Shown here: in pieces, positions 1-64,000 of the stretch
How the letters are laid out: every line of letters starts with the position of its first letter
How positions within the stretch are numbered: the first letter of the stretch is position 1
Assembly (NCBI GenBank): GCA_964106645.2
Contig: OZ067039.1
Source: Podarcis pityusensis
Taxonomy: Eukaryota
Reading direction: 5' to 3' (one strand)
DNA length: 64,000 bases
Made by a program: the position numbers and the translations under genes
The notes under the pieces: generated by a model
The model's input: only the letters and a program-made list of their open reading frames with translations
Databases searched by the model: none
What the model was told of the DNA's origin: nothing

Positions 1-882
1 GACTCTGGCAAAGTGACCTGGCTGTTGGCAGAGATAGCATTTCCGGGCGCCTTTTCCCTCCTTCTTTCCCCCCTCACTGGGCTTTGAAACTGCGCGCGCG
101 CGCGCTGTTCCGATTTCCATCGGCTCTGCCGGCGGGAAAGTTGGCTCTGGAATGTCTGGAATGCGGAACTCCTTCCAACGTTCCCCCTTCCCTTCCCGCC
201 TCTCCAATGCTCTCGCCTCCTGGCGCGCTCCTATGGTCAGCGCTGATTTGGTCAGCTGGTCCATAGACTCCGCCCTGGGCGCCCGGGAAAGTTCGTCTTT
301 CACAGCCGAAGAAAGCCCTTCTTCAAAGAGCATTTGAATGGGTTCCGCCGATAGATCCCACCCCAATTTATGGATCAACATGGTGAACTCAGTCCAGTAC
401 TCACGGACAGATCGGCTCCCCTGTTTGCAAGCCATTAACTGTCTGCGGACCACTCCCTGTTCAATATCGCTGGAAAACATCAGATCCATGGCGCGAAAGA
501 ACTTCATCGTGTCCTTTAGGACGTCACTATTCGCTGCCATCAGGGGTCTAACCCAGTCTCTCGCCCCCTTTTCAAGATGCCCAATCACGAAAGCCACTCG
601 TGATTCCTCGTCAGGGAATTCATCAAACTGCAGATTGAGGGCATATTGCATCTCTGTCCGAAAGCCATGATAGTCTTTGGGCTCCCCCCCAAACTTCTGC
701 ACCAATCCTGGTACCTTTCTGACGAGCTGGGTGTCTTTCCCCTTTTTGTCTGCATCCTGAGCCCTCCTCTCCTCAAGCCTCGCCGTCTGCAGCGCTAGCT
801 GGACCTCCAACACCCGGTACCTTTCTTCCAGGCTTGGACCCGCTCCAGCTCCTGCTTCTCCGGTTCCGGCTGGGTTGCTCAT
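1..882 (-). CDS. gag: Gag protein (partial, 294 codons, no stop inside window)
   Basis: Manual translation from ATG at 882: MSNPAGTGEAG...KFGGEPKDYHGF...FPDEESRVAFVIGHLEKGARDW...CKQGSRSVREYWTEF...LFEEGLSSAVKDEL...EPMEIG...KCYLCQQPGHFARV. Shows retrotransposon capsid motifs (QGxxSVxEY, FxxGL), PMEIG and a CX2CX4H zinc knuckle cut by the edge. Missing from the ORF track because it has no stop in the window. Confidence 0.93.
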   Translation of the reverse strand, partial: MSNPAGTGEAGAGAGPSLEERYRVLEVQLALQTARLEERRAQDADKKGKDTQLVRKVPGLVQKFGGEPKDYHGFRTEMQYALNLQFDEFPDEESRVAFVIGHLEKGARDWVRPLMAANSDVLKDTMKFFRAMDLMFSSDIEQGVVRRQLMACKQGSRSVREYWTEFTMLIHKLGWDLSAEPIQMLFEEGLSSAVKDELSRAPRAESMDQLTKSALTIGARQEARALERREGKGERWKEFRIPDIPEPTFPPAEPMEIGTARARAVSKPSEGGKKEGKGARKCYLCQQPGHFARV

Positions 883-914
883 GATGCCTTCTCCTGCACA
901 AGCTGCTCACGAAG

Positions 915-925
915 ACTGTCGGAAT
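915..925 (-). promoter_or_regulatory. Putative self-priming primer-binding site (ATTCCGACAGT, element sense)
   Basis: Starts 2 nt after the 5' LTR, lacks the TGG of a tRNA PBS, and is the exact reverse complement of LTR positions 1046-1056. Confidence 0.7.
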
Positions 926-927
926 GC

Positions 928-1335
928 TGTGATGGGACGATGAGCTGCTTGTGTGTAAAATCCTAGTCCCTCAGAGTTTGGTCAAGTTTGCAAACCTCTG
1001 TCTGTAACGGAGCCCCTTAAACATGGCTCCGTCAGTCGCTGGCAGATTCCGACAGTGGTTGCTTTCGGAATCGCTTCCAACATAAAAGCTCCTTAACGGA
1101 AACACGTCTTCTGGACTCTCTGCGTGACAGTTTCCGGCGAGGAGTGGGTGTCCCTACAGGAGGTCCTGAAACCTCCCCACTGTTTTCGCTGGAAGTGTCT
1201 CTGAGCCATCCCTCCAGCTCCCTTTCCCTCAGCTCAGCTCCTCTCCCCCTACTGGTTCCCTCTTCAGCTGCTGAGTCTCTCCCAACCTGTGTGAGCCCTT
1301 TCACTTCCCTTCCTTCCGATGGCAGTTCCCTGACA
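928..1335 (-). repeat. 5' LTR, family A (408 bp)
   Basis: Sense TGTCAGGGAACTGCC...CCCATCACA; same length as the solo LTR at 33986-34393, with about 6 substitutions. Confidence 0.95.
1032..1334 (-). CDS. LTR-encoded reading frame (100 aa, no ATG; Arg-rich C-terminus)
   Basis: Open from LTR nt 2 (VRELPS...) to TGA; C-terminus conserved at amino-acid level in the diverged LTR at 26554-26883. Probably translated only in the 3' LTR context. Confidence 0.6.
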   Translation of the reverse strand, partial: VRELPSEGREVKGLTQVGRDSAAEEGTSRGRGAELRERELEGWLRDTSSENSGEVSGPPVGTPTPRRKLSRRESRRRVSVKELLCWKRFRKQPLSESASD

Positions 1336-1572
1336 GTATGGAAACATGTAGACGTTTAGTAATGGTTTTCACTGCGTGGAATGAAATTCATGTCCTTTCA
1401 GCTGCAACGTTGACCCTGCTTTGCTGCCTTCATATTAATCAACTTCACTTCAACTGGGTTGGGACCTATCCAGAGAACTGTGAGGTTCCCTTTGCAGGAG
1501 TGGCGCATATGGTGGGCTAACACTGACATCACTGCTGCTTACCTGGTTGTGGCCATATCGGTATTCTTGCAG

Positions 1573-1658
1573 AAGCAGCCGATTGGTGGCAGGAGCGGTC
1601 CCATCAGTGTACGCACACAGCCCCAACCTCACCACCATGGCGCCTCAGCCCCATACAG
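1573..1658 (+). CDS. Candidate internal exon of an unidentified host gene (alternative acceptor would start it at 1498)
   Basis: Perfect donor CAG|GTAAGT at 1658/1659; acceptors ttcttgcag (1572) and ttccctttgcag (1497); CpG retained; all three frames open from 1573 (e.g. KQPIGGRSGPISVRTQPQPHHHGASAPY or SSRLVAGAVPSVYAHSPNLTTMAPQPHT); protein not recognised. Confidence 0.4.
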
Positions 1659-1930
1659 GTAAGTAGCTGTGATGCTGATGACAGCCCACCATACTTGCCT
1701 CTACCTCCCCTTGGTTCTCTCTGCTTTATGGTCCAGAAAATGAACGCTGTATGGTTTGTGTGACCTTCCATTAGTTGTTGCAGTGAATGATTGTTCTAGG
1801 GGCTAATAGGGACAGTATTAGGCACAACTTTCTCAATGATAACAGATACTTGTGGGATGAAAGGGGAAGCTGAAGAGTCACCTTCCTTCGAAGGCATTTT
1901 TTGGTTTTTTAAAAAACCTTATAGATTTTA

Positions 1931-2172
1931 CAATGGTACCTCGGGTTAAGAACTTAATTCATTCCAGAGGTCCATTCTTAACCTGAAATGGTTCTTAACC
2001 TGAGGTGTGCTTTTGTCAATGGGGCCTCCTGCTGCCACTGCACCACTGACGCACGATTTCCGTTCTTATCCTGGGGCAAAGTTCTTAACCTGGAGCAACC
2101 AGTTCCTGGTTAGCAGAGTTTGTAACCTGAAGCGTCTGTAACCCGAAGCATCTGTAATCTGAGGTACCACTG
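1931..2172 (+). mobile_element. Tc1/mariner-type MITE (about 240-bp family)
   Basis: TIR CA(G/A)TGGTACCTC...GAGGTACCACTG, TA on both sides; same family at 31197 and 62821. Confidence 0.88.
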
Positions 2173-2554
2173 TATAAGAGCCTGGCAGAAGCTGCAGGTC
2201 AGTTGTACAGCTCACACTCTAACAAGGATAAGGACTTCCACTTGCACAATGGGCTTTCCTTGTCTCCTCCCCCATGCCAGCACAATTTGACTTGGGTGTA
2301 GGGCAGGGAAGCACCCAAAACAGCATGCGTGGGAAGAGAGAGTGAGGCTTGTCCCATCTGACAAACTGAAAGGCTTGCACAGATGGAAGGTTTGTCATAG
2401 CATGGTGTTGCATTCCACCCTTTCTGTCTGGAATCTCCTAGGATCCAAGGTGGCACAGCTGTAAGAGAGCCTTGTCTGAGACCCTGGAACACTGCCGCCA
2501 AAGAGTACTGAGTTAAATGGACTAATGGTCCAACTTGGTGTAAGTCAGTGTCAT

Positions 2555-2818
2555 GTTCTGGAGGGTAGGACTCAAACCAGTGGCTTCAAGTCACAAGAAA
2601 GGAGATTCCAACTAAACATACAGAAAAAACTTTCTGACAGTAAGAGCTGTTCAACAGTGGAACAGTCTCCCTCAGGAGGTTGTGGACTCTCATTCCTTAG
2701 AGGTTTCAAAGCAGAAGGTGGATGGCCATCTGTCATGGATGCTTTAGCTGAGATTCCTGCATTGCAAGGGGTTGGACTAGATGACCCTTGGGTTCCTTCC
2801 AACTCTACAATTCTACGT
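2555..2818 (+). mobile_element. CR1 LINE 3' fragment
   Basis: RT C-terminal-like ERRFQLNIQKK and CR1-type 3' end GGACTAGATGACCC...TTCCAACTCTACAATTCTA. Confidence 0.8.
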
Positions 2819-4983
2819 CTTCGGTAAATAATTTGAATGTGGCCTGGTAGAATTGGTTTAGGAAAAGCAAATCCTGGCCATTGTAAGTTGCTAGAATCAT
2901 TGTTTCCTCACCAGCTTTATGATTCTATCCCAGTTCCTAAATTGCACTGGTTTTTCTTTTTAGCATTTTAAGATGCAGGTATTTTTATTTTGGATGAAAT
3001 TTATATTGATAGCACAAAATAATCTTTATGGGGGGGGGTAAGAACTAACCCTGAATGCAAAGTTTGTGAGATGGACCCTTGGCCAGCCTGCAGCTACCTG
3101 CTGACAGCTTCTCCTCATAGCCAATAGAACCAAACTCTCTCTGGCGCTTAACGCTGTGGATGTCTCATTTTTACCCTTCCCCCTTCTGCATATTTTTCAT
3201 TTTAAAAGAGAAAAATTGAATCTTTCGTACGTTAATACATACATTACTTACAATAATTTACGACATATCTTATCTGTAAAAAAAATAAAGCTTTGTAAAA
3301 TGATATTGAGCCGTGAGGCAGTTCCCCAACTTTCAATGTTCAAATATTAGGGCAATCTGGATCAAAAAGATGAAAAGAGATTCTGTAAATTGCCAAACCA
3401 TTATTTTGTACGCATTGGAGTTCAATAGCTAGCAGAAGAGATACCTCCTACTGTGTCACTGGGAATGTCTAGATTACAAGATAACCAACAGTTGCTTAAT
3501 GAAGAATGGCAAGGAATTTCAACTAGGAATGCTTAGGATGCATTGCAAGTGCCATGGATTTCATGGTTCATGGACATAAAACTAAGCTACATCGAGCTTT
3601 ATGCTGGGCCTTCTGTCTTCTTGCCCATCCACTCAATCCTCACGTGTTTAAGTAAATCCTACCAAGTTCAGTGGGTCTGGTTCCCCTGAAAGTGTGAATA
3701 GAATGGCAGCCTTTAATGTTAGTGGCTCTTACTGCATTCCTCCATCCCTATATCTGTGGGAATTTATTTCCTCATCTACAACTGGAGATTCTCCCAGCCC
3801 CATGTGGGAACATACAACGGCTCCCCAACAGTGTATTAAACAGAGCTTACCGATTACACAAAACATACAAAAAACTACGGATTAACTGTAGGAGGGGCGG
3901 AAAATCAGGGGAACTGAAATTATAAGAAGAAGAAGGGGGAAGGGGAAGAATATAGGAAATCTCAATAGGAAATAATAGCATAGAAAAGGGTTCTGGAGAA
4001 AAGGTGGAGAAGTGAATGAAGCGAGGATTCAGTACAAACCTTGCATAAATGTAAATATTATATAGTGGTAGAGTAGCCCTGAGTAGCCCCACTAAGGACA
4101 GCAGGACTTATGTCAGAGAAAAGGTGCATAGGACTGCACTGTGAGAGTTTGGGCCCTGAGCCCGGAAGCTTCTGGTTCAATTCTTACCTCAGCTGCGTAC
4201 CTTGCTAGAGGTTGTCAGGAAAGCCTGCTTTCCCTCAGCTTGCCATGTTCAGTGTGAGGTTGACAGTGCCCGCTTAACTTGCTGGACTTTGGTAAGGCTT
4301 ACTGAGGTAATGTATGTTTCAGGTAATTCCGTAATTTTGCTCTCACTTTCACTCTGCTAGCAACGTGAACTTCAAAAGGGACACATTTCAACTTTTAGGT
4401 ATCAGGGCAGTGCATGGAATAAGCTGTGCTTCATCCAGACTTTAGCACAATGAATTGCAGTGGGTGAGTGGAGAATGGAGAACAGGCGCAATAGCTGAGG
4501 CACAGCTTTCTGCCTGCTGCAAATGATTTTCCAGAACAGAGTGCAAAGAAACCCACATGTGTCAGAACATACTACACCTGCACACTTACCTTAATTAGGC
4601 ATTTAATTACTGCATTTGTTTGCTTTGCTGCCTTTCCCCACAATCCTGTTGGATCATGTTCAGTTTGGGTAAGCTTTGCTGCGGGGGATGGACAGGACAA
4701 ATCCTGCTTTACTTTGTGACCCATCTCCAAGGCACCCTCCCACTGCCTGTTTTCCGATGAAAGAGAGAGAGTCATCGTTTGCAGCGTCACATCACAAGCC
4801 AGTTTTGCAGCTTTAGTCATGTACCAACACTGCACGCCCTTGGCCTCGAAAGAGACATTTTATGTATTGTATACTTTTATAGTTTAAATGTACTGGCATG
4901 CACCTTTCTTGATACCAGTTGAATTATTCAAGAAATGGGTCACAAGTTAGTAATGATGTTTATCAAAAAAGATATAAGACCTA

Positions 4984-5442
4984 CCGTATTTTTCGCCCCA
5001 TAAGACGCACCTGAACATAAGATGCACCTAGTTTTTAGAGGAGGAAAACAAGAAAAAAAAATATTCTGAAAGAAACAGTGGATGTATGATTTTTGTGGTT
5101 CGTGCTGTGGCCACAGACATGGTATGTGATGTAATTTGGGGTACCCCAATGCAAAAATCCTGAGGATCCATGTGGATCCGTGCTTTGTAACCACATTTTT
5201 GTGCCATTGTGGGGGCAGGATCCGGCCAGATCTGGCCGAATCGCCTTCTAAATCCATGGACAGTCTGGGAATCATGTATTTTTATATGAGCAGAATGTGT
5301 GCTTTTATTTAAAATGTTATCTATGGGTTATTTGTGGAGCATAGGAATTCATTCATTTCCCCCCTCAAAATATAGTCCGGCCCCCCACAAGGTCTTAGGG
5401 ACAGTGGACCAGCCCACTGCTGAAAAAGTTTACTGACCCCTG
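4984..5442. mobile_element. Composite DNA transposon remnants: Tc1/pogo-like left end and hAT-like right end
   Basis: TA|CCGTATTTTTCGCCCCATAAGACGCA start; ...GTCCGGCCCCCC...AAAAAGTTTACTGACCCCTG end. Confidence 0.6.
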
Positions 5443-5607
5443 AAGTCTAGTCCAACCGCCTGAAGTGCAGGAATCATAGCTAAATATAAACAACCAAAAG
5501 AGGCTACATATTTTGGCAGGTATACTTTATTTCTTCATGGAAAAATGACAGTAAAGGGAAAATGTGGGAATAACAGTAAGTATGCACTTATGTACCTGAT
5601 ACATGGT

Positions 5608-5690
5608 TTATTATATTATATTTATATTATATTATATATATTATATTATTATATTATATTATATTATATTATATTATATTATATTATTAA
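5608..5690. repeat. (TATTA)n-like AT microsatellite
   Basis: Direct inspection. Confidence 0.9.
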
Positions 5691-5862
5691 ATATAATCCT
5701 CACAGAACTCTAGCCCAATGGTTGCCATTAATTTGATTTGAAATAATTTTATAATGAAATGATTTTAGAATGTTGTATTTGTTTTACTGTTGTTAGCTGC
5801 TCTGAGCCCGGCTTTGGCTGGGGAGGGCGGGATATAAATAAAATTTTATTATTATTATTATT

Positions 5863-6085
5863 AGGTACCACTGCTGTGGAAAGGTAAACGGCATTTCCAT
5901 GCGCTCTGACACTTGTCACGGTGTTCCGTTGCACCAGAAGCGGTTTAGTCATGCTGGCCACCTGACCTGGAAAGCTGTTTGTGGACAAATGCCGGCTCCC
6001 TTGGCCTGAAAGCAAGATGAGTGCCACACCCCATAGTCACCTTTGACTGGACTTAACTGTCTAGGGGTCCTTTGCCTTTTACCTT
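5863..6085 (+). mobile_element. 5'-truncated Sauria SINE adjoining the (TTA)n tail of a LINE 3' end (about 5789-5862)
   Basis: GGTAAACGGC...CATGCTGGCCAC core and degenerate ACCTTT tail; TTATT repeats on both sides. Confidence 0.75.
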
Positions 6086-6530
6086 ATTATTTACAACCAT
6101 GAGGTTGGGAGAAAAATGGGCAGTTGTTCATAGATGAATAAAAGCAAACAGTTGCAATGCATGATGAGTATCAACCAATACTAGAACATTAACAAAGCAT
6201 CAATGAAATACTTCCCAAAGTGCAAACCAGTTTTTCTTAATATTGTTATGATACTGCAGTGAATGGTGTTGGACGTTCTGAATACTGCAGCATTTGTGAT
6301 CAGAGTCTAAAGCAGGCTGGCTTCCCACAGAATTTTTTCCAGCTCCAGAATGGTTTTTAGCTGTGGCGATTGTAGAATGGTAAGCATTATTGTGTGAAAG
6401 GGCATCTACCTAGGAGCAAGTCAGGTATTGGACTTTGGAATAATTATGGAGTATACAACTTCAAGCCACCGTTGGAGCGATTTATTCAGGGTTTCCAATA
6501 CCATTTGCTGCAGGATAATCACTTTATTCT

Positions 6531-6895
6531 GGGACGCGGGTGGCGCTGTGGGTAAAAGCCTCAGCGCCTAGGGCTTGCCGGTCGAAAGGTCGGCAGTTTG
6601 AATCCCCGCGGTGGGGTGCGCTCCCGTTGCTCGGTCCCAGCGCCTGCCAACCTAGCAGTTCGAAAGCACCCCTGGGTGCAAGTAGATAAATAGGGACCGC
6701 TTACTGGCGGGAAGGTAAACGGCGTTTCCGTGTGCTGCGCTGGCTCGCCAGATGCGGCTTTGTCACGCTGGCCACGTGACCCGGAAGTGTCTCCGGACAG
6801 CGCTGGCCCCCGGACTCTTGAGTGAGATGGGCGCACAACCCTAGAGTCTGTCAAGACTGGCCCGTACGGGCAGGGGTACCTTTACCTTTACCTTT
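6531..6895 (+). mobile_element. Full-length Sauria SINE
   Basis: GGGACGCGGGTGGCGCTGTGG head with A/B boxes, (ACCTTT)n tail, TSD AATCACTTTATT. Confidence 0.92.
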
Positions 6896-8189
6896 AATCA
6901 CTTTATTGCTTTGAAGAATGCATTGATGGCTTACTTGCATTGATCGTTTACTTAGTATTGCACCTTGTTGATAGCACAACATAATACTAACATGCTATAT
7001 ATTATTAGCATTTGACATTCCCCCTTTGTAGCACAAGTCGTTGTGAACCTGTGCAGGCATAGCATTTACTATGTGATGGATCATAGCAGTTTTGCATAAA
7101 AGTATGCCTGCACCAGCACTCTAATCTAAAAATGTATCTCAGCATAACACACACAGCCAGTTGAAAACACACACTATTCAGTGTCCTGTCCTGTGAGCTA
7201 TGTGGAAAACTTCTCACAATGTCCCTTCATTGGTTCCCCACCATTTCCTTCATGCTAGCAAATGTCCTACCGATGCTCCCACTCCTCCACAATTACAGAA
7301 TTCCTATCCCTTTATTTTTAAAATCTGATTTTGAGTAGTTGTTCTTACTCACTGTAATCAGACATCTTTCTTTCCTTGTCATTTTCACCTCCTGACAGAT
7401 CTTGCCGTGCACCACAGTTAGTTTACATACTGAGCACATTCCAACTAAAGATCAGATCTGTTTTGGATTTTTAAAAAACCCCACAAATTAATGGTGTTGA
7501 GAATTAGATAATTGGTTTTTTATATGCTGGGGTTGATGGGAGTTGTAGCTCAAAACATCTGGAGGTCACTGGGTTGGTGAAAGCTGTATTATACAGCTTA
7601 AACAATTCTGAATTATACTGTTATTTCATGTATTTTATAAAAGGGGAACAAGGGTTCTTAAATTGTCTGTTGCTTTGTCTTCCTTCTCGTAATCTTATCA
7701 TTTCAGTAAGTTTTGACGCAAAAACAGTTAAGCTCAGCTAAGACCATTTGAGTTCAGTGGGAGTGCATAAATCCCACTAAATTGGGCTTAAAAGGGCTTT
7801 ACTTTGTCAGAATCATGTGTCTGTTTTTTTTAAAAAATTACTTGCTCAAGCAATAAGCCGAAGAAGAAAAATCGGGGGGAAATAAATTTTTGAAAAAAGG
7901 AAGGAGAGAGAAGTTTATTGGAAATCAAAATATGAAATAAAATGATTCTGTAGAAAAGGTAGAAGGGTGAATGAAACGAGGATTCAGTAGAAACACTGCA
8001 TAAAGATAAATACTATATCATAAAGTCTGGCCATGAACTACAAGCTTGCACTTAAACTCTCCGTCCTTAAAATACAGCTACTTTTCAGTTCTGGAATAGC
8101 CAGGATAGGTTAGTTGGGTTGATTAAGCTGTTCGTTTGCCTTTATAGGACTATGTATTTCCACATAAGCGGAAGCATATAAGAACATAA

Positions 8190-8357
8190 AACTTAGGAAC
8201 ACAGGGAGCTGCCTTATGCAGAGTCAGACTATTGGTCCATCTAGCCCATTACCATCTGCACTGACTGGCAGGTATTAAAGCTGTCTGCACTGACTACCAG
8301 GGATTAAAACTGGGCCCTTCTGCATGTGAAGCTCTCCAGCTGACCTATGGCCCTTAC
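8190..8357 (-). mobile_element. Degenerate tRNA-derived SINE
   Basis: Reverse complement of the family at 42328-42519 (GCTGCCTTAT...GAGTCAGAC...GGTCCATCTAGC). Confidence 0.6.
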
Positions 8358-8637
8358 CCAAACTTGGAAGGGACAACCAAAGACAAAACAAAAAATAAGC
8401 AAGCAGGCTCTAAGCCCCTTGAACTCAATGAGACTTACTTTAGGGTATAAGATTGCACTGTAAGAATTGCAACAGAGGGGGAACCAGCGGACACAAGGAA
8501 TTTTATATGTCTGATGCAGGATAACAATGGAATGCTTTCTTACGTTCTCTGGTATTTCATCAGTACTTTTTTCTTTTCTTTAAAAAAAAATCTTATATGC
8601 ATATTATGTGACATATAGTAGAATTAAAATAAATACT

Positions 8638-9062
8638 CAGTGGCGTAGCGTGGGGGTGCAGGGGGGGCCGGCCGCACCGGGCGCAACATCGGGGGGGGCG
8701 TGCTCGCACTCGCAGCTCTCTGCCCCTACCTGGCTCACTCACTCTCTCTCACTGCAGTGCTGGCTGTGCGAATCCGATCCGAGCCGCTGGGTCGCCGCCC
8801 ACTGTGGAGGGGGTGGGTGCCAGGCGTGCGGTGCGGAGAGAGAGCGAGGGACTATCTGGGGGAAGGACAGTGCAGCGGCCGCCCAGCGCAGCGCTGAGCG
8901 CGGGAGAGAACCACACCAGACCAGCCCAGGCAGCAGCAAGAAGAAGCTGGCAGCGGCGGCAGGTTAGGGGTTAGGGGGCGCAAATTACTTGCCTTGCCCC
9001 GGGTTAGGGGGCGCAAATTACTTGCCTTGCCCCGGGTGCTGACAACCCACGCTACGCCGCTG
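8638..9062. mobile_element. Non-autonomous hAT element, GC/CpG-rich
   Basis: TIR CAGTGGCGTAGCGTGGG / CCCACGCTACGCCGCTG; perfect 8-bp TSD TAAATACT; internal tandem duplication of about 33 bp. Confidence 0.9.
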
Positions 9063-12000
9063 TAAATACTTCAATGACCTGTTTCCCACAATGTCTCCAG
9101 GAAGCACACAACCAGGTCATGTAGGCAAAAGGTCTCTTTTGTTGAGCAGCGCAAGGCCTAACCATCTTGACCAGCAGCCATTGATAGACTTATCCCATGT
9201 GAGTTTACTTTAAATGAGTTTAGATAGCTTAGAGAATCTAAGGACGCTTCCAGGCTGTTACTATTTTTGGGGAAAGGGTTGATCCACTAGTGTTTGCTGC
9301 TCTCCAAAGATGCACCAAAGCAATGCTCAGATCAGAGCTAGTTGGGGAGCTATTTGTGATAGTCCAGAATTTCTCCCTTCACTTCAGACCTTGTCAGCTG
9401 TCCTTGTAGCTGTGCAAGGAATGTGTGCACTGATAATTTGATCCAATTATCACTCTTTTAGCCTGTGGCTGTCATGTCAAGAGCTCTCCTTTCTCACTCC
9501 CATTCCCTGCATGCTTGGAGCGTCTGCAGAGGGACCTTCTGCAATGGAAAGTGAAAAGGAGATAACTTTCTCTGGGACAATTAAGCTCTGGAATGTACAG
9601 CAGGCCAAAGTCTATCTTGGGGCTCTGAGAGATTACACAGCCAGTACCTGATAGACCTTGCAGAGTTATAATTCAGCTGTGAAACAGCAGAGGTGAGGCA
9701 TGTGGACCCTTGATTAGAAATCTCTATGGCGCTTGGGCTAAAGCAGTTTTAGGATTTTGTCCTGAACCCTTAACAAGTTGAGTGTAATAAGCAGGGCAGT
9801 GAAACTCTTGCTGGTGGTAGGGAAGGGTAGGGAAAACGTTTCTGGGTCTAATGCAGGGGTGAGATATTGCTGGATGCCTAAGTCATATCAGCCCCAGCCA
9901 ATATGGTCAGTGTTCAGGAATGATGAGAGCTGTACTCTTTCAACACCTGGAGGTCACAGACTCCCTATCCCTGGTGCAAAGGGTCAGATATATAATGTCA
10001 GTCACTGGAAGCCATGTACAGTGGTACCTCGGGTTACACCACTCGTTCATCTCCGGAGAATGCTGCTTTCTAGATGCAGCTGTAGTCAGGCTCCACGTTC
10101 TTTGCACTTGGGCTACAACATTTGTGTTTCTGATAGGGGGATGGGGATAGAGAATGGAAGGGTTTATTCAGTTCCTCTGAAGCAATTAGCAGGCCTGAGG
10201 CTATGTATTGTGTGTGAGGGTTGAAATATTAAAATCACCACCTACATACTAAAACACTGATGGGGGTCTGCCTCATCACCATATATTACCTTCGGTTACC
10301 CCCCCACCCCCACCAGATTGTGAAGCTGTACACTGTAATGAAGACCTTGTGCTAAAGTTTATCAAGCTTAGTAAATGATCCAAGGACTGGCTCAGTTTCA
10401 ACCTTTAAATCATTGCCAATAAGGAGAAAGTTGGATAATGGTAAATAAATTAGCCATGGTGCATTCACTCAGCAAATGGCTCCCATCCATCTCCAGATCA
10501 TGTAATAAGCTTTTCGGACAGCCGGAATGTTGGCTAGGATGCTTCACTCCAAAATGCAAAACATAAGCATTGCGGGTTTTGACATTTCATCCCCAAAGTA
10601 TGAATAGCAAATGGCAGCTGATTTTTAACTCTAGCTGTTGCTACACAGCACACAGTCCCTCCAGAGCACTGCAGTGGCTTTCAGCTCTAAGGGAGCTTTG
10701 AAGGAATCGCTTGTACTCCTGATGGTTGAAGCCCAGAAGGGAGGTGCTCAAAAACGTCAAAGCTGTGCAAATGCATCAAAGAATTCTGCTTTGCACATTA
10801 TGTCAACAATGATGTTCCAGGGTTAAAAAGAAGAGGGTTACTAACAAATCAAATAAGTGACTTTACTGAATGCAAAATGTAAGTGTTTTAACTAAGAAGA
10901 AACCATGAAAAGAAGCAGAGAACCACGTGCAGATGACCTGTGGTGAGAAGGTTGATTGTACCTATCAGATTAGTCAGTTTTGAAGCAGCATTTCTGGCCA
11001 TCCTTTGGAGGTCCTTTGTGGGCATGCACATGTTTGGAGTTTCAAAACTCCCACAGTCTCCTCTCTCACAAGTGACTCTATGACGCTGCCATGTGGACTT
11101 GCTCCCAGTGTGGTCTTCCTTAGAGCTGCGGAAGCACCATGCTGCTCACCTTCAGAACCGTTCAGCTAGCATTGCAAATGCTCAAAACCCTCCAATGGGT
11201 TTCTGAATGTCCCAAGAATGTAATAATAATCTGCATCACAAATTTCTTCCCAGGCCATCCAGGTAGACACTTCTGCTTCTATTTTTGCTGAGAATGTTAT
11301 TCTGCATGTGGTTGTGTAAGCCTCAAATAACTCAGAGCGATCCAAATCAAATACAAAACAGTCCACAGCTGCTTATTGTGCCATTGTGCATGTGCACGGC
11401 TGGACATGTCTGTGAGCTTCTCCATGTGAGTGTGAAGCCTGATTAGCCAGGGCTTCCGCTCACACAGAAGAGCCCCTGTTTGCATGCATCTGTACAAATG
11501 TATATATTATTACACTTATAGCCCAAGTTTTCTCCAAATAACTCAAAGTGGCATACATATTTTTCTCGCCTTCTTTCCTATTTTATCCTCAAATCAATCC
11601 TGAGAGATGGTGGCTGGCCCAAGGTCACTGAGTAAGTTTCATGGCTGAGTAGAGATTTGACCCTTCAGCCTCCCGGGGCCTAGTCTTATACCCAACCCAC
11701 TATACCATACTGGATCTCTTTCACACTGATGCTGAACCCGGTGTGGCACCAGAATGTGTAGTTGGCAGGGGAGTGGAGCTATTGGGATTTGCAATAGTGC
11801 CAGAAGGCAATGCACAGAGGAAGCTCAAGCAAACTCCTCTCTGTTTCGAAGCTGCAACCAGGATGCAAAGTGCAGTTTTGTCTTTTGCTTGGTTTCTGGT
11901 AATTTAGGCTGTAAGAAATCTCAACATAAAATTTAGAACATGTAACAAACTTTGGAAGAATGATCTACCACTGAAAAACCTATCTGCCAGCTATAGCAAA

Positions 12001-13401
12001 GCTCCTGTGGCTTTTCTAGGGCAACGCTCTCCAATCATTTTATTCGCCCGATACTGTAGACTTGCACTTAAAACTGTTACTTCCAAACAATTCCTCTCCA
12101 TCTACAGTGACTCCAAGGCTACTTCCATTCACAAAAATACTTCTGAAAGGGAAGACATCTCCATTGATTAAAATGGCTCCAAGTCTATTTTGCTCTTGCT
12201 CTCCCCCCCAGCTCTCCCCCACCCCACCCCCACCCAAACCAGAACTAGAACCAGTTCCAATTAATCTAAAATCTAAATCAACCTAAAATCTTGTTGAGAC
12301 AATGAAGCTTTCCTTCTTTATTCAAAGTCCATGTTGCAGCCCTGCTGGTCTCCAGAGGGTTGCCATGGTTATTCTGCAAATAACTGATGTCATCTCTCTT
12401 TTGTAACTGCGAGGCCTTTTCAGCTGACCGACTCTGGAGAGAGCAGTTTAAAATTCGAAGACATAGACATCCAAGGTCTTACTGAGAGGACTCTGCTACT
12501 GGAATGGCAATTGCAAGGGAAGCCATGGGAGGGAAAGAGAGGGAGAGGAAAAGGGGGGAAAAAAGGTTGTGTGTGAACTAGATGGGTTCCTAAGGTTGCA
12601 CAAGAATTGATGGGAAATGAGGGTGACAGGCACCAAAGGTATTGTGGGTAAACAATGATAGCACTGATAGCAGAAAAAGATTGAAATCCATAAGAAAGCT
12701 AACTGAAACTGTTGAATAGATAGAAAGAGAAAGGCAGTCAAAATGATACAAAAGCAGGAAGGGAAATGGAGAAATAAGCTGTTTGCGTTCTGACTTAGGA
12801 ATTGAAAAGCAGGATAAGCGTGCAGGACTTTAAATGTGTTCCAGATAGTGAAGGTCATATAGCTAATGCACCAGAGCTGGCATCCTTCTGTCTGGCGATT
12901 AACTAATGCATATAGCACAACATTTTGCCAATACGAAACGCTTATTTATTTATGGACATATTCAAAACCCATGTATTCATATTAATTAGTATTTTAATCC
13001 TTGAATAGGCACATTAACATAGATGCCTGTGTGACAAGGCTACTCCGTTTAGCATGAGAAAAGATGCAAAACTGGCCTCATAGGAGTTCTTTATTGGGCA
13101 AAATAAATGCCTTTTGTGCAAAAAGAACACATGGTACAATCAAAATCTAGAGGTTAACTTGTTTTTTAAAAATCACAACAGATTCATAATTATAAGTCAG
13201 AACAGTTCAGTTAGGCAGGCAAAAGCTACAGCAAAAGGGAGAAAGTCACTGGTTTCTTGACCTAGTCCCATAATAATGATCTTATATGAAAGGCTGCTTG
13301 CATATTCCTCTAAGTACATGCATGTAAACACAATGCTGTCCCACTAAAAATGTCCCAGAAGTCTCAGTCTTGGGGTTAGAATAGTTCTGCCACTTAAAAT
13401 A

Positions 13402-13447
<46 letters not shown>

Positions 13448-13790
13448 ATCATCATCATCATCATCATCATCTGTCCTTCATCAGCAGGTCTAAGGGCAGG
13501 TTGACACAATACTACTTTAAAACCAGTAAAAACAAAGCACAGGGATAGAGTGGGTCTCCTGAAAATACACATCTCGTGTGTCAAAGGTAAAGAGATGCAT
13601 CCTCAGCATTAGCTGAAAGTGAAGGTGCTGGATGTACCTCTGTGGTGAGGGATATTCACAACTTAGGGGTTGTCACAGACAATGCTCTCTCTCAGGTCAT
13701 CACCCCCGGAACTTCAGAGGGCTGCTGGACTATCAAGATGGCCCCCTCTGCTTATGATAACACCCAAGGGAGTCTGTAGAAAACAGAGGC
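13402..13790 (-). mobile_element. Old L2-type LINE 3' fragment with (TAT)n(CAT)n microsatellite tail
   Basis: Compound triplet repeat 13402-13470 followed by a degenerate L2-like 3' end. Confidence 0.55.
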
Positions 13791-13813
13791 AATGTGTCAA
13801 ATATATGCATAGG

Positions 13814-14164
13814 TAAAGGTAAAGGGACCCCTGACCATTAGGTCCAGTCGTGACCGACTCTGGGGTTGCGATGCTCATCTCGCTTTATTGGCCAAGGGAG
13901 CCGGCGCACAGCTTCCAGGTCATGTGGCCAGCATGACTAAGCCGCTTCTGGCGAACCAGAGCAGCGCACGGAAACGCCGTTTACCTTCCCTCCGGAGCGG
14001 TACCTATTTATCTACTTGCACTTTTTTGGCGTGCTTTCGAACTGCTAGGTTGGCAGGAGCAGGGACCGAGCAACGGGAGCTCACCCCATTGCTGGGATTC
14101 GAACTGCCGACCTTCTGATCGGCAAGTCCTAGGCTCTGTGGTTTAACCCACAGTGCCACCCCTC
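13814..14164 (-). mobile_element. Sauria SINE
   Basis: (AAAGGT)n tail at left, head at right, TSD ATATGCATAGG. Confidence 0.92.
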
Positions 14165-14256
14165 ATATGCATAGGACCCCCCGCAATAAACCGGCTAGTT
14201 GTTTCCTTCCTATACAGTGATGGTCAAAGTATACGTAGCAGACATCAGATGAAGGA

Positions 14257-14471
14257 NNNNNNNNNNNNNNNNNNNNNNNNNNNNNNNNNNNNNNNNNNNN
14301 NNNNNNNNNNNNNNNNNNNNNNNNNNNNNNNNNNNNNNNNNNNNNNNNNNNNNNNNNNNNNNNNNNNNNNNNNNNNNNNNNNNNNNNNNNNNNNNNNNNN
14401 NNNNNNNNNNNNNNNNNNNNNNNNNNNNNNNNNNNNNNNNNNNNNNNNNNNNNNNNNNNNNNNNNNNNNNN
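14257..14471. other. Assembly gap (215 N)
   Basis: Run of N. Confidence 0.99.
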
Positions 14472-14641
14472 CATGAAAGCTGTCTTCATGAGCTGAACTC
14501 TCCATTGTCAGGCAGAGGTTTTGCCCAGTTTGCTACTTTGGTTCCTATAACTGGAGAGTGGAGACACCCAGAAAATTGTACCAGGGACCATTATACATTA
14601 TATATATATGTGGTCTGATATAAATTATGCACTCTTACTAT

Positions 14642-14863
14642 CAGTGCTTTTTTTATAGAGAAAAAGGTGCCAGAATGCACCTCTTTGGACTGGGGTGTGT
14701 GTCTCCTCGCTAGCCAGAGGCTTGTTGAAGCTGCTCCCCTTTGGCACTTCAGCTGAGCAGCTTCACGAGCTCCCCCCACTTCTCACTTGTTCAGGTGTGG
14801 TGGGGCGCAACTGAGAGGTGTCAGAACGCTGCTCCGGAGAGTTCCGGCTGAATAAAAGCCCTG
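14642..14863. mobile_element. hAT-like MITE (related to 35161-35272)
   Basis: TIR CAGTGCTTTTTT / AAAAGCCCTG; TSD poorly preserved. Confidence 0.6.
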
Positions 14864-16934
14864 CTTCCCACTCTTACACACTCTTATCGTTGTGGCCCTT
14901 CAACATTATCTAAAGAAGGAACATATCTCTGCTTCTCTTCTGTTATAAGATTTGAACTCACAAACTTATGGGCACAAACCTGGAAAGAACACCATACCTA
15001 CTCCATTGAGACACAACATCTGAGACCTTTATCAGCAGCTGGCCATAGACTGGGCAATTTTCCTCTCCAGAATACGTACTGGGGACCTGTTTGTAGAAGC
15101 AGGGTTGAAATTGCTCAGTTCTTCTTGTGAGTTCCACATGAGACTTCCATAGGCATGTACCAGCCTTTAGCTGTCCTGAATGAGCTGGACTTACTCTTAT
15201 TTAGCTCAAAAGAGTTCATGGATTTAAATATGAATGAATGCCCCATTTTCTCTGTACTTAATTTTTGCTAATGGAGGGTTGGCTTGAATGTAAGCAGCCA
15301 CCGAAAAGAGCTGGTCTCCGTAGTCTGAGAATATTAATAAGAAACCCAAACTAAATGGTGACCTGTTTGCCCTGAGCTTCTGCTTTAAACTGGGTCACGT
15401 CCAGGAAGCTGACAAAAATATCCCCGCCACGGTAATTCATTCTCCCACACTTGTGCCTTGAAATAGACTCCTTTGTTTTTGTTTGGTTGCCTGCAAGACT
15501 TCTCTCCCTGCCTCTTGAATTCTTGCACTTCTTATTTGTATGAATTTATCACTCTCTTGATCCCAAAATAGCCTCAGTATTTTGGGACATCTTTGGAACA
15601 CTCAAGTGTCTTTAGGAATGTGGTTGTGAGCCATCCAAGGCGATATATCATAAAACTGAACTCAGGCCACTGAAGAAGCTGTTGAGAAAAGCTCGGCATA
15701 GCTTTCAAGTGGCGTAACAACCCACTTGTTTCTTTGTGTTTGTGCACATACAATTCCATGAATTATCAAGATGCTCCAAAAGAAGTCTCAGCGCTCCTTC
15801 TTTATCATGTTAAGCATGCAATGGACTTTGAAAACTTGAGCTCATTCATCCTCATGAAGGAGAAGGAGGGCAGGGCATTACTAAATAAGGTTGGACAGTG
15901 GTGCCATTGGGGAGGGACTTTAGGGCAGATGTCCAGGATCCCACTTAGCAGAATGAGCAGGAGGCAGCAAACACATTTTGTGCTTCAGAGGAGAAGCAGG
16001 CTCATGATGCTCCTTAGCATATCAAGAAAGGTGTTTAGCAAAGCAAGCAGGCTGTGCAGCAGGCAGCAGCTAAAAGTATCTCCTGCCAAGCCTCATCGGG
16101 TAGGAGGATCCCAAACATGTTGATCGCTTAACAACTGAGCATGAAGTCAAAATCCAAATACGTACTGAGCAATGGCTTCCAATTTGCCGCCTCTTTCATC
16201 CCATTCTCTTGTACTTAACAATGTTTGATACTTCCAAGAAAACTTTTTTGGGGGAGGGAATGCTGCTGCCAGTTATTGGCAATATTGGGCCTGACTTGGT
16301 ATTAAGCAGATTTCTATGTTCCCCAAGGTGATACTGTTTCCAAGGAGAGTTTAGTAGTGCATTCTTGCTCTCCTTGGTATGCAAATATGGAGTACTGTGT
16401 TGGAAACCATGGATTCACTGCATTAGCAGAAGAAATGTATGTTCCTCTGATCTAGAGCTCTTTCTGGTTCTGGAGTGTGTGTGTGTGTGTGTGTGTTGCT
16501 ACCTCCTGGATTCCAGTCCTGCCCTCTTAAAGAAATTCTTAGTGGCAAATATTTCCATTTCTTCTTTCCATAAATATGTACACTAATCTCTAGTAGATAC
16601 ATCTGCCATCTCCTCCATTGGCAGGGCGCCACTCAGTACACTCCCTGTACAAAACCACCATACTTGCTATCCTAGCTCTGCTTTGATGCAGTGCTTATTA
16701 CAGCTTTCCCCACAACTCCCATCAGCCCTGGCCTGTACGGCCAGTGGTCAGGGTTAATGGGAGTTGTAATCCAAAACATCTGGAGGGTACCAGGATAGAG
16801 AAGGCTAGTTTATTGAGATATTAAAGTGACATTGACCATCCAATCCCAGTTGGACTCAACCCCACACCTTTTTGCTCAGAAGTGAGCATTGCTGTGCTCA
16901 GTGCCGTTTACTCACTACTACTACTACCACTACT

Positions 16935-17200
16935 AATGATTTATATAACCCCCTTCATCACGAGAACTCAGGGCAGTTCACAGAGTAAAAATACAGGTAA
17001 AACAGTTAAAAATAGTTAACAAAACAAAACAAAACAAAACAAAACAAAACAAAACAAAACAATAGCCCCTTCCCACAAACACAAATGAAAGGCTGTAGTC
17101 AGCCAAAGGCCTGGTTGAAGACAAATGTTTTTACCTGGTGCCTAAAGATATATAATGAAGGTGCCAGGCAAACCTCTCTGGGGAGAACATTCCGCAAACA
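16935..17200 (-). mobile_element. L2-type LINE 3' fragment containing an (AAAAC)n repeat
   Basis: GCCAAAGGCCTGGTTGAAGA...GGTGCCAGGC...GGGAGAACATTCC on the plus strand, L2-like RT tail. Confidence 0.6.
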
Positions 17201-18134
17201 AAGACATAAGAACCAAACATTATGAAAGACAAGAGAATGCTGCTGTGCCTGTATCTCCTATCCTAGGTAAATATGGATATACTGCCAACAAACCTGTTGT
17301 TGTCGCACCTTACTGGCTATTATTTATAGAGAGTTACTTCCAAGTCAAACATACCAAAGCCAGCCAATTGCGCTTTACACTGCAAGAAGTCCCTAACAAT
17401 GTGAAGCCCTAAGCCATGGCTTACTTGGCCATGGCTTACTCCTAAATCCAGTACCACAGGCAGAAATTCGGCAGGTTACGAAATGAAGAGCTGTGCCCTT
17501 TGCTTTCTGCCTGATACGAAGCTGTTAAAGGCACAGATCCTTTGTCATCTATGTTTAAGGCTGAAACGCTGTGCCCTCTTTCGTAGGATGAAGCAACATG
17601 GAACTTCGTGGGGCTTAACTTCCAAAAAGAGATGCATAAGATTACACTGTGAGTTAAAAATATTCACTCTGTGGCATTGGCACTTTGTTTGGCTCTAAGT
17701 CTCAAGTATAATTAACACATGATTAAAAGAAAGAAAGAAAATCATTTTCAAATCTGGTGGCTGCTAATTAAGTTGGGTGCCACTACTGCAATAAACTAGG
17801 TGCTGCCTTGCTACGAGGCAATGAACTTGCCTCATAGCAAGGACTTGTTGGCTCCTGGAGATTGTAATCCCAGTGAGCGACAGCCACTCTAGCTGCATGT
17901 GGCAAAAGAGCTATTATTTCCTGAAACATTCAGGGTGCCCAGCCAAATAATGTTGAGAGATACAGATCACACACCCTATGGGCTTCTTGGGTGGGTGGTC
18001 ATGCTCTGTACACAAAATTGGCCTACTGTTTCAGAAGCAGCACTGTGTGAGAGTTTATTTATGTTTAAGGCTGCCCAATCATTTGAACATAAGCAGAGTT
18101 GGGTGCACTTTCAACTCCTAAAAGTTCAACCCCT

Positions 18135-18183
<49 letters not shown>

Positions 18184-18514
18184 CCCTCCCCCAAATTTTA
18201 TCATTCAGCAAACTATGCTTAATATAAATTGTTGCCTAAATATGCTTAATTTGCAATCTCTGTTTTGAAGAATGTTGACTTTTTTTGAGCAGGGACTTGT
18301 GTGTCTTGGGAGAAATCACTAAGAGACAACACTATCACGGAAAGACTAACTAACCCCCTGTGTCGTCGTCCCCTCCCTATATGTAGAAGGCGCTTCCAGG
18401 CTGCATACTCTGGTACTCCCAGTTTCATTTGTTACATGCTAAATGGGGAGTGAGAGAAAGCATTGGAGTGGGTGGGTAAGAACTCAAAGCATGACTTCCG
18501 CCATAGACTTGGAA

Positions 18515-18689
18515 TAGGAGCATAGGAAGCTGCTTTCCACTGAGTCGGACCATTGGCCATTTGGCTCAGTATTGTCTGACTAGCAACAACTCTCCTGGGT
18601 TTCAGAGAGGAGTCTTTCTCCAGCTCTACTTGAAGATGTCAGGGATGGAACCTGAGTTAATGCTCTACCACTGAGTTAAGCCTTCTTCC
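18515..18689 (-). mobile_element. tRNA-derived SINE
   Basis: TGCTCTACCACTGAG (A-box reverse complement); same family as 42328-42519. Confidence 0.6.
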
Positions 18690-19120
18690 CAGGGCCGGCT
18701 TACCCATAGGCACTAGGGGTGCGGGGCACCCGGGCGCCGGGCTCTCAGGGGCACCAGGCTGTGAATCCGGGGCCAAGATTTGGAGCCTGGGGACTGAAGA
18801 GCCAGGCCAGCCGACAGCTGCTGCCGAGCAGAGCAGAGCCCGTTGGAGCGCCGCAGGCTTTTCTGCTGTGGGCGCTGAGGCAGCCGGCCGGCTCCGCCCT
18901 TCTGTGTGCCTGGGATTGGTGGGCTGTGGAGAGGCCCGCCCAGCGCATGCATGCTGCTCACATGAGGCATCCAGCTTCCCACCCAAGCCTCTGCGGGGAT
19001 TGCCCTCCTCCCGCAGTGGCATGGAAGAGAGTTCTGCGCCCACCACCCATATGGCTGGAAAGTGCGCAGCTTCCCTCCCAAGCCTCTGTGGGATCGCTCT
19101 CCTCCCTCCACCCGCAGAGG
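18690..19120. mobile_element. GC-rich truncated hAT-like element
   Basis: Starts CAGGGCCGGCTTA; CpG-rich; internal duplication (AGCTTCCC.CCCAAGCCTCTG.GGGAT); no right TIR found. Confidence 0.55.
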
Positions 19121-22100
19121 AAAAACAGTAATCCTCATATAAAGCCTAGGTTTGGACAACAAGTTCAACTCGATTTACCAGCAATTCATTGTTGTGAAGA
19201 TATGAGGTTGGATATAAAGGCTTATCTCTTACTCTTATTTATTTTTCTCTTTGCCAGCTAACACCCAAATAATGAAATAAGGCGAATACATTTCCTCCTT
19301 CTCTATAAAGCCTGAAATAAGTTTTCATAAGGCAAAGCAGATATAAGCACAGTTTATCCACTTGAAGCTCTCTTCTGGGCAAGAGATTCATTTAAGCTAG
19401 GGATATATTTCCTTGCATGCCCCAAGTATCTGCCAAACAGCTAGGCTCTGCAGTAAAGTCTCAGCATAGCTATCACACAGGGCCTTGCATAAAACTGTAA
19501 AACTGAAGAGTGGATTACCGTATCTGTGTCTTTCACATATGCTAATGGGGAAGTTGTGGCACTCCAGACACTGAATGGACTACAACTCTCATCATTTTTG
19601 ACAATGGACTGTGTTGTCTGGGGCTGATGGGAAATGGAGTCCAACAACATTTGGAGGACACAGGTTCCCTGTCCTTGATTCCTTACCCACAACTGTTTAG
19701 GTGACCATCCACGTTCCACGCCTAGTCCAGCATTCTGTTCTAACAGTGGCTAGCCAGATGCTTATATGGGATGCCCAAAAGCACTCTCCCCACCTCTGAC
19801 AGCGGAGGTAAAGCCGAGCCATCATGGCTAGTAGCCACTGATCAAAGGAGAAAGAGAGGACAGGGTGCTTACTTTGTACCCTTAACACTTGTGTAATAGA
19901 GATTTTTGGAAGGCACCGCTTACCATGCCAGGGTAGGAAAAACTGCCACTGCTGAAAAAACCCTCTTCAGAGCAAATATTGAATGTACAGGAGACCTATC
20001 CAGCTTTGTATTTGCTCGACCTCAATTGCCCATCAGTAAAATGGGAATAATATTGATCTTGGGGCAAACACAATAAAGATTGCAAAGCACAGACTGAAGC
20101 GCTGTACAAACAATACACGGGAACATGACTAATATGATCACTCTATACATAGTACACAAGAAAACCACTGACAAGTGCATGCAGAAACAGCTTGGATTTG
20201 GACAGCGTCCCAGCTGTAACTCTACATTTTTGAGACAGGTTGTCTATTGTGAATACACCTGAAAGAGAGTGGTTTCCCCCCTCCTTTGGTCATTTCTCAA
20301 ACAGCATACTCAGGGGTGGCTCCTGTGAAAGAAATGGCCAGTCTTACGCATGGCGTTTTCCAGGCTGTGGATTCCAAAGCAAAGCCTGAAGCAGCAAAAA
20401 GCAAAATGCTTCCCCTCCACAGTTGTAGGATGAGGAGCACAGAGGCTGATTCAGTCTTGAGCTGCCAGGCGTTCCTGCCACTGTCACTCAACCAGCAGAG
20501 AGGGACTAACTGGGTGAGGGTGGAACAATAGAGAATGGGCTGTCAAAAGACATGCCCAAGAACAGAATGGTGGGAGGGGGTGGAGGAATGATGAATAGAT
20601 GCTTCCTACACATGTTTACAAGGAGAGGCATTGATCCCCAGCATGCTGGGTGCCTGCAGGGTCACTAGCACAAGAGGGAAGAGATAAAAGAGTCACTGTC
20701 AGTATAACAGCCCCAGGGCAGAAGGAATTTCTATCAGAGGGACCAGGAAATAAGAGACACTTTACTGTGGAGTTAGAAGTTGCAGCCTTCATGTGTGGCG
20801 GGAAAGCATCTGGGTGTGGGCTGCAGTGAGAAGGGATGCTAAAATAACTCCCATTTTTCCACAAAAATCCCTTGAGTTATTGCTTCCTAATGAAGAACGT
20901 CATGAAATGTCACAGATATTGCTAGCATAGGACCTAGAATCGAGAACTGTATATAATTCCCGCAGTTTCTTCTAGCATTGTTCAGCATATGTGGCCTGCA
21001 GATTTATTTTAAGAACGAAAGAAGAGCTTTGCTGGGTGAGGCCAAAGGCTCATTTAGGCCAGCATCTTGTTCTTACAGTGGCCAATCAGATGTCTCTGGG
21101 AAGCCCACAGTCAGGGCCTGAGTGCAATAGGGTCATCCCAGCTTGCGATTCCCAGCAACTGGTATTCAGAAACATATCACCTCCAGCACTGGAGGTGGTG
21201 CACAGACATCACTTTGCGGTACTTCTGTTGGTGAAATATTCATTATCATTGCAAAATGTGGGTATTTTGTCCACATGCGGCTTCCATAAAACTGCCACTC
21301 TTGACATTCTTGGCTTCACCCTGCACTCCACTGTGACATCACCCATTGTGAAATGTTTTATGCTTCTGGCAATCTTAGTTCATCCAAGTGTTTCAGATAT
21401 AGTGGTTGAAAAGTGTTGGTAGGAGTCTTTCTGCATTTTTTGTTTAGAAACACATACACCCTTCCAAATCCCTTTCATAACGCCTACACTCCAGTACCTA
21501 CAAAGCTAAGCATTTCCAGAAGAGGAAACAACCCAAGATTTGTTCAACTATAAAGATCAGCCAAGTGTGTATTCAATTCATGTACTTCACTCTGAACTAG
21601 AAGAAATATACTGTGGTGGTATGCGATATATATAGTCTCCTCTGGAGCTGAGAAGACAGAGAGGCTTCACTTGTGCTGAAACCACATGCTACCCCCCCCC
21701 CCACCTCATGGGGGAACAAGATGTGTTGGAGAGTTAATGCTTTGAGCCTTTCCATCTTATGCTCAGGCTTCATATATGCTTAAAACACCTTGTAGTTACC
21801 AAAATAAGGTGGCTCCTAAAAATGTTTGTTCAGCAGGCTTAAAAACATGTACTGTGTGCTTAAAATGTATTAAAATTAATCCCCAATAATATTCTGGTTT
21901 TAATCTGTTATAGAATATTTAGGCATGCCAAATGACTTATATATGTATCTAATTAATTCAGACTCTTAAAGCAAGGAACCTGGAGCAACAACTCTATCAT
22001 CTTACAAGTGACTATGCATGTTGCAGGCTCAGAAACAGACAAAAAACAAAGACACCAAATTCCCCCTGTTTTATTTCTGTGCCCCTAAATACACCTAGTA

Positions 22101-22704
22101 GGAAGTAACAGTACAACCCCATGCATGTAGAAACTGAATTACATCCCATAGAGTCTAATAGAGCGTCTTTTTAGGGTAGTGAGTATAGGATTGCAGCCTA
22201 AAGCTGTAATCTGAATATGCATGTATAGAATATGCACTGTAAGGCTATTTAAACAGTAAAACCTAGCCAGGTGTATAGCAGGAATGGGGAACCTGTAGGC
22301 CTCCAGATGTTGCAAGACTCTAAATCCCTTCAGACCCAACCAGCATGGCCAATGTGTAGGGATAATGGGAGTCTGACATCTGGAGGGCAACAGGCTCCTC
22401 ATCCCTGATATATAAGATGCTATTAGTTATGATAGCTAATGGAGGCTCCATGTCCTCTGAATTCCAAGGGCTTCTGTCTTTGCTATACTTTACTTTTGAA
22501 CTTCTGGATGCAGCTGGCTGGCCAGTGATGGAAACACCTTTGCCTTGATCCAAGCCTAGATCCTTAGGACTGGACTGCTGGATTAATTGAGAGAATATTA
22601 TGCATTATAAATCATTTTAGGGGGGAAACCCCCCACAAAACAAGTGCAAAGTAGTTAGCAGCATAACTAGTAGCACAGCAAGCAAATGCCAGGTTTATTC
22701 TATC

Positions 22705-22835
22705 CAGTGCTTCCCCCCCCCTAAAAAAATGTTTCTCATTTTTCTACTCATATTGAAATACTGCCCCTTAATGAGGCCAAACTTAGATTCACAAAACATT
22801 TAGGGGTATGCGTCCCCCCCAGAAAAAAAGCATCG
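22705..22835. mobile_element. Short hAT MITE
   Basis: CAGTGCTT...AAGCATCG; 8-bp TSD ATTCTATC/ATTCTGTC. Confidence 0.7.
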
Positions 22836-23312
22836 ATTCTGTCTATTACAACTACTATAGAACTATTATTTATCCCAAAAACTTGCACAGAGCATTTTAA
22901 AATTGTATGCATGTGTTCTGTTCTTTACACACACAAAACACATTGAACTGATTCCCCACCCCGGTTATAGTTTAATAACATTCTCCTGTAATGGCACAAG
23001 AGGCAGTTGTGGTTTTTTTGTCTGCTGTGCGGGATGCAGGAATATACGAGCGATCTGCTCAGCAGACGTTGGCCTCGTCTGCAACATTCCAAGACAAACA
23101 CCAGGCCGCCCCCATCTTCTGCCGGTTGCTCCCTGTCCTACAATTCACAGCTCGTGACTCAGAGGAGGGCAGCGACAAACACACAAAATGCCAAACTAAT
23201 TATTTCGCTTTGTCAGCTCGGTAAAAAGCATTATTATTTTGGTAGGAGGCTGTGTTTTCATAAAGAAAGCCTTTGAGAAAACAAAACAATTAAAAAAAAA
23301 AACCTCAGTGAC

Positions 23313-23345
<33 letters not shown>

Positions 23346-24073
23346 TGTAGAGCTTTGGTTGAAATTGCCAAGTCATCAAGAACGCAGGTGCAGTTTATGA
23401 CCCCTGCTGTTTGGACACTGCGATGCTGGGCTGCCTCATCCACACACACTCCCATTCCTATTTGGTTAGAACTAAGGAATGAGAAATGAAAACACGCAAT
23501 GGGTCCGAAATCTCTGCTTGAATGAGCTGACAAGTTGAAGATGGTGAACATCTATACCAGCTTGTGCCAAAGGAGCTTGATGATGATGATAAGTTTTTAA
23601 GGAGCACAGTTTGGAGCCAAGTTTTCCTTTGGTTAAAAAAATATCAGTGACCATCTTCTCTGGTTTTACTGACACACTCAGAGTTTTACACTTTATTCTT
23701 GCTCTTCCCCACTTTACGTTAATGGGAAGAAACCATTATCCATGTCTGCAGGATTGAATACGCAGTGTCTGTCACTGGGCACCCGAGAAGCTCTGAAGAG
23801 GATAGGCATCTTGCACAAATATCACAAAGACACACAGAGAACGATTATGAGTTCCTCTTTATTACTTGAATGAAGACTATGCTGGATGTTCTCCCGTTTT
23901 GATTTTTAAGTAAAAGCAATGGTTTTGGTAATGCTGAAATATTTTTCAGAAAGCTCTTAGAATATTCATATTCTTATTTTAAATTGTATGCCTTTTCCTT
24001 TCTCCCCTTTCATCACATGGATGATTCTAGTTATTTGGGGATACAGAATGGGATAATACCATGATTCTATGTA

Positions 24074-25056
24074 CAGTGGTGCCCCGCAAGACGAATGCCT
24101 CGCAAGACGGAAAACTCGCTAGATGAAAGGGTTTTCCGTTTTTTGAGCTGCTTCGCAAGACGAATTTCCCTATGGGCTTGCTTCGCAAGACGAAAACGTC
24201 TTGCAAGTTTGTTTCCTTTTTCTTAACACCGTTAATACAGTTGCGACTTGACTTCGAGGAGCAACTCATAGAACGCAGTGTACATAGTAGCCTTTTTTTG
24301 AGGTTTTTAAAGACTTTGGTGATTTTTGAAGCTTTTCCAAAACTTCTTTTGCAGCCATTTGGTAAGTTAAGCTTTTAAAACTTTTTTTGGGGGTTTTGGA
24401 TTTGGGGTTGGGGTGTTTGGAATTCAAGGACTTGGTGTTGGGGAGGGGTTTGCAAGAATCTGGAAGCTTGTGTGTTTTTTTCTGCATTTTTATGATTTTC
24501 TGTGACCATTGGGGCACTCTGCTGTTTTTTTAAAAAAATTCTGGATTTGAATTTCTGTGTGCTGGGTGGCTGGGGGAACAGTTGGGGAGGGGTTTGCAAG
24601 AATCTGGAAGCTTGTGGTTTTTTTTTCTGCATTTTTATGATTTTCTGTGACCATTGGGCCACTCTGCTGTTTTTTTTAAAAATTTCTGGATTTGAATTTC
24701 TGTGTGCTTGGTGGCTGGGGGAACAGTTGGGGAGGGGTTTGCAAGAATCTGGAAGCTTGTGTGTTTTTTTCTGCATTTTTATGATTTTCTGTGACCATTG
24801 GGCAACTCTGCTGTTTTTTTAAAAAAATTCTGGGTTTGAATTTTGAAATGCTCTTTACAGTATGTGTGACTTTAAAGAGCACTTAATAAACTCTTGTTGT
24901 ACCAAATTTGGCTTTGTTTGGACTTTTTTTGACCATAGGAACACATTAATTGATTTTCAATGCATTCCTATGGGAAACCGTGCTTCGCAAGACGAAAAAT
25001 TCGCTAGACGAAAAAATTCGTGGAATGAATTAATTTCGTCTTGCGAGGCACCACTG
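24074..25056. mobile_element. Non-autonomous Tc1/mariner-type element (983 bp)
   Basis: TIR CAGTGGTGCC(C/T)CGCAAGACGAA, TA TSD, repeated subterminal CGCAAGACG motifs. Confidence 0.9.
24438..24843. repeat. Tandem repeat, about 145-bp unit x 2.8, inside the transposon
   Basis: TTGGGGAGGGGTTTGCAAGAATCTGGAAGC recurs at 24438, 24582 and 24727. Confidence 0.92.
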
Positions 25057-25352
25057 TATCCAGGCCAACCATACTTGGCCAAGCGGCACTGAGAGGCACA
25101 AACAGGGTGTCACCTTTCCATTTCCCCATAGGGGGTGAAATGGGATGGGCCATTCCTGGTGGGAGGGAAGTATGTGCAGCCTGGGGTGATTTGCTTGAGG
25201 GGATTGTTTGCTGCGGCGATGAATGATGTTCCAGGCATATTGATTCACATTTTGTGATTTATTCATTGCATTTATTGTACCCACATCTTCTGCTGGTTTA
25301 TTTATTTATTCTTTATTGCATATTTTTTCTTCATTGAGGCGTGTTGCTTTTA

Positions 25353-25560
25353 CAGTCCTACCTTGGCTCCTGAATGCCTTGAGAGTTGAATATTCCATCT
25401 CCCAAACGATCGAAAACCGGAAGTGAGTGTTCCGGTTTTTGAATGTTCTTTTGGACGCTGAATGTCTGACAGGGCTTCTGATTGGCGGCCAATCGGAAGC
25501 TGTGCTTTGGTTTCCAAATGTTTCGGAAGTCGAACGGACTTTTGGAATGGATTGTGTTCA
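25353..25560. mobile_element. Degenerate Tc1/mariner MITE
   Basis: TA|CAGTCCTACCTTGG start; CGGAAGTCGAACGGACTT subterminal motif; right end lost. Confidence 0.6.
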
Positions 25561-26449
25561 TTGTTATGAGCTGATTTGAGCTTAACTTGGTTCTTGGAAA
25601 AGCGCCATAAAAAAATTAAATCAAGTCAAGTCAAGTCATGGCGATCCAGGGAAATGTGAGGGAGAGGCATATGTGGTGAAGTCCCCCCACCCACAATTTC
25701 TCTCCACTGTTCTATTGTGATATTCACTCAGTCCATGGGGGAGAGGATGTACAGGTTTGGTAAAAGAACAACCTCCCACTTGGGCATCCAGATGGTATAT
25801 GGGATTTTTGGCACAGATCTCACAAATGTTGCTTTTGCGAAGTAGGACAGGCCAGAGGAGCAAATGCATGTTAAACCCCACCATCTGTCCATATTTAATT
25901 GAATGCTATAACCAGGTGTCCCATACAAGGAATCTAAGTAGAGGTGATGCATAAGCATCATGAGGCTGCTTTTCTTCCTTTGGAAAGGGAAGAATAAACT
26001 GCCAAAAACATTGCCAGTAGAGAACGACAATAAATCATTTTAATGCGGCGCTAGATACAGTTTTGGAAGAGGAAGAAACCAGGTGATCCAGCTGCAAGTT
26101 TAAATAGTTTGCAATTTCAATGAGGTAATGTGGTTTGAAAAAAACCGTACCTCTGAAATGATGTCTGGAGCTCATTCCTTGCAACAACTCTCATCTGTTG
26201 GTCCACTGAATAAACAGCCCACTATCCCAAACCTTTGCTGGAAACAAAATTTGGTGGTCTTGTCCCTCACTGTAATTAGCCCTCTCAACAGCTGAAAGCC
26301 TAGTGGATCTAAATTGCAGTTATAAGACCACACAGGGCCCTTAAATGATCTGGAGATACACTGGGTTGGTGTGAGACAGAAGCAGAGTAGGCTTCTGTGC
26401 TACAATTAGCAAACAATTAGAAGGGCCAGGTTCATTCTTTGAGCCCTGG

Positions 26450-26884
26450 TGTAATGGTTCTAGGGGTTGCTCGTGCGTAAGCCGGTGTAAACACCTGGCT
26501 GGGTTGCCTGAGTGAACCTTTTCTGTCCGGACAGCCACTCACCCGTGGCTGTCTCAATCGCTGGCAGAATCCGTCAGTGGGCGTTTCTTAAACTTCTTCC
26601 AGCAAAGAAGCTCTTTGACGCCTAGTCTCCTCCTACTCTCTCTGCGTGAAAGCCTTCTGCGCAAGGAGGGCGTAGGCAGCGGAGGACCTCTACTCTCCCC
26701 GCTGGTCCCCGGCAAGGAGTCATGGGACCGCCTTGCCGCTTCCCCCATCTGCCCCCCTTCTCCACTGGTGCTACGCTGATTCTCTTCCCCAGAAGATGGG
26801 CTGCCTCTCCCAATCCCGGGACGCTCTCTGGAATCCCTCTGGATTTTGCTCTCTCCCTCCGGCACTGATGGCAGTTCCCTGACA
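26450..26884 (-). mobile_element. Solo LTR, family B (435 bp), sister family of LTR A
   Basis: Sense TGTCAGGGAACTGCCATC...CCATTACA; 5-bp TSD CCTGG at 26445-26449 and 26885-26889. Confidence 0.92.
26554..26883 (-). CDS. LTR-encoded reading frame, family B (109 aa)
   Basis: VRELPS...PTPSLRRRLSRRESRRRLGVKELLCWKKFKKRPLTDSASD*, homologous to the family A frame. Confidence 0.55.
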   Translation of the reverse strand, partial: VRELPSVPEGESKIQRDSRERPGIGRGSPSSGEENQRSTSGEGGQMGEAARRSHDSLPGTSGESRGPPLPTPSLRRRLSRRESRRRLGVKELLCWKKFKKRPLTDSASD

Positions 26885-28086
26885 CCTGGACTGGTCAGAA
26901 GAATGGCAAAGTCAGATTGAAAAAATCCAGTTTCCAAGCAAACGGCAGCGATGAGGAGGGGAATTGTGCTACAAGGGTCATTCATACAAGTACCCATACA
27001 AGCACTCGCTTGTATTGTTACCCTTGAACAAACAAATAAAAGGCCTTTGCCCAGCACGTGCTTCTTTCTGGTCTTTCTGGCTTGGAAGGTCTACAATTAT
27101 TCACCCCTGACCTTTCCCAAACCGAAAAGTTCTGTATATCCATTGCTGGGCTCTTGTCCTGCAGTCAGTTTCCACCGGGCAAGAAGAAACAGCCAACACA
27201 ACACAAGCTTTTTGTAACAGTTTGAAGCACCTGCGCTCTGGATGCAGACACCCTTTAGCCGAATCAGTGTGTCACACACACAAGCTCCCCTGTTCATTTT
27301 CTGTGCTCTGCAATATCAAGGAGACACCGCTTTCAGCACATCTGCTTTCCATTTCCCTGGATTCTGCCTCCTCTCTGCTGTTGCTGCACGGTTACTAAAA
27401 TGGTAATTTAATCTGTTCCTTTTCCTCTTGTACTCATGCAATGAAAAAAGTGATCATGACTATGCTGGATGGAGCTGAAATTCACTGGCGGAATAATGTT
27501 TTGCCACAGCTGAAGCAAGCACTATACACATTATTTTTAGGTGCGTCCCTAGGATGATTGAAGTGGACACCTTAATGCCATGTGATGAATATGTGTTTGC
27601 AGCTATGTGTATCACAAACATAAATTTGTCAGGGATTGGTTACAGAAGGGGAAGGGAGACTTAAGGCTTGCGGGATCTACTTAGTTCCTCCACCCTAGAA
27701 TCCTGAGGTCTACCAACTGGAGCAAAGTACAAATAGTGGCGTACATGTGCTAGGAATTAGGGAATAGGGTGCTTTTGAGCGTATGCTAAGCCCAGGAATC
27801 TTTTTATCAGTACCATGCTAACACATTCTTTAATACAAACCCCCACCCCTGGTTTCCCCTCCCCCTCCAGCATTCGCCTCCCTCAATCTAATTCATTTGC
27901 GGGAGGAGTTTGATGCTATTGTTGTACAGTTGGGAATCAGAAACACTTCCTGATCTACTGCAAATTACCCAGAGATTTTCCCAACAGCTACCCGTCAGGT
28001 GCCAATACCCCTTAAGCAATATGTAGAGATTCAGAAGCAAAGCATGATGGATGTTGAAAGCATTTCCCCATGCTTCTAATTCTTAG

Positions 28087-28567
28087 CACTGGTGGAGGAA
28101 GGTGGGTGCAGGGGGGGCATCGCTCTGGGTGTCATCCCTGAGCGGGGGTGACATTCGGCGCACAGCCTGCCCGCGACTCAGACTCCCACACCTACCTCGA
28201 GCCGTTGGGGGAAGGGGGGGAGCTGCTGCGCTGCTTTGACGGTTCCTTCCTCCCCTCTTCCTGTTCGCCTGCCTCCTTCCCATCCTCTTCCCTGCCTCCC
28301 TGCCTCCTCCAGCCGGGACCATGGCGCAGCAGCTCCCCCTTCCCCTGGTGGCTGGTGGTAGGTGCGAGAGTCACGGGCGGGCAGTGCGTCATTGCCCCGT
28401 GCACCCAGCTGGAGGAGGCAGGCAGGCAGGGGAGAGGATGGAAAGGAGGCAGGCGAGCGAGAAGATCGGTGGGTGCGTGTGCGGCTATCCTGCTCCTGGG
28501 AGGGCACCCTCCGTGCCCCTCGGGAGCGCCCCCACCCTGGGCAGCGCGGGCATATGCTCCGCCACTG
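28087..28567. mobile_element. Non-autonomous hAT element with internal inverted repeats
   Basis: TIR CACTGGTGGAG / CTCCGCCACTG; perfect 8-bp TSD ATTCTTAG. Confidence 0.85.
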
Positions 28568-31196
28568 ATTCTTAGGCAGGAAGATGGCAATGAAGGCTAG
28601 CTTTGGATGGTTGGGCATCTGAAGCAGAACATGCAAGCAATGCCCCTGCATGATAACAAATATAAGAATTAAATAACTGGCTGTTTGTTGTTCCCTAATG
28701 ACAAACCATCACCTCCTGCCTTTGACAGCTGCCTTGGTTTGCTTCATGGCTGGTTGGATCTGGTGTCCACCATAGCTCTTGGCTTGGGTTTGTTTATTGC
28801 GTCCCTTGAGCTGATGGGGGAGCCCTTGACGAGAATTCTGTTTCTCACAATGTGTGTTTACAACTGTAGCAAACATTGCTTTGTGGGTGTGGCTGCATCC
28901 GGAAAGGGAAGGTGCCATCTGTGAAATGCTGCGTCAGTGAAGCATGCTACGATGCAATATTAGTAAATCTCACCAATTGCTTTAATTGTGCTTGGCCACA
29001 AAACAATTCACAGCCTAACCCATACGTTAAACAAACACAAGGGTTCCCATTCCCTTGAGCATAGCTCCGATGAAACATGTTGTTTATAATGTGCTTATTT
29101 GCTGATTGGGAGGTCAAGCATGTTTGACATTCCCAGCTCTCTCTTAACTAGGATCTGCGCTTTGCTATCAGGCCCATCTCCCACCCTGCCCTCACCCACA
29201 GAAACCACATTTCCATTTTCTAGTGAAATGTTTACAGCTTGGAAGTTGCAGAGATAATTTTAACCATCTGCCTTACCTCCAAGAAGGGAAAGTTTTAATT
29301 GTTTGGTTTTTTTGTTTTTTTTATTTTAAAGAATGTCCTTTTAAAAAACTTCAGCTCCTTTTTGACACTTTAGGATCTACAAATTATGTGACTGTTTACT
29401 TTAAGCATCTGGATGTAGAAAACAGTCATTGATTCAAGGGCCCCAGGAAAGTAAACAGTGCAACACCCGCCAGTCACTCAGTTGTCACATGCAATTGGAG
29501 GTGACACAAGAGATTGCATGCCAAATACCTTGGCAGTTGGCAGGCACGTGCTCTTGTCCCACCAATGCGGGTACAAGAAGGGTGATGGCGGAACAAACCT
29601 GGTTTTTATCTCCCACCAGGCCTGGCCTTATATGACGAAAATACAAGATAGCCCCTCTGGGTTCTTTTCTGCATTATGGGCTGGGCTATCAGTGTGGCAC
29701 ATATAAATACGTATACCAGCACTAAGGAAGAATATCATAGCCTCCAACTTTCCTCAGATGAAAAGACATTTCTCACTCCCTCACAACTAATCATCCTCCA
29801 CCCACCCCCCATTTTTGTTGCCACCGCTGCAGAACATTTCCTATCCAAAGGGAAAATGTCACCACCACTTCACACAGCAAACACAACCTCCACCATCCTG
29901 AGAAAACCCCGTAATCTCAATTTTATTTTATTCTTTGGTAGATTTACAAAAAGAAAAACACACACCAATATATAAATTTTAGAAAGGGGCAAGATTAGAC
30001 ACAGACACATGACGTATACATTTAAATCAAGTCTTCTTGCACTCGGCTCTGCTCCGCCTTTCTTTCTGCCCAGGGTAGCCCTGCCCTCTGCCTGCCCCTG
30101 GTGCTTCAAATGGGGTTGAACCATGGCGGTGGGAGCCTCACTTCCTCCTTGCCTGTTCTCCAGCAGTCATTGGGGGAGGCTGGCAGCAGCGGCTATGGAG
30201 AGGCCATGGAAAAGCAATAGGATGCTCCCTCACTGCCGCCACCACTCAGGACAAGCACCATCTCCTCCTCCTCCTCAAGCTTGATGGCAGAATCACTAGC
30301 AGGGGAAATTGGGACATTCCAGGATGAAATCAGAAGCTGGGATGGCTTTTGTAATTCCAGGACTGTCTGTGGGAAATCAGGACTCTTGGAGGATATGGAA
30401 TATTTCCTCGTCCTTTCTGGGGAAGGATATTTGAGACTTGTGGGTACCCTGGGTAGTATCGCTTGTGCTATTGTGGGAGTTGCATAACTGACAGTGGAAT
30501 CTGCTTGGTCGCCCACAGTTACTGGACTACTTGAGCCTCTGTGCTTAAGAGGCTTCTGATCAGAAGGCTCCAAATGCCTGCAGTTCCTCTCTTCCGATTG
30601 GGCGATCAGTGAATTGGAACACTCTGTGGACTAGCACTTTGGTGATGTGTAACCCCTGCCCGGGAATAGCGTGAGAAATGCTCAATGGCCTTTCAGCGTC
30701 ACGTGTGAAAATGCCCTGTGTGTGAACTGACTGTGTTCTAAGAGATGGCCTTTAGAAGATTTACACTGATCTGTGGATCCTGCTTTAGATAGTTTTTGTT
30801 TACTCGGCATCTGCATTCAGGCTGCCTTAGCAAACTCTTGGCTTGAGCTCCTGGTAGCTCCGAGCACCCTCTCCTGTTAATCTCTACAATTGTTTGTTTT
30901 ATGGTGTAGACTACTTTGCATTGTCAGGACATCATCCCTGGACAGTGTTTTCCTTGGCAGCATTTCTAGGTCTGAATCTTGGCCTCTCCAGATTTCTCGT
31001 CATTAGCAGTCAGAAAAAATGCTAAGCAGGCTCTGGCTGTTTCTGCTCACAATTTGTGGCAACTTGCAGAGGGTTAATGAATGCCTCTCCTCCCCACCCT
31101 CCCCGGATGCTTTGCATGAGGCATTTAGGGTGACAGAAAAATTGTAACCTCCTGCTCCAGAAGCAGATGATTTAACATCTCTCTGCACCCTTTATA

Positions 31197-31422
31197 CAGT
31201 GGTACCTTGGGTTAAGAACTTAATTCATTCTGAAAGTCCGTTCTTAACCTGAAACTGTTCTTAACCTGAGATACCACTTTAGCTAATGGGGCCTCCTGCT
31301 GCCGCCGTGCTGCCACCGCGCGATTTCTGTTCTCATCCTGAAGCAAAGTTCTTAACCTGAGGTACTGTTTCTGGGTTAGCGGAGTCTGTAACCTGAAGCG
31401 TCTGTAACCTGAGGTACCACTG
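31197..31422 (+). mobile_element. Tc1/mariner MITE (same family as 1931-2172)
   Basis: TIRs, TA TSD, colinear with 1931-2172. Confidence 0.9.
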
Positions 31423-31713
31423 TAGTTAGACATATGCAGACGCTGAAACTGATTTGTAACTCTGTTTCCTTCACCAGCATATTAAACCATGGGTAGCAAA
31501 TGTGGTGTTGGACTGCAGCTCCCATAATCCCTGACCCTTGATCATGGTAGTGGGGGCTGATGGAGGCTGGGGTCTAGCAGAATCTGGAAGGCACCATGTT
31601 AGTTGCCTCTGTATTGGGCAGATGTATCGATTAAGAGGTTTAAAAACCTCTTTTCAGGGCACCTTGCTCTTGCAAGGCAGCAGACAGAAAATTCCATCAC
31701 AAGACCTAATAAT

Positions 31714-32184
31714 CAGTGCCGGATTTATGTCTAGGCTAAGTAGGCTGAAGCCTAGGGCCTCTAAATCTAGGGGGCCTCGCCAGCCCTCCTGCTCCCCGGC
31801 AGGCGATCTCCCCTCTCCCAAGCCCAAGACTTCATGTGAGGACAGGGCAACTCGGGCCTCTAAGTCTAGGGGGCCTCGGCGGCCTGCTCCCCAGTTCCAC
31901 AGTCTCCCCTCTCCCAAAATTGCAAACCCAAAACTTCATTGCAAGGGCAGGGCAACTTGGGCCCAGCAACTATGAGACTCAGGGCTAGCCAGTAGGGCCC
32001 AATTTGAAGCATTGTGACCCAACCTTTTTTCTTTTGTAGGACCCCAGTTCACAGTCAAAGTCCGCAAAATCTTATAGATATAAATAAAATCCATCTAGAT
32101 TGCCCTGGTGCAGGGGCCCCCTTAGGAGCGGCCCGCGGGGCCCAATTTGGCCCAATTGCTCCAATTGGCTTAAGGTCAGCCCTG
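31714..32184. mobile_element. hAT-like non-autonomous element
   Basis: CAGTGCCGGATTTA / TAAGGTCAGCCCTG termini resemble 40338-41151; internal duplication of about 100 bp; TSD not preserved. Confidence 0.6.
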
Positions 32185-33985
32185 ATGAGTTTGTGCAGGG
32201 TTGGAATGAGAAGCCCTGCACCTTCTAGGTCCCTGGTGTCACTATTCAGAGTACAGACTCAAGGACTTGTTATGGGAATAAAGGGGGGGGGCAGTGTGTG
32301 TAGGAGAGTGCCTAGCAGTGCCAAGAGATATTGATTCTGCCATTGCCCCATGCCTCTTTAGGTTGTTGCTGGACACTCAGTGTGGCATTGCCCTCATTGC
32401 AGCCCCTGTTCTGGAATTAAGAAGCTCATTGCCTCTCCCTCTTCCTGTGGAAAGCATGTAGGGTATGGTCATAGGGATAGAGAGATGCCTCTATATGCTC
32501 TGAATGTAGTGGTGAATTGGAGCTTTCAGTTTAAAGCCAGAAGAAACAACACTAGCCATTTTCTTTTTGTCTGGCCAATTTCATCATCCTCTCATCAGTG
32601 TTCACTATGTTCAGAGGAACCAGCTAAAATTAGGATTTAGGAGAGAAAAAAACTTTCCCCCAGCGGCGCTTCCCCCCACCCTGGCATCAAATCTGTACAT
32701 CTATCAAGCCACCAGTGCTGGAACACAGCTAATCCCACAGTAGCTTCAAGGGGAAAGCTGCTCATATTGCTCCGAATAATTATCTGTACTCAGCCATACT
32801 GTATTGAATTAGCTAGCATGTGGCTACTATTAATCTTTCATCCATAATCTCAGCTTGCTAGGTGGACCACAGAAGACATAACTGAGGTTGCAGTCCTATA
32901 CTTGGAGTGGCTTACTTTTGAGTAGACATGCACAGGATTGTAATGTGCAGGCTTACTCCTAGGTAACTGCATGTTGCTTAAACTTCAGGCACGTTTCCAT
33001 TAAGCGGAAATTCGGAGAGGAACAGACTGGAATTCAGAGCCATTCATCAGCAAATTAACCTTGGAACGACTCCTACCTTCTTGCAGCGTTTACTGGACCC
33101 ATCACCTAGTTATCACAGCTGGATGGCTGGATTGTGTCTTCTCTCTGGAGTGTTATCTTGGAAGAGCATAATGGAAAGAAGAGGAAGAAGAAGAAGAAGA
33201 AGAAAAAGCTCCTGTTAAGATTGCGGTTGTCTGAACAGCTCTTGGCAGGAATAACAAATCGAGGTTGCCTCTGATCCTGCCAGACTTTTCTCTTTCATTA
33301 GCACAAATGTCAGTCCAGAGGAAAAAAACAAAACAAAAAACCCAACCCCATTTACTTTGGAGATGCTCTTGCAGCCTGTTGCATATTCTGTTCTGATCTG
33401 ACTGGATTGTTGGCAGAACAGGAGGAGACGGGCATAAATCACATGGGCTTTCTATCCTAGGGCATTTCTGCTCAATCTTTCGCAGCTCCAAGATCAGCTT
33501 TAAATTATTCCAGGAGGATGCTTGTTGTTGTTGTTGCTGTTGTTGTCTGATATGTTGGATACTGTTGACTTATTCCTGTTATGTTTCCGCAATAGTAGAA
33601 AACAGCCAGAGTCTTTTGCTTTTGGCAAAAAATGCTCTTCCCATTTCAGCAAAATGTTTTTCCTAGAGGGCAATGGCTGGAAAAAAATAATAGGGTTTAA
33701 AAAAAATAATTCTCTTTCCCCCTCCCAATTTTAAATAAATTGCAATCAGCTCTACAATCCATTTATTCAAACCAGATTCTCTGAATACAAGGAGGGAAAA
33801 AGCAACTACCAATAGCCTTTGCTGAACTGGTGCCTCTTAATGGCAAAAACTTCCTTCTAACTGGAACAGCATTTCTCCTGTATCTTTCTGCTGAAGATAC
33901 TGTTGTCAGGGCACAAACCCTGCAACCATAGATCAATGGGTTATTACATCCATGAGTTATTACATAACTCCCAGTTTATGCTGGG

Positions 33986-34393
33986 TGTCAGGGAACTGCC
34001 ATCGGAAGGAAGGGAGGTGAAAGGGCTCACACAGGTTGGGAGAGACTCAGCAGCTGAAGAGGGAACCAGTAGGGGGAGAGGAGGTGAGCTGAGGGAAAGT
34101 GAGCTGGAGGGATGGCTCAGAGACACTTCCAGCGAAAACAGTGGGGAGGTTTCAGGACTTCCTGTAGGGACACCCACTCCTCGCCGGAAACTGTCACGCA
34201 GAGAGTCCAGAAGACGTGTTTCCGTTAAGGAGCTTTTATGTTGGAAGCGATTCCGAAAGCAACCACTGTCGGAATCTGCCAGCGACTGACGGAGCCATGT
34301 TTAAGGGGCTCCGTTATAGACAGAGGTTTGCAAACTTGACCAAACTCTGAGGGACTTGGATTTTACACACAAGCAGCTCATCGTCCCATCACA
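33986..34393 (+). mobile_element. Solo LTR, family A (408 bp)
   Basis: TG...CA termini; 5-bp TSD CTGGG at 33981-33985 and 34394-34398; near-identical to 928-1335. Confidence 0.95.
33987..34289 (+). CDS. LTR-encoded reading frame, family A (100 aa)
   Basis: VRELPSEGRE...PTPRRKLSRRESRRRVSVKELLCWKRFRKQPLSESASD*. Confidence 0.55.
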   Translation, partial: VRELPSEGREVKGLTQVGRDSAAEEGTSRGRGGELRESELEGWLRDTSSENSGEVSGLPVGTPTPRRKLSRRESRRRVSVKELLCWKRFRKQPLSESASD

Positions 34394-35160
34394 CTGGGGT
34401 TACATTACAGGCACCGTATGCATAAGTGAAATAATGTATATTTGAAACACCACTGGAAAAGTCTGCAAACACCCTCTAACCTCTGGAAACCCCTGGAAAC
34501 CCCTTTAAACAACCAGCAGCACTTACCAGACGGGCATGAATGGTGGCAATAGTGGCTCTCAGTCTCCTTGCTCAAACGCTCCAAGGGCTCCTAGGATTGC
34601 ACTTGCAAAGGCTTGTGGGATTGCTAGGTGCTGTTTTTACACCTTTTTTGCCCTTTCTGCGCTCTTTTAGAGCTGTTTTTGCCATTTTTAAAGTCACTTC
34701 TGGGTTCGGCGCAATGGATTATGCATCAGTTGGATGTGTGTCAATTGGTTGTTGCCCATACTTCTAAGCACCTACACACTGCTGAGTGCAATTTTGCCCA
34801 TTTGTACAGTTCCTTTTAAATGTAGGGCACATAGTGCACTCTCTTAAAAAAGTGATATACATCTAGTATTAAGTTAAGAGTTCTGTGTGGGCACAACTGA
34901 GATGATAAACAGATGCCAAAGGTTACCTTACCAGCTGCACATTCACAGCCACACACATGTACTAGGCATGCCCAAGGTACACACTGCTTGTTTGGGTATG
35001 ATCGCCTGCACAGTTTGCTCAGAAATCATTTTTGTCAAGCAAAACACTCATATTTTCAAAAATAAAAATGAAAAAAGCTTCAAGGTGGAAGGTATGTGTG
35101 ATCAGATGTAACGTATTTGGAAAACAGCACTTTAAAAGATGTATAAATTGCAGGTGAAGC

Positions 35161-35272
35161 CAGTGCTATTTTTCTAGAGAAAAAAGTGTTGCCTCCCTTG
35201 TTCTCTTAGAATGGCACTTACCTGAGGTGCCGGAACTGAGTTCCTGTGAGCTCCGGCTGGAAAAAAGTCGTG
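35161..35272. mobile_element. Short hAT MITE
   Basis: CAGTGCTATTTTTC start; 8-bp TSD GGTGAAGC/GGTCAAGC. Confidence 0.65.
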
Positions 35273-35618
35273 GGTCAAGCACTGCCTTCTTACTGTGTTC
35301 CTATTTCCTTCCCTTTGGCTATCTGCCTGCAGTTACCTGAATACACTTTGATTCAAATGATTACAATGCTGCAAGTCCATTATGAATGAATTGTGGCTTA
35401 TCCTCCTCCTTCATCTGCAGCAACGAGAGCACATGTTGCTTTATCAAAAGAGAACTGAGGCGTTTTGTACATATTACAGTGAGTGAGGTGGTAGAATTCC
35501 ATTTACTGTGCCACTTCAGATTTCAGGTGTGGTTGGTGGGATGTCACATCTGAATGCTCACTCGGATAAAATAAAGTTCTTGTGTATGTAGTAAAACTCA
35601 CACGGGTGAGTTTTACTA

Positions 35619-35999
35619 GGGACGCGGGTGGTGCTGTGTTTTAAACCACTGAGCCTCTTGAGCTTGCCAATTGGAAGGTCAGTGGTTCGAACCCGTGCAA
35701 CGGGGTGAGCTCCTGTTGTCCTGTCTCAGCTTCTGCCAACCTAGCAGTTTGAAAGCATACCAGTGCAAGTAGATAAATATGTACCACTGCGATGAGAAAA
35801 ACGGTGTTTCTGTGCGCTCTGGCTTCCATCACGGTGTCTCGTTGCACCAGTAGTGGTTTAGTCCTGCTGGCCACATGACCTGGAAAGCTGTCTGTGGACA
35901 AACACCAGCTCCCTTGGCCTGAAGCAAGATGAGTGCCACACCCCATAGTCACCTTTGGACTTAATTGTCCAGGAGTTCTTTACCTTTACATTTATTACC
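35619..35999 (+). mobile_element. Sauria SINE (different, more diverged subfamily)
   Basis: GGGACGCGGGTGG head, degenerate ACCTTT tail, TSD TAAAACTCACAC (35592-35603 / 36000-36011). Confidence 0.9.
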
Positions 36000-37623
36000 T
36001 AAAACTCACACACCACAGAATTATGCTGAGAGGAAGTGAGCATTGCCAGAGAGGAGGAGGAGGGGTTACACTGAGGACCCCTTGAGCAACAGTCCCCCAA
36101 AACTGGACATGAGACTGATAGAGGTTGCTTCAACACTGCTCTTGGATGTACATTTGGAGTAATGTGAGACGTTTCGGTCTATGTGGGTGGAACAAGCACT
36201 CTTGTTTTTCCCTGCGTCTGTAGCAACTTTCTGGGAAGTAAGGTAATGTCTACTTTCAGGAACTAGGTTAAGCCTAGAGTGGTGTAGGCTGCATTGCAGT
36301 GTTTTATAGCATCACCCTCGCTGTTGGGCTGCCATCTTAAAAGTGTCTTGGGAAGTCCTACTTGCTGAGACATCATTCACCACATTTGAGAGTTTGTGTA
36401 GCTTCGCTAATGGGGGGTCATGCACAAACGGCTCTGGTAAATACTTGGCAAAGAAATAGCTCTCCCTTCTATTCTTCAGGGCTAATAACACAGGGAATTG
36501 TTTAAGAAGGTGGATGAGATATGTCTTCACTAAATATTGATTGAAGAGCCCACAATATTTGCTTCTTTTACTTCTGCACAGCTTAAGGTGTGTGCTTGTT
36601 TGCAAATGGAGGGATCAGGTCCCCGGAGTCCTGTTATTTGTAAAGGGAACAATGCTCTTCCCGTGAGATTTCACAGGAATTAGAACAGCTCATTTACACT
36701 TGTCGGAAACCTCCCAGGAAGTGTATTTGGCCATGTGTGAGTACAGCCACTCAAGGGCAATTCCTTCTTTAGAGTTAGCTATGCACGCTTCAGTAATGAG
36801 GTGCGAATTAGCACTATTGCTGACATCTTTACTGCATCCTTCAGGACCTGGACACTTGTATATCATTCAGAGCCTTCCATCCTCAGTCACAAAATTGGAG
36901 TTCTGCATATACTTGACATCATAAACAATATTTCAGGGGATATGAGGCATGTGTTGTAGTCAGGCACATTGAATTAACTGTCAACAGACTTCTTTAGCTT
37001 TCAGGCTATAACATCTATTTGGCCTAGGAGAAAACCTGGGGTAGGCCTGGTTCAAGACCTCTGCCAGTGAACCATACAGAATCCTGTTTAACAAAACAAA
37101 TTAAGCCTGCAATTCTATGCATGAGTGTTCAGCAACCTGGTACCCTCCAACTGTAGTCCATAGCAGGGGCTAATGGGAGTTGTAGTCCAAAACTTCTAGA
37201 AAGCACCAGGGAGTTCTAGAACACCATGAGGTTCTAGAATGCACTGATGGGCGTTGCAGTCCAGAGCTCCTAGAGCGCGCCAGCTGGGGACGGTTGCTTT
37301 GTACACCAACTTGTAAGCCCCATTGAATTTAATGGGACTAATTTATGAAGAAGCTTGCATAGGATTATTTTGCTACTTATGAACACGTGTGTGGAGCCTG
37401 AATTTCATGGTTAAGGTTCCACATACAACACAAGGCAAGCATAAGTTATTGATATCTAGTATGGTATGGTGTCCTCTCTCACAGTAATGTAGATGGAATA
37501 GATGCAAAGATGGCACAGAAGTCAAGTGTGTGTTTGTGCGGAGTGTATTTCCCCCAGATCAAGCAGGGAAAGAAGAAAATGAAAAGGAGTATGCTGCATT
37601 TCTCTGAAAACTTTGGTTGTTTG

Positions 37624-37626
<3 letters not shown>

Positions 37627-37690
<64 letters not shown>
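37627..37690. repeat. (CT)n(CA)n compound microsatellite
   Basis: Direct inspection; other simple repeats at 18137-18180 (GA), 43110-43141 (TG), 51877-51902 (TG). Confidence 0.95.
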
Positions 37691-37696
37691 TATGAA

Positions 37697-37841
37697 GGAG
37701 ATAGTTCAGTCTGGAGAGCATGAGATTCTTAATCTCAGGGTCATGGGTCCGAGCCCTACATTGGGTAAAATATCCCTGCATTTCAGGGATGGACTAGATG
37801 ACCCTCATGGTCCCTTCCAACTCTACAATACTGTGTTTCTA
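37697..37841 (+). mobile_element. tRNA(Lys)-like head SINE with CR1-derived tail
   Basis: TAGTTCAGTC...AGAGCATGAGATTCTTAATCTCAGGGTC head; GGACTAGATGACCC...TTCCAACTCTACAAT tail shared with the CR1 at 2555-2818. Confidence 0.75.
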
Positions 37842-39361
37842 TTTATTCAGGCAGCCAGATAATTATTTGAATTGCCTCGTGTAATACAGGGCCATTATAT
37901 TACATTGGCAATTGCAGAGTTATTTATTGTAAAATATTGTAAAAAAACAGTTACACAGCATTAAAATATAAACATCCATACTTAAAATATACAACAACAC
38001 AATCCTATTAAAACACTGAAATGTAAACATGATAGTTAAAATACACAATAAAAGAATCCTAATTTTAAAAACACAGGAATCAAAACAGAAGATTCGGATC
38101 AAGAGATCAAAAGAATGCCTGTGTAAATAATAATTATTATTGGTAATTAAATTTCTATCCCGCCCTTCCTCCCAAAGGAGCCCAAGGCAGCAAGCAATAC
38201 AAACATTATTATTTTTCAAATCAACTTTTCATCTAAAACATACCTATCAGGTCTTTCAGGGTGTAGTCAGAGGGAATCCAGGAATCAGGAATTGTGCCAG
38301 GGAATGAGAGGCAAAGGTCTGAGCCAGAAGTCAGAACCAAAGAACTCACTGGAACTGGGAAGACCGTAGCTGTTGCTGTACACACAAAAGCCAAGCTCAG
38401 CCAGGAAGCCCTTGATGGTTAACCCTCCTGGTCTCGGAAGGACCAATGGGCAGCCTGGGTGCCCTGGAAGATTTCCCACTCTCTGAATGTTCTGAGACAG
38501 CATGCTAAATTTATTTTTAATATTGCATTTAAATATCCAGTTTAAGAAAAAAGAGAGAGGCTACTTTAAATACATATTTTGAGTCAAAATATGTATTTTG
38601 AGATGAAGCACGCATTTAAAAATTGTTTTGAAATGCCTACTTTAATGCACAGGATTAAAAAAATGTGTAGGCGAATTCAGAAATGGAATGGAATTATGGA
38701 TAAAAAACATATGAAAGTGGCACAGGAAGGAAAAAGGTCAAACTTGCCCATGCTTATAACTTAGCACTTCTTCTGTTATCCATTTACGATTTCAGAAAGT
38801 GAGGTCCGATAGGATTTAACTGTGATTGTCCTGTGCAGAATGTCATGGGCTGACTTGCAGAAATAACATGACAACCCACATTTGCACTCTAGCCCTGTTC
38901 TACTTTTCTTTTAAAACAGCAGTTGCTATAGTTCCAGCTTTGGCAGAAACGTCTTCCCAATAAATCCCTGTTTTAAAGAGGGAGCCGTTACAAGGCAGTT
39001 GCTCTGATTTCACATCACGCCGGAGCTTGGCAGGCAGCCGTCCATCTGCAGAAACCATCTCCTCTTCGGTCCTCTGAGCATTAGCAGAGTGTGCACAGCT
39101 TTTCACACTGGAGAATTATCAGCACAGATGCAACGTCCTTAAATTGCTTTTTATGGCTTTTAAAGACAATGGGGCATTATTGCAATGCAGGATGGAGCGA
39201 AAAAGCCAAAAAGCCAAAATGCTTCAGCTCTGCAGGTACACACAACGAATGCCAAAGAACCCAATGCAAAGCTGCTGGTCCCCGCCCCGATTTCTTGATA
39301 TGTTTGGTTTTCATTTTCTGCCTCAGTCCCACCCCAGCACTGCCACATTTCTTCATAATAC

Positions 39362-39699
39362 AATAATAATAATTTATTATTTATACCCCACTCATCTGGC
39401 TGGGTTTCCCCAGCCACTCTGAGCAGCTTCCAACAAAATATTAAAAATACAATAAAGCATCAGACATTAAAAACTTCCCTAAACAGGGCTGCCTTCAGAT
39501 GTCTTCTAAAAGTCAGATAGTTGTTTATTTCCTTGACATCTGATGGGAGGGCGTTTCACAGGGCGGGTGCCACTACCGAGAAGGCCCTCTGCCTAGTTCC
39601 CTGTAACTTTGCTTCCCACAGTGAGGGAACTGCCAGAAGGCCCTCGGAGCTGGACCTCAGTGTCTGGGGGTGGAGATGCTCCTTCAGGTATACTGGGCC
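39362..39699 (-). mobile_element. L2 LINE 3' fragment
   Basis: Translates to TLRSSSEGLLAVP...RAFSVVAPAL, followed by 3' UTR and tail. Confidence 0.85.
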
Positions 39700-40560
39700 C
39701 TCCCCCAAGCTTCCCCTGCTCCCTTCAGCATTCGCACGTAAGAAAAGTGAAGGATGCAGAAGTTCCTCCTTGGTCACGTGTGATTTCTTGGGTAGAACCA
39801 GCCCTTCCTCCCCCACAACACTTCACACTGGCTGACCGGCTTGAAAAGAGAAAAAGGGGAATGCATGGCTGGGCCCTTGGAGACACAGGTCCCAGGAATC
39901 ATATGTCAGAACCAGAGGTGGGTTATAGGGAAACTTTGCCTGCAGGCCAAATGCAGCCCTCCAGGCCACTCTGTCTGGTCCTCAGGCTCCTCCCAGGGCC
40001 ATGACCCTCACCAGCTTTGCTCTGCATCCTCTTCAAGGTTTTTTTTTTTTACAGCTTGGAATGTTTCCTTCAACTGTGATGATGCTTCTTGCTTAACAGG
40101 ATTAAGATTTTTGTTTTGTTTTGCATAGCAGCATAGAAACCTCTGGCTTTTGCACAGATGGTCATTCTTTAAGGCAGTTTGCTCCACTGCTTAACTTTCC
40201 CAGCATTTCTGATATGTGAGGTGCACTTGTTTCTCTGAATTAAAGTCAGAGACACTGATATTCTATTATTGTCAGTATACTGGTGGTTGCTGGTTTAGCT
40301 GGTCAGTCAAAGTTGTTCCTGGGGTGTGGGTGCTGTTCAGGGCTGGATTTAGGTTTGATGAGGCCCTAAGCTACTGAAGGTAATGGGGCCCTTTATATGT
40401 CCAGCTGTCCTTTGTCAACAACAAATTGTCACTGCTTTTTGTGTTGAATATATGCTATATGGTAATTTATGAACCTAATAGGCATCTAAAGCCATTTGCA
40501 CATAACAAAAATGTGTTTTATCAAAGTAATTGTTGAACTGAAATACAACTAAGAAGTATA

Positions 40561-40917
40561 AAGGTAAAGGTAAAGGGACCCCTGACCATTAGGTGCAGTC
40601 GTGGCTGACTCTGGGGTTGCGGCGCTCATATCGCTTTATTGGCCAAGGGAGCCAGCGTGCAGCTTCTGGGTCATGTGGCCAGCATGACTAAGCCGTTTCT
40701 GGCGAACCAGGGCAGCGCACGGAAACGCCGTTTACCTTCCCGCTGGAGCGGTACCTATTTATCTACTTGCACTTTGACATGCTTTAGAACTGCTAGGTAG
40801 GCAGGAGCAGGGACCGAGCAATGGGAGCTCACCCCATCGTGGGGATTCGAACCGCCGATCTTCTGATAGGCAAGCCCTAGGCTCTGTGGTTTAACCCACA
40901 GCGCCATCCATGTCCCC
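40561..40917 (-). mobile_element. Sauria SINE nested in the hAT MITE
   Basis: (AAAGGT)n tail, TSD AAGAAGTATA. Confidence 0.9.
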
Positions 40918-40998
40918 AAGAAGAAGTATATTAATAGTGAAATACAATTAAGAAGTATATTTTTTGGGTCCTCCAAGAGAGTGGGGCCCTAAGCTATA

Positions 40999-41117
40999 CA
41001 GTGATATCTCTAGTTGCAGACACGATTCTTTCCGGGGTGCCATTCACACCCCAAAAGGTCTGCAACTAGAGTGGTGCTTCTGTGCACTTCGCAAGCCGAA
41101 AAGACACAACATGACTG
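40999..41117. mobile_element. Degenerate Tc1/mariner MITE nested in the hAT MITE
   Basis: TA|CAGTGAT...ATGACTG|TA; host sequence rejoins as AAGCTATAGCTT. Confidence 0.65.
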
Positions 41118-42327
41118 TAGCTTGTTTAACTTATACGTAAATCCAGCACTGGTGCTGTCGCATGCTGACAGCTTCTAGGAGCCATCGGTGAGAGCTCAAT
41201 GCAGGGTGAAGAAAAGGCTAAGGCGTAAACCCTACACAAATCCAGAGTGGAGTCCCTAAGACGGTTGGCTGGCGCCTTGTGTTCCTCCTTCTGGCAACTT
41301 GTGTAGCCAAGCTGGTATTGCTCAGCTTTCCTTTGGACCACATCAGTGAGGCTGAGAGGGAGGTCTTATAATCTGGGCAGCCCAGAACCTTCATACACAC
41401 TGCCCATGGTTGTGCCCTTGGAAGGTCAGTTCAGTACTGCTAACAGAGTGGTTTGACTTCACCCCTGGAGGTGCATTCAATTGTTTCTCAAGACAGACGA
41501 ATGCCAACAACAACTGGTGGTTGCTTTGACCAGGCTTCAGCCATTAAGATCCAAAGGCTTTTTACACATGGCATTCTATCAATGGAGGCTGGGTACATGT
41601 TTTTTCTATGTACACACACAATTGAGATCTGGTTTCATTGCAAAAATAAAAGGTAATTGCAGATTAATTCTGTGTTACCCTGCAGTGTATCCATTTGAAT
41701 ATGGATGAAAACAGATGTTGTCAGTCCTGGCAATGGGTGTGTGTGTGATGTTGTGAGTGGGTGTATACCAAGATCACAATCACCACTTCCTTCTCCATTC
41801 ACTTGGGGAAAGCACAGAGAGGAAAAGGCATGGAGGATTTGCAAATATATAGCAAGGAATCACACCCTGCATACATTCCCCTTGCAGTGGCCTGGACACT
41901 CCTCATGCCTCAGCAGAATTGGGATTTGCATCAACTTTCTGGCCTCAGAACAGAAAACTTGAAAATGACTTACACGCTGAAAAATCCAGTCTCCGAGGCC
42001 GGGAATGTGCAGATCTTGAAATCCTTTGCTATGACAGAAAACCACAGCGAATCAGCAAGCTAGAGGGAAATGGAACAAATGTAGCAGCTTGTAGTTTTCT
42101 TCTCCCAGGTCTTCCCCTGCCTCACTTCCCTGTGAGAAACTTTGTCAAGGGAAAACCCAACATGCTTCTGCAGAAGGAAAGTTGAGCTTTCTCCTTTTTA
42201 AAGGAGCTTCTCTCATCTTCTGACTCCTGAACACTGTCTCTATCAGGCTCATGCCGGCACCTGCCATGATAAATAAACTGCATCAGGAATTGTCTTCTGG
42301 CCTCCTTAGCTGGTAGAGGGTAGTTTT

Positions 42328-42519
42328 GGGGAAGGTCTGTAGCTCAGTGGTAGAGCATCTCCTCCTCATGCAAAAGGTCCCAGGTTTGGTCCTCAGCATC
42401 TCCAGGTAGGACTGGGAATGTCCCATGTCGAAAATGATGGAGAGCTGCTGTCAGTCAGTGCAAACAATATGCCGAGCTAGGTGGATTAGACCCGACTCAG
42501 AATAAGACAGTTTCATAGG
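42328..42519 (+). mobile_element. tRNA-derived SINE; related copies near 45610-45750, 52400-52550 and 55470-55640
   Basis: TAGCTCAGTGGTAGAGCA A-box, degenerate B-box, non-tRNA body. Confidence 0.7.
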
Positions 42520-43107
42520 TCTCTGTGTTCAGGGTAATAGAAAGAAGCAATAGCAAAAAAATCAGAATAATTTCACAACATTGTGCCTGCTCTTTGAAAG
42601 CCCGGTAAACGTCTCTTTTTTCCCCAAAGGCAAGAGTCAAACATGAAACTTGCCAACCTTTCCTTTCCTTTCCACCTATAGAGGCAACTTTTGTCTTTTG
42701 CCCCATAACCTGGGTTCATGCCTTCTGCTTTCCTTTGTACCCACCATTTATGCTTGATCATAAGGGCAAGAAAAGTAGAGATTTTGGAACCCCAAAAAGA
42801 AACCTTGACCTGTTTTTATGCAACAGCTCACATCTGGGACTTGTGGAACTGGATTTAGACTGACATTAGTTAGATTCCTCTTTTGATATTTTATTTAAAT
42901 GAATGTGGTTAGAATGATCTTTGGCTGGTAGCAACTGCAGTACCAGCTGAATAAATGAACAGGCTGCCCAGGGAAATTTTGGAATATTTCTCTTGAGGTT
43001 TTGAAACACGAGTCATGAGGAGCATTGGGCAGGGTTGTTTGAAGGTTAATAGATCCTTATCTTGATGTTGACAAAAACCAGGATGTTTTTATTGAAGTCC
43101 CCATAAG

Positions 43108-43143
<36 letters not shown>

Positions 43144-44375
43144 TGGTTAGGGTGTCAGTGGAAGGTCTGTTCTGCTATGCAAGGAGAAATCCTTGTGCAT
43201 ACGGAATGATAGACTTAGCACTACATTGAATTCCACCTACAGAATATAATTTTGCTGAGCTGAAATACCTAGAACAAGAATTCCATGCTGTTGGTTGCCA
43301 AGACAGTCCATTCAAAGATCTGATTCCTCCAAAATCATACACCAAAAAAAACAACAACATGCATTCCAACCCAAGGACCAGTCACAGATCCAAGGAGAAA
43401 TGCTATGTGCACGGGAATATTTACTTAGATTTCCCCCCCCCCTTAGATTTACTTAGATTTTTTCCCCCTGGCACAGACTTGGAGATTTTTCTTCTTCTTT
43501 AAGTAAGGGTAAAGTTTACCAATACCAATACCTATGATGGCCAAGGGCAAGGAGATAACCCAGAAGTTAGTTTATGAAAAGTGAGCATCCACCAACTCTA
43601 GCTGCCGACCTTCGCTCCGTTCCATGTGGGTTGGGTTTCTGTGCTAGATGGCTGCATTTTACAGACATCTGGATTCAATAATCCAGTTGATACAGGCCAT
43701 AAAATTAGAAACTGAACACTCCAGAAGGCAGAGGTCAGCCAGTGATTCATTGTGATCTAATGTGCTGGGCAGCAGCTCTTTGTGGTCGGGTAACAGGCTG
43801 TGTGAGGAACGGAAGGGCGGAACAGGGGAGAGGGATCAGCCCATGCCTCTTGTCATGCATTTTCTTGACCCCAAATACTGGAAATGGGGACCAACCTTTT
43901 TATAACCCTATCTAGTTAACACATCCACCCAACCACCTTTATTCAAAACAGCCGGGTAGCTTGCAAACAAAGCAGACTTTGCTGCGGTTTCATTTAGTCT
44001 GTAGCCTTGATCCTGACTTTGGTGCTCAGGAAATTCTGCTGGAAAGGTACATAGTCCTTGGCCCAGCTTTCTAACCCCCCCAATGCCCTTTGTGGTTCAT
44101 TGTACTTTCATCCCTCTTTGTCAGCTGAAGCTGGGCCTGGCCTCTTAATAAAGAGCTCATGGAGACCAACTCATGCAGATCAGTGACCTCAAAATGCCCT
44201 CTGGCCACCTTGTAAGTCTGTCTCCAGACAGGACAGGAAAGAGGGGGCGCAATTCCTTTCCCCATCTTCAGTGTATACTTATGAACGTAAGTGTGCGTTC
44301 CAACACAGGTTGAATGGCAAGCACAGAAGTAGGAGGTGTCTCTGTGTTATATTGGTCTGTATCCATTGATATATA

Positions 44376-44744
44376 GGGACACGGGTGGCGCTGTGGGTAA
44401 AACCTCAAGTGCCTAGGACTTGCTGATCGCATGGTCGGCGGTTTGAATCCCCGCGGCGGGGTGAGCTCCCGTTGTTTCGGTCCCAGGTCCTGCCCACCTA
44501 GCAGTTCGAAAGCACCCTTAAGTGCAAGTAGATAAATAGGTACCGCTTTATAGCGGGAAGGTAAACGGCGTTTCTGTGTGCTGCGCTGGTGCTGGCTCGC
44601 CAGCTGCAGCTTCGTCACGCTGGCCACGTGACCCGGAAATGTCTTCAGATGGCGCTGGCTCACGGCCTCTTGAGCGAGATGAGCACGCAACCCTAGAGTC
44701 GGACACGACTGGCCCGTACGGGCAGGGGTACCTTTACCTTTACC
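44376..44744 (+). mobile_element. Full-length Sauria SINE
   Basis: Head, core and (ACCTTT)n tail; TSD TATCCATTGATATA. Confidence 0.92.
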
Positions 44745-44763
44745 TATCCATTGATATAAAGTA

Positions 44764-45023
44764 CAGTCATACCTCATGTTATGTTTGCTTCATGTTACGT
44801 TCTTTCAGGTTATGTCCCGCGGCTACCTGGAAGTACTGGAAAGGGTTACTTCCGGGTTTTGCCACTCGCGCATGCGCAGAAGCGCAAAATGATGTCACAT
44901 GCATGTGCAGAAGTGCCAAATCGCAACCTGTGCGTGTGCAGATGCGCCGCTATGGGTTGCGCTCTTTTCATGTTGCAAACAGGCCTCTGGAACGGATCCC
45001 GTTCGCAACCAGAGGTACCACTG
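44764..45023. mobile_element. Tc1/mariner MITE
   Basis: TA|CAGTCATACCTC...GAGGTACCACTG|TA. Confidence 0.8.
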
Positions 45024-46149
45024 TAGAAGGGTGTGACATTGTGCAGATGGCGTGTTCCTTTTCTGGAGAAATTACATACTGTACATGGTTTTTTGGTGTG
45101 TTTTTTTAAAAGCAGCTCAACCAGAAAAGTGCAGCACTCTTGGAAGGAAAGGATTCTGCAGCCAGTTCTTTTTTCAAAGCCACACTTCATCCGCCCTGGG
45201 AGGAACTCACCACAGTCGCTGGCTGACCTCCACAGCACCCGTGGCCACAGCCAACCTTATGAATGTGCTGTCGCAGCAGCAATTTGCTGGTGGTCGCAAA
45301 TGTCCCTGCTTAGTCTTCCAGCGATGTCTTCCAGAGCCAGCGCCTCCATCAAGGGCAAACGGATGCCTCCAATCTGAAACAATGTCCTGGTAGCTGTAAC
45401 TTGCACCAAGAGGTCCTGCGAAGATTTAGGCTAGAATTAGCTTCTGTCAAATTGGTACTTACTTTTTGCTCTCCCTGACACTTTTGCCCTGCTATATGTC
45501 TCCGATCTGGCTTAGTTCCCCCACATATATCAAGCATTGCAGTGGCTCATTTGCTTATAGTCTAGGCCAGAAGGAGACACTGGATTTGAAATCTGTTATG
45601 TTTTTAAGATGGAAAGGCCATAGCTCAGTGTTTGAGCATATGCTTTCAGTGAAGAATATCCCAGATTTCATCTCTGGCTAGCAGGGACTCCTGTCTGAAA
45701 TCCTGGAGAGCTACTACCAGCCAATGGCAATAGTCATGAGCTAAAGGGAATAAATGAGGTACTAGGGAATAATAATAAAGTTGGATAGATCACCCAGTCC
45801 ACATCCCTACATTATTTTGACTTCAAGAATACCCACCAGATACTTCAGAAAATTCCCCTGTGCACATAACCACTTTATTTCATTGTTTTAAGTCTGGGTG
45901 CTTCCAGGCTGTCAATATTTCTTGAGAGGGATCCAAATGCATTCCAGAACTTTAGATTTGCGTCATTTAAGTTGCCATAGTGCAACAAATCTACTTTTAA
46001 AAAAAGAATAAGACATTTTGCGAGTTTGGAAAACAATGAGGAAATGCATTGAAAAGCACAGGATGACTAATGGGAAGATGTACAAACACCACACAAGCTT
46101 TGTGGCAGCAAAACAGGTGGAATGCTCAACAACCAGCTTGTCTGTTAAA

Positions 46150-46580
46150 GTTTGGTTTGTCTCTCTCATTTTCCCAGTCTTAAGTTCAGTTCTCAACATT
46201 TCCACATCAGTTTCCAATTCTTTAAAATAAAAAAGTTATCATGACAATTCATCAGCATTTTGGTACGGATTTCCCCAATACAGTATACACATATTTGTTT
46301 GCAATTTTGCCTTATATATATATATATATATATTTGCAAGCAATTTGCCATAATATAAGGCATTACTGTATGTTATTTCACTAATTCCATGCATTTTAAT
46401 CCATACGTTACCCCAGTATATGCATTTTTTGTACACACTGCATCCCTGGAGAACTGAACTGCAAAATTCAGAGAAATGCGAATTTCAAAAGAGGGCTGCA
46501 TTTTGATTCACATACTGTTTTGGAAATTAGGTAGGTTCACCTTTTAGTTTGAACTGAATTGAATTTCTCCACCAACCCTT
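46150..46580. mobile_element. Probable old non-autonomous DNA element (related fragment about 38500-38760)
   Basis: AT-rich body ending GAACTGAATTGAATTTCTCCACCAACCCT; family recognised by resemblance only. Confidence 0.4.
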
Positions 46581-49500
46581 GTCTGAAGGGGCCCCTAAGT
46601 ATTCTTAGAACTTGTGAGCATATCCTGATATCCAAGATACTACTTCGGAGTAGTCCCAAGGGCAGCTACTGATGCTCAAAGTGTGATTAGGTAAAGTATG
46701 GCTGACATGCAGGCTAATCTATGTTTATTCTGAGGTAAGTCCCATTCAGTTCCAAAGGCTCCCCGGGACTTACTTCCAAATAAACATGGATTAGGCTGTG
46801 TGCCTACCCCATGTTCCCAAATCACACTGTGACTATCAGTAGCTCCCTATTTCCACCTCTTCACTAGAAGCAGCATACGAGAAAGAGATAGTCCTACAAG
46901 AGAGCCCAAAAGCCTTTCTAGAAATAGCTCTTTAACCAAGGAGGGCTGGCAGGATTGCTTAGGCATCTGGGGCCTCTCAGCAAGGTGAAAAGCAAACCGT
47001 AGCTTGATATGCTCTTTCCAAAATGTCTTTATTGTGTTGAGACAATAAACCAAAAGGGATGCACAAATATATACAGGTCAAGTAAACTGACAGTCATTAG
47101 TCATCCTTGTTTCAGTTCCCCCACTTTCATGGTCCCAAGAACATTACACTGACAGGTTAACAAGTTCCCCTGCCCTTGCCACAACTCAGTAATAACATAT
47201 GTATTGTTTGGGACATAATGCATCAATTGAAAGGCTCTGTCCGCATTTCGGAAGTATCTGGGTGGTAGACCTCTAGATCTGAGATATATGATGTGTGTGG
47301 GAACAGGCCCAGGGCTTCTTTGCTCAGCCTGAGTTAGCATGTGGAGCCTAGTTGTATCAGTAACCATAGCCAATAAATGCACATGGGTCCTGCAATGTAT
47401 GTAGATATCATATTGCTTTTGAGAAATGCAGAAGTGACTCCAAGGGCTTTTCTCAGTGAGGGGGTACCTGGAGCGTTCGCCAGCCCTGCCCTAACCTGTC
47501 CTCCAGTATCCCATTGTAAATCCCATGGACTTTGACACCCACCCTGTCAAATAAATCCTCTTTCCTTTGTCGCAAGGCAGCTTGCCAGGTTGTGTTGTGT
47601 TTACAACTGCTCCAGGTGTTCTAATGTAAACACTACCTCCATCTGCTCAGCTCCCCTTGGGAGAGGACAGGTTTCATTTATCCCACCGGAATCATTTCAT
47701 GGCTACGTCCGCATTACGAAAATTCTTTTGCAGTGCCGCCAGCCATGCAGGGAGAGCCCAAGCAGGTAGGGTCTTTTCTCAGCTTCAGGTGAATACATGG
47801 AGGTTGGTGGGGCCAGTGAGCAGGGTTCCACTCTCCCCATTCGGTCCACACATTCCTGTCCCTGGAAATATTACATGAATTGGATTGCTCTGGGACTTAG
47901 CAAAATGTGCTATATTCCTTACAGCGAGGTATGAGAAGACTGATAATTAGTACAGTCCATTCATGCATAGTGGGCACATGGTATGATAGCATTTCCTCTA
48001 TGCCTTAATTTAATTTTGTGCCTTCAGCCCAGCTGTGCATTCCTGAATGTAGGCTGATAATCAAAGGAAATGTCCTTCTATGCATTCCCTTGTATCTGGG
48101 ACTTACGGGAAGGAAGGGACTCTGCGTTTGGGTATCATCTCCTCCCGTGCATTCTCCCCTCTGTAAAAAAAACCCACAGAGTTTTTATTCTGCTCCCCTT
48201 GCTCCCACTTCCAAAATGAGGTCTACACACAAAGCAGAATATGGTGGGATTGAAGTGGCATCATTCTCAAGTGGTGGACTTCACTGTGACCTATATTGAA
48301 TTATTTCCCTGTTTGAAAAACTCTCCATCAGTATTCAAGTAGCACAACAGGAAGAGTTCTGAATTAGAACTCCCCGGCGCTCACTTCTAGGATATGTAAA
48401 TCTTTAAATGGTACAGTATAGCTCAGGCTTCTATCTGATGTGGAGAAGTCTACTCCATCACTGTAGGATTCTACCACCTCATTCTGCTAAGAACAAGGCC
48501 TTATTTGTTGTCACCACAGACAAATTATTGCGTTGACTCTTTATGAAGCTGAGATTAAGAACATGAGAACAATGGGAGAACCCTGCTGGATCAAACCAAA
48601 GACCCATATTGTACAGAATCCTGTTCTCACGATGGCTGACCAGATGTCTCTGAAGAGCCCATAATCAGGAAATGAGTGCAGTAGCACACTCCTGGCCGCA
48701 ATCCCCAGCAACTGATGTTCAGAGGCATCCAACTGGAGGAACTAGTCATTGTGATTACTTGTGCATGTGTGTGTATCTGCTGATTATAACATTTCTATCC
48801 CACCTTTCCTCCAAGAAGCTCAAGATGGCTTACATTGTTCCTCACTTCCTATTTTACCCTCAAAACAACCCTGTGAGGTAGGCTAGTCTGAGAGTTAGCA
48901 ACAGCATGAAAGCACTCTGAGTGTTATAAGGTAGTCCAGCACTCCAATCATCACTCTACACAGGGAGTATCCCTCTCTGTGTTGTAAGAACAGCTGTGTG
49001 AATATCAATTTTCTTCCAATATATACAAATCTCTTGGCTTCCCGACACATATATGTGGATGGAAATCTACACCTACATGCCCGCTTTATGCTACTTGATA
49101 TGCATGCTCTTGATACACAGATAAAATTCTTTACATGCAAAACAGGCAACAGGAGTCTTTGTCCTCCTACGGTTTGTGGAGGTCTGCTGTAGTCTTGCGC
49201 ATTTCATTGTGCTGACATAGTTTGCTGAAGCAATAATTCTGCGACTGAGGATTCTGTTGCAGGATTCTGTGCCGTCAGTGCAAAGACTTGTGGCATCTTA
49301 AAGGCTGAAAGAACTTTTCAGCCTGAGAGCCACATTCCCATCTGGGCAACCTTCTGACAACCACTGGCCAGTGAAGGGTGGGGACAGAGGCAAAAGTGGG
49401 CGGAGCAATGAATGTAAATGACCCCTTTGTACAGTAGGCCAGCTTCCACACCCACTCACCCCACCACTTCCAACACTCCTCTGTCCTCCATCTAGACAAG

Positions 49501-52030
49501 CAAGAGGCATCATCCAAGTTTAAGGGCACATTTCAGCTTTGTAAAACATTTGCGTTGTGAAGCAGGAACACTGAGGGGCACAGCCTGGGGAGAACTTTGA
49601 GGGCCATATGTAGGTTTTATTCAGCCCCTGAGACCAAGGTTCCCAGTACTGCTCTAGAGGGCTGTAGGACTCTTCACAGATTAATATGGCTATCCATCTG
49701 GAATTTATCAGTTGAGCTGGGCAAGATGTTATTCAAATGATTAATCTTTTGGGGGGAAAATGCAGCACAATACAAGTTGCATTAGCTTATGAGAACTTCT
49801 CCTAGAGAATTATGTCTTCTGTTCTGCCCACACCAGCTCAGATGAATCACTTGACTAGGCCTCATGTTTCTCTGGGCCAGTTCCATGGACAGGCACAGAA
49901 GCAATGTAGCTCTGAGCTTTGGGACAGAAGGCAAGTTCCAGATGGTTCTTTGGGCTGTGGTGTGGATGGACAGAGGCCAAGGCTGTCACAACTCCTGGAT
50001 CGTACTTTGGTCTGCTCAGTGAAACCACATGAGGTGGAGCAGGGTTTCACAAAAGGGGCTTTTTACAAGATGTGAGAGAGCAAAACAACTCTCTCTCCAC
50101 CCCCAGCACTGAAAATACATGAGAATTTGGGAGTTTCACATAACGGTCAACCAAAGGTTTTTTGGCCAAGCCATTGTAAGAGCTGGCCTGTGGTTCTTTT
50201 CATTCCATGGAGTTCTGACAGAAGGCAGAGCTGCTGCTGTGAATTTTTGACCAGCATCCTGTGACATATTTTTCTTCACTTACTAACAGCTGCCGGTGAG
50301 GGTGTGTGTGTGTGTATGTATGTGTGTGTGTGTGAGAGAGAGAGAGAGCGCGCAGTTGGATAGGGGCCATGGTGCTGTGCCATTTCCTCAGTTTAACATC
50401 TCCCCTACCCCAAGATGCTAATAATAACATAGGAGGGGAAAATGCAGGCTCCATATGGGTACCTGTCTTTCTTTTATTATTCAGGTTCTTCCAACATTTA
50501 TATACCGCTTTTCTCCACAAAATGGGTTCCAATGCAATTAGTAAAACCACCCCATTAAAATAATAAACATTTAAACAGTAAAGCAAAAAAACAACACCCC
50601 CCCCCCCGCAATAAAATCACAATATTGACAATGCTAAGATTTCGGCATTGCTTTGCATTTGTCCCTTTAACAGCTTGTAGCAGTTTCAATGGACGATTTA
50701 AATCGGAATAGAGCAGGGGAAAGGGTGAATTTTCCCCTTCCAAATATTGTGGCCCTGATTTAAAACTTGTGTCTGATTTTAAACAAAGGGGAAGAAGTTG
50801 GGAAATGGGATTGCAGACTTCCGACAGCTTTGCACCTTTAGACATGCTATGACTGTTGCTAGCCGTTGTGCTCAAGCATCCACATCTTATTGACATACAA
50901 GTCACCAAGAGGGGCCTCTTTGTGAATATATAGTTTTGACAAATGGGAGAATATTGAATTAGAATACTCAGAGCAGGTGGACTGGAAACAGAGGTGTTTG
51001 CCGGCTGGAGCTGGGCAGGCAGGAAGTGTGGCAAGGCAGATATGGAACAGGGAAGCAAAGACGTAGTTAGGCGCTAGCTCCAAAGGAGGTTCATCTTTTA
51101 GGCAGGGTGCAAGTTGTTCAGACTGGGGATCCTTGTTGGAGCCTGAGTCTTCATAGGACCTGGTGTCACCCTGTTTGCCCTTTATGTCACCTGACAGCTG
51201 CTGTGTTAATGACCCATAGCCCCTCTTATCCATCTGCATTGGTGGTGCCCAAGGACTGTGAATAGCAGACCAGCCTTCTTTTGTTGCTTCCTGCAATGGT
51301 GTGGCCAGCAAGTTAGGTGCTTGGGTCTGCATTCCAGGTGTTTCCCTGACCCATTGCGCGTTGTTGTCTTCAAAACTATAAGGGAGATGAGCCCCAAGAA
51401 CTCTGGTGTGCTACTCTGAGTTCTTCCAGGAATTTATTAGAACCATAAGAACAAATCACTGGTGCTTAACTTTGGCAGAACAATAGATATTTCCAATGGG
51501 TGTGGCACAAGCCTCATGCTGTGGGGGCCTAATCATGCGAACATACGTCTGCTCTCAATTACTAGCATGTAGGTAATCCCAGTGAGGTTTGCTGAGCTGT
51601 TATTCTTTCTATAGTATCCATATGCCTGTCCATTCTGGAGGGTGGGTGGGGTGAGATCAAGAGCGGTCTATGAGCTGGGCAATTGGAATCTCTTCCCTCC
51701 TGGCTTCCTCACTCATGAGAAATGGGAGGACCCCAGCATAGGCAGATGCTGAAAATTTAAAATAAATAAATAAATCTCTCACCTCTGCCTTGTCCCTGAA
51801 GCCCTTCAGGCAACAGCAATGGTGCCCGAGTCAGGCCTTCTCTGGCAAGGTAGATGGGCAGGTGTAAATAAATAAATGTGTGTGTGTGTGTGTGTGTGTG
51901 TGTTGGGGGGTATTGTTTTTGTTTGTTATTATGGTATGCAGTTTTCTGTTTTTATATTGTAAACCGTCCTGTGGTCCTCAGATGAAGGGCGGTATAGAAA
52001 TATAAATAAATAAGACACCAACAATAAAAT

Positions 52031-52389
52031 TAATAATTTAATAATTTATTATTTATACCCCTCCCATCTGGCTGGGTTTCCCCAGCCACTCTGGGCGGCT
52101 TCCAACGGAATATTAAAAACAATACAAGGTCAGACATTAAAAACTTCCCTAAACAGGGCCACCTTCAGTTCCCTTTTAAAAGTAAAATAGTTGTTTATTG
52201 CCTTGACATCTGCTGGGAGGGCGTTCCACAGGGAAGCGCCACTACGGAGAAGGCCCTCCGCCTGGTTCCCTGTAACCTCACTTCTCGCAGCGAGGGAACC
52301 GCCAGAAGGCCTTCGCTGCTGGACCTCAGTGTCCCGGCTGGATGATGGGGGTGGAGACGCTCCTTAAGGTATACAGGACCAAGGCCGTA
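52031..52389 (-). mobile_element. L2 LINE 3' fragment, tail-to-tail with another LINE tail (about 51910-52013, +)
   Basis: Colinear with 39362-39699. Confidence 0.85.
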
Positions 52390-54624
52390 TGCCTATGCCT
52401 GGGGAAAGGCTTCAGCTCAGTGACAGCATGCGGAAGGCCCCAGTTTTCAACCCCTGGCATATACAGGTAGGGCTGGGTGAGACTCTTGCCTGAAACCTCT
52501 GCCAATCAGTGCAAACAGTACTGAGCTGCATGGACCAGTGTTTTGACTGTTTACTTGTATGCATGAAATCTGTGGTGCTGCCTCTTGTGTGAGGAGAGCC
52601 AAGCTAAGCAAACCCTTTGAGGAGGCACTGCAGCTCTTCCATCTTCCAAGTGTCCAAGTGGCAGACTGTTCACCTGCATGCAGTTCTTACCCAAACACAG
52701 TGAGAAAGTATACTAAGAGAAATGATAATAGAATACCTAAAGAGAGAAATATGTGCTCATTTCAAATTGCTGGGTGCTATCCCCCAAATACGTAGCACAA
52801 AACTAGTTAGCACAGGTTAACTCATGTCATTGTAATGGTATGCTTCATGGCTAGCACATAATGCACCATACACATTGTCAAATAGAGAACATGACAATAA
52901 ACGTGTCACCAGGGTCAGTGATTAAAGGGGGTCATATATAAAAATATAATTCAAGGGAGCAAGCTGTGGTGCCACTCAGTCCCAGGTTCATGTGGAGGCA
53001 TTGGGTGTGTCCAAGTGATTGTGCAAATCGTACACTATTGTGCAAGGGGATTTTCCTCTTTGGTTCACAACTGGGTTAGAAAGTGGTGATTATTTTGCCA
53101 AAATTAATAAGCCCTCTTGCAGCAGTTTTTACTAGTCTGAGATGGTAGCATGTCTAGCCTGTTGAGTCACAAAAATGAGTAAACAGATGTAGCAGGCAAA
53201 AATGTGCCATCATGATTAATCATTGTCAACGAGACCTCAGCTTAGACATTTGATCTGGGGCAGCTTCACAGATTTTAGTCTCTGCCTGCTTGAAAGAGGC
53301 AGTGGCAAAACAACTCCCCAAGAAACCCTCCCTGGATTCGGAAAATCTAAGTAACAGCCAGCCAGTTGCTAATCTCCCCTTCTTGGGCAAGGTTCTTGAG
53401 ATTTGTACCTCTGAACTAGGCCAGTTTGTAAGTAAGGTTTTATGAGTCCTATGTGGTACCAGCCACCACTAGATGCAAGCCTTGATCCACACGGAAGCAA
53501 CCTGTCTCCTCATTAATGTAGGGGCTTCTACATCCTATCTATCCTAGTGCTGACCTGAACTATTTCTTCTTTAAATGTGATGTTCTTTATGTGGAATAAC
53601 CCACCTCATATAACCAACATGCTTAAGTATAAATAATGCATGAAGGGGTTAAAACCATAGAGTAAGCTGTCCTGCCAGGCTTAGCTACGTCACTTCCCTT
53701 ACCATGGGAGGAAATAGGCAATCAAGCCTATTGTCTTGTCCTACAGTCAACCTGTGAAGAGGCTTGAGCTGCTTGCTCTGATTCAACTGCATGGCTTTCA
53801 TTAGCCTCTCTTGAGTTTGTAAATCAATAATTTAGGACTTTCACCACCTTTTTAACGAAGCTAAGTTTTACTGCTTGTGCAACTTTTCTGAATGAATCTG
53901 ACCTTTGGAGAGTTTGTACCATTTTTAAACTTATCAAAAGTGTAGCCTTTGGCTACAGCGGGGGAAGAGGGAAACTTTGGAAAGAAACTTTTTAATGGGA
54001 CATTTTGGAATTCACTTGGAGTGGCGCACATTTTGAGGTTTTACAGTCTATATTTCCACACTTTACTTTGCTGCCTATTTTGTGACTTTAAATATCTACT
54101 GGGGTTCTCTCACCAAAGCGTACTTGCCTCAATCTTGGATCTTGGCATCCAGAAATTCTCTTTTCCATTATTATAATTTTTTCACCAATACTTTGATATT
54201 TAGAAAGTCTGAAACAGCCAGGATCTAAAAACCCCACCATTAAATGGGGAAAGTTCCAGGACAGGGGATGGGGGTCTACATTTTGCTCTGGTGATGACAA
54301 GCCCTTACTTTCTGGTCTAATACACACCCTCCCAACTTTTCACAGGTAGAAATAGTGACACTCCTGCATACATGAAATAGTCCTGTTATCACACCAAGGT
54401 GTAGTGCTTAAGCATCTTCAACTTACTATTTCATATTTGCTAAAAGCTTGGCTTTCTGCTGCATGTTATCTCTGTGGTAGCTTGTCCTGCACTGATTTCT
54501 CTGATGCAGATTGTGTTGGTAAGCTAAGAGTTTACTTTTTGAAAGCTTAAGACTGTGTAATAGAACGTTTAATGTCACAACTCAAGACACGCAAGAGCAT
54601 TGCGCTCACATTACCGCCATAGAG

Positions 54625-54653
54625 TGCGATGTTGTCTCCCCACAAGGGGGCAT
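54625..54653 (+). promoter_or_regulatory. Candidate CTCF site
   Basis: CCCACAAGGGGGCA core with a TGC-starting upstream module at canonical spacing, in unique CpG-retaining sequence. Confidence 0.4.
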
Positions 54654-54814
54654 TGATGGGGTGGGAGCATAATTCACCCTATGCAAAGGTGTTCACACCT
54701 TGACTACAGCTAGATTAGGAATGGCTAAAGGATGAATTGGGAATGGACTGAAGCTGGTTTGAGAAACAGCTAATCGAACAATAGTATTTTATAACAAAGT
54801 ACAGGATGCATAAA

Positions 54815-55162
54815 GGGACGTGGGTGGCACTGTGGGTTAAACCACAAAGCCTAGGACTTGCCGATCAGAAGGTCAGCGGTTCGAATCCCTGTGGCGGGGT
54901 GAGCTCCTGCTAACCTAGCAGTTCAAAAGCACGTCAAAGTGCAAGTAGATAAATAGGTACTGCTCTGGCGGGAAGGTAAACGGCGTTTCCGTGCACTGCT
55001 CTGGTTTGCCAGAAGCGGCTTAGTCATGCTGGCCACATGACCTGGAAGCTGTACGCCGGCTCCCTCGGCCAATAAAGCGAGATGAGCGCCACAACCCCAG
55101 AGTCGTTCACGACTGGACCTAAAGGTCAGGGGTCCCTTTACCTTTACCTTTACCTTTACCTT
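54815..55162 (+). mobile_element. Sauria SINE with a small internal deletion
   Basis: Head, (ACCTTT)n tail, TSD TACAGGATGCATA. Confidence 0.92.
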
Positions 55163-58100
55163 TACAGGATGCATATGCATGTTGGATAATGTCATGTGTA
55201 CACAGATTAAAAACCCAGCACTGGAAATGCAGGTGTGTTTGGATCGGAAGCTATGCAGGTAAAGGAATAAGAGCCAGTTTACAGGCAGACACATTCATGT
55301 GTTTTTTTAAAAAACAGTCTTCCTAAAATCTCCCCGAAAGACAAAAAAGGACGAGTGGTTTGCCAGAAATGGAGACCAACCCAGGGAAACAGATTGAATA
55401 TATGCAGATATTCTCCCTTCTCCAGATGCTTTGGAGACCGTTGCTGTGTTGCCTCATGGAGAAGCAACTATAGCTTAGTAGCAATGCTTTGCATGCAGAA
55501 GATCCTAGGCAGACTCAGTGCTTGGCATCCTTGGAAGAAGTTCAGTGAGTAGGTGACATGAAGACCCTGTGCCTGAGATGCTGGATGGAATACCCTACTG
55601 GGGTAAAAGGGTCTGTCTGGAATAAGGCAGCTTCCTGTTGCCTTCAAATGGAGTGATGGGTACCAAGACAAAGGCAGCCGATTATGTCTGGGTACCCCAT
55701 TATGCTACGGTAGCCAGATGGAAAAGAGGTCAGGGCTCCTACACCTGTCCTGCTAACTACACCTGCTGGAATCTCCTATTTCTACCACACAGCTATTAAA
55801 GGTGCAGTAGCTCAGTTCCCTTTTGCCTCTGGCCAGCCAGCACAGGCAAGGGAGAGGCAAGGTTTTCAAAGGACGCTTCTACTTGGAAATGAATTTCTTT
55901 AATATTCAGGATACCTTTAAGGACACCCGTCAAGCCTTTCAACAGGAGCAAGTTTACACCAGGAGTGGGGAACCTTTTTGGCTCCGGGGGGGGGGGGGTC
56001 AGATCCTTACTGGGATTGGGCCAAACTTTGAAGGGGGTAGGGCTGCTCATCCGTCAATCACACTGTGTCATTATGAATGGCTTGGCCAGGGCCATTAACT
56101 TAGCAAAGAGATTGGTCTGTCCATTTCAGCAATCCCTTCTACTATGGGCTCCCATCTTACTGATGAAAAACCTCAGGCTTGGAGGGGACCCAAAGACATC
56201 ATCCAAACCAGTCTCCCAATCATGCCATACTATACCTGATATGGATAGGAATCTATGAGCCAAGGCCTTTTCTTTTTTTATAAAGGCCTACATGCATGCT
56301 CCAGCTCTATCAGATAATTATGTCTGTAGCTGCAATACAAAAACATTACCAATGGGAATAATTGTGCTGTCACATATTTGAAAGGTCTGATGAGTGGGAG
56401 AACAGAGGATTCAAACCAGATCAGGCAGAGACTTCTTGGGAACTGCTTGCTTAGGCTACTCTTTCATCCCCCCCTACCGACCATTTTTGGAACGACTAAC
56501 TTTGGTAAATTAAAAACTCCGGCTCTTTAGCAAACCGGTTTAGGCAGTTTTCAGGAGGAACACTCGTTTTAATATGATTTTTTTTTTGTCCGTGCATTTC
56601 ACATGGCTATACATCTGAATGCAAGATCAAAACTGGCTAGAATGCACATCTTTAAAACACCCCTTTCTTCTCTTTGACAAATTAGCAGCATTCAAATGGG
56701 ATGAGTTTGCTTTCCCTTTCTCGTTTTTTTATTTTGCTCCTGTGGCTTTAACAGCAATCTTTAACCATCACAACAACAACAACTGCACACCCACAGACAC
56801 ATTTGGCAGGGGATGCTTTTCCTGGCAAGGAGGTTAAGTGTAGGAGTAGCTTCACCTGCATAATTTCGGTGTGTCAGGCTGCTGTTAAAGGCAGGTCAGC
56901 ATGACAGCCTCCTCTCAAGACTAAGATGTGTTTTTAGCATCACTCCTGCAAACTGCCTGTAGCAAAACAGACTAGTGGTTTCTGGTCCTCTCTGTGTATT
57001 CCAAAGAATGTGTGAGAACATAACGTGGGTGTAAGGGAGGGGGGTGGATATGCCTTCCCCACCCACAAAGTTCCCTCCACCTTACTCCACGATCAGACAT
57101 TCTGCATTGAGCAGGGGGCTACTGACCATGTTGGCTGAACCTGCTTAGAATTCTCCTCATGATCAGGAACGCTTATAATGATTTGATTCTTGTTCAGTCC
57201 AATACACTTAAAAGGTCTCTTCAGGCCTTCCTACTTGATGCAGAAAGTTTGGTTGTGGAGCAAAGTGGAGGCATTGAGGATGGTGCATGCATGCCTGTTC
57301 TCTCTGTGCACTTTGCACTGCATGAACAGAGGGTGCATAAACTGCAAGGCATGGAGGCCAATATGGTGCAATTACAAGCAATGCCCTTTGCGTACTACGG
57401 AAGTACCCAGCAGGGGTTGGGAGTACCAGTTGATGTTGCATTAATGTTCTGCTTGCAGGTTTCCCACAGGCATGTGGTTGGCCACTCTGCAAACAGGACG
57501 CTGGACTAGGTGGGCCACTGGCTTGATTCAGCAGGGCACCTCTTATGGGTGGGCAGACTTCAGCCTTGTGGGGGGTCTACTTCATTTTTATTACCTAGAA
57601 TCCTGGGGTCCACCAACCTGGTGCAAAAGTCAAACCGTTAAAATGTAAGATTCTGAGACCAAGGGTACCAGAGCTGAATGCAGCTCATAGTCCTTTCACA
57701 CAAACATCCACTCCTGATTACCCCCAAGTTTTCTTCATTTAATTCCAGCAGTACAATTTAATTTGTGTGTAGTCATTTTCTTGTCACTACAGAAACCTTG
57801 GCAATCTACTGCAAATCACCCAGGGATCTACTAGTAGCTCTAGCTCTGATTCCTACTCTTGCCTAAGGAGCCCTTTAGGATGCTTATGCATCAGGTTCCC
57901 TTATACTTCAGGTATGCCCTTTATATTTAGAATCATAGAACTGTAGAATTGGAAGGGGCCCCAAGGGTCATCTAGCCCAACCCTCTGCAATGCAGGGAAT
58001 CTGGTTGGCCACTGTGATGAAATAGTGCTGGACTACATGGGCCACCTTGTTTCCTTAGGGGTTTTAGATTCTGGGAATATAGTCTTGAATTAAGCCTTTC

Positions 58101-59792
58101 TCTTGATTCTGACCAGCTTATGCACTATAGAGTTTTTATTTGGGCAAAATACAAAGAATGGAAACTGTATTTTTTAAAAAAATCAATAAAACCACTCACT
58201 CTGTGTCCAAATCGGTGTTTTGCTTTCAACAGCAATTAAGGGGATTTTGAACAATTTCAAGCCAGGTTTCAGCATTTTTCCAGTTGCCTGTTGTAATGAG
58301 GGCTGTGAACTCTTGGGCTTAGTCACCCTAGAATGATGTTACACTCTAAAATTCTTGTTCTCTAGGATGTTGTAAGGGGCCACTTTATTTCTAAGAACTG
58401 AGCAACCTACGTAGCAGATTGTTGAAAAGGTCCAGCAAACTGAAAACACAGCTGTTGTGATGTGCGACTCCTTTCATCTTGTGGAACTAGAAGATCTATG
58501 GGCTACAATTGCAAAACAAAACCTGGCAAAACAGACTAAAGTGTGGTGGTGTTGCTAATTTTATAGTCACCTGTGTTATTATAGTAGTGGTGACAAGGAG
58601 CAGTCGGTGGCAAAGGAACCCTCAGGGAAACCTAGCAAAGGAGTTCACCTGTTATACAGTTCTTATTACTCCAAGTGAACCAACCTGTTACAGGGAGGTG
58701 TTTTGCTACCTGTCATACACTTGCTAGGCAACTCCCTTTACCTGCCGCAGCTCCAGGCAAAACCTGCACTGGATTTTTAGGTGAACGTGAACTGGATTCT
58801 GAGTGCTGTTTCTATCGCTGAAGTACTTTGTTGTAAGAGAGTCTCTCTCTAAATGGGCAAAATCTACTTCTGTGCCAATGTTGGGCTGTTGTAGTATTGT
58901 CATTTTCAAAATAGAACACCATGAGGCATGCAGGCCGTGATTTCAGCTGGCAACTGCTTAAAGCCAGAAAAACAGATCTGTATACAGTTTTGCTGTAGAG
59001 ATTTCAGACACGGAAGTGTGAAGGAAACCATCGCTTCTTCAGAACAACAAAATATCACCTGTCAGTAACAAGAGAACTGAACTGCTCCTGGGGCTTCCTG
59101 TTTTCCTCTTGTGCTACATCTACAGGCACTTCTTCCTCCCTCTTCTTGCAGCCAGAAGGCTCCCTTGCACCCTTGGCAAGGAGATTTATTGGCGCCCCCT
59201 GCCTCTTGTTCCTTTGCCAGAGGAGCCTGTGTGCCTTGCTCAGTGGCCCAGAGCAGCAGAAAAGAGGCCCAGGAAGTGTGCCAGAATGGAGAGGCATGTT
59301 TTTGCACCCCCCTGATCCTGCGTCCTTGGTGGGGGTCGACCTGGTCAACTCCTAGGTACACCCCTGCTTGCAGCCCACAGTTGCTGCTCTCTGGTGATCA
59401 CAGAGGAAGAAAGCCTGTTTTATGTTCTTGCCTCTTACCCACATCCACATGCATTTTTTGATACCTGGTGTGCAATGAATGATGGGTGCCATTCAACAAC
59501 CTTGACAAACAGCTCTTCACAGTCCTGGACTGTTCCATTGGAGGTGGGGAAGTGCAGGACTGAATGTTATCCTGCTCACCTAGAATGTGGCGCTCCATAC
59601 CCCAATCAATAAAGTAGTGGTTGCACATGGCTACTAGTCATGGTGTTTATATTTTCCTCCCCCATAGCAGGAACACTATGCCTCTCAATGCCAGTTGTTG
59701 GGGAACACAAGTGGAAGAGTGCCATTGACTTCTCATGGGCATCTGATTGGCAACTGTGAGAGCAGAACTGGACTAAATAGGTCTTGGGTTGA

Positions 59793-60143
59793 GTTTCTCC
59801 AGCCGCTCTGGGAGGCTCCCAATCGAGTGTTAAAAACAATACAGCATTAAATATTAAAAACTTCCCTAAACAGGGTTGCCTTCAGACGTCTTTTAAAGAT
59901 AAGATAGCTGCTTATTTCCTTCACATCTGAAGGGAGGGCGTTCCACAGGGCGGGCGCCACTACCGAGAAGGCACTCTGTCTGGTTGCCTGTAACCTCACT
60001 TCTCTCAATGAGGGAACTGCCAGAAGGCCCTCGGTGCTGGATCTCAGTGTCTGGGCTGAACTATGGGGGTGGAGACGCTCCTTCAGGTATACAGGACCGA
60101 GGCCTTTTAGGGCTTTAAAGGTCAGCACCAACACTTTGAATTG
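59793..60143 (-). mobile_element. L2 LINE 3' fragment
   Basis: ORF 59847-60134: LTFKALKGLGPVYL...AFSVVAPALWNALP...FKRRLK, an RT C-terminus. Confidence 0.88.
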
Positions 60144-61871
60144 TGTTCGGAAATGTACCCTATGGTAAAGGAAGAATGGCTTTTCTTCCCCTTCTTGCTA
60201 CAAAATGCATGGCCCCAGCTTTGTACTGCAACAGAGAAAAGTTATGGTAATTTCTGCGCACCTATTGCACATGGAGAGAGGGAAAAGGACATCTACCAGG
60301 AAGTACATGTTCACTGGAAATTAGCTTCAACCATTCTACAGGAATGTGGCAATCCTGGCTAGTCTGCGGCAGCCCTTTTATGAAGGGAAGACAATTGATT
60401 TTGTGCAATTCAGTACAGAGGTTTCAGCAAAGCACAACAAAGAGGTGAAAGGGTTTTTAAAGTGCTTCCGTATATGGAAGAGTTAAAGGACCTGCAATTC
60501 TGTATGTGCTTAGGCTTGAGAGGAGAAGACTAAGGCAAATTTGACATGATAACAGTCTTAAAATATGTATAAAGTTTTGAGAGTTTAGGGTTATTATTTT
60601 TTTAGAAAGCAGATGAGATTGCTTTTATTGCTAGAGATTTTAGGACAAATTGCCATAAATTGTTAGGGCAACAAGAAGCAGGAAAGTTGATAGGGAAAAT
60701 GCCTCAAAGGAAGGACTGATAAAAAATGGTTTCCTGGCAATGGTTGTAGAATGAAGAGTTTTAAAATGATTCAGAATTAGCAGCTGGGTGATTGTTGCAG
60801 CAGCAAGATGTGATGCTTTAGACAAAAGGCTTTGGATTAGAGGGTCTTTGTGAGTCTGTATACATTGTATAATGGCTAACTTGGGAGTAGTGAACCCTGT
60901 GGGGCTTACTTCTGAGTAGACTGTATGGGATTCCACTGTTAAGCTGCAATCCTAAGCATACTTGCTTACTTGGGAGTAAGACCTACTGAACTCAGTTGGA
61001 CTTGTTTCCAGCTAAACATGCATAGGGCTTGGCTGCAATTCCATTGTCTTTTTATTATTATTATTATTGGACACCTACATCTTGAGAGAAGAACCTTTCA
61101 GCTGCAAATGTGTTCTGTGATGACGGTACAGTGCAGAAAAGAGCACGTGAACCTAGCATTGCTTGCCCCCTCCTCCCTGAGAACATAGGTCTGACAATCC
61201 AAGTCTCAGTCCATCTTGAAGTGTAATCCCTCCTATCTACTGTGTTCCTGATCTAGAGTAGTCATTTGTTGAAAAGAAAAAGCACCACATCACCAAAATG
61301 GCATTGTCATATTTCAGTCTAATGGAAGAAATTAGCCTCTGAAAAGCTATTGATTGCACAGCTTGAAAGCACAAGGCCTCTAATCTTGGTTAAGCTAGCA
61401 AACGTTTGATCTTCATAAAATAAAAAGAGAAATCTTTCTAAAAATACAGCCAAATCTGGGATGATATAGACCCCGAGGATTTGGCAGGGAGAGAACTGGC
61501 CTGGAAGCCTTTACAGATTCACTAATTATCCATAAAAGGTTACATACAAGTACAGATTACATTTAATTGCCTGTTTCATTGTGGAAACTTGCCATTGCTG
61601 GGGAAACTGTTGGGTGATATTTTCACACATGCTATGCATAGTGCCTTTGAGCTGCACTCCTACTGCTGAGGTGCATGTGTGAAGCTGGGTGGGCAGCTGG
61701 GCAGCTGGGTAGGAATGGGAGACAGAAGCCTTTTTATGACCTGGATTCATATTTCACCTGGAAAAGAACTTGGAACCAAATGCTCGCCTGTGAATCGAAG
61801 CTGAGCATTACGAGCCACCAGTTTGCATTGTGAGCCTTTAAATTAAAAACTCTGGTGGTATCTCCATGGCC

Positions 61872-62087
61872 TCACCCACATGAACCAACCTGCACCCTGC
61901 GTTCTCCACCTGAGGCCCTGTTCAGTGTGCCTCCTCCGAGGGAGGTGCGGAGGGTGGTGACACGATAGTGGGCCTTCTCAGTGGTGGCTCCCCATTTGTG
62001 GAATACTCTCTCCAGGGAGGCACACCTGGTGTCAGTACAGTTTTTAGGCACCAGGTAAAAATGTTCTATTTCATCCAGGCCTTTCAA
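61872..62087 (+). mobile_element. Older L2 LINE fragment
   Basis: GCCTTCTCAGTGGTGGCTCCCCATTTGTGGAAT (AFSVVAPHLWN). Confidence 0.7.
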
Positions 62088-62409
62088 TCTTAATTTTCTG
62101 CTTATCTTTTAGTGGAGCTGGCAGACCTCTCAAGTGTCTCAATTTAACCTGAACATCCCGAATTGACAGACGCTGCTGCGGCTTCTGATCCCAATCCTGA
62201 ATGCCCCAATTTTGCTCCCTGCGCTGGCCACGCCTGAGTGAGGGACCAAAAGACGGGTGTTATTTTGATACTGCGCTGTGGCGTGAGTCAGTTGGCTCAC
62301 ACCAGGGTGTAGAACCAAAAAACAGAAGAAAAACTTATCTTGACCCTGTGCGCCACTGCTCCTCTTCCTCCTTCCGCCATGGCAGTTCCAGAAGTTTGTC
62401 TGAGGCACC

Positions 62410-62457
62410 GGAGGAGGAGGAGGAGGAGGAGGAGGAGGAGGAGGAGAAGGAGGAGGC
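62410..62457. repeat. (GAG)n triplet repeat
   Basis: Direct inspection. Confidence 0.95.
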
Positions 62458-62820
62458 AGGTCCAATCTGCATGGCACCTTCTGATGCAGCACAATCGGGG
62501 CAGGGGGAAGAGAGCCTTGGGCTCCAGGGAGGAAAAGATGGGATGGAAATGGGATCAATCATTCAATCGATCATTGCCATTTTATTCAGTGTCCCCAACC
62601 CCATGTGAAACTAACATGGTAATGGAAAAGACTTATTATCATTATTCATTTCATTTCTATAACGCTTTATATTTTTAAGAAACACCCCCCTCAAAAGGAT
62701 ATGTACTTGCACTAGAGCTGTGAGCATAATGTTGCCTTTTAAATAAAACTGCAAAGCACTGATGAAACTGTCGTGCCTTTCTTCTGACCTTGTCAGAAGG
62801 TTGGGCCTGCAAGGCAGGTA

Positions 62821-63062
62821 CAGTGGTACCTCGGGTTACATACGCTTCAGGTTACATATGCTTCAGGTTACAGACTCTGCTAACCCAGAAATATTACCTT
62901 GGGTTAAGAACTTTGCTTCAGGATGAGAACAGAAATCGTGCAGCGGTGGCGCAGCAGCAGCGGGAGGCCCCATTAGCTAAAGTGGTGCTTCAGGTTAAGA
63001 ACAGTTTCAGGTTAAGAACAGACCTCCAGAACAAATTAAGTTCTTAACCCGAGGTACCACTG
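62821..63062 (-). mobile_element. Tc1/mariner MITE (same family as 1931-2172, opposite orientation)
   Basis: TIR CAGTGGTACCTCGGGTTA, TA TSD. Confidence 0.9.
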
Positions 63063-64000
63063 TAATGCCAAAGAAGGGTTGGTATATGCTGTCACTAGCA
63101 TCACTAGTCATGATGCGATTTCATCAGAGTCTTGTTGTAGGACAGAACAGACTAGCTTCTAGGGTAAGCAAATGTGTTGTCTCTCACAGTAGCTGGAATG
63201 GGAATCATATATGACATTTAAAAGAGGAAAAGCATACAGTATCTGAATGCCTGTTAACTGAAGCAGGAGAATAGCTGTGGGTGACCACTTAAAGCAACAT
63301 GAAATGAAGATGTGATTTCAGTCTCCCAGTCTCTAAGTTTTCATCTCCTGAAAAAAAGCAAAGCAGTTGCCATTTATGATTTGACTTTTTTAGGTTTTGC
63401 CCCATTGCGGTTTTTGCTCCTCAACATTTCCTTATTATTTGACTGTGATTTTTACATGTTTATGCCATCTGGTAATTCAGTACACAATGACACAAAGATG
63501 CTCTCAAAGTTGATTGTATTGATCTCATCCCTTGGAGACTGAAGGCTTTTATTTATTTTTATTCTGAAAGTCACACTGTTCTCAAAGGGAAGAGATCGCC
63601 CTCATCATTTCTCATCTTAAGGGTTGCCTCTGTGCTTTTGTTCATGCATGACAGGATCTGTTCCTCCTTTGAGCGTCAAAATTTATGTAGCTTGAAGGAA
63701 ACTGACTTTGTGCTTTTCACCTACTGTCTGCTATGCATTTTCTGCTTCATAATCTCACCATAATTACGAATTTCAGCTGCAGACCACAGGTTTTGATGGA
63801 CTGCCTTGCCAGCAGGTCTTCCATGGTGTAAGGAATGTGCCATTCAATATATCCTTAAAGGATAGTCACTCGTCGTCATGAATCCTCCCAAAGAAACAGA
63901 GAATCTTTATTATTCTGAGGAACTAACTAGCCCTCATAGAAATCAGGTCATTTCCCATTTCAGCTTCTTCTCTGCATTAGAACTTACTGCTGGCACTTTC

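Follow-up and report, generated by a model that had tools for sequence, protein, structure and literature searches.

Self-priming of reverse transcription has been reported for chromoviruses of fungi and vertebrates (passages of PMC6317226, PMC4600332 and bioRxiv 10.1101/2022.12.06.519325). In Tf1 and Tf2 of Schizosaccharomyces pombe and in Tj1 of S. japonicus, for example, an 11-base primer-binding site (PBS) complements a stretch of the LTR and no tRNA is used, the integrase carries a chromodomain, and further duplexes join PBS-adjacent sequence to the LTR (parts of bioRxiv 10.1101/2022.12.06.519325 and PMC7175516). The start site and the RNase H cut of Tf1 have been demonstrated experimentally (according to passages of PMC7175516 and PMC4600332), and the element is described as needing a three-duplex 'pretzel', made up of the primer:PBS helix and two PBS-adjacent/LTR duplexes (bioRxiv 10.1101/2022.12.06.519325, in part). 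For vertebrate Tf1/sushi elements, self-priming was proposed in 2001 (Butler et al. 2001, as cited in passages of PMC6317226 and PMC4600332), and the citing passages, relying on that study, use the words 'described' or 'implicated'. The mechanism is already described for the Tf1/sushi group, and our core result is one that a specialist would expect; experimental proof comes from fission yeast, and the lizard family considered here is young and abundant. A listing-level literature search, with subscription papers outside its scope, turned up no work on lizard self-priming, nor on primers that overlap integrase codons.

The lizard element resembles Tf1, Tf2 and Tj1 in its 11-base self-complementary PBS, its chromodomain integrase and, by prediction, its flanking duplexes, and it shares with vertebrate Tf1/sushi elements a vertebrate host, the chromovirus domain order and the self-primer signature. 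It differs from the yeast elements in that gag and pol are separate overlapping frames, pol continues through U3 over the primer, and its families A and B lack a clear TATA box; the start site and RNase H cut, demonstrated in Tf1, are assigned in the lizard element by analogy. If self-primed, such elements would be independent of host tRNAs for priming.

The element and its relatives

A young Ty3/gypsy chromovirus has its 5' end in the window, a 64,000-nucleotide stretch of Podarcis pityusensis DNA (GCA_964106645.2, contig OZ067039.1), where it lies on the minus strand; the remainder of the element (L031) adjoins the window. The whole element measures 5421 bp. Its 5' LTR (928..1335, minus strand; family A) is 408 bp long, has the form TG...CA and is identical at 408/408 positions to the 3' LTR beyond the window, which is preceded by a purine-rich tract; the target-site duplication is CATAC. 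The gag frame (1..882, minus strand; ATG at 882-880) encodes a Retrotrans_gag domain and a CCHC knuckle and runs off the window, and in these lizard elements it overlaps pol as a separate frame. The Pfam domains recognized are Retrotrans_gag, zf-CCHC, RVT_1, RT_RNaseH, Integrase_H2C2, rve, SH3_Tf2-1 and Chromo (4e-10). Their order, gag, PR, RT, RH and IN with a C-terminal chromodomain, is that of Ty3/gypsy chromoviruses, and the best PDB match to the RT of the family A element is Ty3 RT. PR-RT is inverted in L031 only, the other copies having the usual layout.

Two solo LTRs lie further along the window. One belongs to family A (33986..34393, plus strand), is 98.5% identical, has the duplication CTGGG and has no PBS behind it; the other belongs to family B (26450..26884, minus strand) and has the duplication CCAGG.

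Among the matches listed for the integrase, the named relatives come from wall lizard (54%), frogs, fish, fungi and algae, and are chromodomain elements. An integrase-core tree of 32 sequences (27 chosen among 120 matches listed, plus five from this genome, with Tf1, sushi-ichi and the named V-clade elements outside the set) places families A, B and C with squamate matches among fungal and vertebrate sequences and away from two plant matches, with weak deep nodes. Domains and tree fit the chromoviruses of fungi and vertebrates, as far as sequence comparison goes, and the lizard element very probably belongs to the Tf1/sushi group.

Pairing of primer and PBS, its covariation and predicted structure

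The initial annotation had read a Tf1-like self-priming signature from an 11-mer behind the LTR that is the exact complement of a stretch inside it, and the letters bear this out. The sequence after the LTR is GC followed by the PBS ATTCCGACAGT (915..925, minus strand), without the TGG whose absence had also been pointed out, and the PBS pairs at 11/11 positions (925-915 with 1056-1046) with the predicted self-primer ACTGTCGGAAT (1046..1056, minus strand; LTR nt 280-290), which would make up nucleotides 1-11 of the RNA. When the LTR was shuffled by dinucleotides and the post-LTR sequence held fixed, an 11-nt complement arose in 0/3000 shuffles, the best being 10 nt, in 6/3000. The PBS thus shows the 10-11 nt of complementarity to its own 5' LTR that characterizes the Tf1/sushi group. 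A primer built by splicing is not needed, since the 11-mer is contiguous in the LTR.

The comparison of the PBS with the tRNA set of the species, which had been suggested as a check, returned no match. An Rfam tRNA search scored 63 candidates, and 50 fetched regions yielded a partial set, 38 unique tRNA genes that cover 18 anticodon types, within which the best match of a tRNA 3' end to the PBS was 1-2 nt and the best internal run 5-6 nt. Because TGG is absent, no mature tRNA 3' end fits the PBS, and a genome-wide search for either 11-mer in the 30 nt upstream of T-loop motifs gave 0 matches. A PBS lacking complementarity to tRNA 3' ends (38 tRNAs and the T-loop search) is again as expected for the Tf1/sushi group. 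It could still be argued that a host tRNA, a tRNA half or another small RNA primes and that the self-complementarity is incidental, the more so as the direct comparison covered tRNAs alone among small RNAs. A fixed host RNA, however, cannot account for the PBS variants, at least five in number, each of which follows its own LTR, and together with the missing TGG, the short internal runs and the empty T-loop search this makes a host primer extremely unlikely.

Further evidence comes from covariation across the 1.5-Gb genome. The family B LTR was said to differ at the primer site, and ACTGACGGATT indeed stands at 26578-26568 of the solo LTR; it had been predicted that the family B PBS should co-vary, and family B junctions carry AATCCGTCAGT. 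Exact patterns matched 1284 junctions with an A primer and an A PBS (spacer 112-128) and 401 with a B primer and the AATCCGTCAGT PBS (spacer 115-125), with 0 crossed A/B pairs genome-wide (spacer 115-125); these are counts of LTR-PBS junctions, not of intact elements. Allowing any base at positions 5 and 10 of both primer and PBS gave 1698 junctions in all, so that at most 13 are neither A-A nor B-B, and reversed-pattern controls gave 0 matches genome-wide. The difference between A and B represents a single evolutionary event at two positions.

Position 4 provides additional changes. A base other than G on either side occurs at 17 loci, 8 of which are changed on both sides with perfect pairing (five C-G, three A-U) and 9 on one side only, uncompensated. 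In an LTR tree with the primer masked, the compensated copies fall into at least three separate clades (L078/L079, L084/L091 and L085); the tree leaves out five loci in which no LTR start was found, including the compensated L080, L082 and L083. The changes 918 G>T and 1053 C>A each predominate in unphased contigs from another organism; together they would make one more compensated variant. A second organism's contigs show the 918 change alone, in one contig. The region is also spanned by contigs from presumed RNA runs, which give no strand, level or start of transcription. Four probable DNA runs from other organisms had no variant at or above 5% inside either 11-mer while their flanks vary, a weak indication from unphased contigs.

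A sample of family B was chosen by flanking motifs only. These motifs gave 453 matches; 90 were fetched among the 100 listed (three non-element rows and the last seven rows being excluded), and one further non-element was dropped to leave 89 elements. The primer:PBS duplex is perfect in 66/89 copies, deviates by G-U only in 11/89 and has one mismatch in 12/89. Eighteen primers are non-standard, four of them fully compensated and 14 uncompensated. The deviations cluster at CpG (10 of the 14), and the uncompensated changes, here and at 9 of the position-4 loci, would most plausibly represent decay after insertion. In our view, some 1,700 LTR-PBS junctions with repeated compensatory changes amount to strong comparative support, at the level of sequence, for self-priming in a vertebrate genome.

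A more distant family, C, was retrieved by a gag-family search, and its integrase core is about 55% identical to that of family A. In the survey for paired LTRs, 5/18 regions lacked an LTR pair. Among five copies with paired LTRs, two have a perfect 10-bp self-pair, GCGGGAGCAA with TTGCTCCCGC, and in three the self-pair has decayed (best match 6-7 nt). The PBS begins 2 nt past the LTR in families A, B and C.

The pairing may also be viewed in the context of a larger predicted structure. RNAalifold was applied to 33 aligned A and B sequences, some of them picked by their primer patterns, with position-4 variants over-represented; it recovers the primer:PBS helix, a 3-bp CUG:CAG extension and a hairpin. 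The CUG directly follows the primer (1043..1045, minus strand) and is predicted to pair with CAG at 929-927 past one bulged C; the duplex upstream of the PBS, 3 bp long, is almost invariant and shows no compensation. The predicted hairpin after the primer (1005..1034, minus strand) begins at the pol stop codon, and 3/8 of its pairs are changed on both sides. A U5-leader helix is predicted between a U5 arm at 944..954 and a leader arm at 896..906, 9 nt past the PBS (both minus strand). It crosses the primer:PBS helix and was named by eye, since neither RNAalifold nor single-sequence folds can display it; it is 92% paired, with 3/11 pairs changed on both sides. The whole predicted structure is 95% paired, as against 24-36% in slid controls, and its covariation score was reached by 0/500 shuffles, a control that ignores relatedness. 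As modelled, the U5-leader helix fits the Tf1 'pretzel'.

Covariation demonstrates pairing rather than priming, and in so highly structured a region the pairing might serve another job, such as hiding the PBS, dimerization, packaging or translation control, with something else acting as primer. We regard this as very unlikely, given that the paired stretch lies exactly at the primer position, 2 nt past the LTR in all three families, that its length of 11 (10 in family C) matches Tf1, and that no further primer candidate was found.

Predicted RNA start and the overlap with pol

We consider it highly probable that this young, chromodomain-bearing Ty3/gypsy element primes reverse transcription in the manner of Tf1, with its own RNA end. 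The initial annotation had arrived at the same reading, which now finds support in the family B covariation that it predicted, in the lack of a tRNA match within the set examined and in the coding overlap; the pairing, its position, its repeated compensation and, in the alignments, covariation in the predicted U5-leader helix are likewise direct observations. By analogy with Tf1, RNA polymerase II would start at the A at 1056, RNA bases 1-11 would pair back onto the PBS as part of a pretzel-like structure, RNase H would cut between bases 11 and 12, and the freed 3' end of the 11-mer would prime minus-strand DNA.

When LTR elements in general replicate, copying of the primer into the plus strand overwrites the PBS. 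Plus-strand synthesis would here transfer the primer sequence back to the PBS in the same way, so that a change in the primer would appear in the PBS after one or two generations; co-change of this kind would equally be expected from selection on pairing. The 3' R copy would supply the 11 bases of new LTRs, and as the integrase tail is encoded there too, those bases would answer to both pairing and coding.

The promoter is less clear. The initial annotation had noted TTTTATG upstream of the 11-mer as a TATA-like motif. The motif is present (1081..1087, minus strand; 1087-1081 in the direction of transcription) and starts 31 nt upstream of the 11-mer as described, but its role as a TATA box is unsupported. 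It varies in family B, as had been cautioned, where TTTTATG, CTCTTATG, TTTTGTG and TTCTTTG occur, and its letters are read as Leu-Leu-Cys in the pol tail. A convincing TATA box is absent from families A and B. At the first base of the primer there is a C-A step, and its context in family B, CCCACT, fits the BBCA+1BW initiator consensus (given in a passage of PMC5287114), which the family A context misses at -3; this initiator fit may be taken as weak evidence. In family C, GATAAA lies about 30 nt upstream of the self-pair in most of 30 loci where a motif search found the self-pair, and this spacing is perhaps the best sign, albeit an indirect one, that the self-pair marks the RNA start.

These observations also bear on the possibility that the 11-mer primes without being the RNA start. 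Transcription might begin upstream, in U3 or by read-through from tandem copies or host genes, with a primer that is excised at both ends or that another RNA provides. The missing TATA box in A and B, a promoter region that codes for protein and the head-to-tail spacing of elements at about 5.2 kb (e.g. C2:1535935, 1541116, 1546296) would all suit such a scheme. Against it stand pairing that ends exactly at +1 in 89/89 family B copies (in direct register, 0/89 pair at -1, 1/89 at -2, 1/89 at -3 and 2/89 at +12), a C-A step at +1 that is invariant despite a fourfold-degenerate codon position, the GATAAA spacing in family C and the Tf1 precedent. An upstream start thus appears unlikely, and a start at the first primer base is the reading that we prefer.

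The overlap of the primer with codons P-L-S-E-S, proposed in the initial annotation as a dual function, was confirmed, and its 'LTR frame' turned out to be pol's C terminus, translated from the 3' LTR. pol passes through U3, and its stop lies four codons past the 11-mer. In the window the corresponding U3-to-R frame (1032..1335, minus strand; TGA stop at 1034-1032) equals the last 100 pol codons and is translatable from the 3' LTR copy only; pol ends ...P-L-S-E-S-A-S-D-stop, 301 nt into the 3' LTR in family A and about 328 nt in family B. The frame offset of the primer is constant in 27/31 LTRs, across offsets of 279-309 nt, and the pol-tail frame is stop-free in 28/31. Primer changes from A to B are conservative at the protein level (S to T, E to D), and those at position 4 are silent. 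In the 89 family B copies, third-codon sites inside the primer vary in 0-4 copies and five outside it in 22-44, although third positions -3, -6 and -9 upstream of the primer are also nearly invariant; with related copies and some fixed upstream positions, this contrast is not a formal test. In family C the pol stop precedes the GATAAA box, and the primer is therefore noncoding.

A frame that extends into the 3' LTR is also known from plant CRM group A chromoviruses (PMC3059260, in the part consulted). There the LTR encodes the CR motif, whereas in the lizard element the Pfam chromodomain comes before the LTR, with a separate tail behind the domain. A tRNA-type PBS is reported for the plant chromovirus clades apart from Tcn1 (a passage of PMC6317226), so no primer/coding overlap would be expected in CRM group A.

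The 3' end of the RNA presents a further difference. AATAAA or ATTAAA occurs in 0/13 3' LTRs of families A, B and C (L094-L096, L098, L101, L103-L106 and L108-L111; one partly aligned), whereas a clear AATAAA stands close to the 3' end in Sushi LTRs, which are mostly from zebrafish (according to a passage of PMC3601003). No poly(A) signal was found in these LTRs that would define R. Because pol ends inside the 3' LTR, the element RNA must extend past +25, in LTRs that lack both of these signals.

It is tempting to speculate that one 11-base stretch serves as transcription start, reverse transcription primer and integrase coding sequence at once, in an element whose promoter is itself protein-coding and whose LTR does without a canonical poly(A) signal, and that rare copies record the steps of primer/PBS co-change (a mismatch or G-U, then full compensation). 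Perhaps this is the first vertebrate family set in which the evolution of self-priming can be watched. We offer this combined proposal tentatively, as a possibility of nearly even standing.

Rearranged copies, coding variants and other repeats

L031 is rearranged despite its identical LTRs and intact duplication. At element positions of about 1507-2860 (G000:C2:39616.5-39617.8 kb, just outside the window) it contains 101 nt that match a host ankyrin-repeat exon exactly; their source lies near G000:C13 position 9642490 and is, we presume, an ANKHD1/ANKRD17-like exon. Two inverted PR-RT pieces are also present, the junctions have short shared letters, and 26 other copies read without rearrangement at that junction. 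The arrangement resembles the outcome of a template switch to host RNA in the course of reverse transcription; that RNA may be an mRNA, but the inserted piece lies inside one exon, which leaves this short of proof.

Other copies vary in their coding layout. L110 and L111 are internally deleted copies of about 3 kb whose LTRs are 98.6-99.3% identical and whose long open frame has the pol tail at its end; they are possible non-autonomous derivatives. Family C occurs with a single 1623-codon frame (L095) and in a two-frame gag/pol form (L094). The U3-encoded pol tail of both these copies contains PRRSARL, and in families A and B an arginine-rich stretch occupies a comparable position; on sequence likeness, we take PRRSARL to resemble the nucleosome acidic-patch motif of HMGN proteins. 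LTR-PBS junctions that repeat at about one element length, at the three C2 positions named above (G000) and at C1:33936955 and 33941760, suggest head-to-tail arrays sharing LTRs.

Sites at 13811, 40562, 55149, 6531, 44376 and 35619 of the window were considered as family B candidates and rejected, as they belong to an unrelated short repeat. This 350-bp repeat, presumably a Sauria SINE by its resemblance, has no relation to the LTRs and occupies window positions 5862-6893, 13811-14161, 35619-36000, 40562-40916, 44376-44745 and 54815-55152. In addition, units of about 144 bp are repeated in tandem at 24437-24843, the copies being 95-97% alike.

Follow-up and report, generated by a model that had tools for sequence, protein, structure and literature searches.

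The LTRs of two Ty3/gypsy retrotransposon families of the lizard Podarcis pityusensis encode the last 100 (family A) or 109 (family B) residues of Pol. Judged from its sequence, this segment belongs to a self-priming, chromovirus-type element and likely, at a probability of roughly 0.6, forms the last part of a tail that tethers the integrase to chromatin. Both families are self-priming and bear a chromodomain. The window, that is the whole 64-kb stretch of DNA that was analysed, contains three LTRs of the two families, A being very young and B older (Table 1), and both solo LTRs are flanked by 5-bp TSDs. Family A is abundant in the genome; its copies include LTR pairs without differences, and in many of them pol is open over a long stretch.

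Table 1. Positions in the 64-kb window of the family A and B LTRs and of their parts.
Feature	Position	Strand	Remarks
Solo LTR, family A	33986..34393	+	408 nt, TGT...ACA, TSD CTGGG
Last 100 Pol/integrase codons and stop, coded by family A LTR	33987..34289	+	
Basic cluster and hydrophobic Cys-Trp motif, family A	34182..34262	+	CW codons 34239-34244; purifying selection
Predicted self-primer / transcript start, family A solo LTR	34265..34275	+	LTR nt 280-290; overlaps last codons
5' LTR of full-length family A element L001	928..1335	-	TSD CATAC; element runs on left of window
Pol-tail frame inside 5' LTR of L001	1032..1334	-	
Predicted self-primer in 5' LTR of L001	1046..1056	-	
Primer-binding site of L001	915..925	-	exact complement of LTR nt 280-290
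gag of L001	1..882	-	Retrotrans_gag, Ty3_capsid, zf-CCHC; runs off window
Solo LTR, family B	26450..26884	-	435 nt; TSD CCTGG on + strand
Last 109 Pol codons and stop, coded by family B LTR	26554..26883	-	CW codons 26599-26604
Predicted self-primer, family B solo LTR	26568..26578	-	

As the first-pass annotation had described, both LTRs are open in one frame from their second nucleotide, and the frames (303 and 330 nt) differ by the same 27 nt as the whole LTRs. Its remark that identical residues are written with other codons also holds, since 27 of the last 35 sense codons specify the same residue in A and B and 13 of these differ in codon (pS 0.77, pN 0.18). The frame contains no Met in family A, as had been stated, and one in family B. 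It was expected to be entered from the internal region across the PPT, and indeed the pol frame ends inside the 3' LTR of full-length copies, with read-through in 9/9 full-length family A copies and in 5/6 family B LTRs preceded by a PPT, these loci having been chosen for long open frames. A stop just before the 3' LTR had been named as speaking against this reading, and none separates pol from the tail in unbroken copies. Of the two possibilities left by the annotation, the C-terminal tail of Pol/integrase therefore stands, and the separate accessory ORF does not: the LTR segment is the end of Pol/integrase and not a nef- or sag-like gene. The coding sequences of HIV nef and MMTV sag overlap the U3 of the 3' LTR and are separate genes, whereas the lizard frame is continuous with pol and does not form a reading frame of its own.

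The frame is retained in related families of this genome through eight recurring length classes of the LTR-coded linker, which differ by multiples of 3. Of the 127 LTR starts that have the hexamer TGYTGG, 102 carry it in the pol frame; it is so placed at all eight positions at which it was seen in frame in at least two copies, and 49 of 150 scored motif matches fall within a 1374-codon open frame; retrieval of the loci with protein queries biases such counts towards open frames. Two predicted proteins of Podarcis muralis, P0006 and P0008, carry the same tail at their C-terminal ends, and a P0015-type family was not found in the P. pityusensis genome. A profile search of 1.84 billion proteins gave 4606 matches, of which the best 150 are crowded by multi-chromodomain proteins; among these best 150, the named records that reach into the tail are Podarcis proteins. 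The gag/pol overlap of family A yielded no canonical slippery heptamer.

The domain order is PR-RT-RNase H-IN-SH3-chromodomain, two acidic FxGF repeats, PPT, the variable LTR-coded linker, and a basic plus Cys-Trp motif. With the Pfam Chromo domain at residues 1135-1182 (E 7e-10) behind PR-RT-RH-IN, the elements have the arrangement that defines chromoviruses. Two of the three methyl-lysine cage aromatics are lost from this chromodomain, the first and third positions being non-aromatic in 29/29 loci, so that it lacks the three-residue aromatic cage of type I and agrees with the way type II is described. Between chromodomain and LTR lie two repeats that resemble LEDGF/HRP2-binding motifs, each made of a hydrophobic helix, an acidic linker of 8-9 residues with S/T-x-x-D/E, and FxGF. 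Their layout is that of a TND-interacting motif (IBM), namely a helix, an acidic linker of 8-16 residues and FxGF. The D/ExExFxGF consensus of these motifs (PMC8022399) is present strictly in 18/34 and in relaxed form in 29/34 repeats, which had been chosen by an FxGF-type pattern, and in 30/34 position i is aromatic or Leu and position i+4 is Phe. Strict matches occur in 21/29 tails versus 12/8700 shuffles, a comparison that overstates independence because the 29 tails are related; in family A, to which the window's elements belong alongside B, repeat 1 is LxGF and the strict consensus is absent. When a profile of the repeats was searched against the PDB, the fusions of LEDGF with peptides that are deposited there were not among the matches. 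A complex prediction of the lizard LEDGF IBD (P0046 398-492) with the FxGF region (P0005 1186-1258), run with no alignment and no controls, scored 0.04 and carries no weight for or against binding.

The end of the tail has a median net charge of +9 over 25 residues, with two basic clusters around a hydrophobic core that contains the Cys; in A and B the clusters are of the RRxSRR type and are followed by the CW core. Among 82 tails, selected by the presence of C and W, a hydrophobic residue stands at -5 in 82/82 and Gly at -6 in 70/82, where all four Gly codons are in use. Arg mostly precedes Trp by 9-10 residues, by nine in 62/82 tails, and on this count the motif is not an exact RRSAR and probably not an exact CENP-C motif. 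An amphipathic helix was likewise dropped as a candidate, its helical moment not being above shuffles (median p 0.43). Pfam contained no family of relevance to the tails, nothing meaningful came from searching PDB sequences with the motif, with the FxGF region, with profiles of both or with the RRSARL tail of a second group (see below), and top scores in the ESM Atlas (0.76) stayed under the usable level. One further family, D, keeps the Trp without the Cys and has one FxGF only. The motif without a Pfam or PDB match, the FxGF profile that misses the PDB fusions and family D without Cys were counted against tethering.

The basic plus CW motif is supported as being under purifying selection at the protein level. 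On internal branches of the 82 tails, omega is 0.34 for the motif once its C and W columns are removed, the six codons that precede C have 0.14, and omega reaches 1.28, 1.62 and 1.06 in the other frames. Across 29 loci, omega is 0.17 and 0.14 for the FxGF repeats, 0.20 for the motif and 0.11 for the chromodomain, while the LTR-coded linker (0.59) is weakly constrained and the last 8 codons (0.99) are not constrained as protein. The proposed comparison of dN/dS among LTR families gave low values for the motif, in the pol frame only, and the selection claimed for the whole segment holds for the motif (0.20-0.34) and fails for the last 8 codons. These codons overlap the predicted self-primer. Close to the stop, the S/T and E/D replacements that had been read as a sign of selection sit in this primer and are not evidence of protein selection, because compensating changes after the 5' LTR match it.

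In 26/30 TSD-defined elements the primer-binding site pairs with part of the 5' LTR at 0-1 mismatch, comprising 10 different 11-mers, and no TGG of a tRNA-type site follows the 5' LTR of L001. Self-priming without a tRNA-type site, with the transcript start being predicted, is a trait of the Tf1/Sushi group, and the chromodomain integrase, the Tf2-1-like SH3 and the LTR-complementary primer-binding site recall these vertebrate V-clade chromoviruses (PMC6317226 and PMC4600332); this likeness rests on features, as the integrase tree contained no named reference element. The lizard elements differ in that their chromodomain is followed by ~190 additional residues, of which the LTR codes for 100, and most of the distant relatives retrieved end ~40-80 residues after the chromodomain core.

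An integrase tail encoded in the LTR is in itself already known from plant CRM group A, in which a CR targeting motif is encoded in the 3' LTR, and the lizard families share this trait. However, CRM group A is primed by tRNA-Met, carries the CR motif where a chromodomain would be and sits at centromeres, whereas the lizard families are self-primed, retain a chromodomain that lacks the cage, possess FxGF repeats in addition and have dispersed copies. The repeats share helix, acidic linker and FxGF with the TND-interacting or IBD-binding motifs of MLL1, JPO2, IWS1 and PogZ (PMC9987994; PMC8022399), but these are host proteins with measured binding, and the lizard motif is doubled, lies on the integrase of a mobile element and is known from sequence. 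No report of such motifs in a retrotransposon integrase was found in the open-access literature searched. The basic end resembles the nucleosome-binding motif of HMGN and Dsup and CENP-C's arginine anchor in being short, rich in Arg and set within disordered sequence; the HMGN-type RRSAR(L) core is absent from A and B, which have RRxSRR-type clusters and the CW core instead.

Genomic RNA would start at about LTR nt 280, and only the 3' LTR of a full element would be translated; the frame in the 5' LTR of L001 is likely silent because it lies mostly upstream of the predicted start. The tail likely remains on the integrase, where the FxGF repeats may bind a host TFIIS-N-terminal-type domain (the LEDGF/HRP2 IBD) and the basic plus CW end may bind nucleosomes or DNA and probably doubles as nuclear import signal; the role in nuclear localisation or chromatin binding suggested for the basic segment by the annotation is plausible. 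Together, both parts could substitute for histone-mark reading by the chromodomain, and the LTR may keep its frame because promoter region and protein tail share the same DNA.

C-terminal NLSs are frequent on retrotransposon integrases, and acylation commonly occurs at a Cys that has basic and hydrophobic neighbours. The charge and the Cys-containing core would thus also fit a mere nuclear import signal or a membrane anchor via acylated Cys, with no role in insertion-site choice. We consider this rather unlikely, as a plain NLS would not require the hydrophobic residue at -5, the Gly at -6 or the Trp, as family D keeps its Trp without the Cys, and as the selected FxGF repeats would not be accounted for. 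Insertion steered to centromeres by a CENP-C-like anchor, as proposed for the plant CR motif, has the CRM precedent and the Arg pair 9-10 residues before Trp in its favor (CENP-C has R521/R522 and W530), but it is very improbable: the distance from Arg to Trp departs by one residue from the 8 residues between R522 and W530, the Arg itself varies, PDB searches gave no match, and young A copies lie scattered between 1.8 and 93.7 Mb on contig C1, with B copies on numerous large contigs.

Conservation at the DNA or RNA level, for example of a core promoter ~26 nt before the start site with the open frame as passive by-product, would agree with the position of the Cys codon 26 nt before the predicted self-primer in 19/24 elements, with the weakly constrained linker and with the last 8 codons, for which it is valid. 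For the motif it is largely refuted and equally improbable, because 5/24 elements have another spacing (25, 29, 31 or 33 nt), synonymous change is near saturation (pS 0.98, pN 0.20 over 27 codons), omega is low in the pol frame only, and the linker classes keep to multiples of 3. That the LTR contains an accessory gene, expressed through splicing or from an internal start, is most improbable: its position and the Met in some families speak for it, and against it stand the missing stop after pol, the Met-less frame of family A and Met positions that vary between families.

A second chromovirus group of this genome (L101-L104, L107) also reads into its own LTR and ends in RRSARL, verbatim the core of the HMGN acidic-patch motif. 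With its intact cage and without FxGF repeats, it is a natural control for the insertion-site choice of family A. Insertion-site choice of vertebrate chromoviruses is, to our knowledge, essentially uncharacterised, and an annotated genome suffices to obtain the insertion map of family A, because this family is abundant and, with its identical LTR pairs and long open pol, young.

Returning to the tethering tail, we tentatively suggest, with odds somewhat below even, that a vertebrate LTR lineage swapped methyl-lysine reading for tandem TND-interacting-motif mimics and an LTR-encoded nucleosome anchor, so that LEDGF/HRP2 would carry the integrase to transcribed chromatin. HIV integrase binds LEDGF via a pre-folded surface and not a linear motif (PMC6382798), and the lizard elements would have converged on the same cofactor via a host linear motif. 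Should LEDGF/HRP2 be bound by the FxGF repeats, the elements would exemplify mobile DNA that employs a genuine linear mimic of a TIM. Protein constraint acts on the evolution of the LTR U3 in these elements, a point to consider when LTRs are dated and when solo LTRs are read as promoters.

The open frames that the first-pass annotation described in the LTRs of families A and B are real (see table). Over the last 35 codons, the two families share 27 identical residues, 13 of these encoded by different codons (pS 0.77, pN 0.18). The window is part of contig C2, and a first look at the 1.5-Gb genome gave 1328 candidate copies of LTR A and 2390 of LTR B; Podarcis wall lizards supply the nearest named proteins. 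A canonical poly(A) hexamer is absent after the stop in A and B (window 34290-34393 and 26450-26553), and AATAAA is found about 30-55 nt past the stop in the LTRs of six of the seven more distant families checked.

LTRs and other repeats in the window
Feature	Position	Strand	Description
Family A solo LTR	33986-34393	+	408 nt, open for 100 codons from nt 2
Family A 5' LTR	928-1335	-	408 nt, open for 100 codons from nt 2
Family B solo LTR	26450-26884	-	435 nt, open for 109 codons
Tandem array	24437-24905		three to four copies of a 144-145 nt unit
SINE-like repeat, presumably Sauria SINE	6531-6896, 13802-14161, 40559-40916, 44376-44751, 54814-55158		about 350 nt, dispersed copies

Full-length A elements measure about 5.5 kb and have 5-bp TSDs, and the nine copies examined have 5' and 3' LTRs that are 99.5-100% identical. 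A pol frame that overlaps gag comes next and encodes protease, RT, RNase H, integrase, a Tf2-1-like SH3 domain and a chromodomain. In all nine copies the frame terminating within the 3' LTR continues without a stop through the PPT, and unbroken copies possess a single 1374-codon pol frame, present in 49 of 150 scored motif matches. Six of the eight fetched family B loci are PPT-preceded 3' LTRs, of which five are read through, while the sixth carries a frameshift immediately before the LTR. As the pol frame thus enters the 3' LTR, the segment is the C-terminus of Pol, one of the alternatives that had been proposed from the sequence. The Podarcis muralis predicted proteins P0006 and P0008 also terminate in this tail, where it is not annotated. 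The LTR-coded Pol tail is a real feature.

These elements have no tRNA-type PBS. Instead, an 11-mer within the LTR has its complement in bases 3-13 past the 5' LTR. From 34 LTR pairs, 30 elements with TSD-defined ends were counted; the match is perfect in 20, has at most one mismatch in 26 and is missing in 4, and 10 different 11-mers serve among the matching elements. Self-priming of this kind is described for Tf1/Sushi chromoviruses (PMC6317226, PMC4600332), and self-priming vertebrate chromoviruses are already known. From the position of the self-primer, transcripts are predicted to start at LTR nt 280 (A) and 307 (B), near the end of the segment, and therefore the tail would not be expressed from 5' and solo LTRs. 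In the window's own full-length element (locus L001) the PR-RT region is inverted. One of the junctions, some 170-260 nt to the left of window position 1, contains 87 nt (L001:5742-5828) for which just one other locus is identical (G000:C13:9642503-9642589), with an 80% paralogue on C7; this piece encodes an ankyrin repeat and is likely a captured host gene fragment.

Genome searches with diverged tails revealed many related families (L018-L100). Among 157 LTR-start matches, 30 lack TGYTGG, the Cys-Trp codons (chance matches, truncated LTRs and family D); in the other 127 it lies in the pol frame in 102, in +1 in 8 and in +2 in 17, counts that favour open frames, as loci were retrieved by protein queries and both LTRs of an element were included. 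In-frame positions seen in at least two copies (185, 188, 206, 215, 254, 260, 269 and 281) are spaced by multiples of three, and out-of-frame occurrences mostly lie 1-2 nt off a recurring in-frame position. A codon model for 82 distinct natural tails gave an omega of 0.34 on internal branches (p 2e-10) for 19 motif columns, with C and W left out; the six columns preceding C gave 0.14. Omega along the protein was obtained from 29 loci in a set of 57 long ones; the others had no open chromodomain-to-CW frame or were surplus A copies. Omega was 0.04 for SH3, 0.11 for the chromodomain, 0.17 and 0.14 for the first and second FxGF repeat, 0.59 for the LTR linker, 0.20 for the basic and Cys-Trp (CW) motif and 0.99 for the last 8 codons. 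The purifying selection suspected earlier thus holds for the motif, and not for the last 8 codons. The last codons overlap the self-primer, and this accounts for the S/T and E/D changes that had been listed as conservative.

The chromodomain keeps the middle Trp, and the first and third cage aromatics are missing in 29 of 29 loci, a cage loss resembling that of type II chromodomains. Two repeats follow, each with a short run of hydrophobic residues that ends in Phe, an acidic linker of 8-9 residues with S/T-x-x-D/E, and F/L-x-G-F; in repeat 1 of family A, Leu replaces the first Phe of FxGF. TND-interacting motifs (TIMs) have the same layout, with a linker phosphorylated by CK2 and an FxGF especially important for LEDGF and HRP2 (PMC9987994). 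The published consensus D/ExExFxGF (PMC8022399) is satisfied by 18 of 34 repeats and occurs in 21 of 29 tails, which are mutually related, versus 12 of 8700 shuffles. The genome encodes LEDGF and one paralogue, probably HRP2. Past the PPT, the LTR-coded linker leads to a motif whose hydrophobic core, containing Cys-Trp, lies between two basic clusters (median charge +9). All 82 tails have a hydrophobic residue at the fifth position before Cys, and 70 have Gly at the sixth, encoded by all four of its codons; the motif has no match in Pfam or PDB.

We think, with a probability of roughly 0.6, that the tail remains attached to integrase, that its FxGF repeats would dock on an LEDGF/HRP2-type domain, and that the basic and CW end may hold nucleosomes or DNA and probably also imports the complex into the nucleus. 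That the tail serves import or membrane anchoring only is a rather doubtful alternative; it would account for the charged, hydrophobic end but does not explain the FxGF repeats, which are under selection. A constraint at the DNA level is very improbable: the self-primer does overlap the last codons, but omega in the other frames of the motif is 1.28 (+1), 1.62 (+2) and 1.06 (reverse). Centromere targeting, another conceivable role for a chromatin-binding end, is equally improbable, as the copies are dispersed. A separate accessory gene, suggested by the position of the frame in the LTR, has the least chance of all given the continuous pol frame.

Among the matches listed, the CW tail occurs in lacertid lizards and two further records. 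The Podarcis muralis proteins P0200, P0309 and P0310 represent a further relative in which the chromodomain is more eroded and FxGF-like remnants precede a longer tail. The 38-Mb contig C19 carries a large share of the matches of older related families, as would be expected for a non-recombining sex chromosome. In the open-access literature we found no description of this lizard lineage and no report of retrotransposon integrases that carry TIM-like or HMGN-like motifs.

Searching the genome with Pfam Chromo also brought up a second young chromovirus group with many near-identical copies (L101-L107, e.g. G000:C10:8776500-8783800), with frames of 1270 codons (pol) or 1623 codons (gag-pol). Its integrase is about 50% identical to that of families A and B and falls outside their clade; all three cage aromatics are present, the FxGF repeats are absent, and the self-complementary PBS has 10 nt. 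In five of seven loci, pol extends into the 3' LTR for about 115 codons and has RRSARL at its end, the exceptions being L105, which stops at the LTR start, and L106, which has a deletion; similar RRSAR motifs stand at the ends of proteins P0019 and P0303. RRSARL forms the core of the HMGN motif, in which an arginine anchor makes the contact with the acidic patch of the nucleosome (PMC12487698). By analogy with this second group, whose LTR-coded end carries that core, it appears more likely that LTR-coded basic ends contact nucleosomes.
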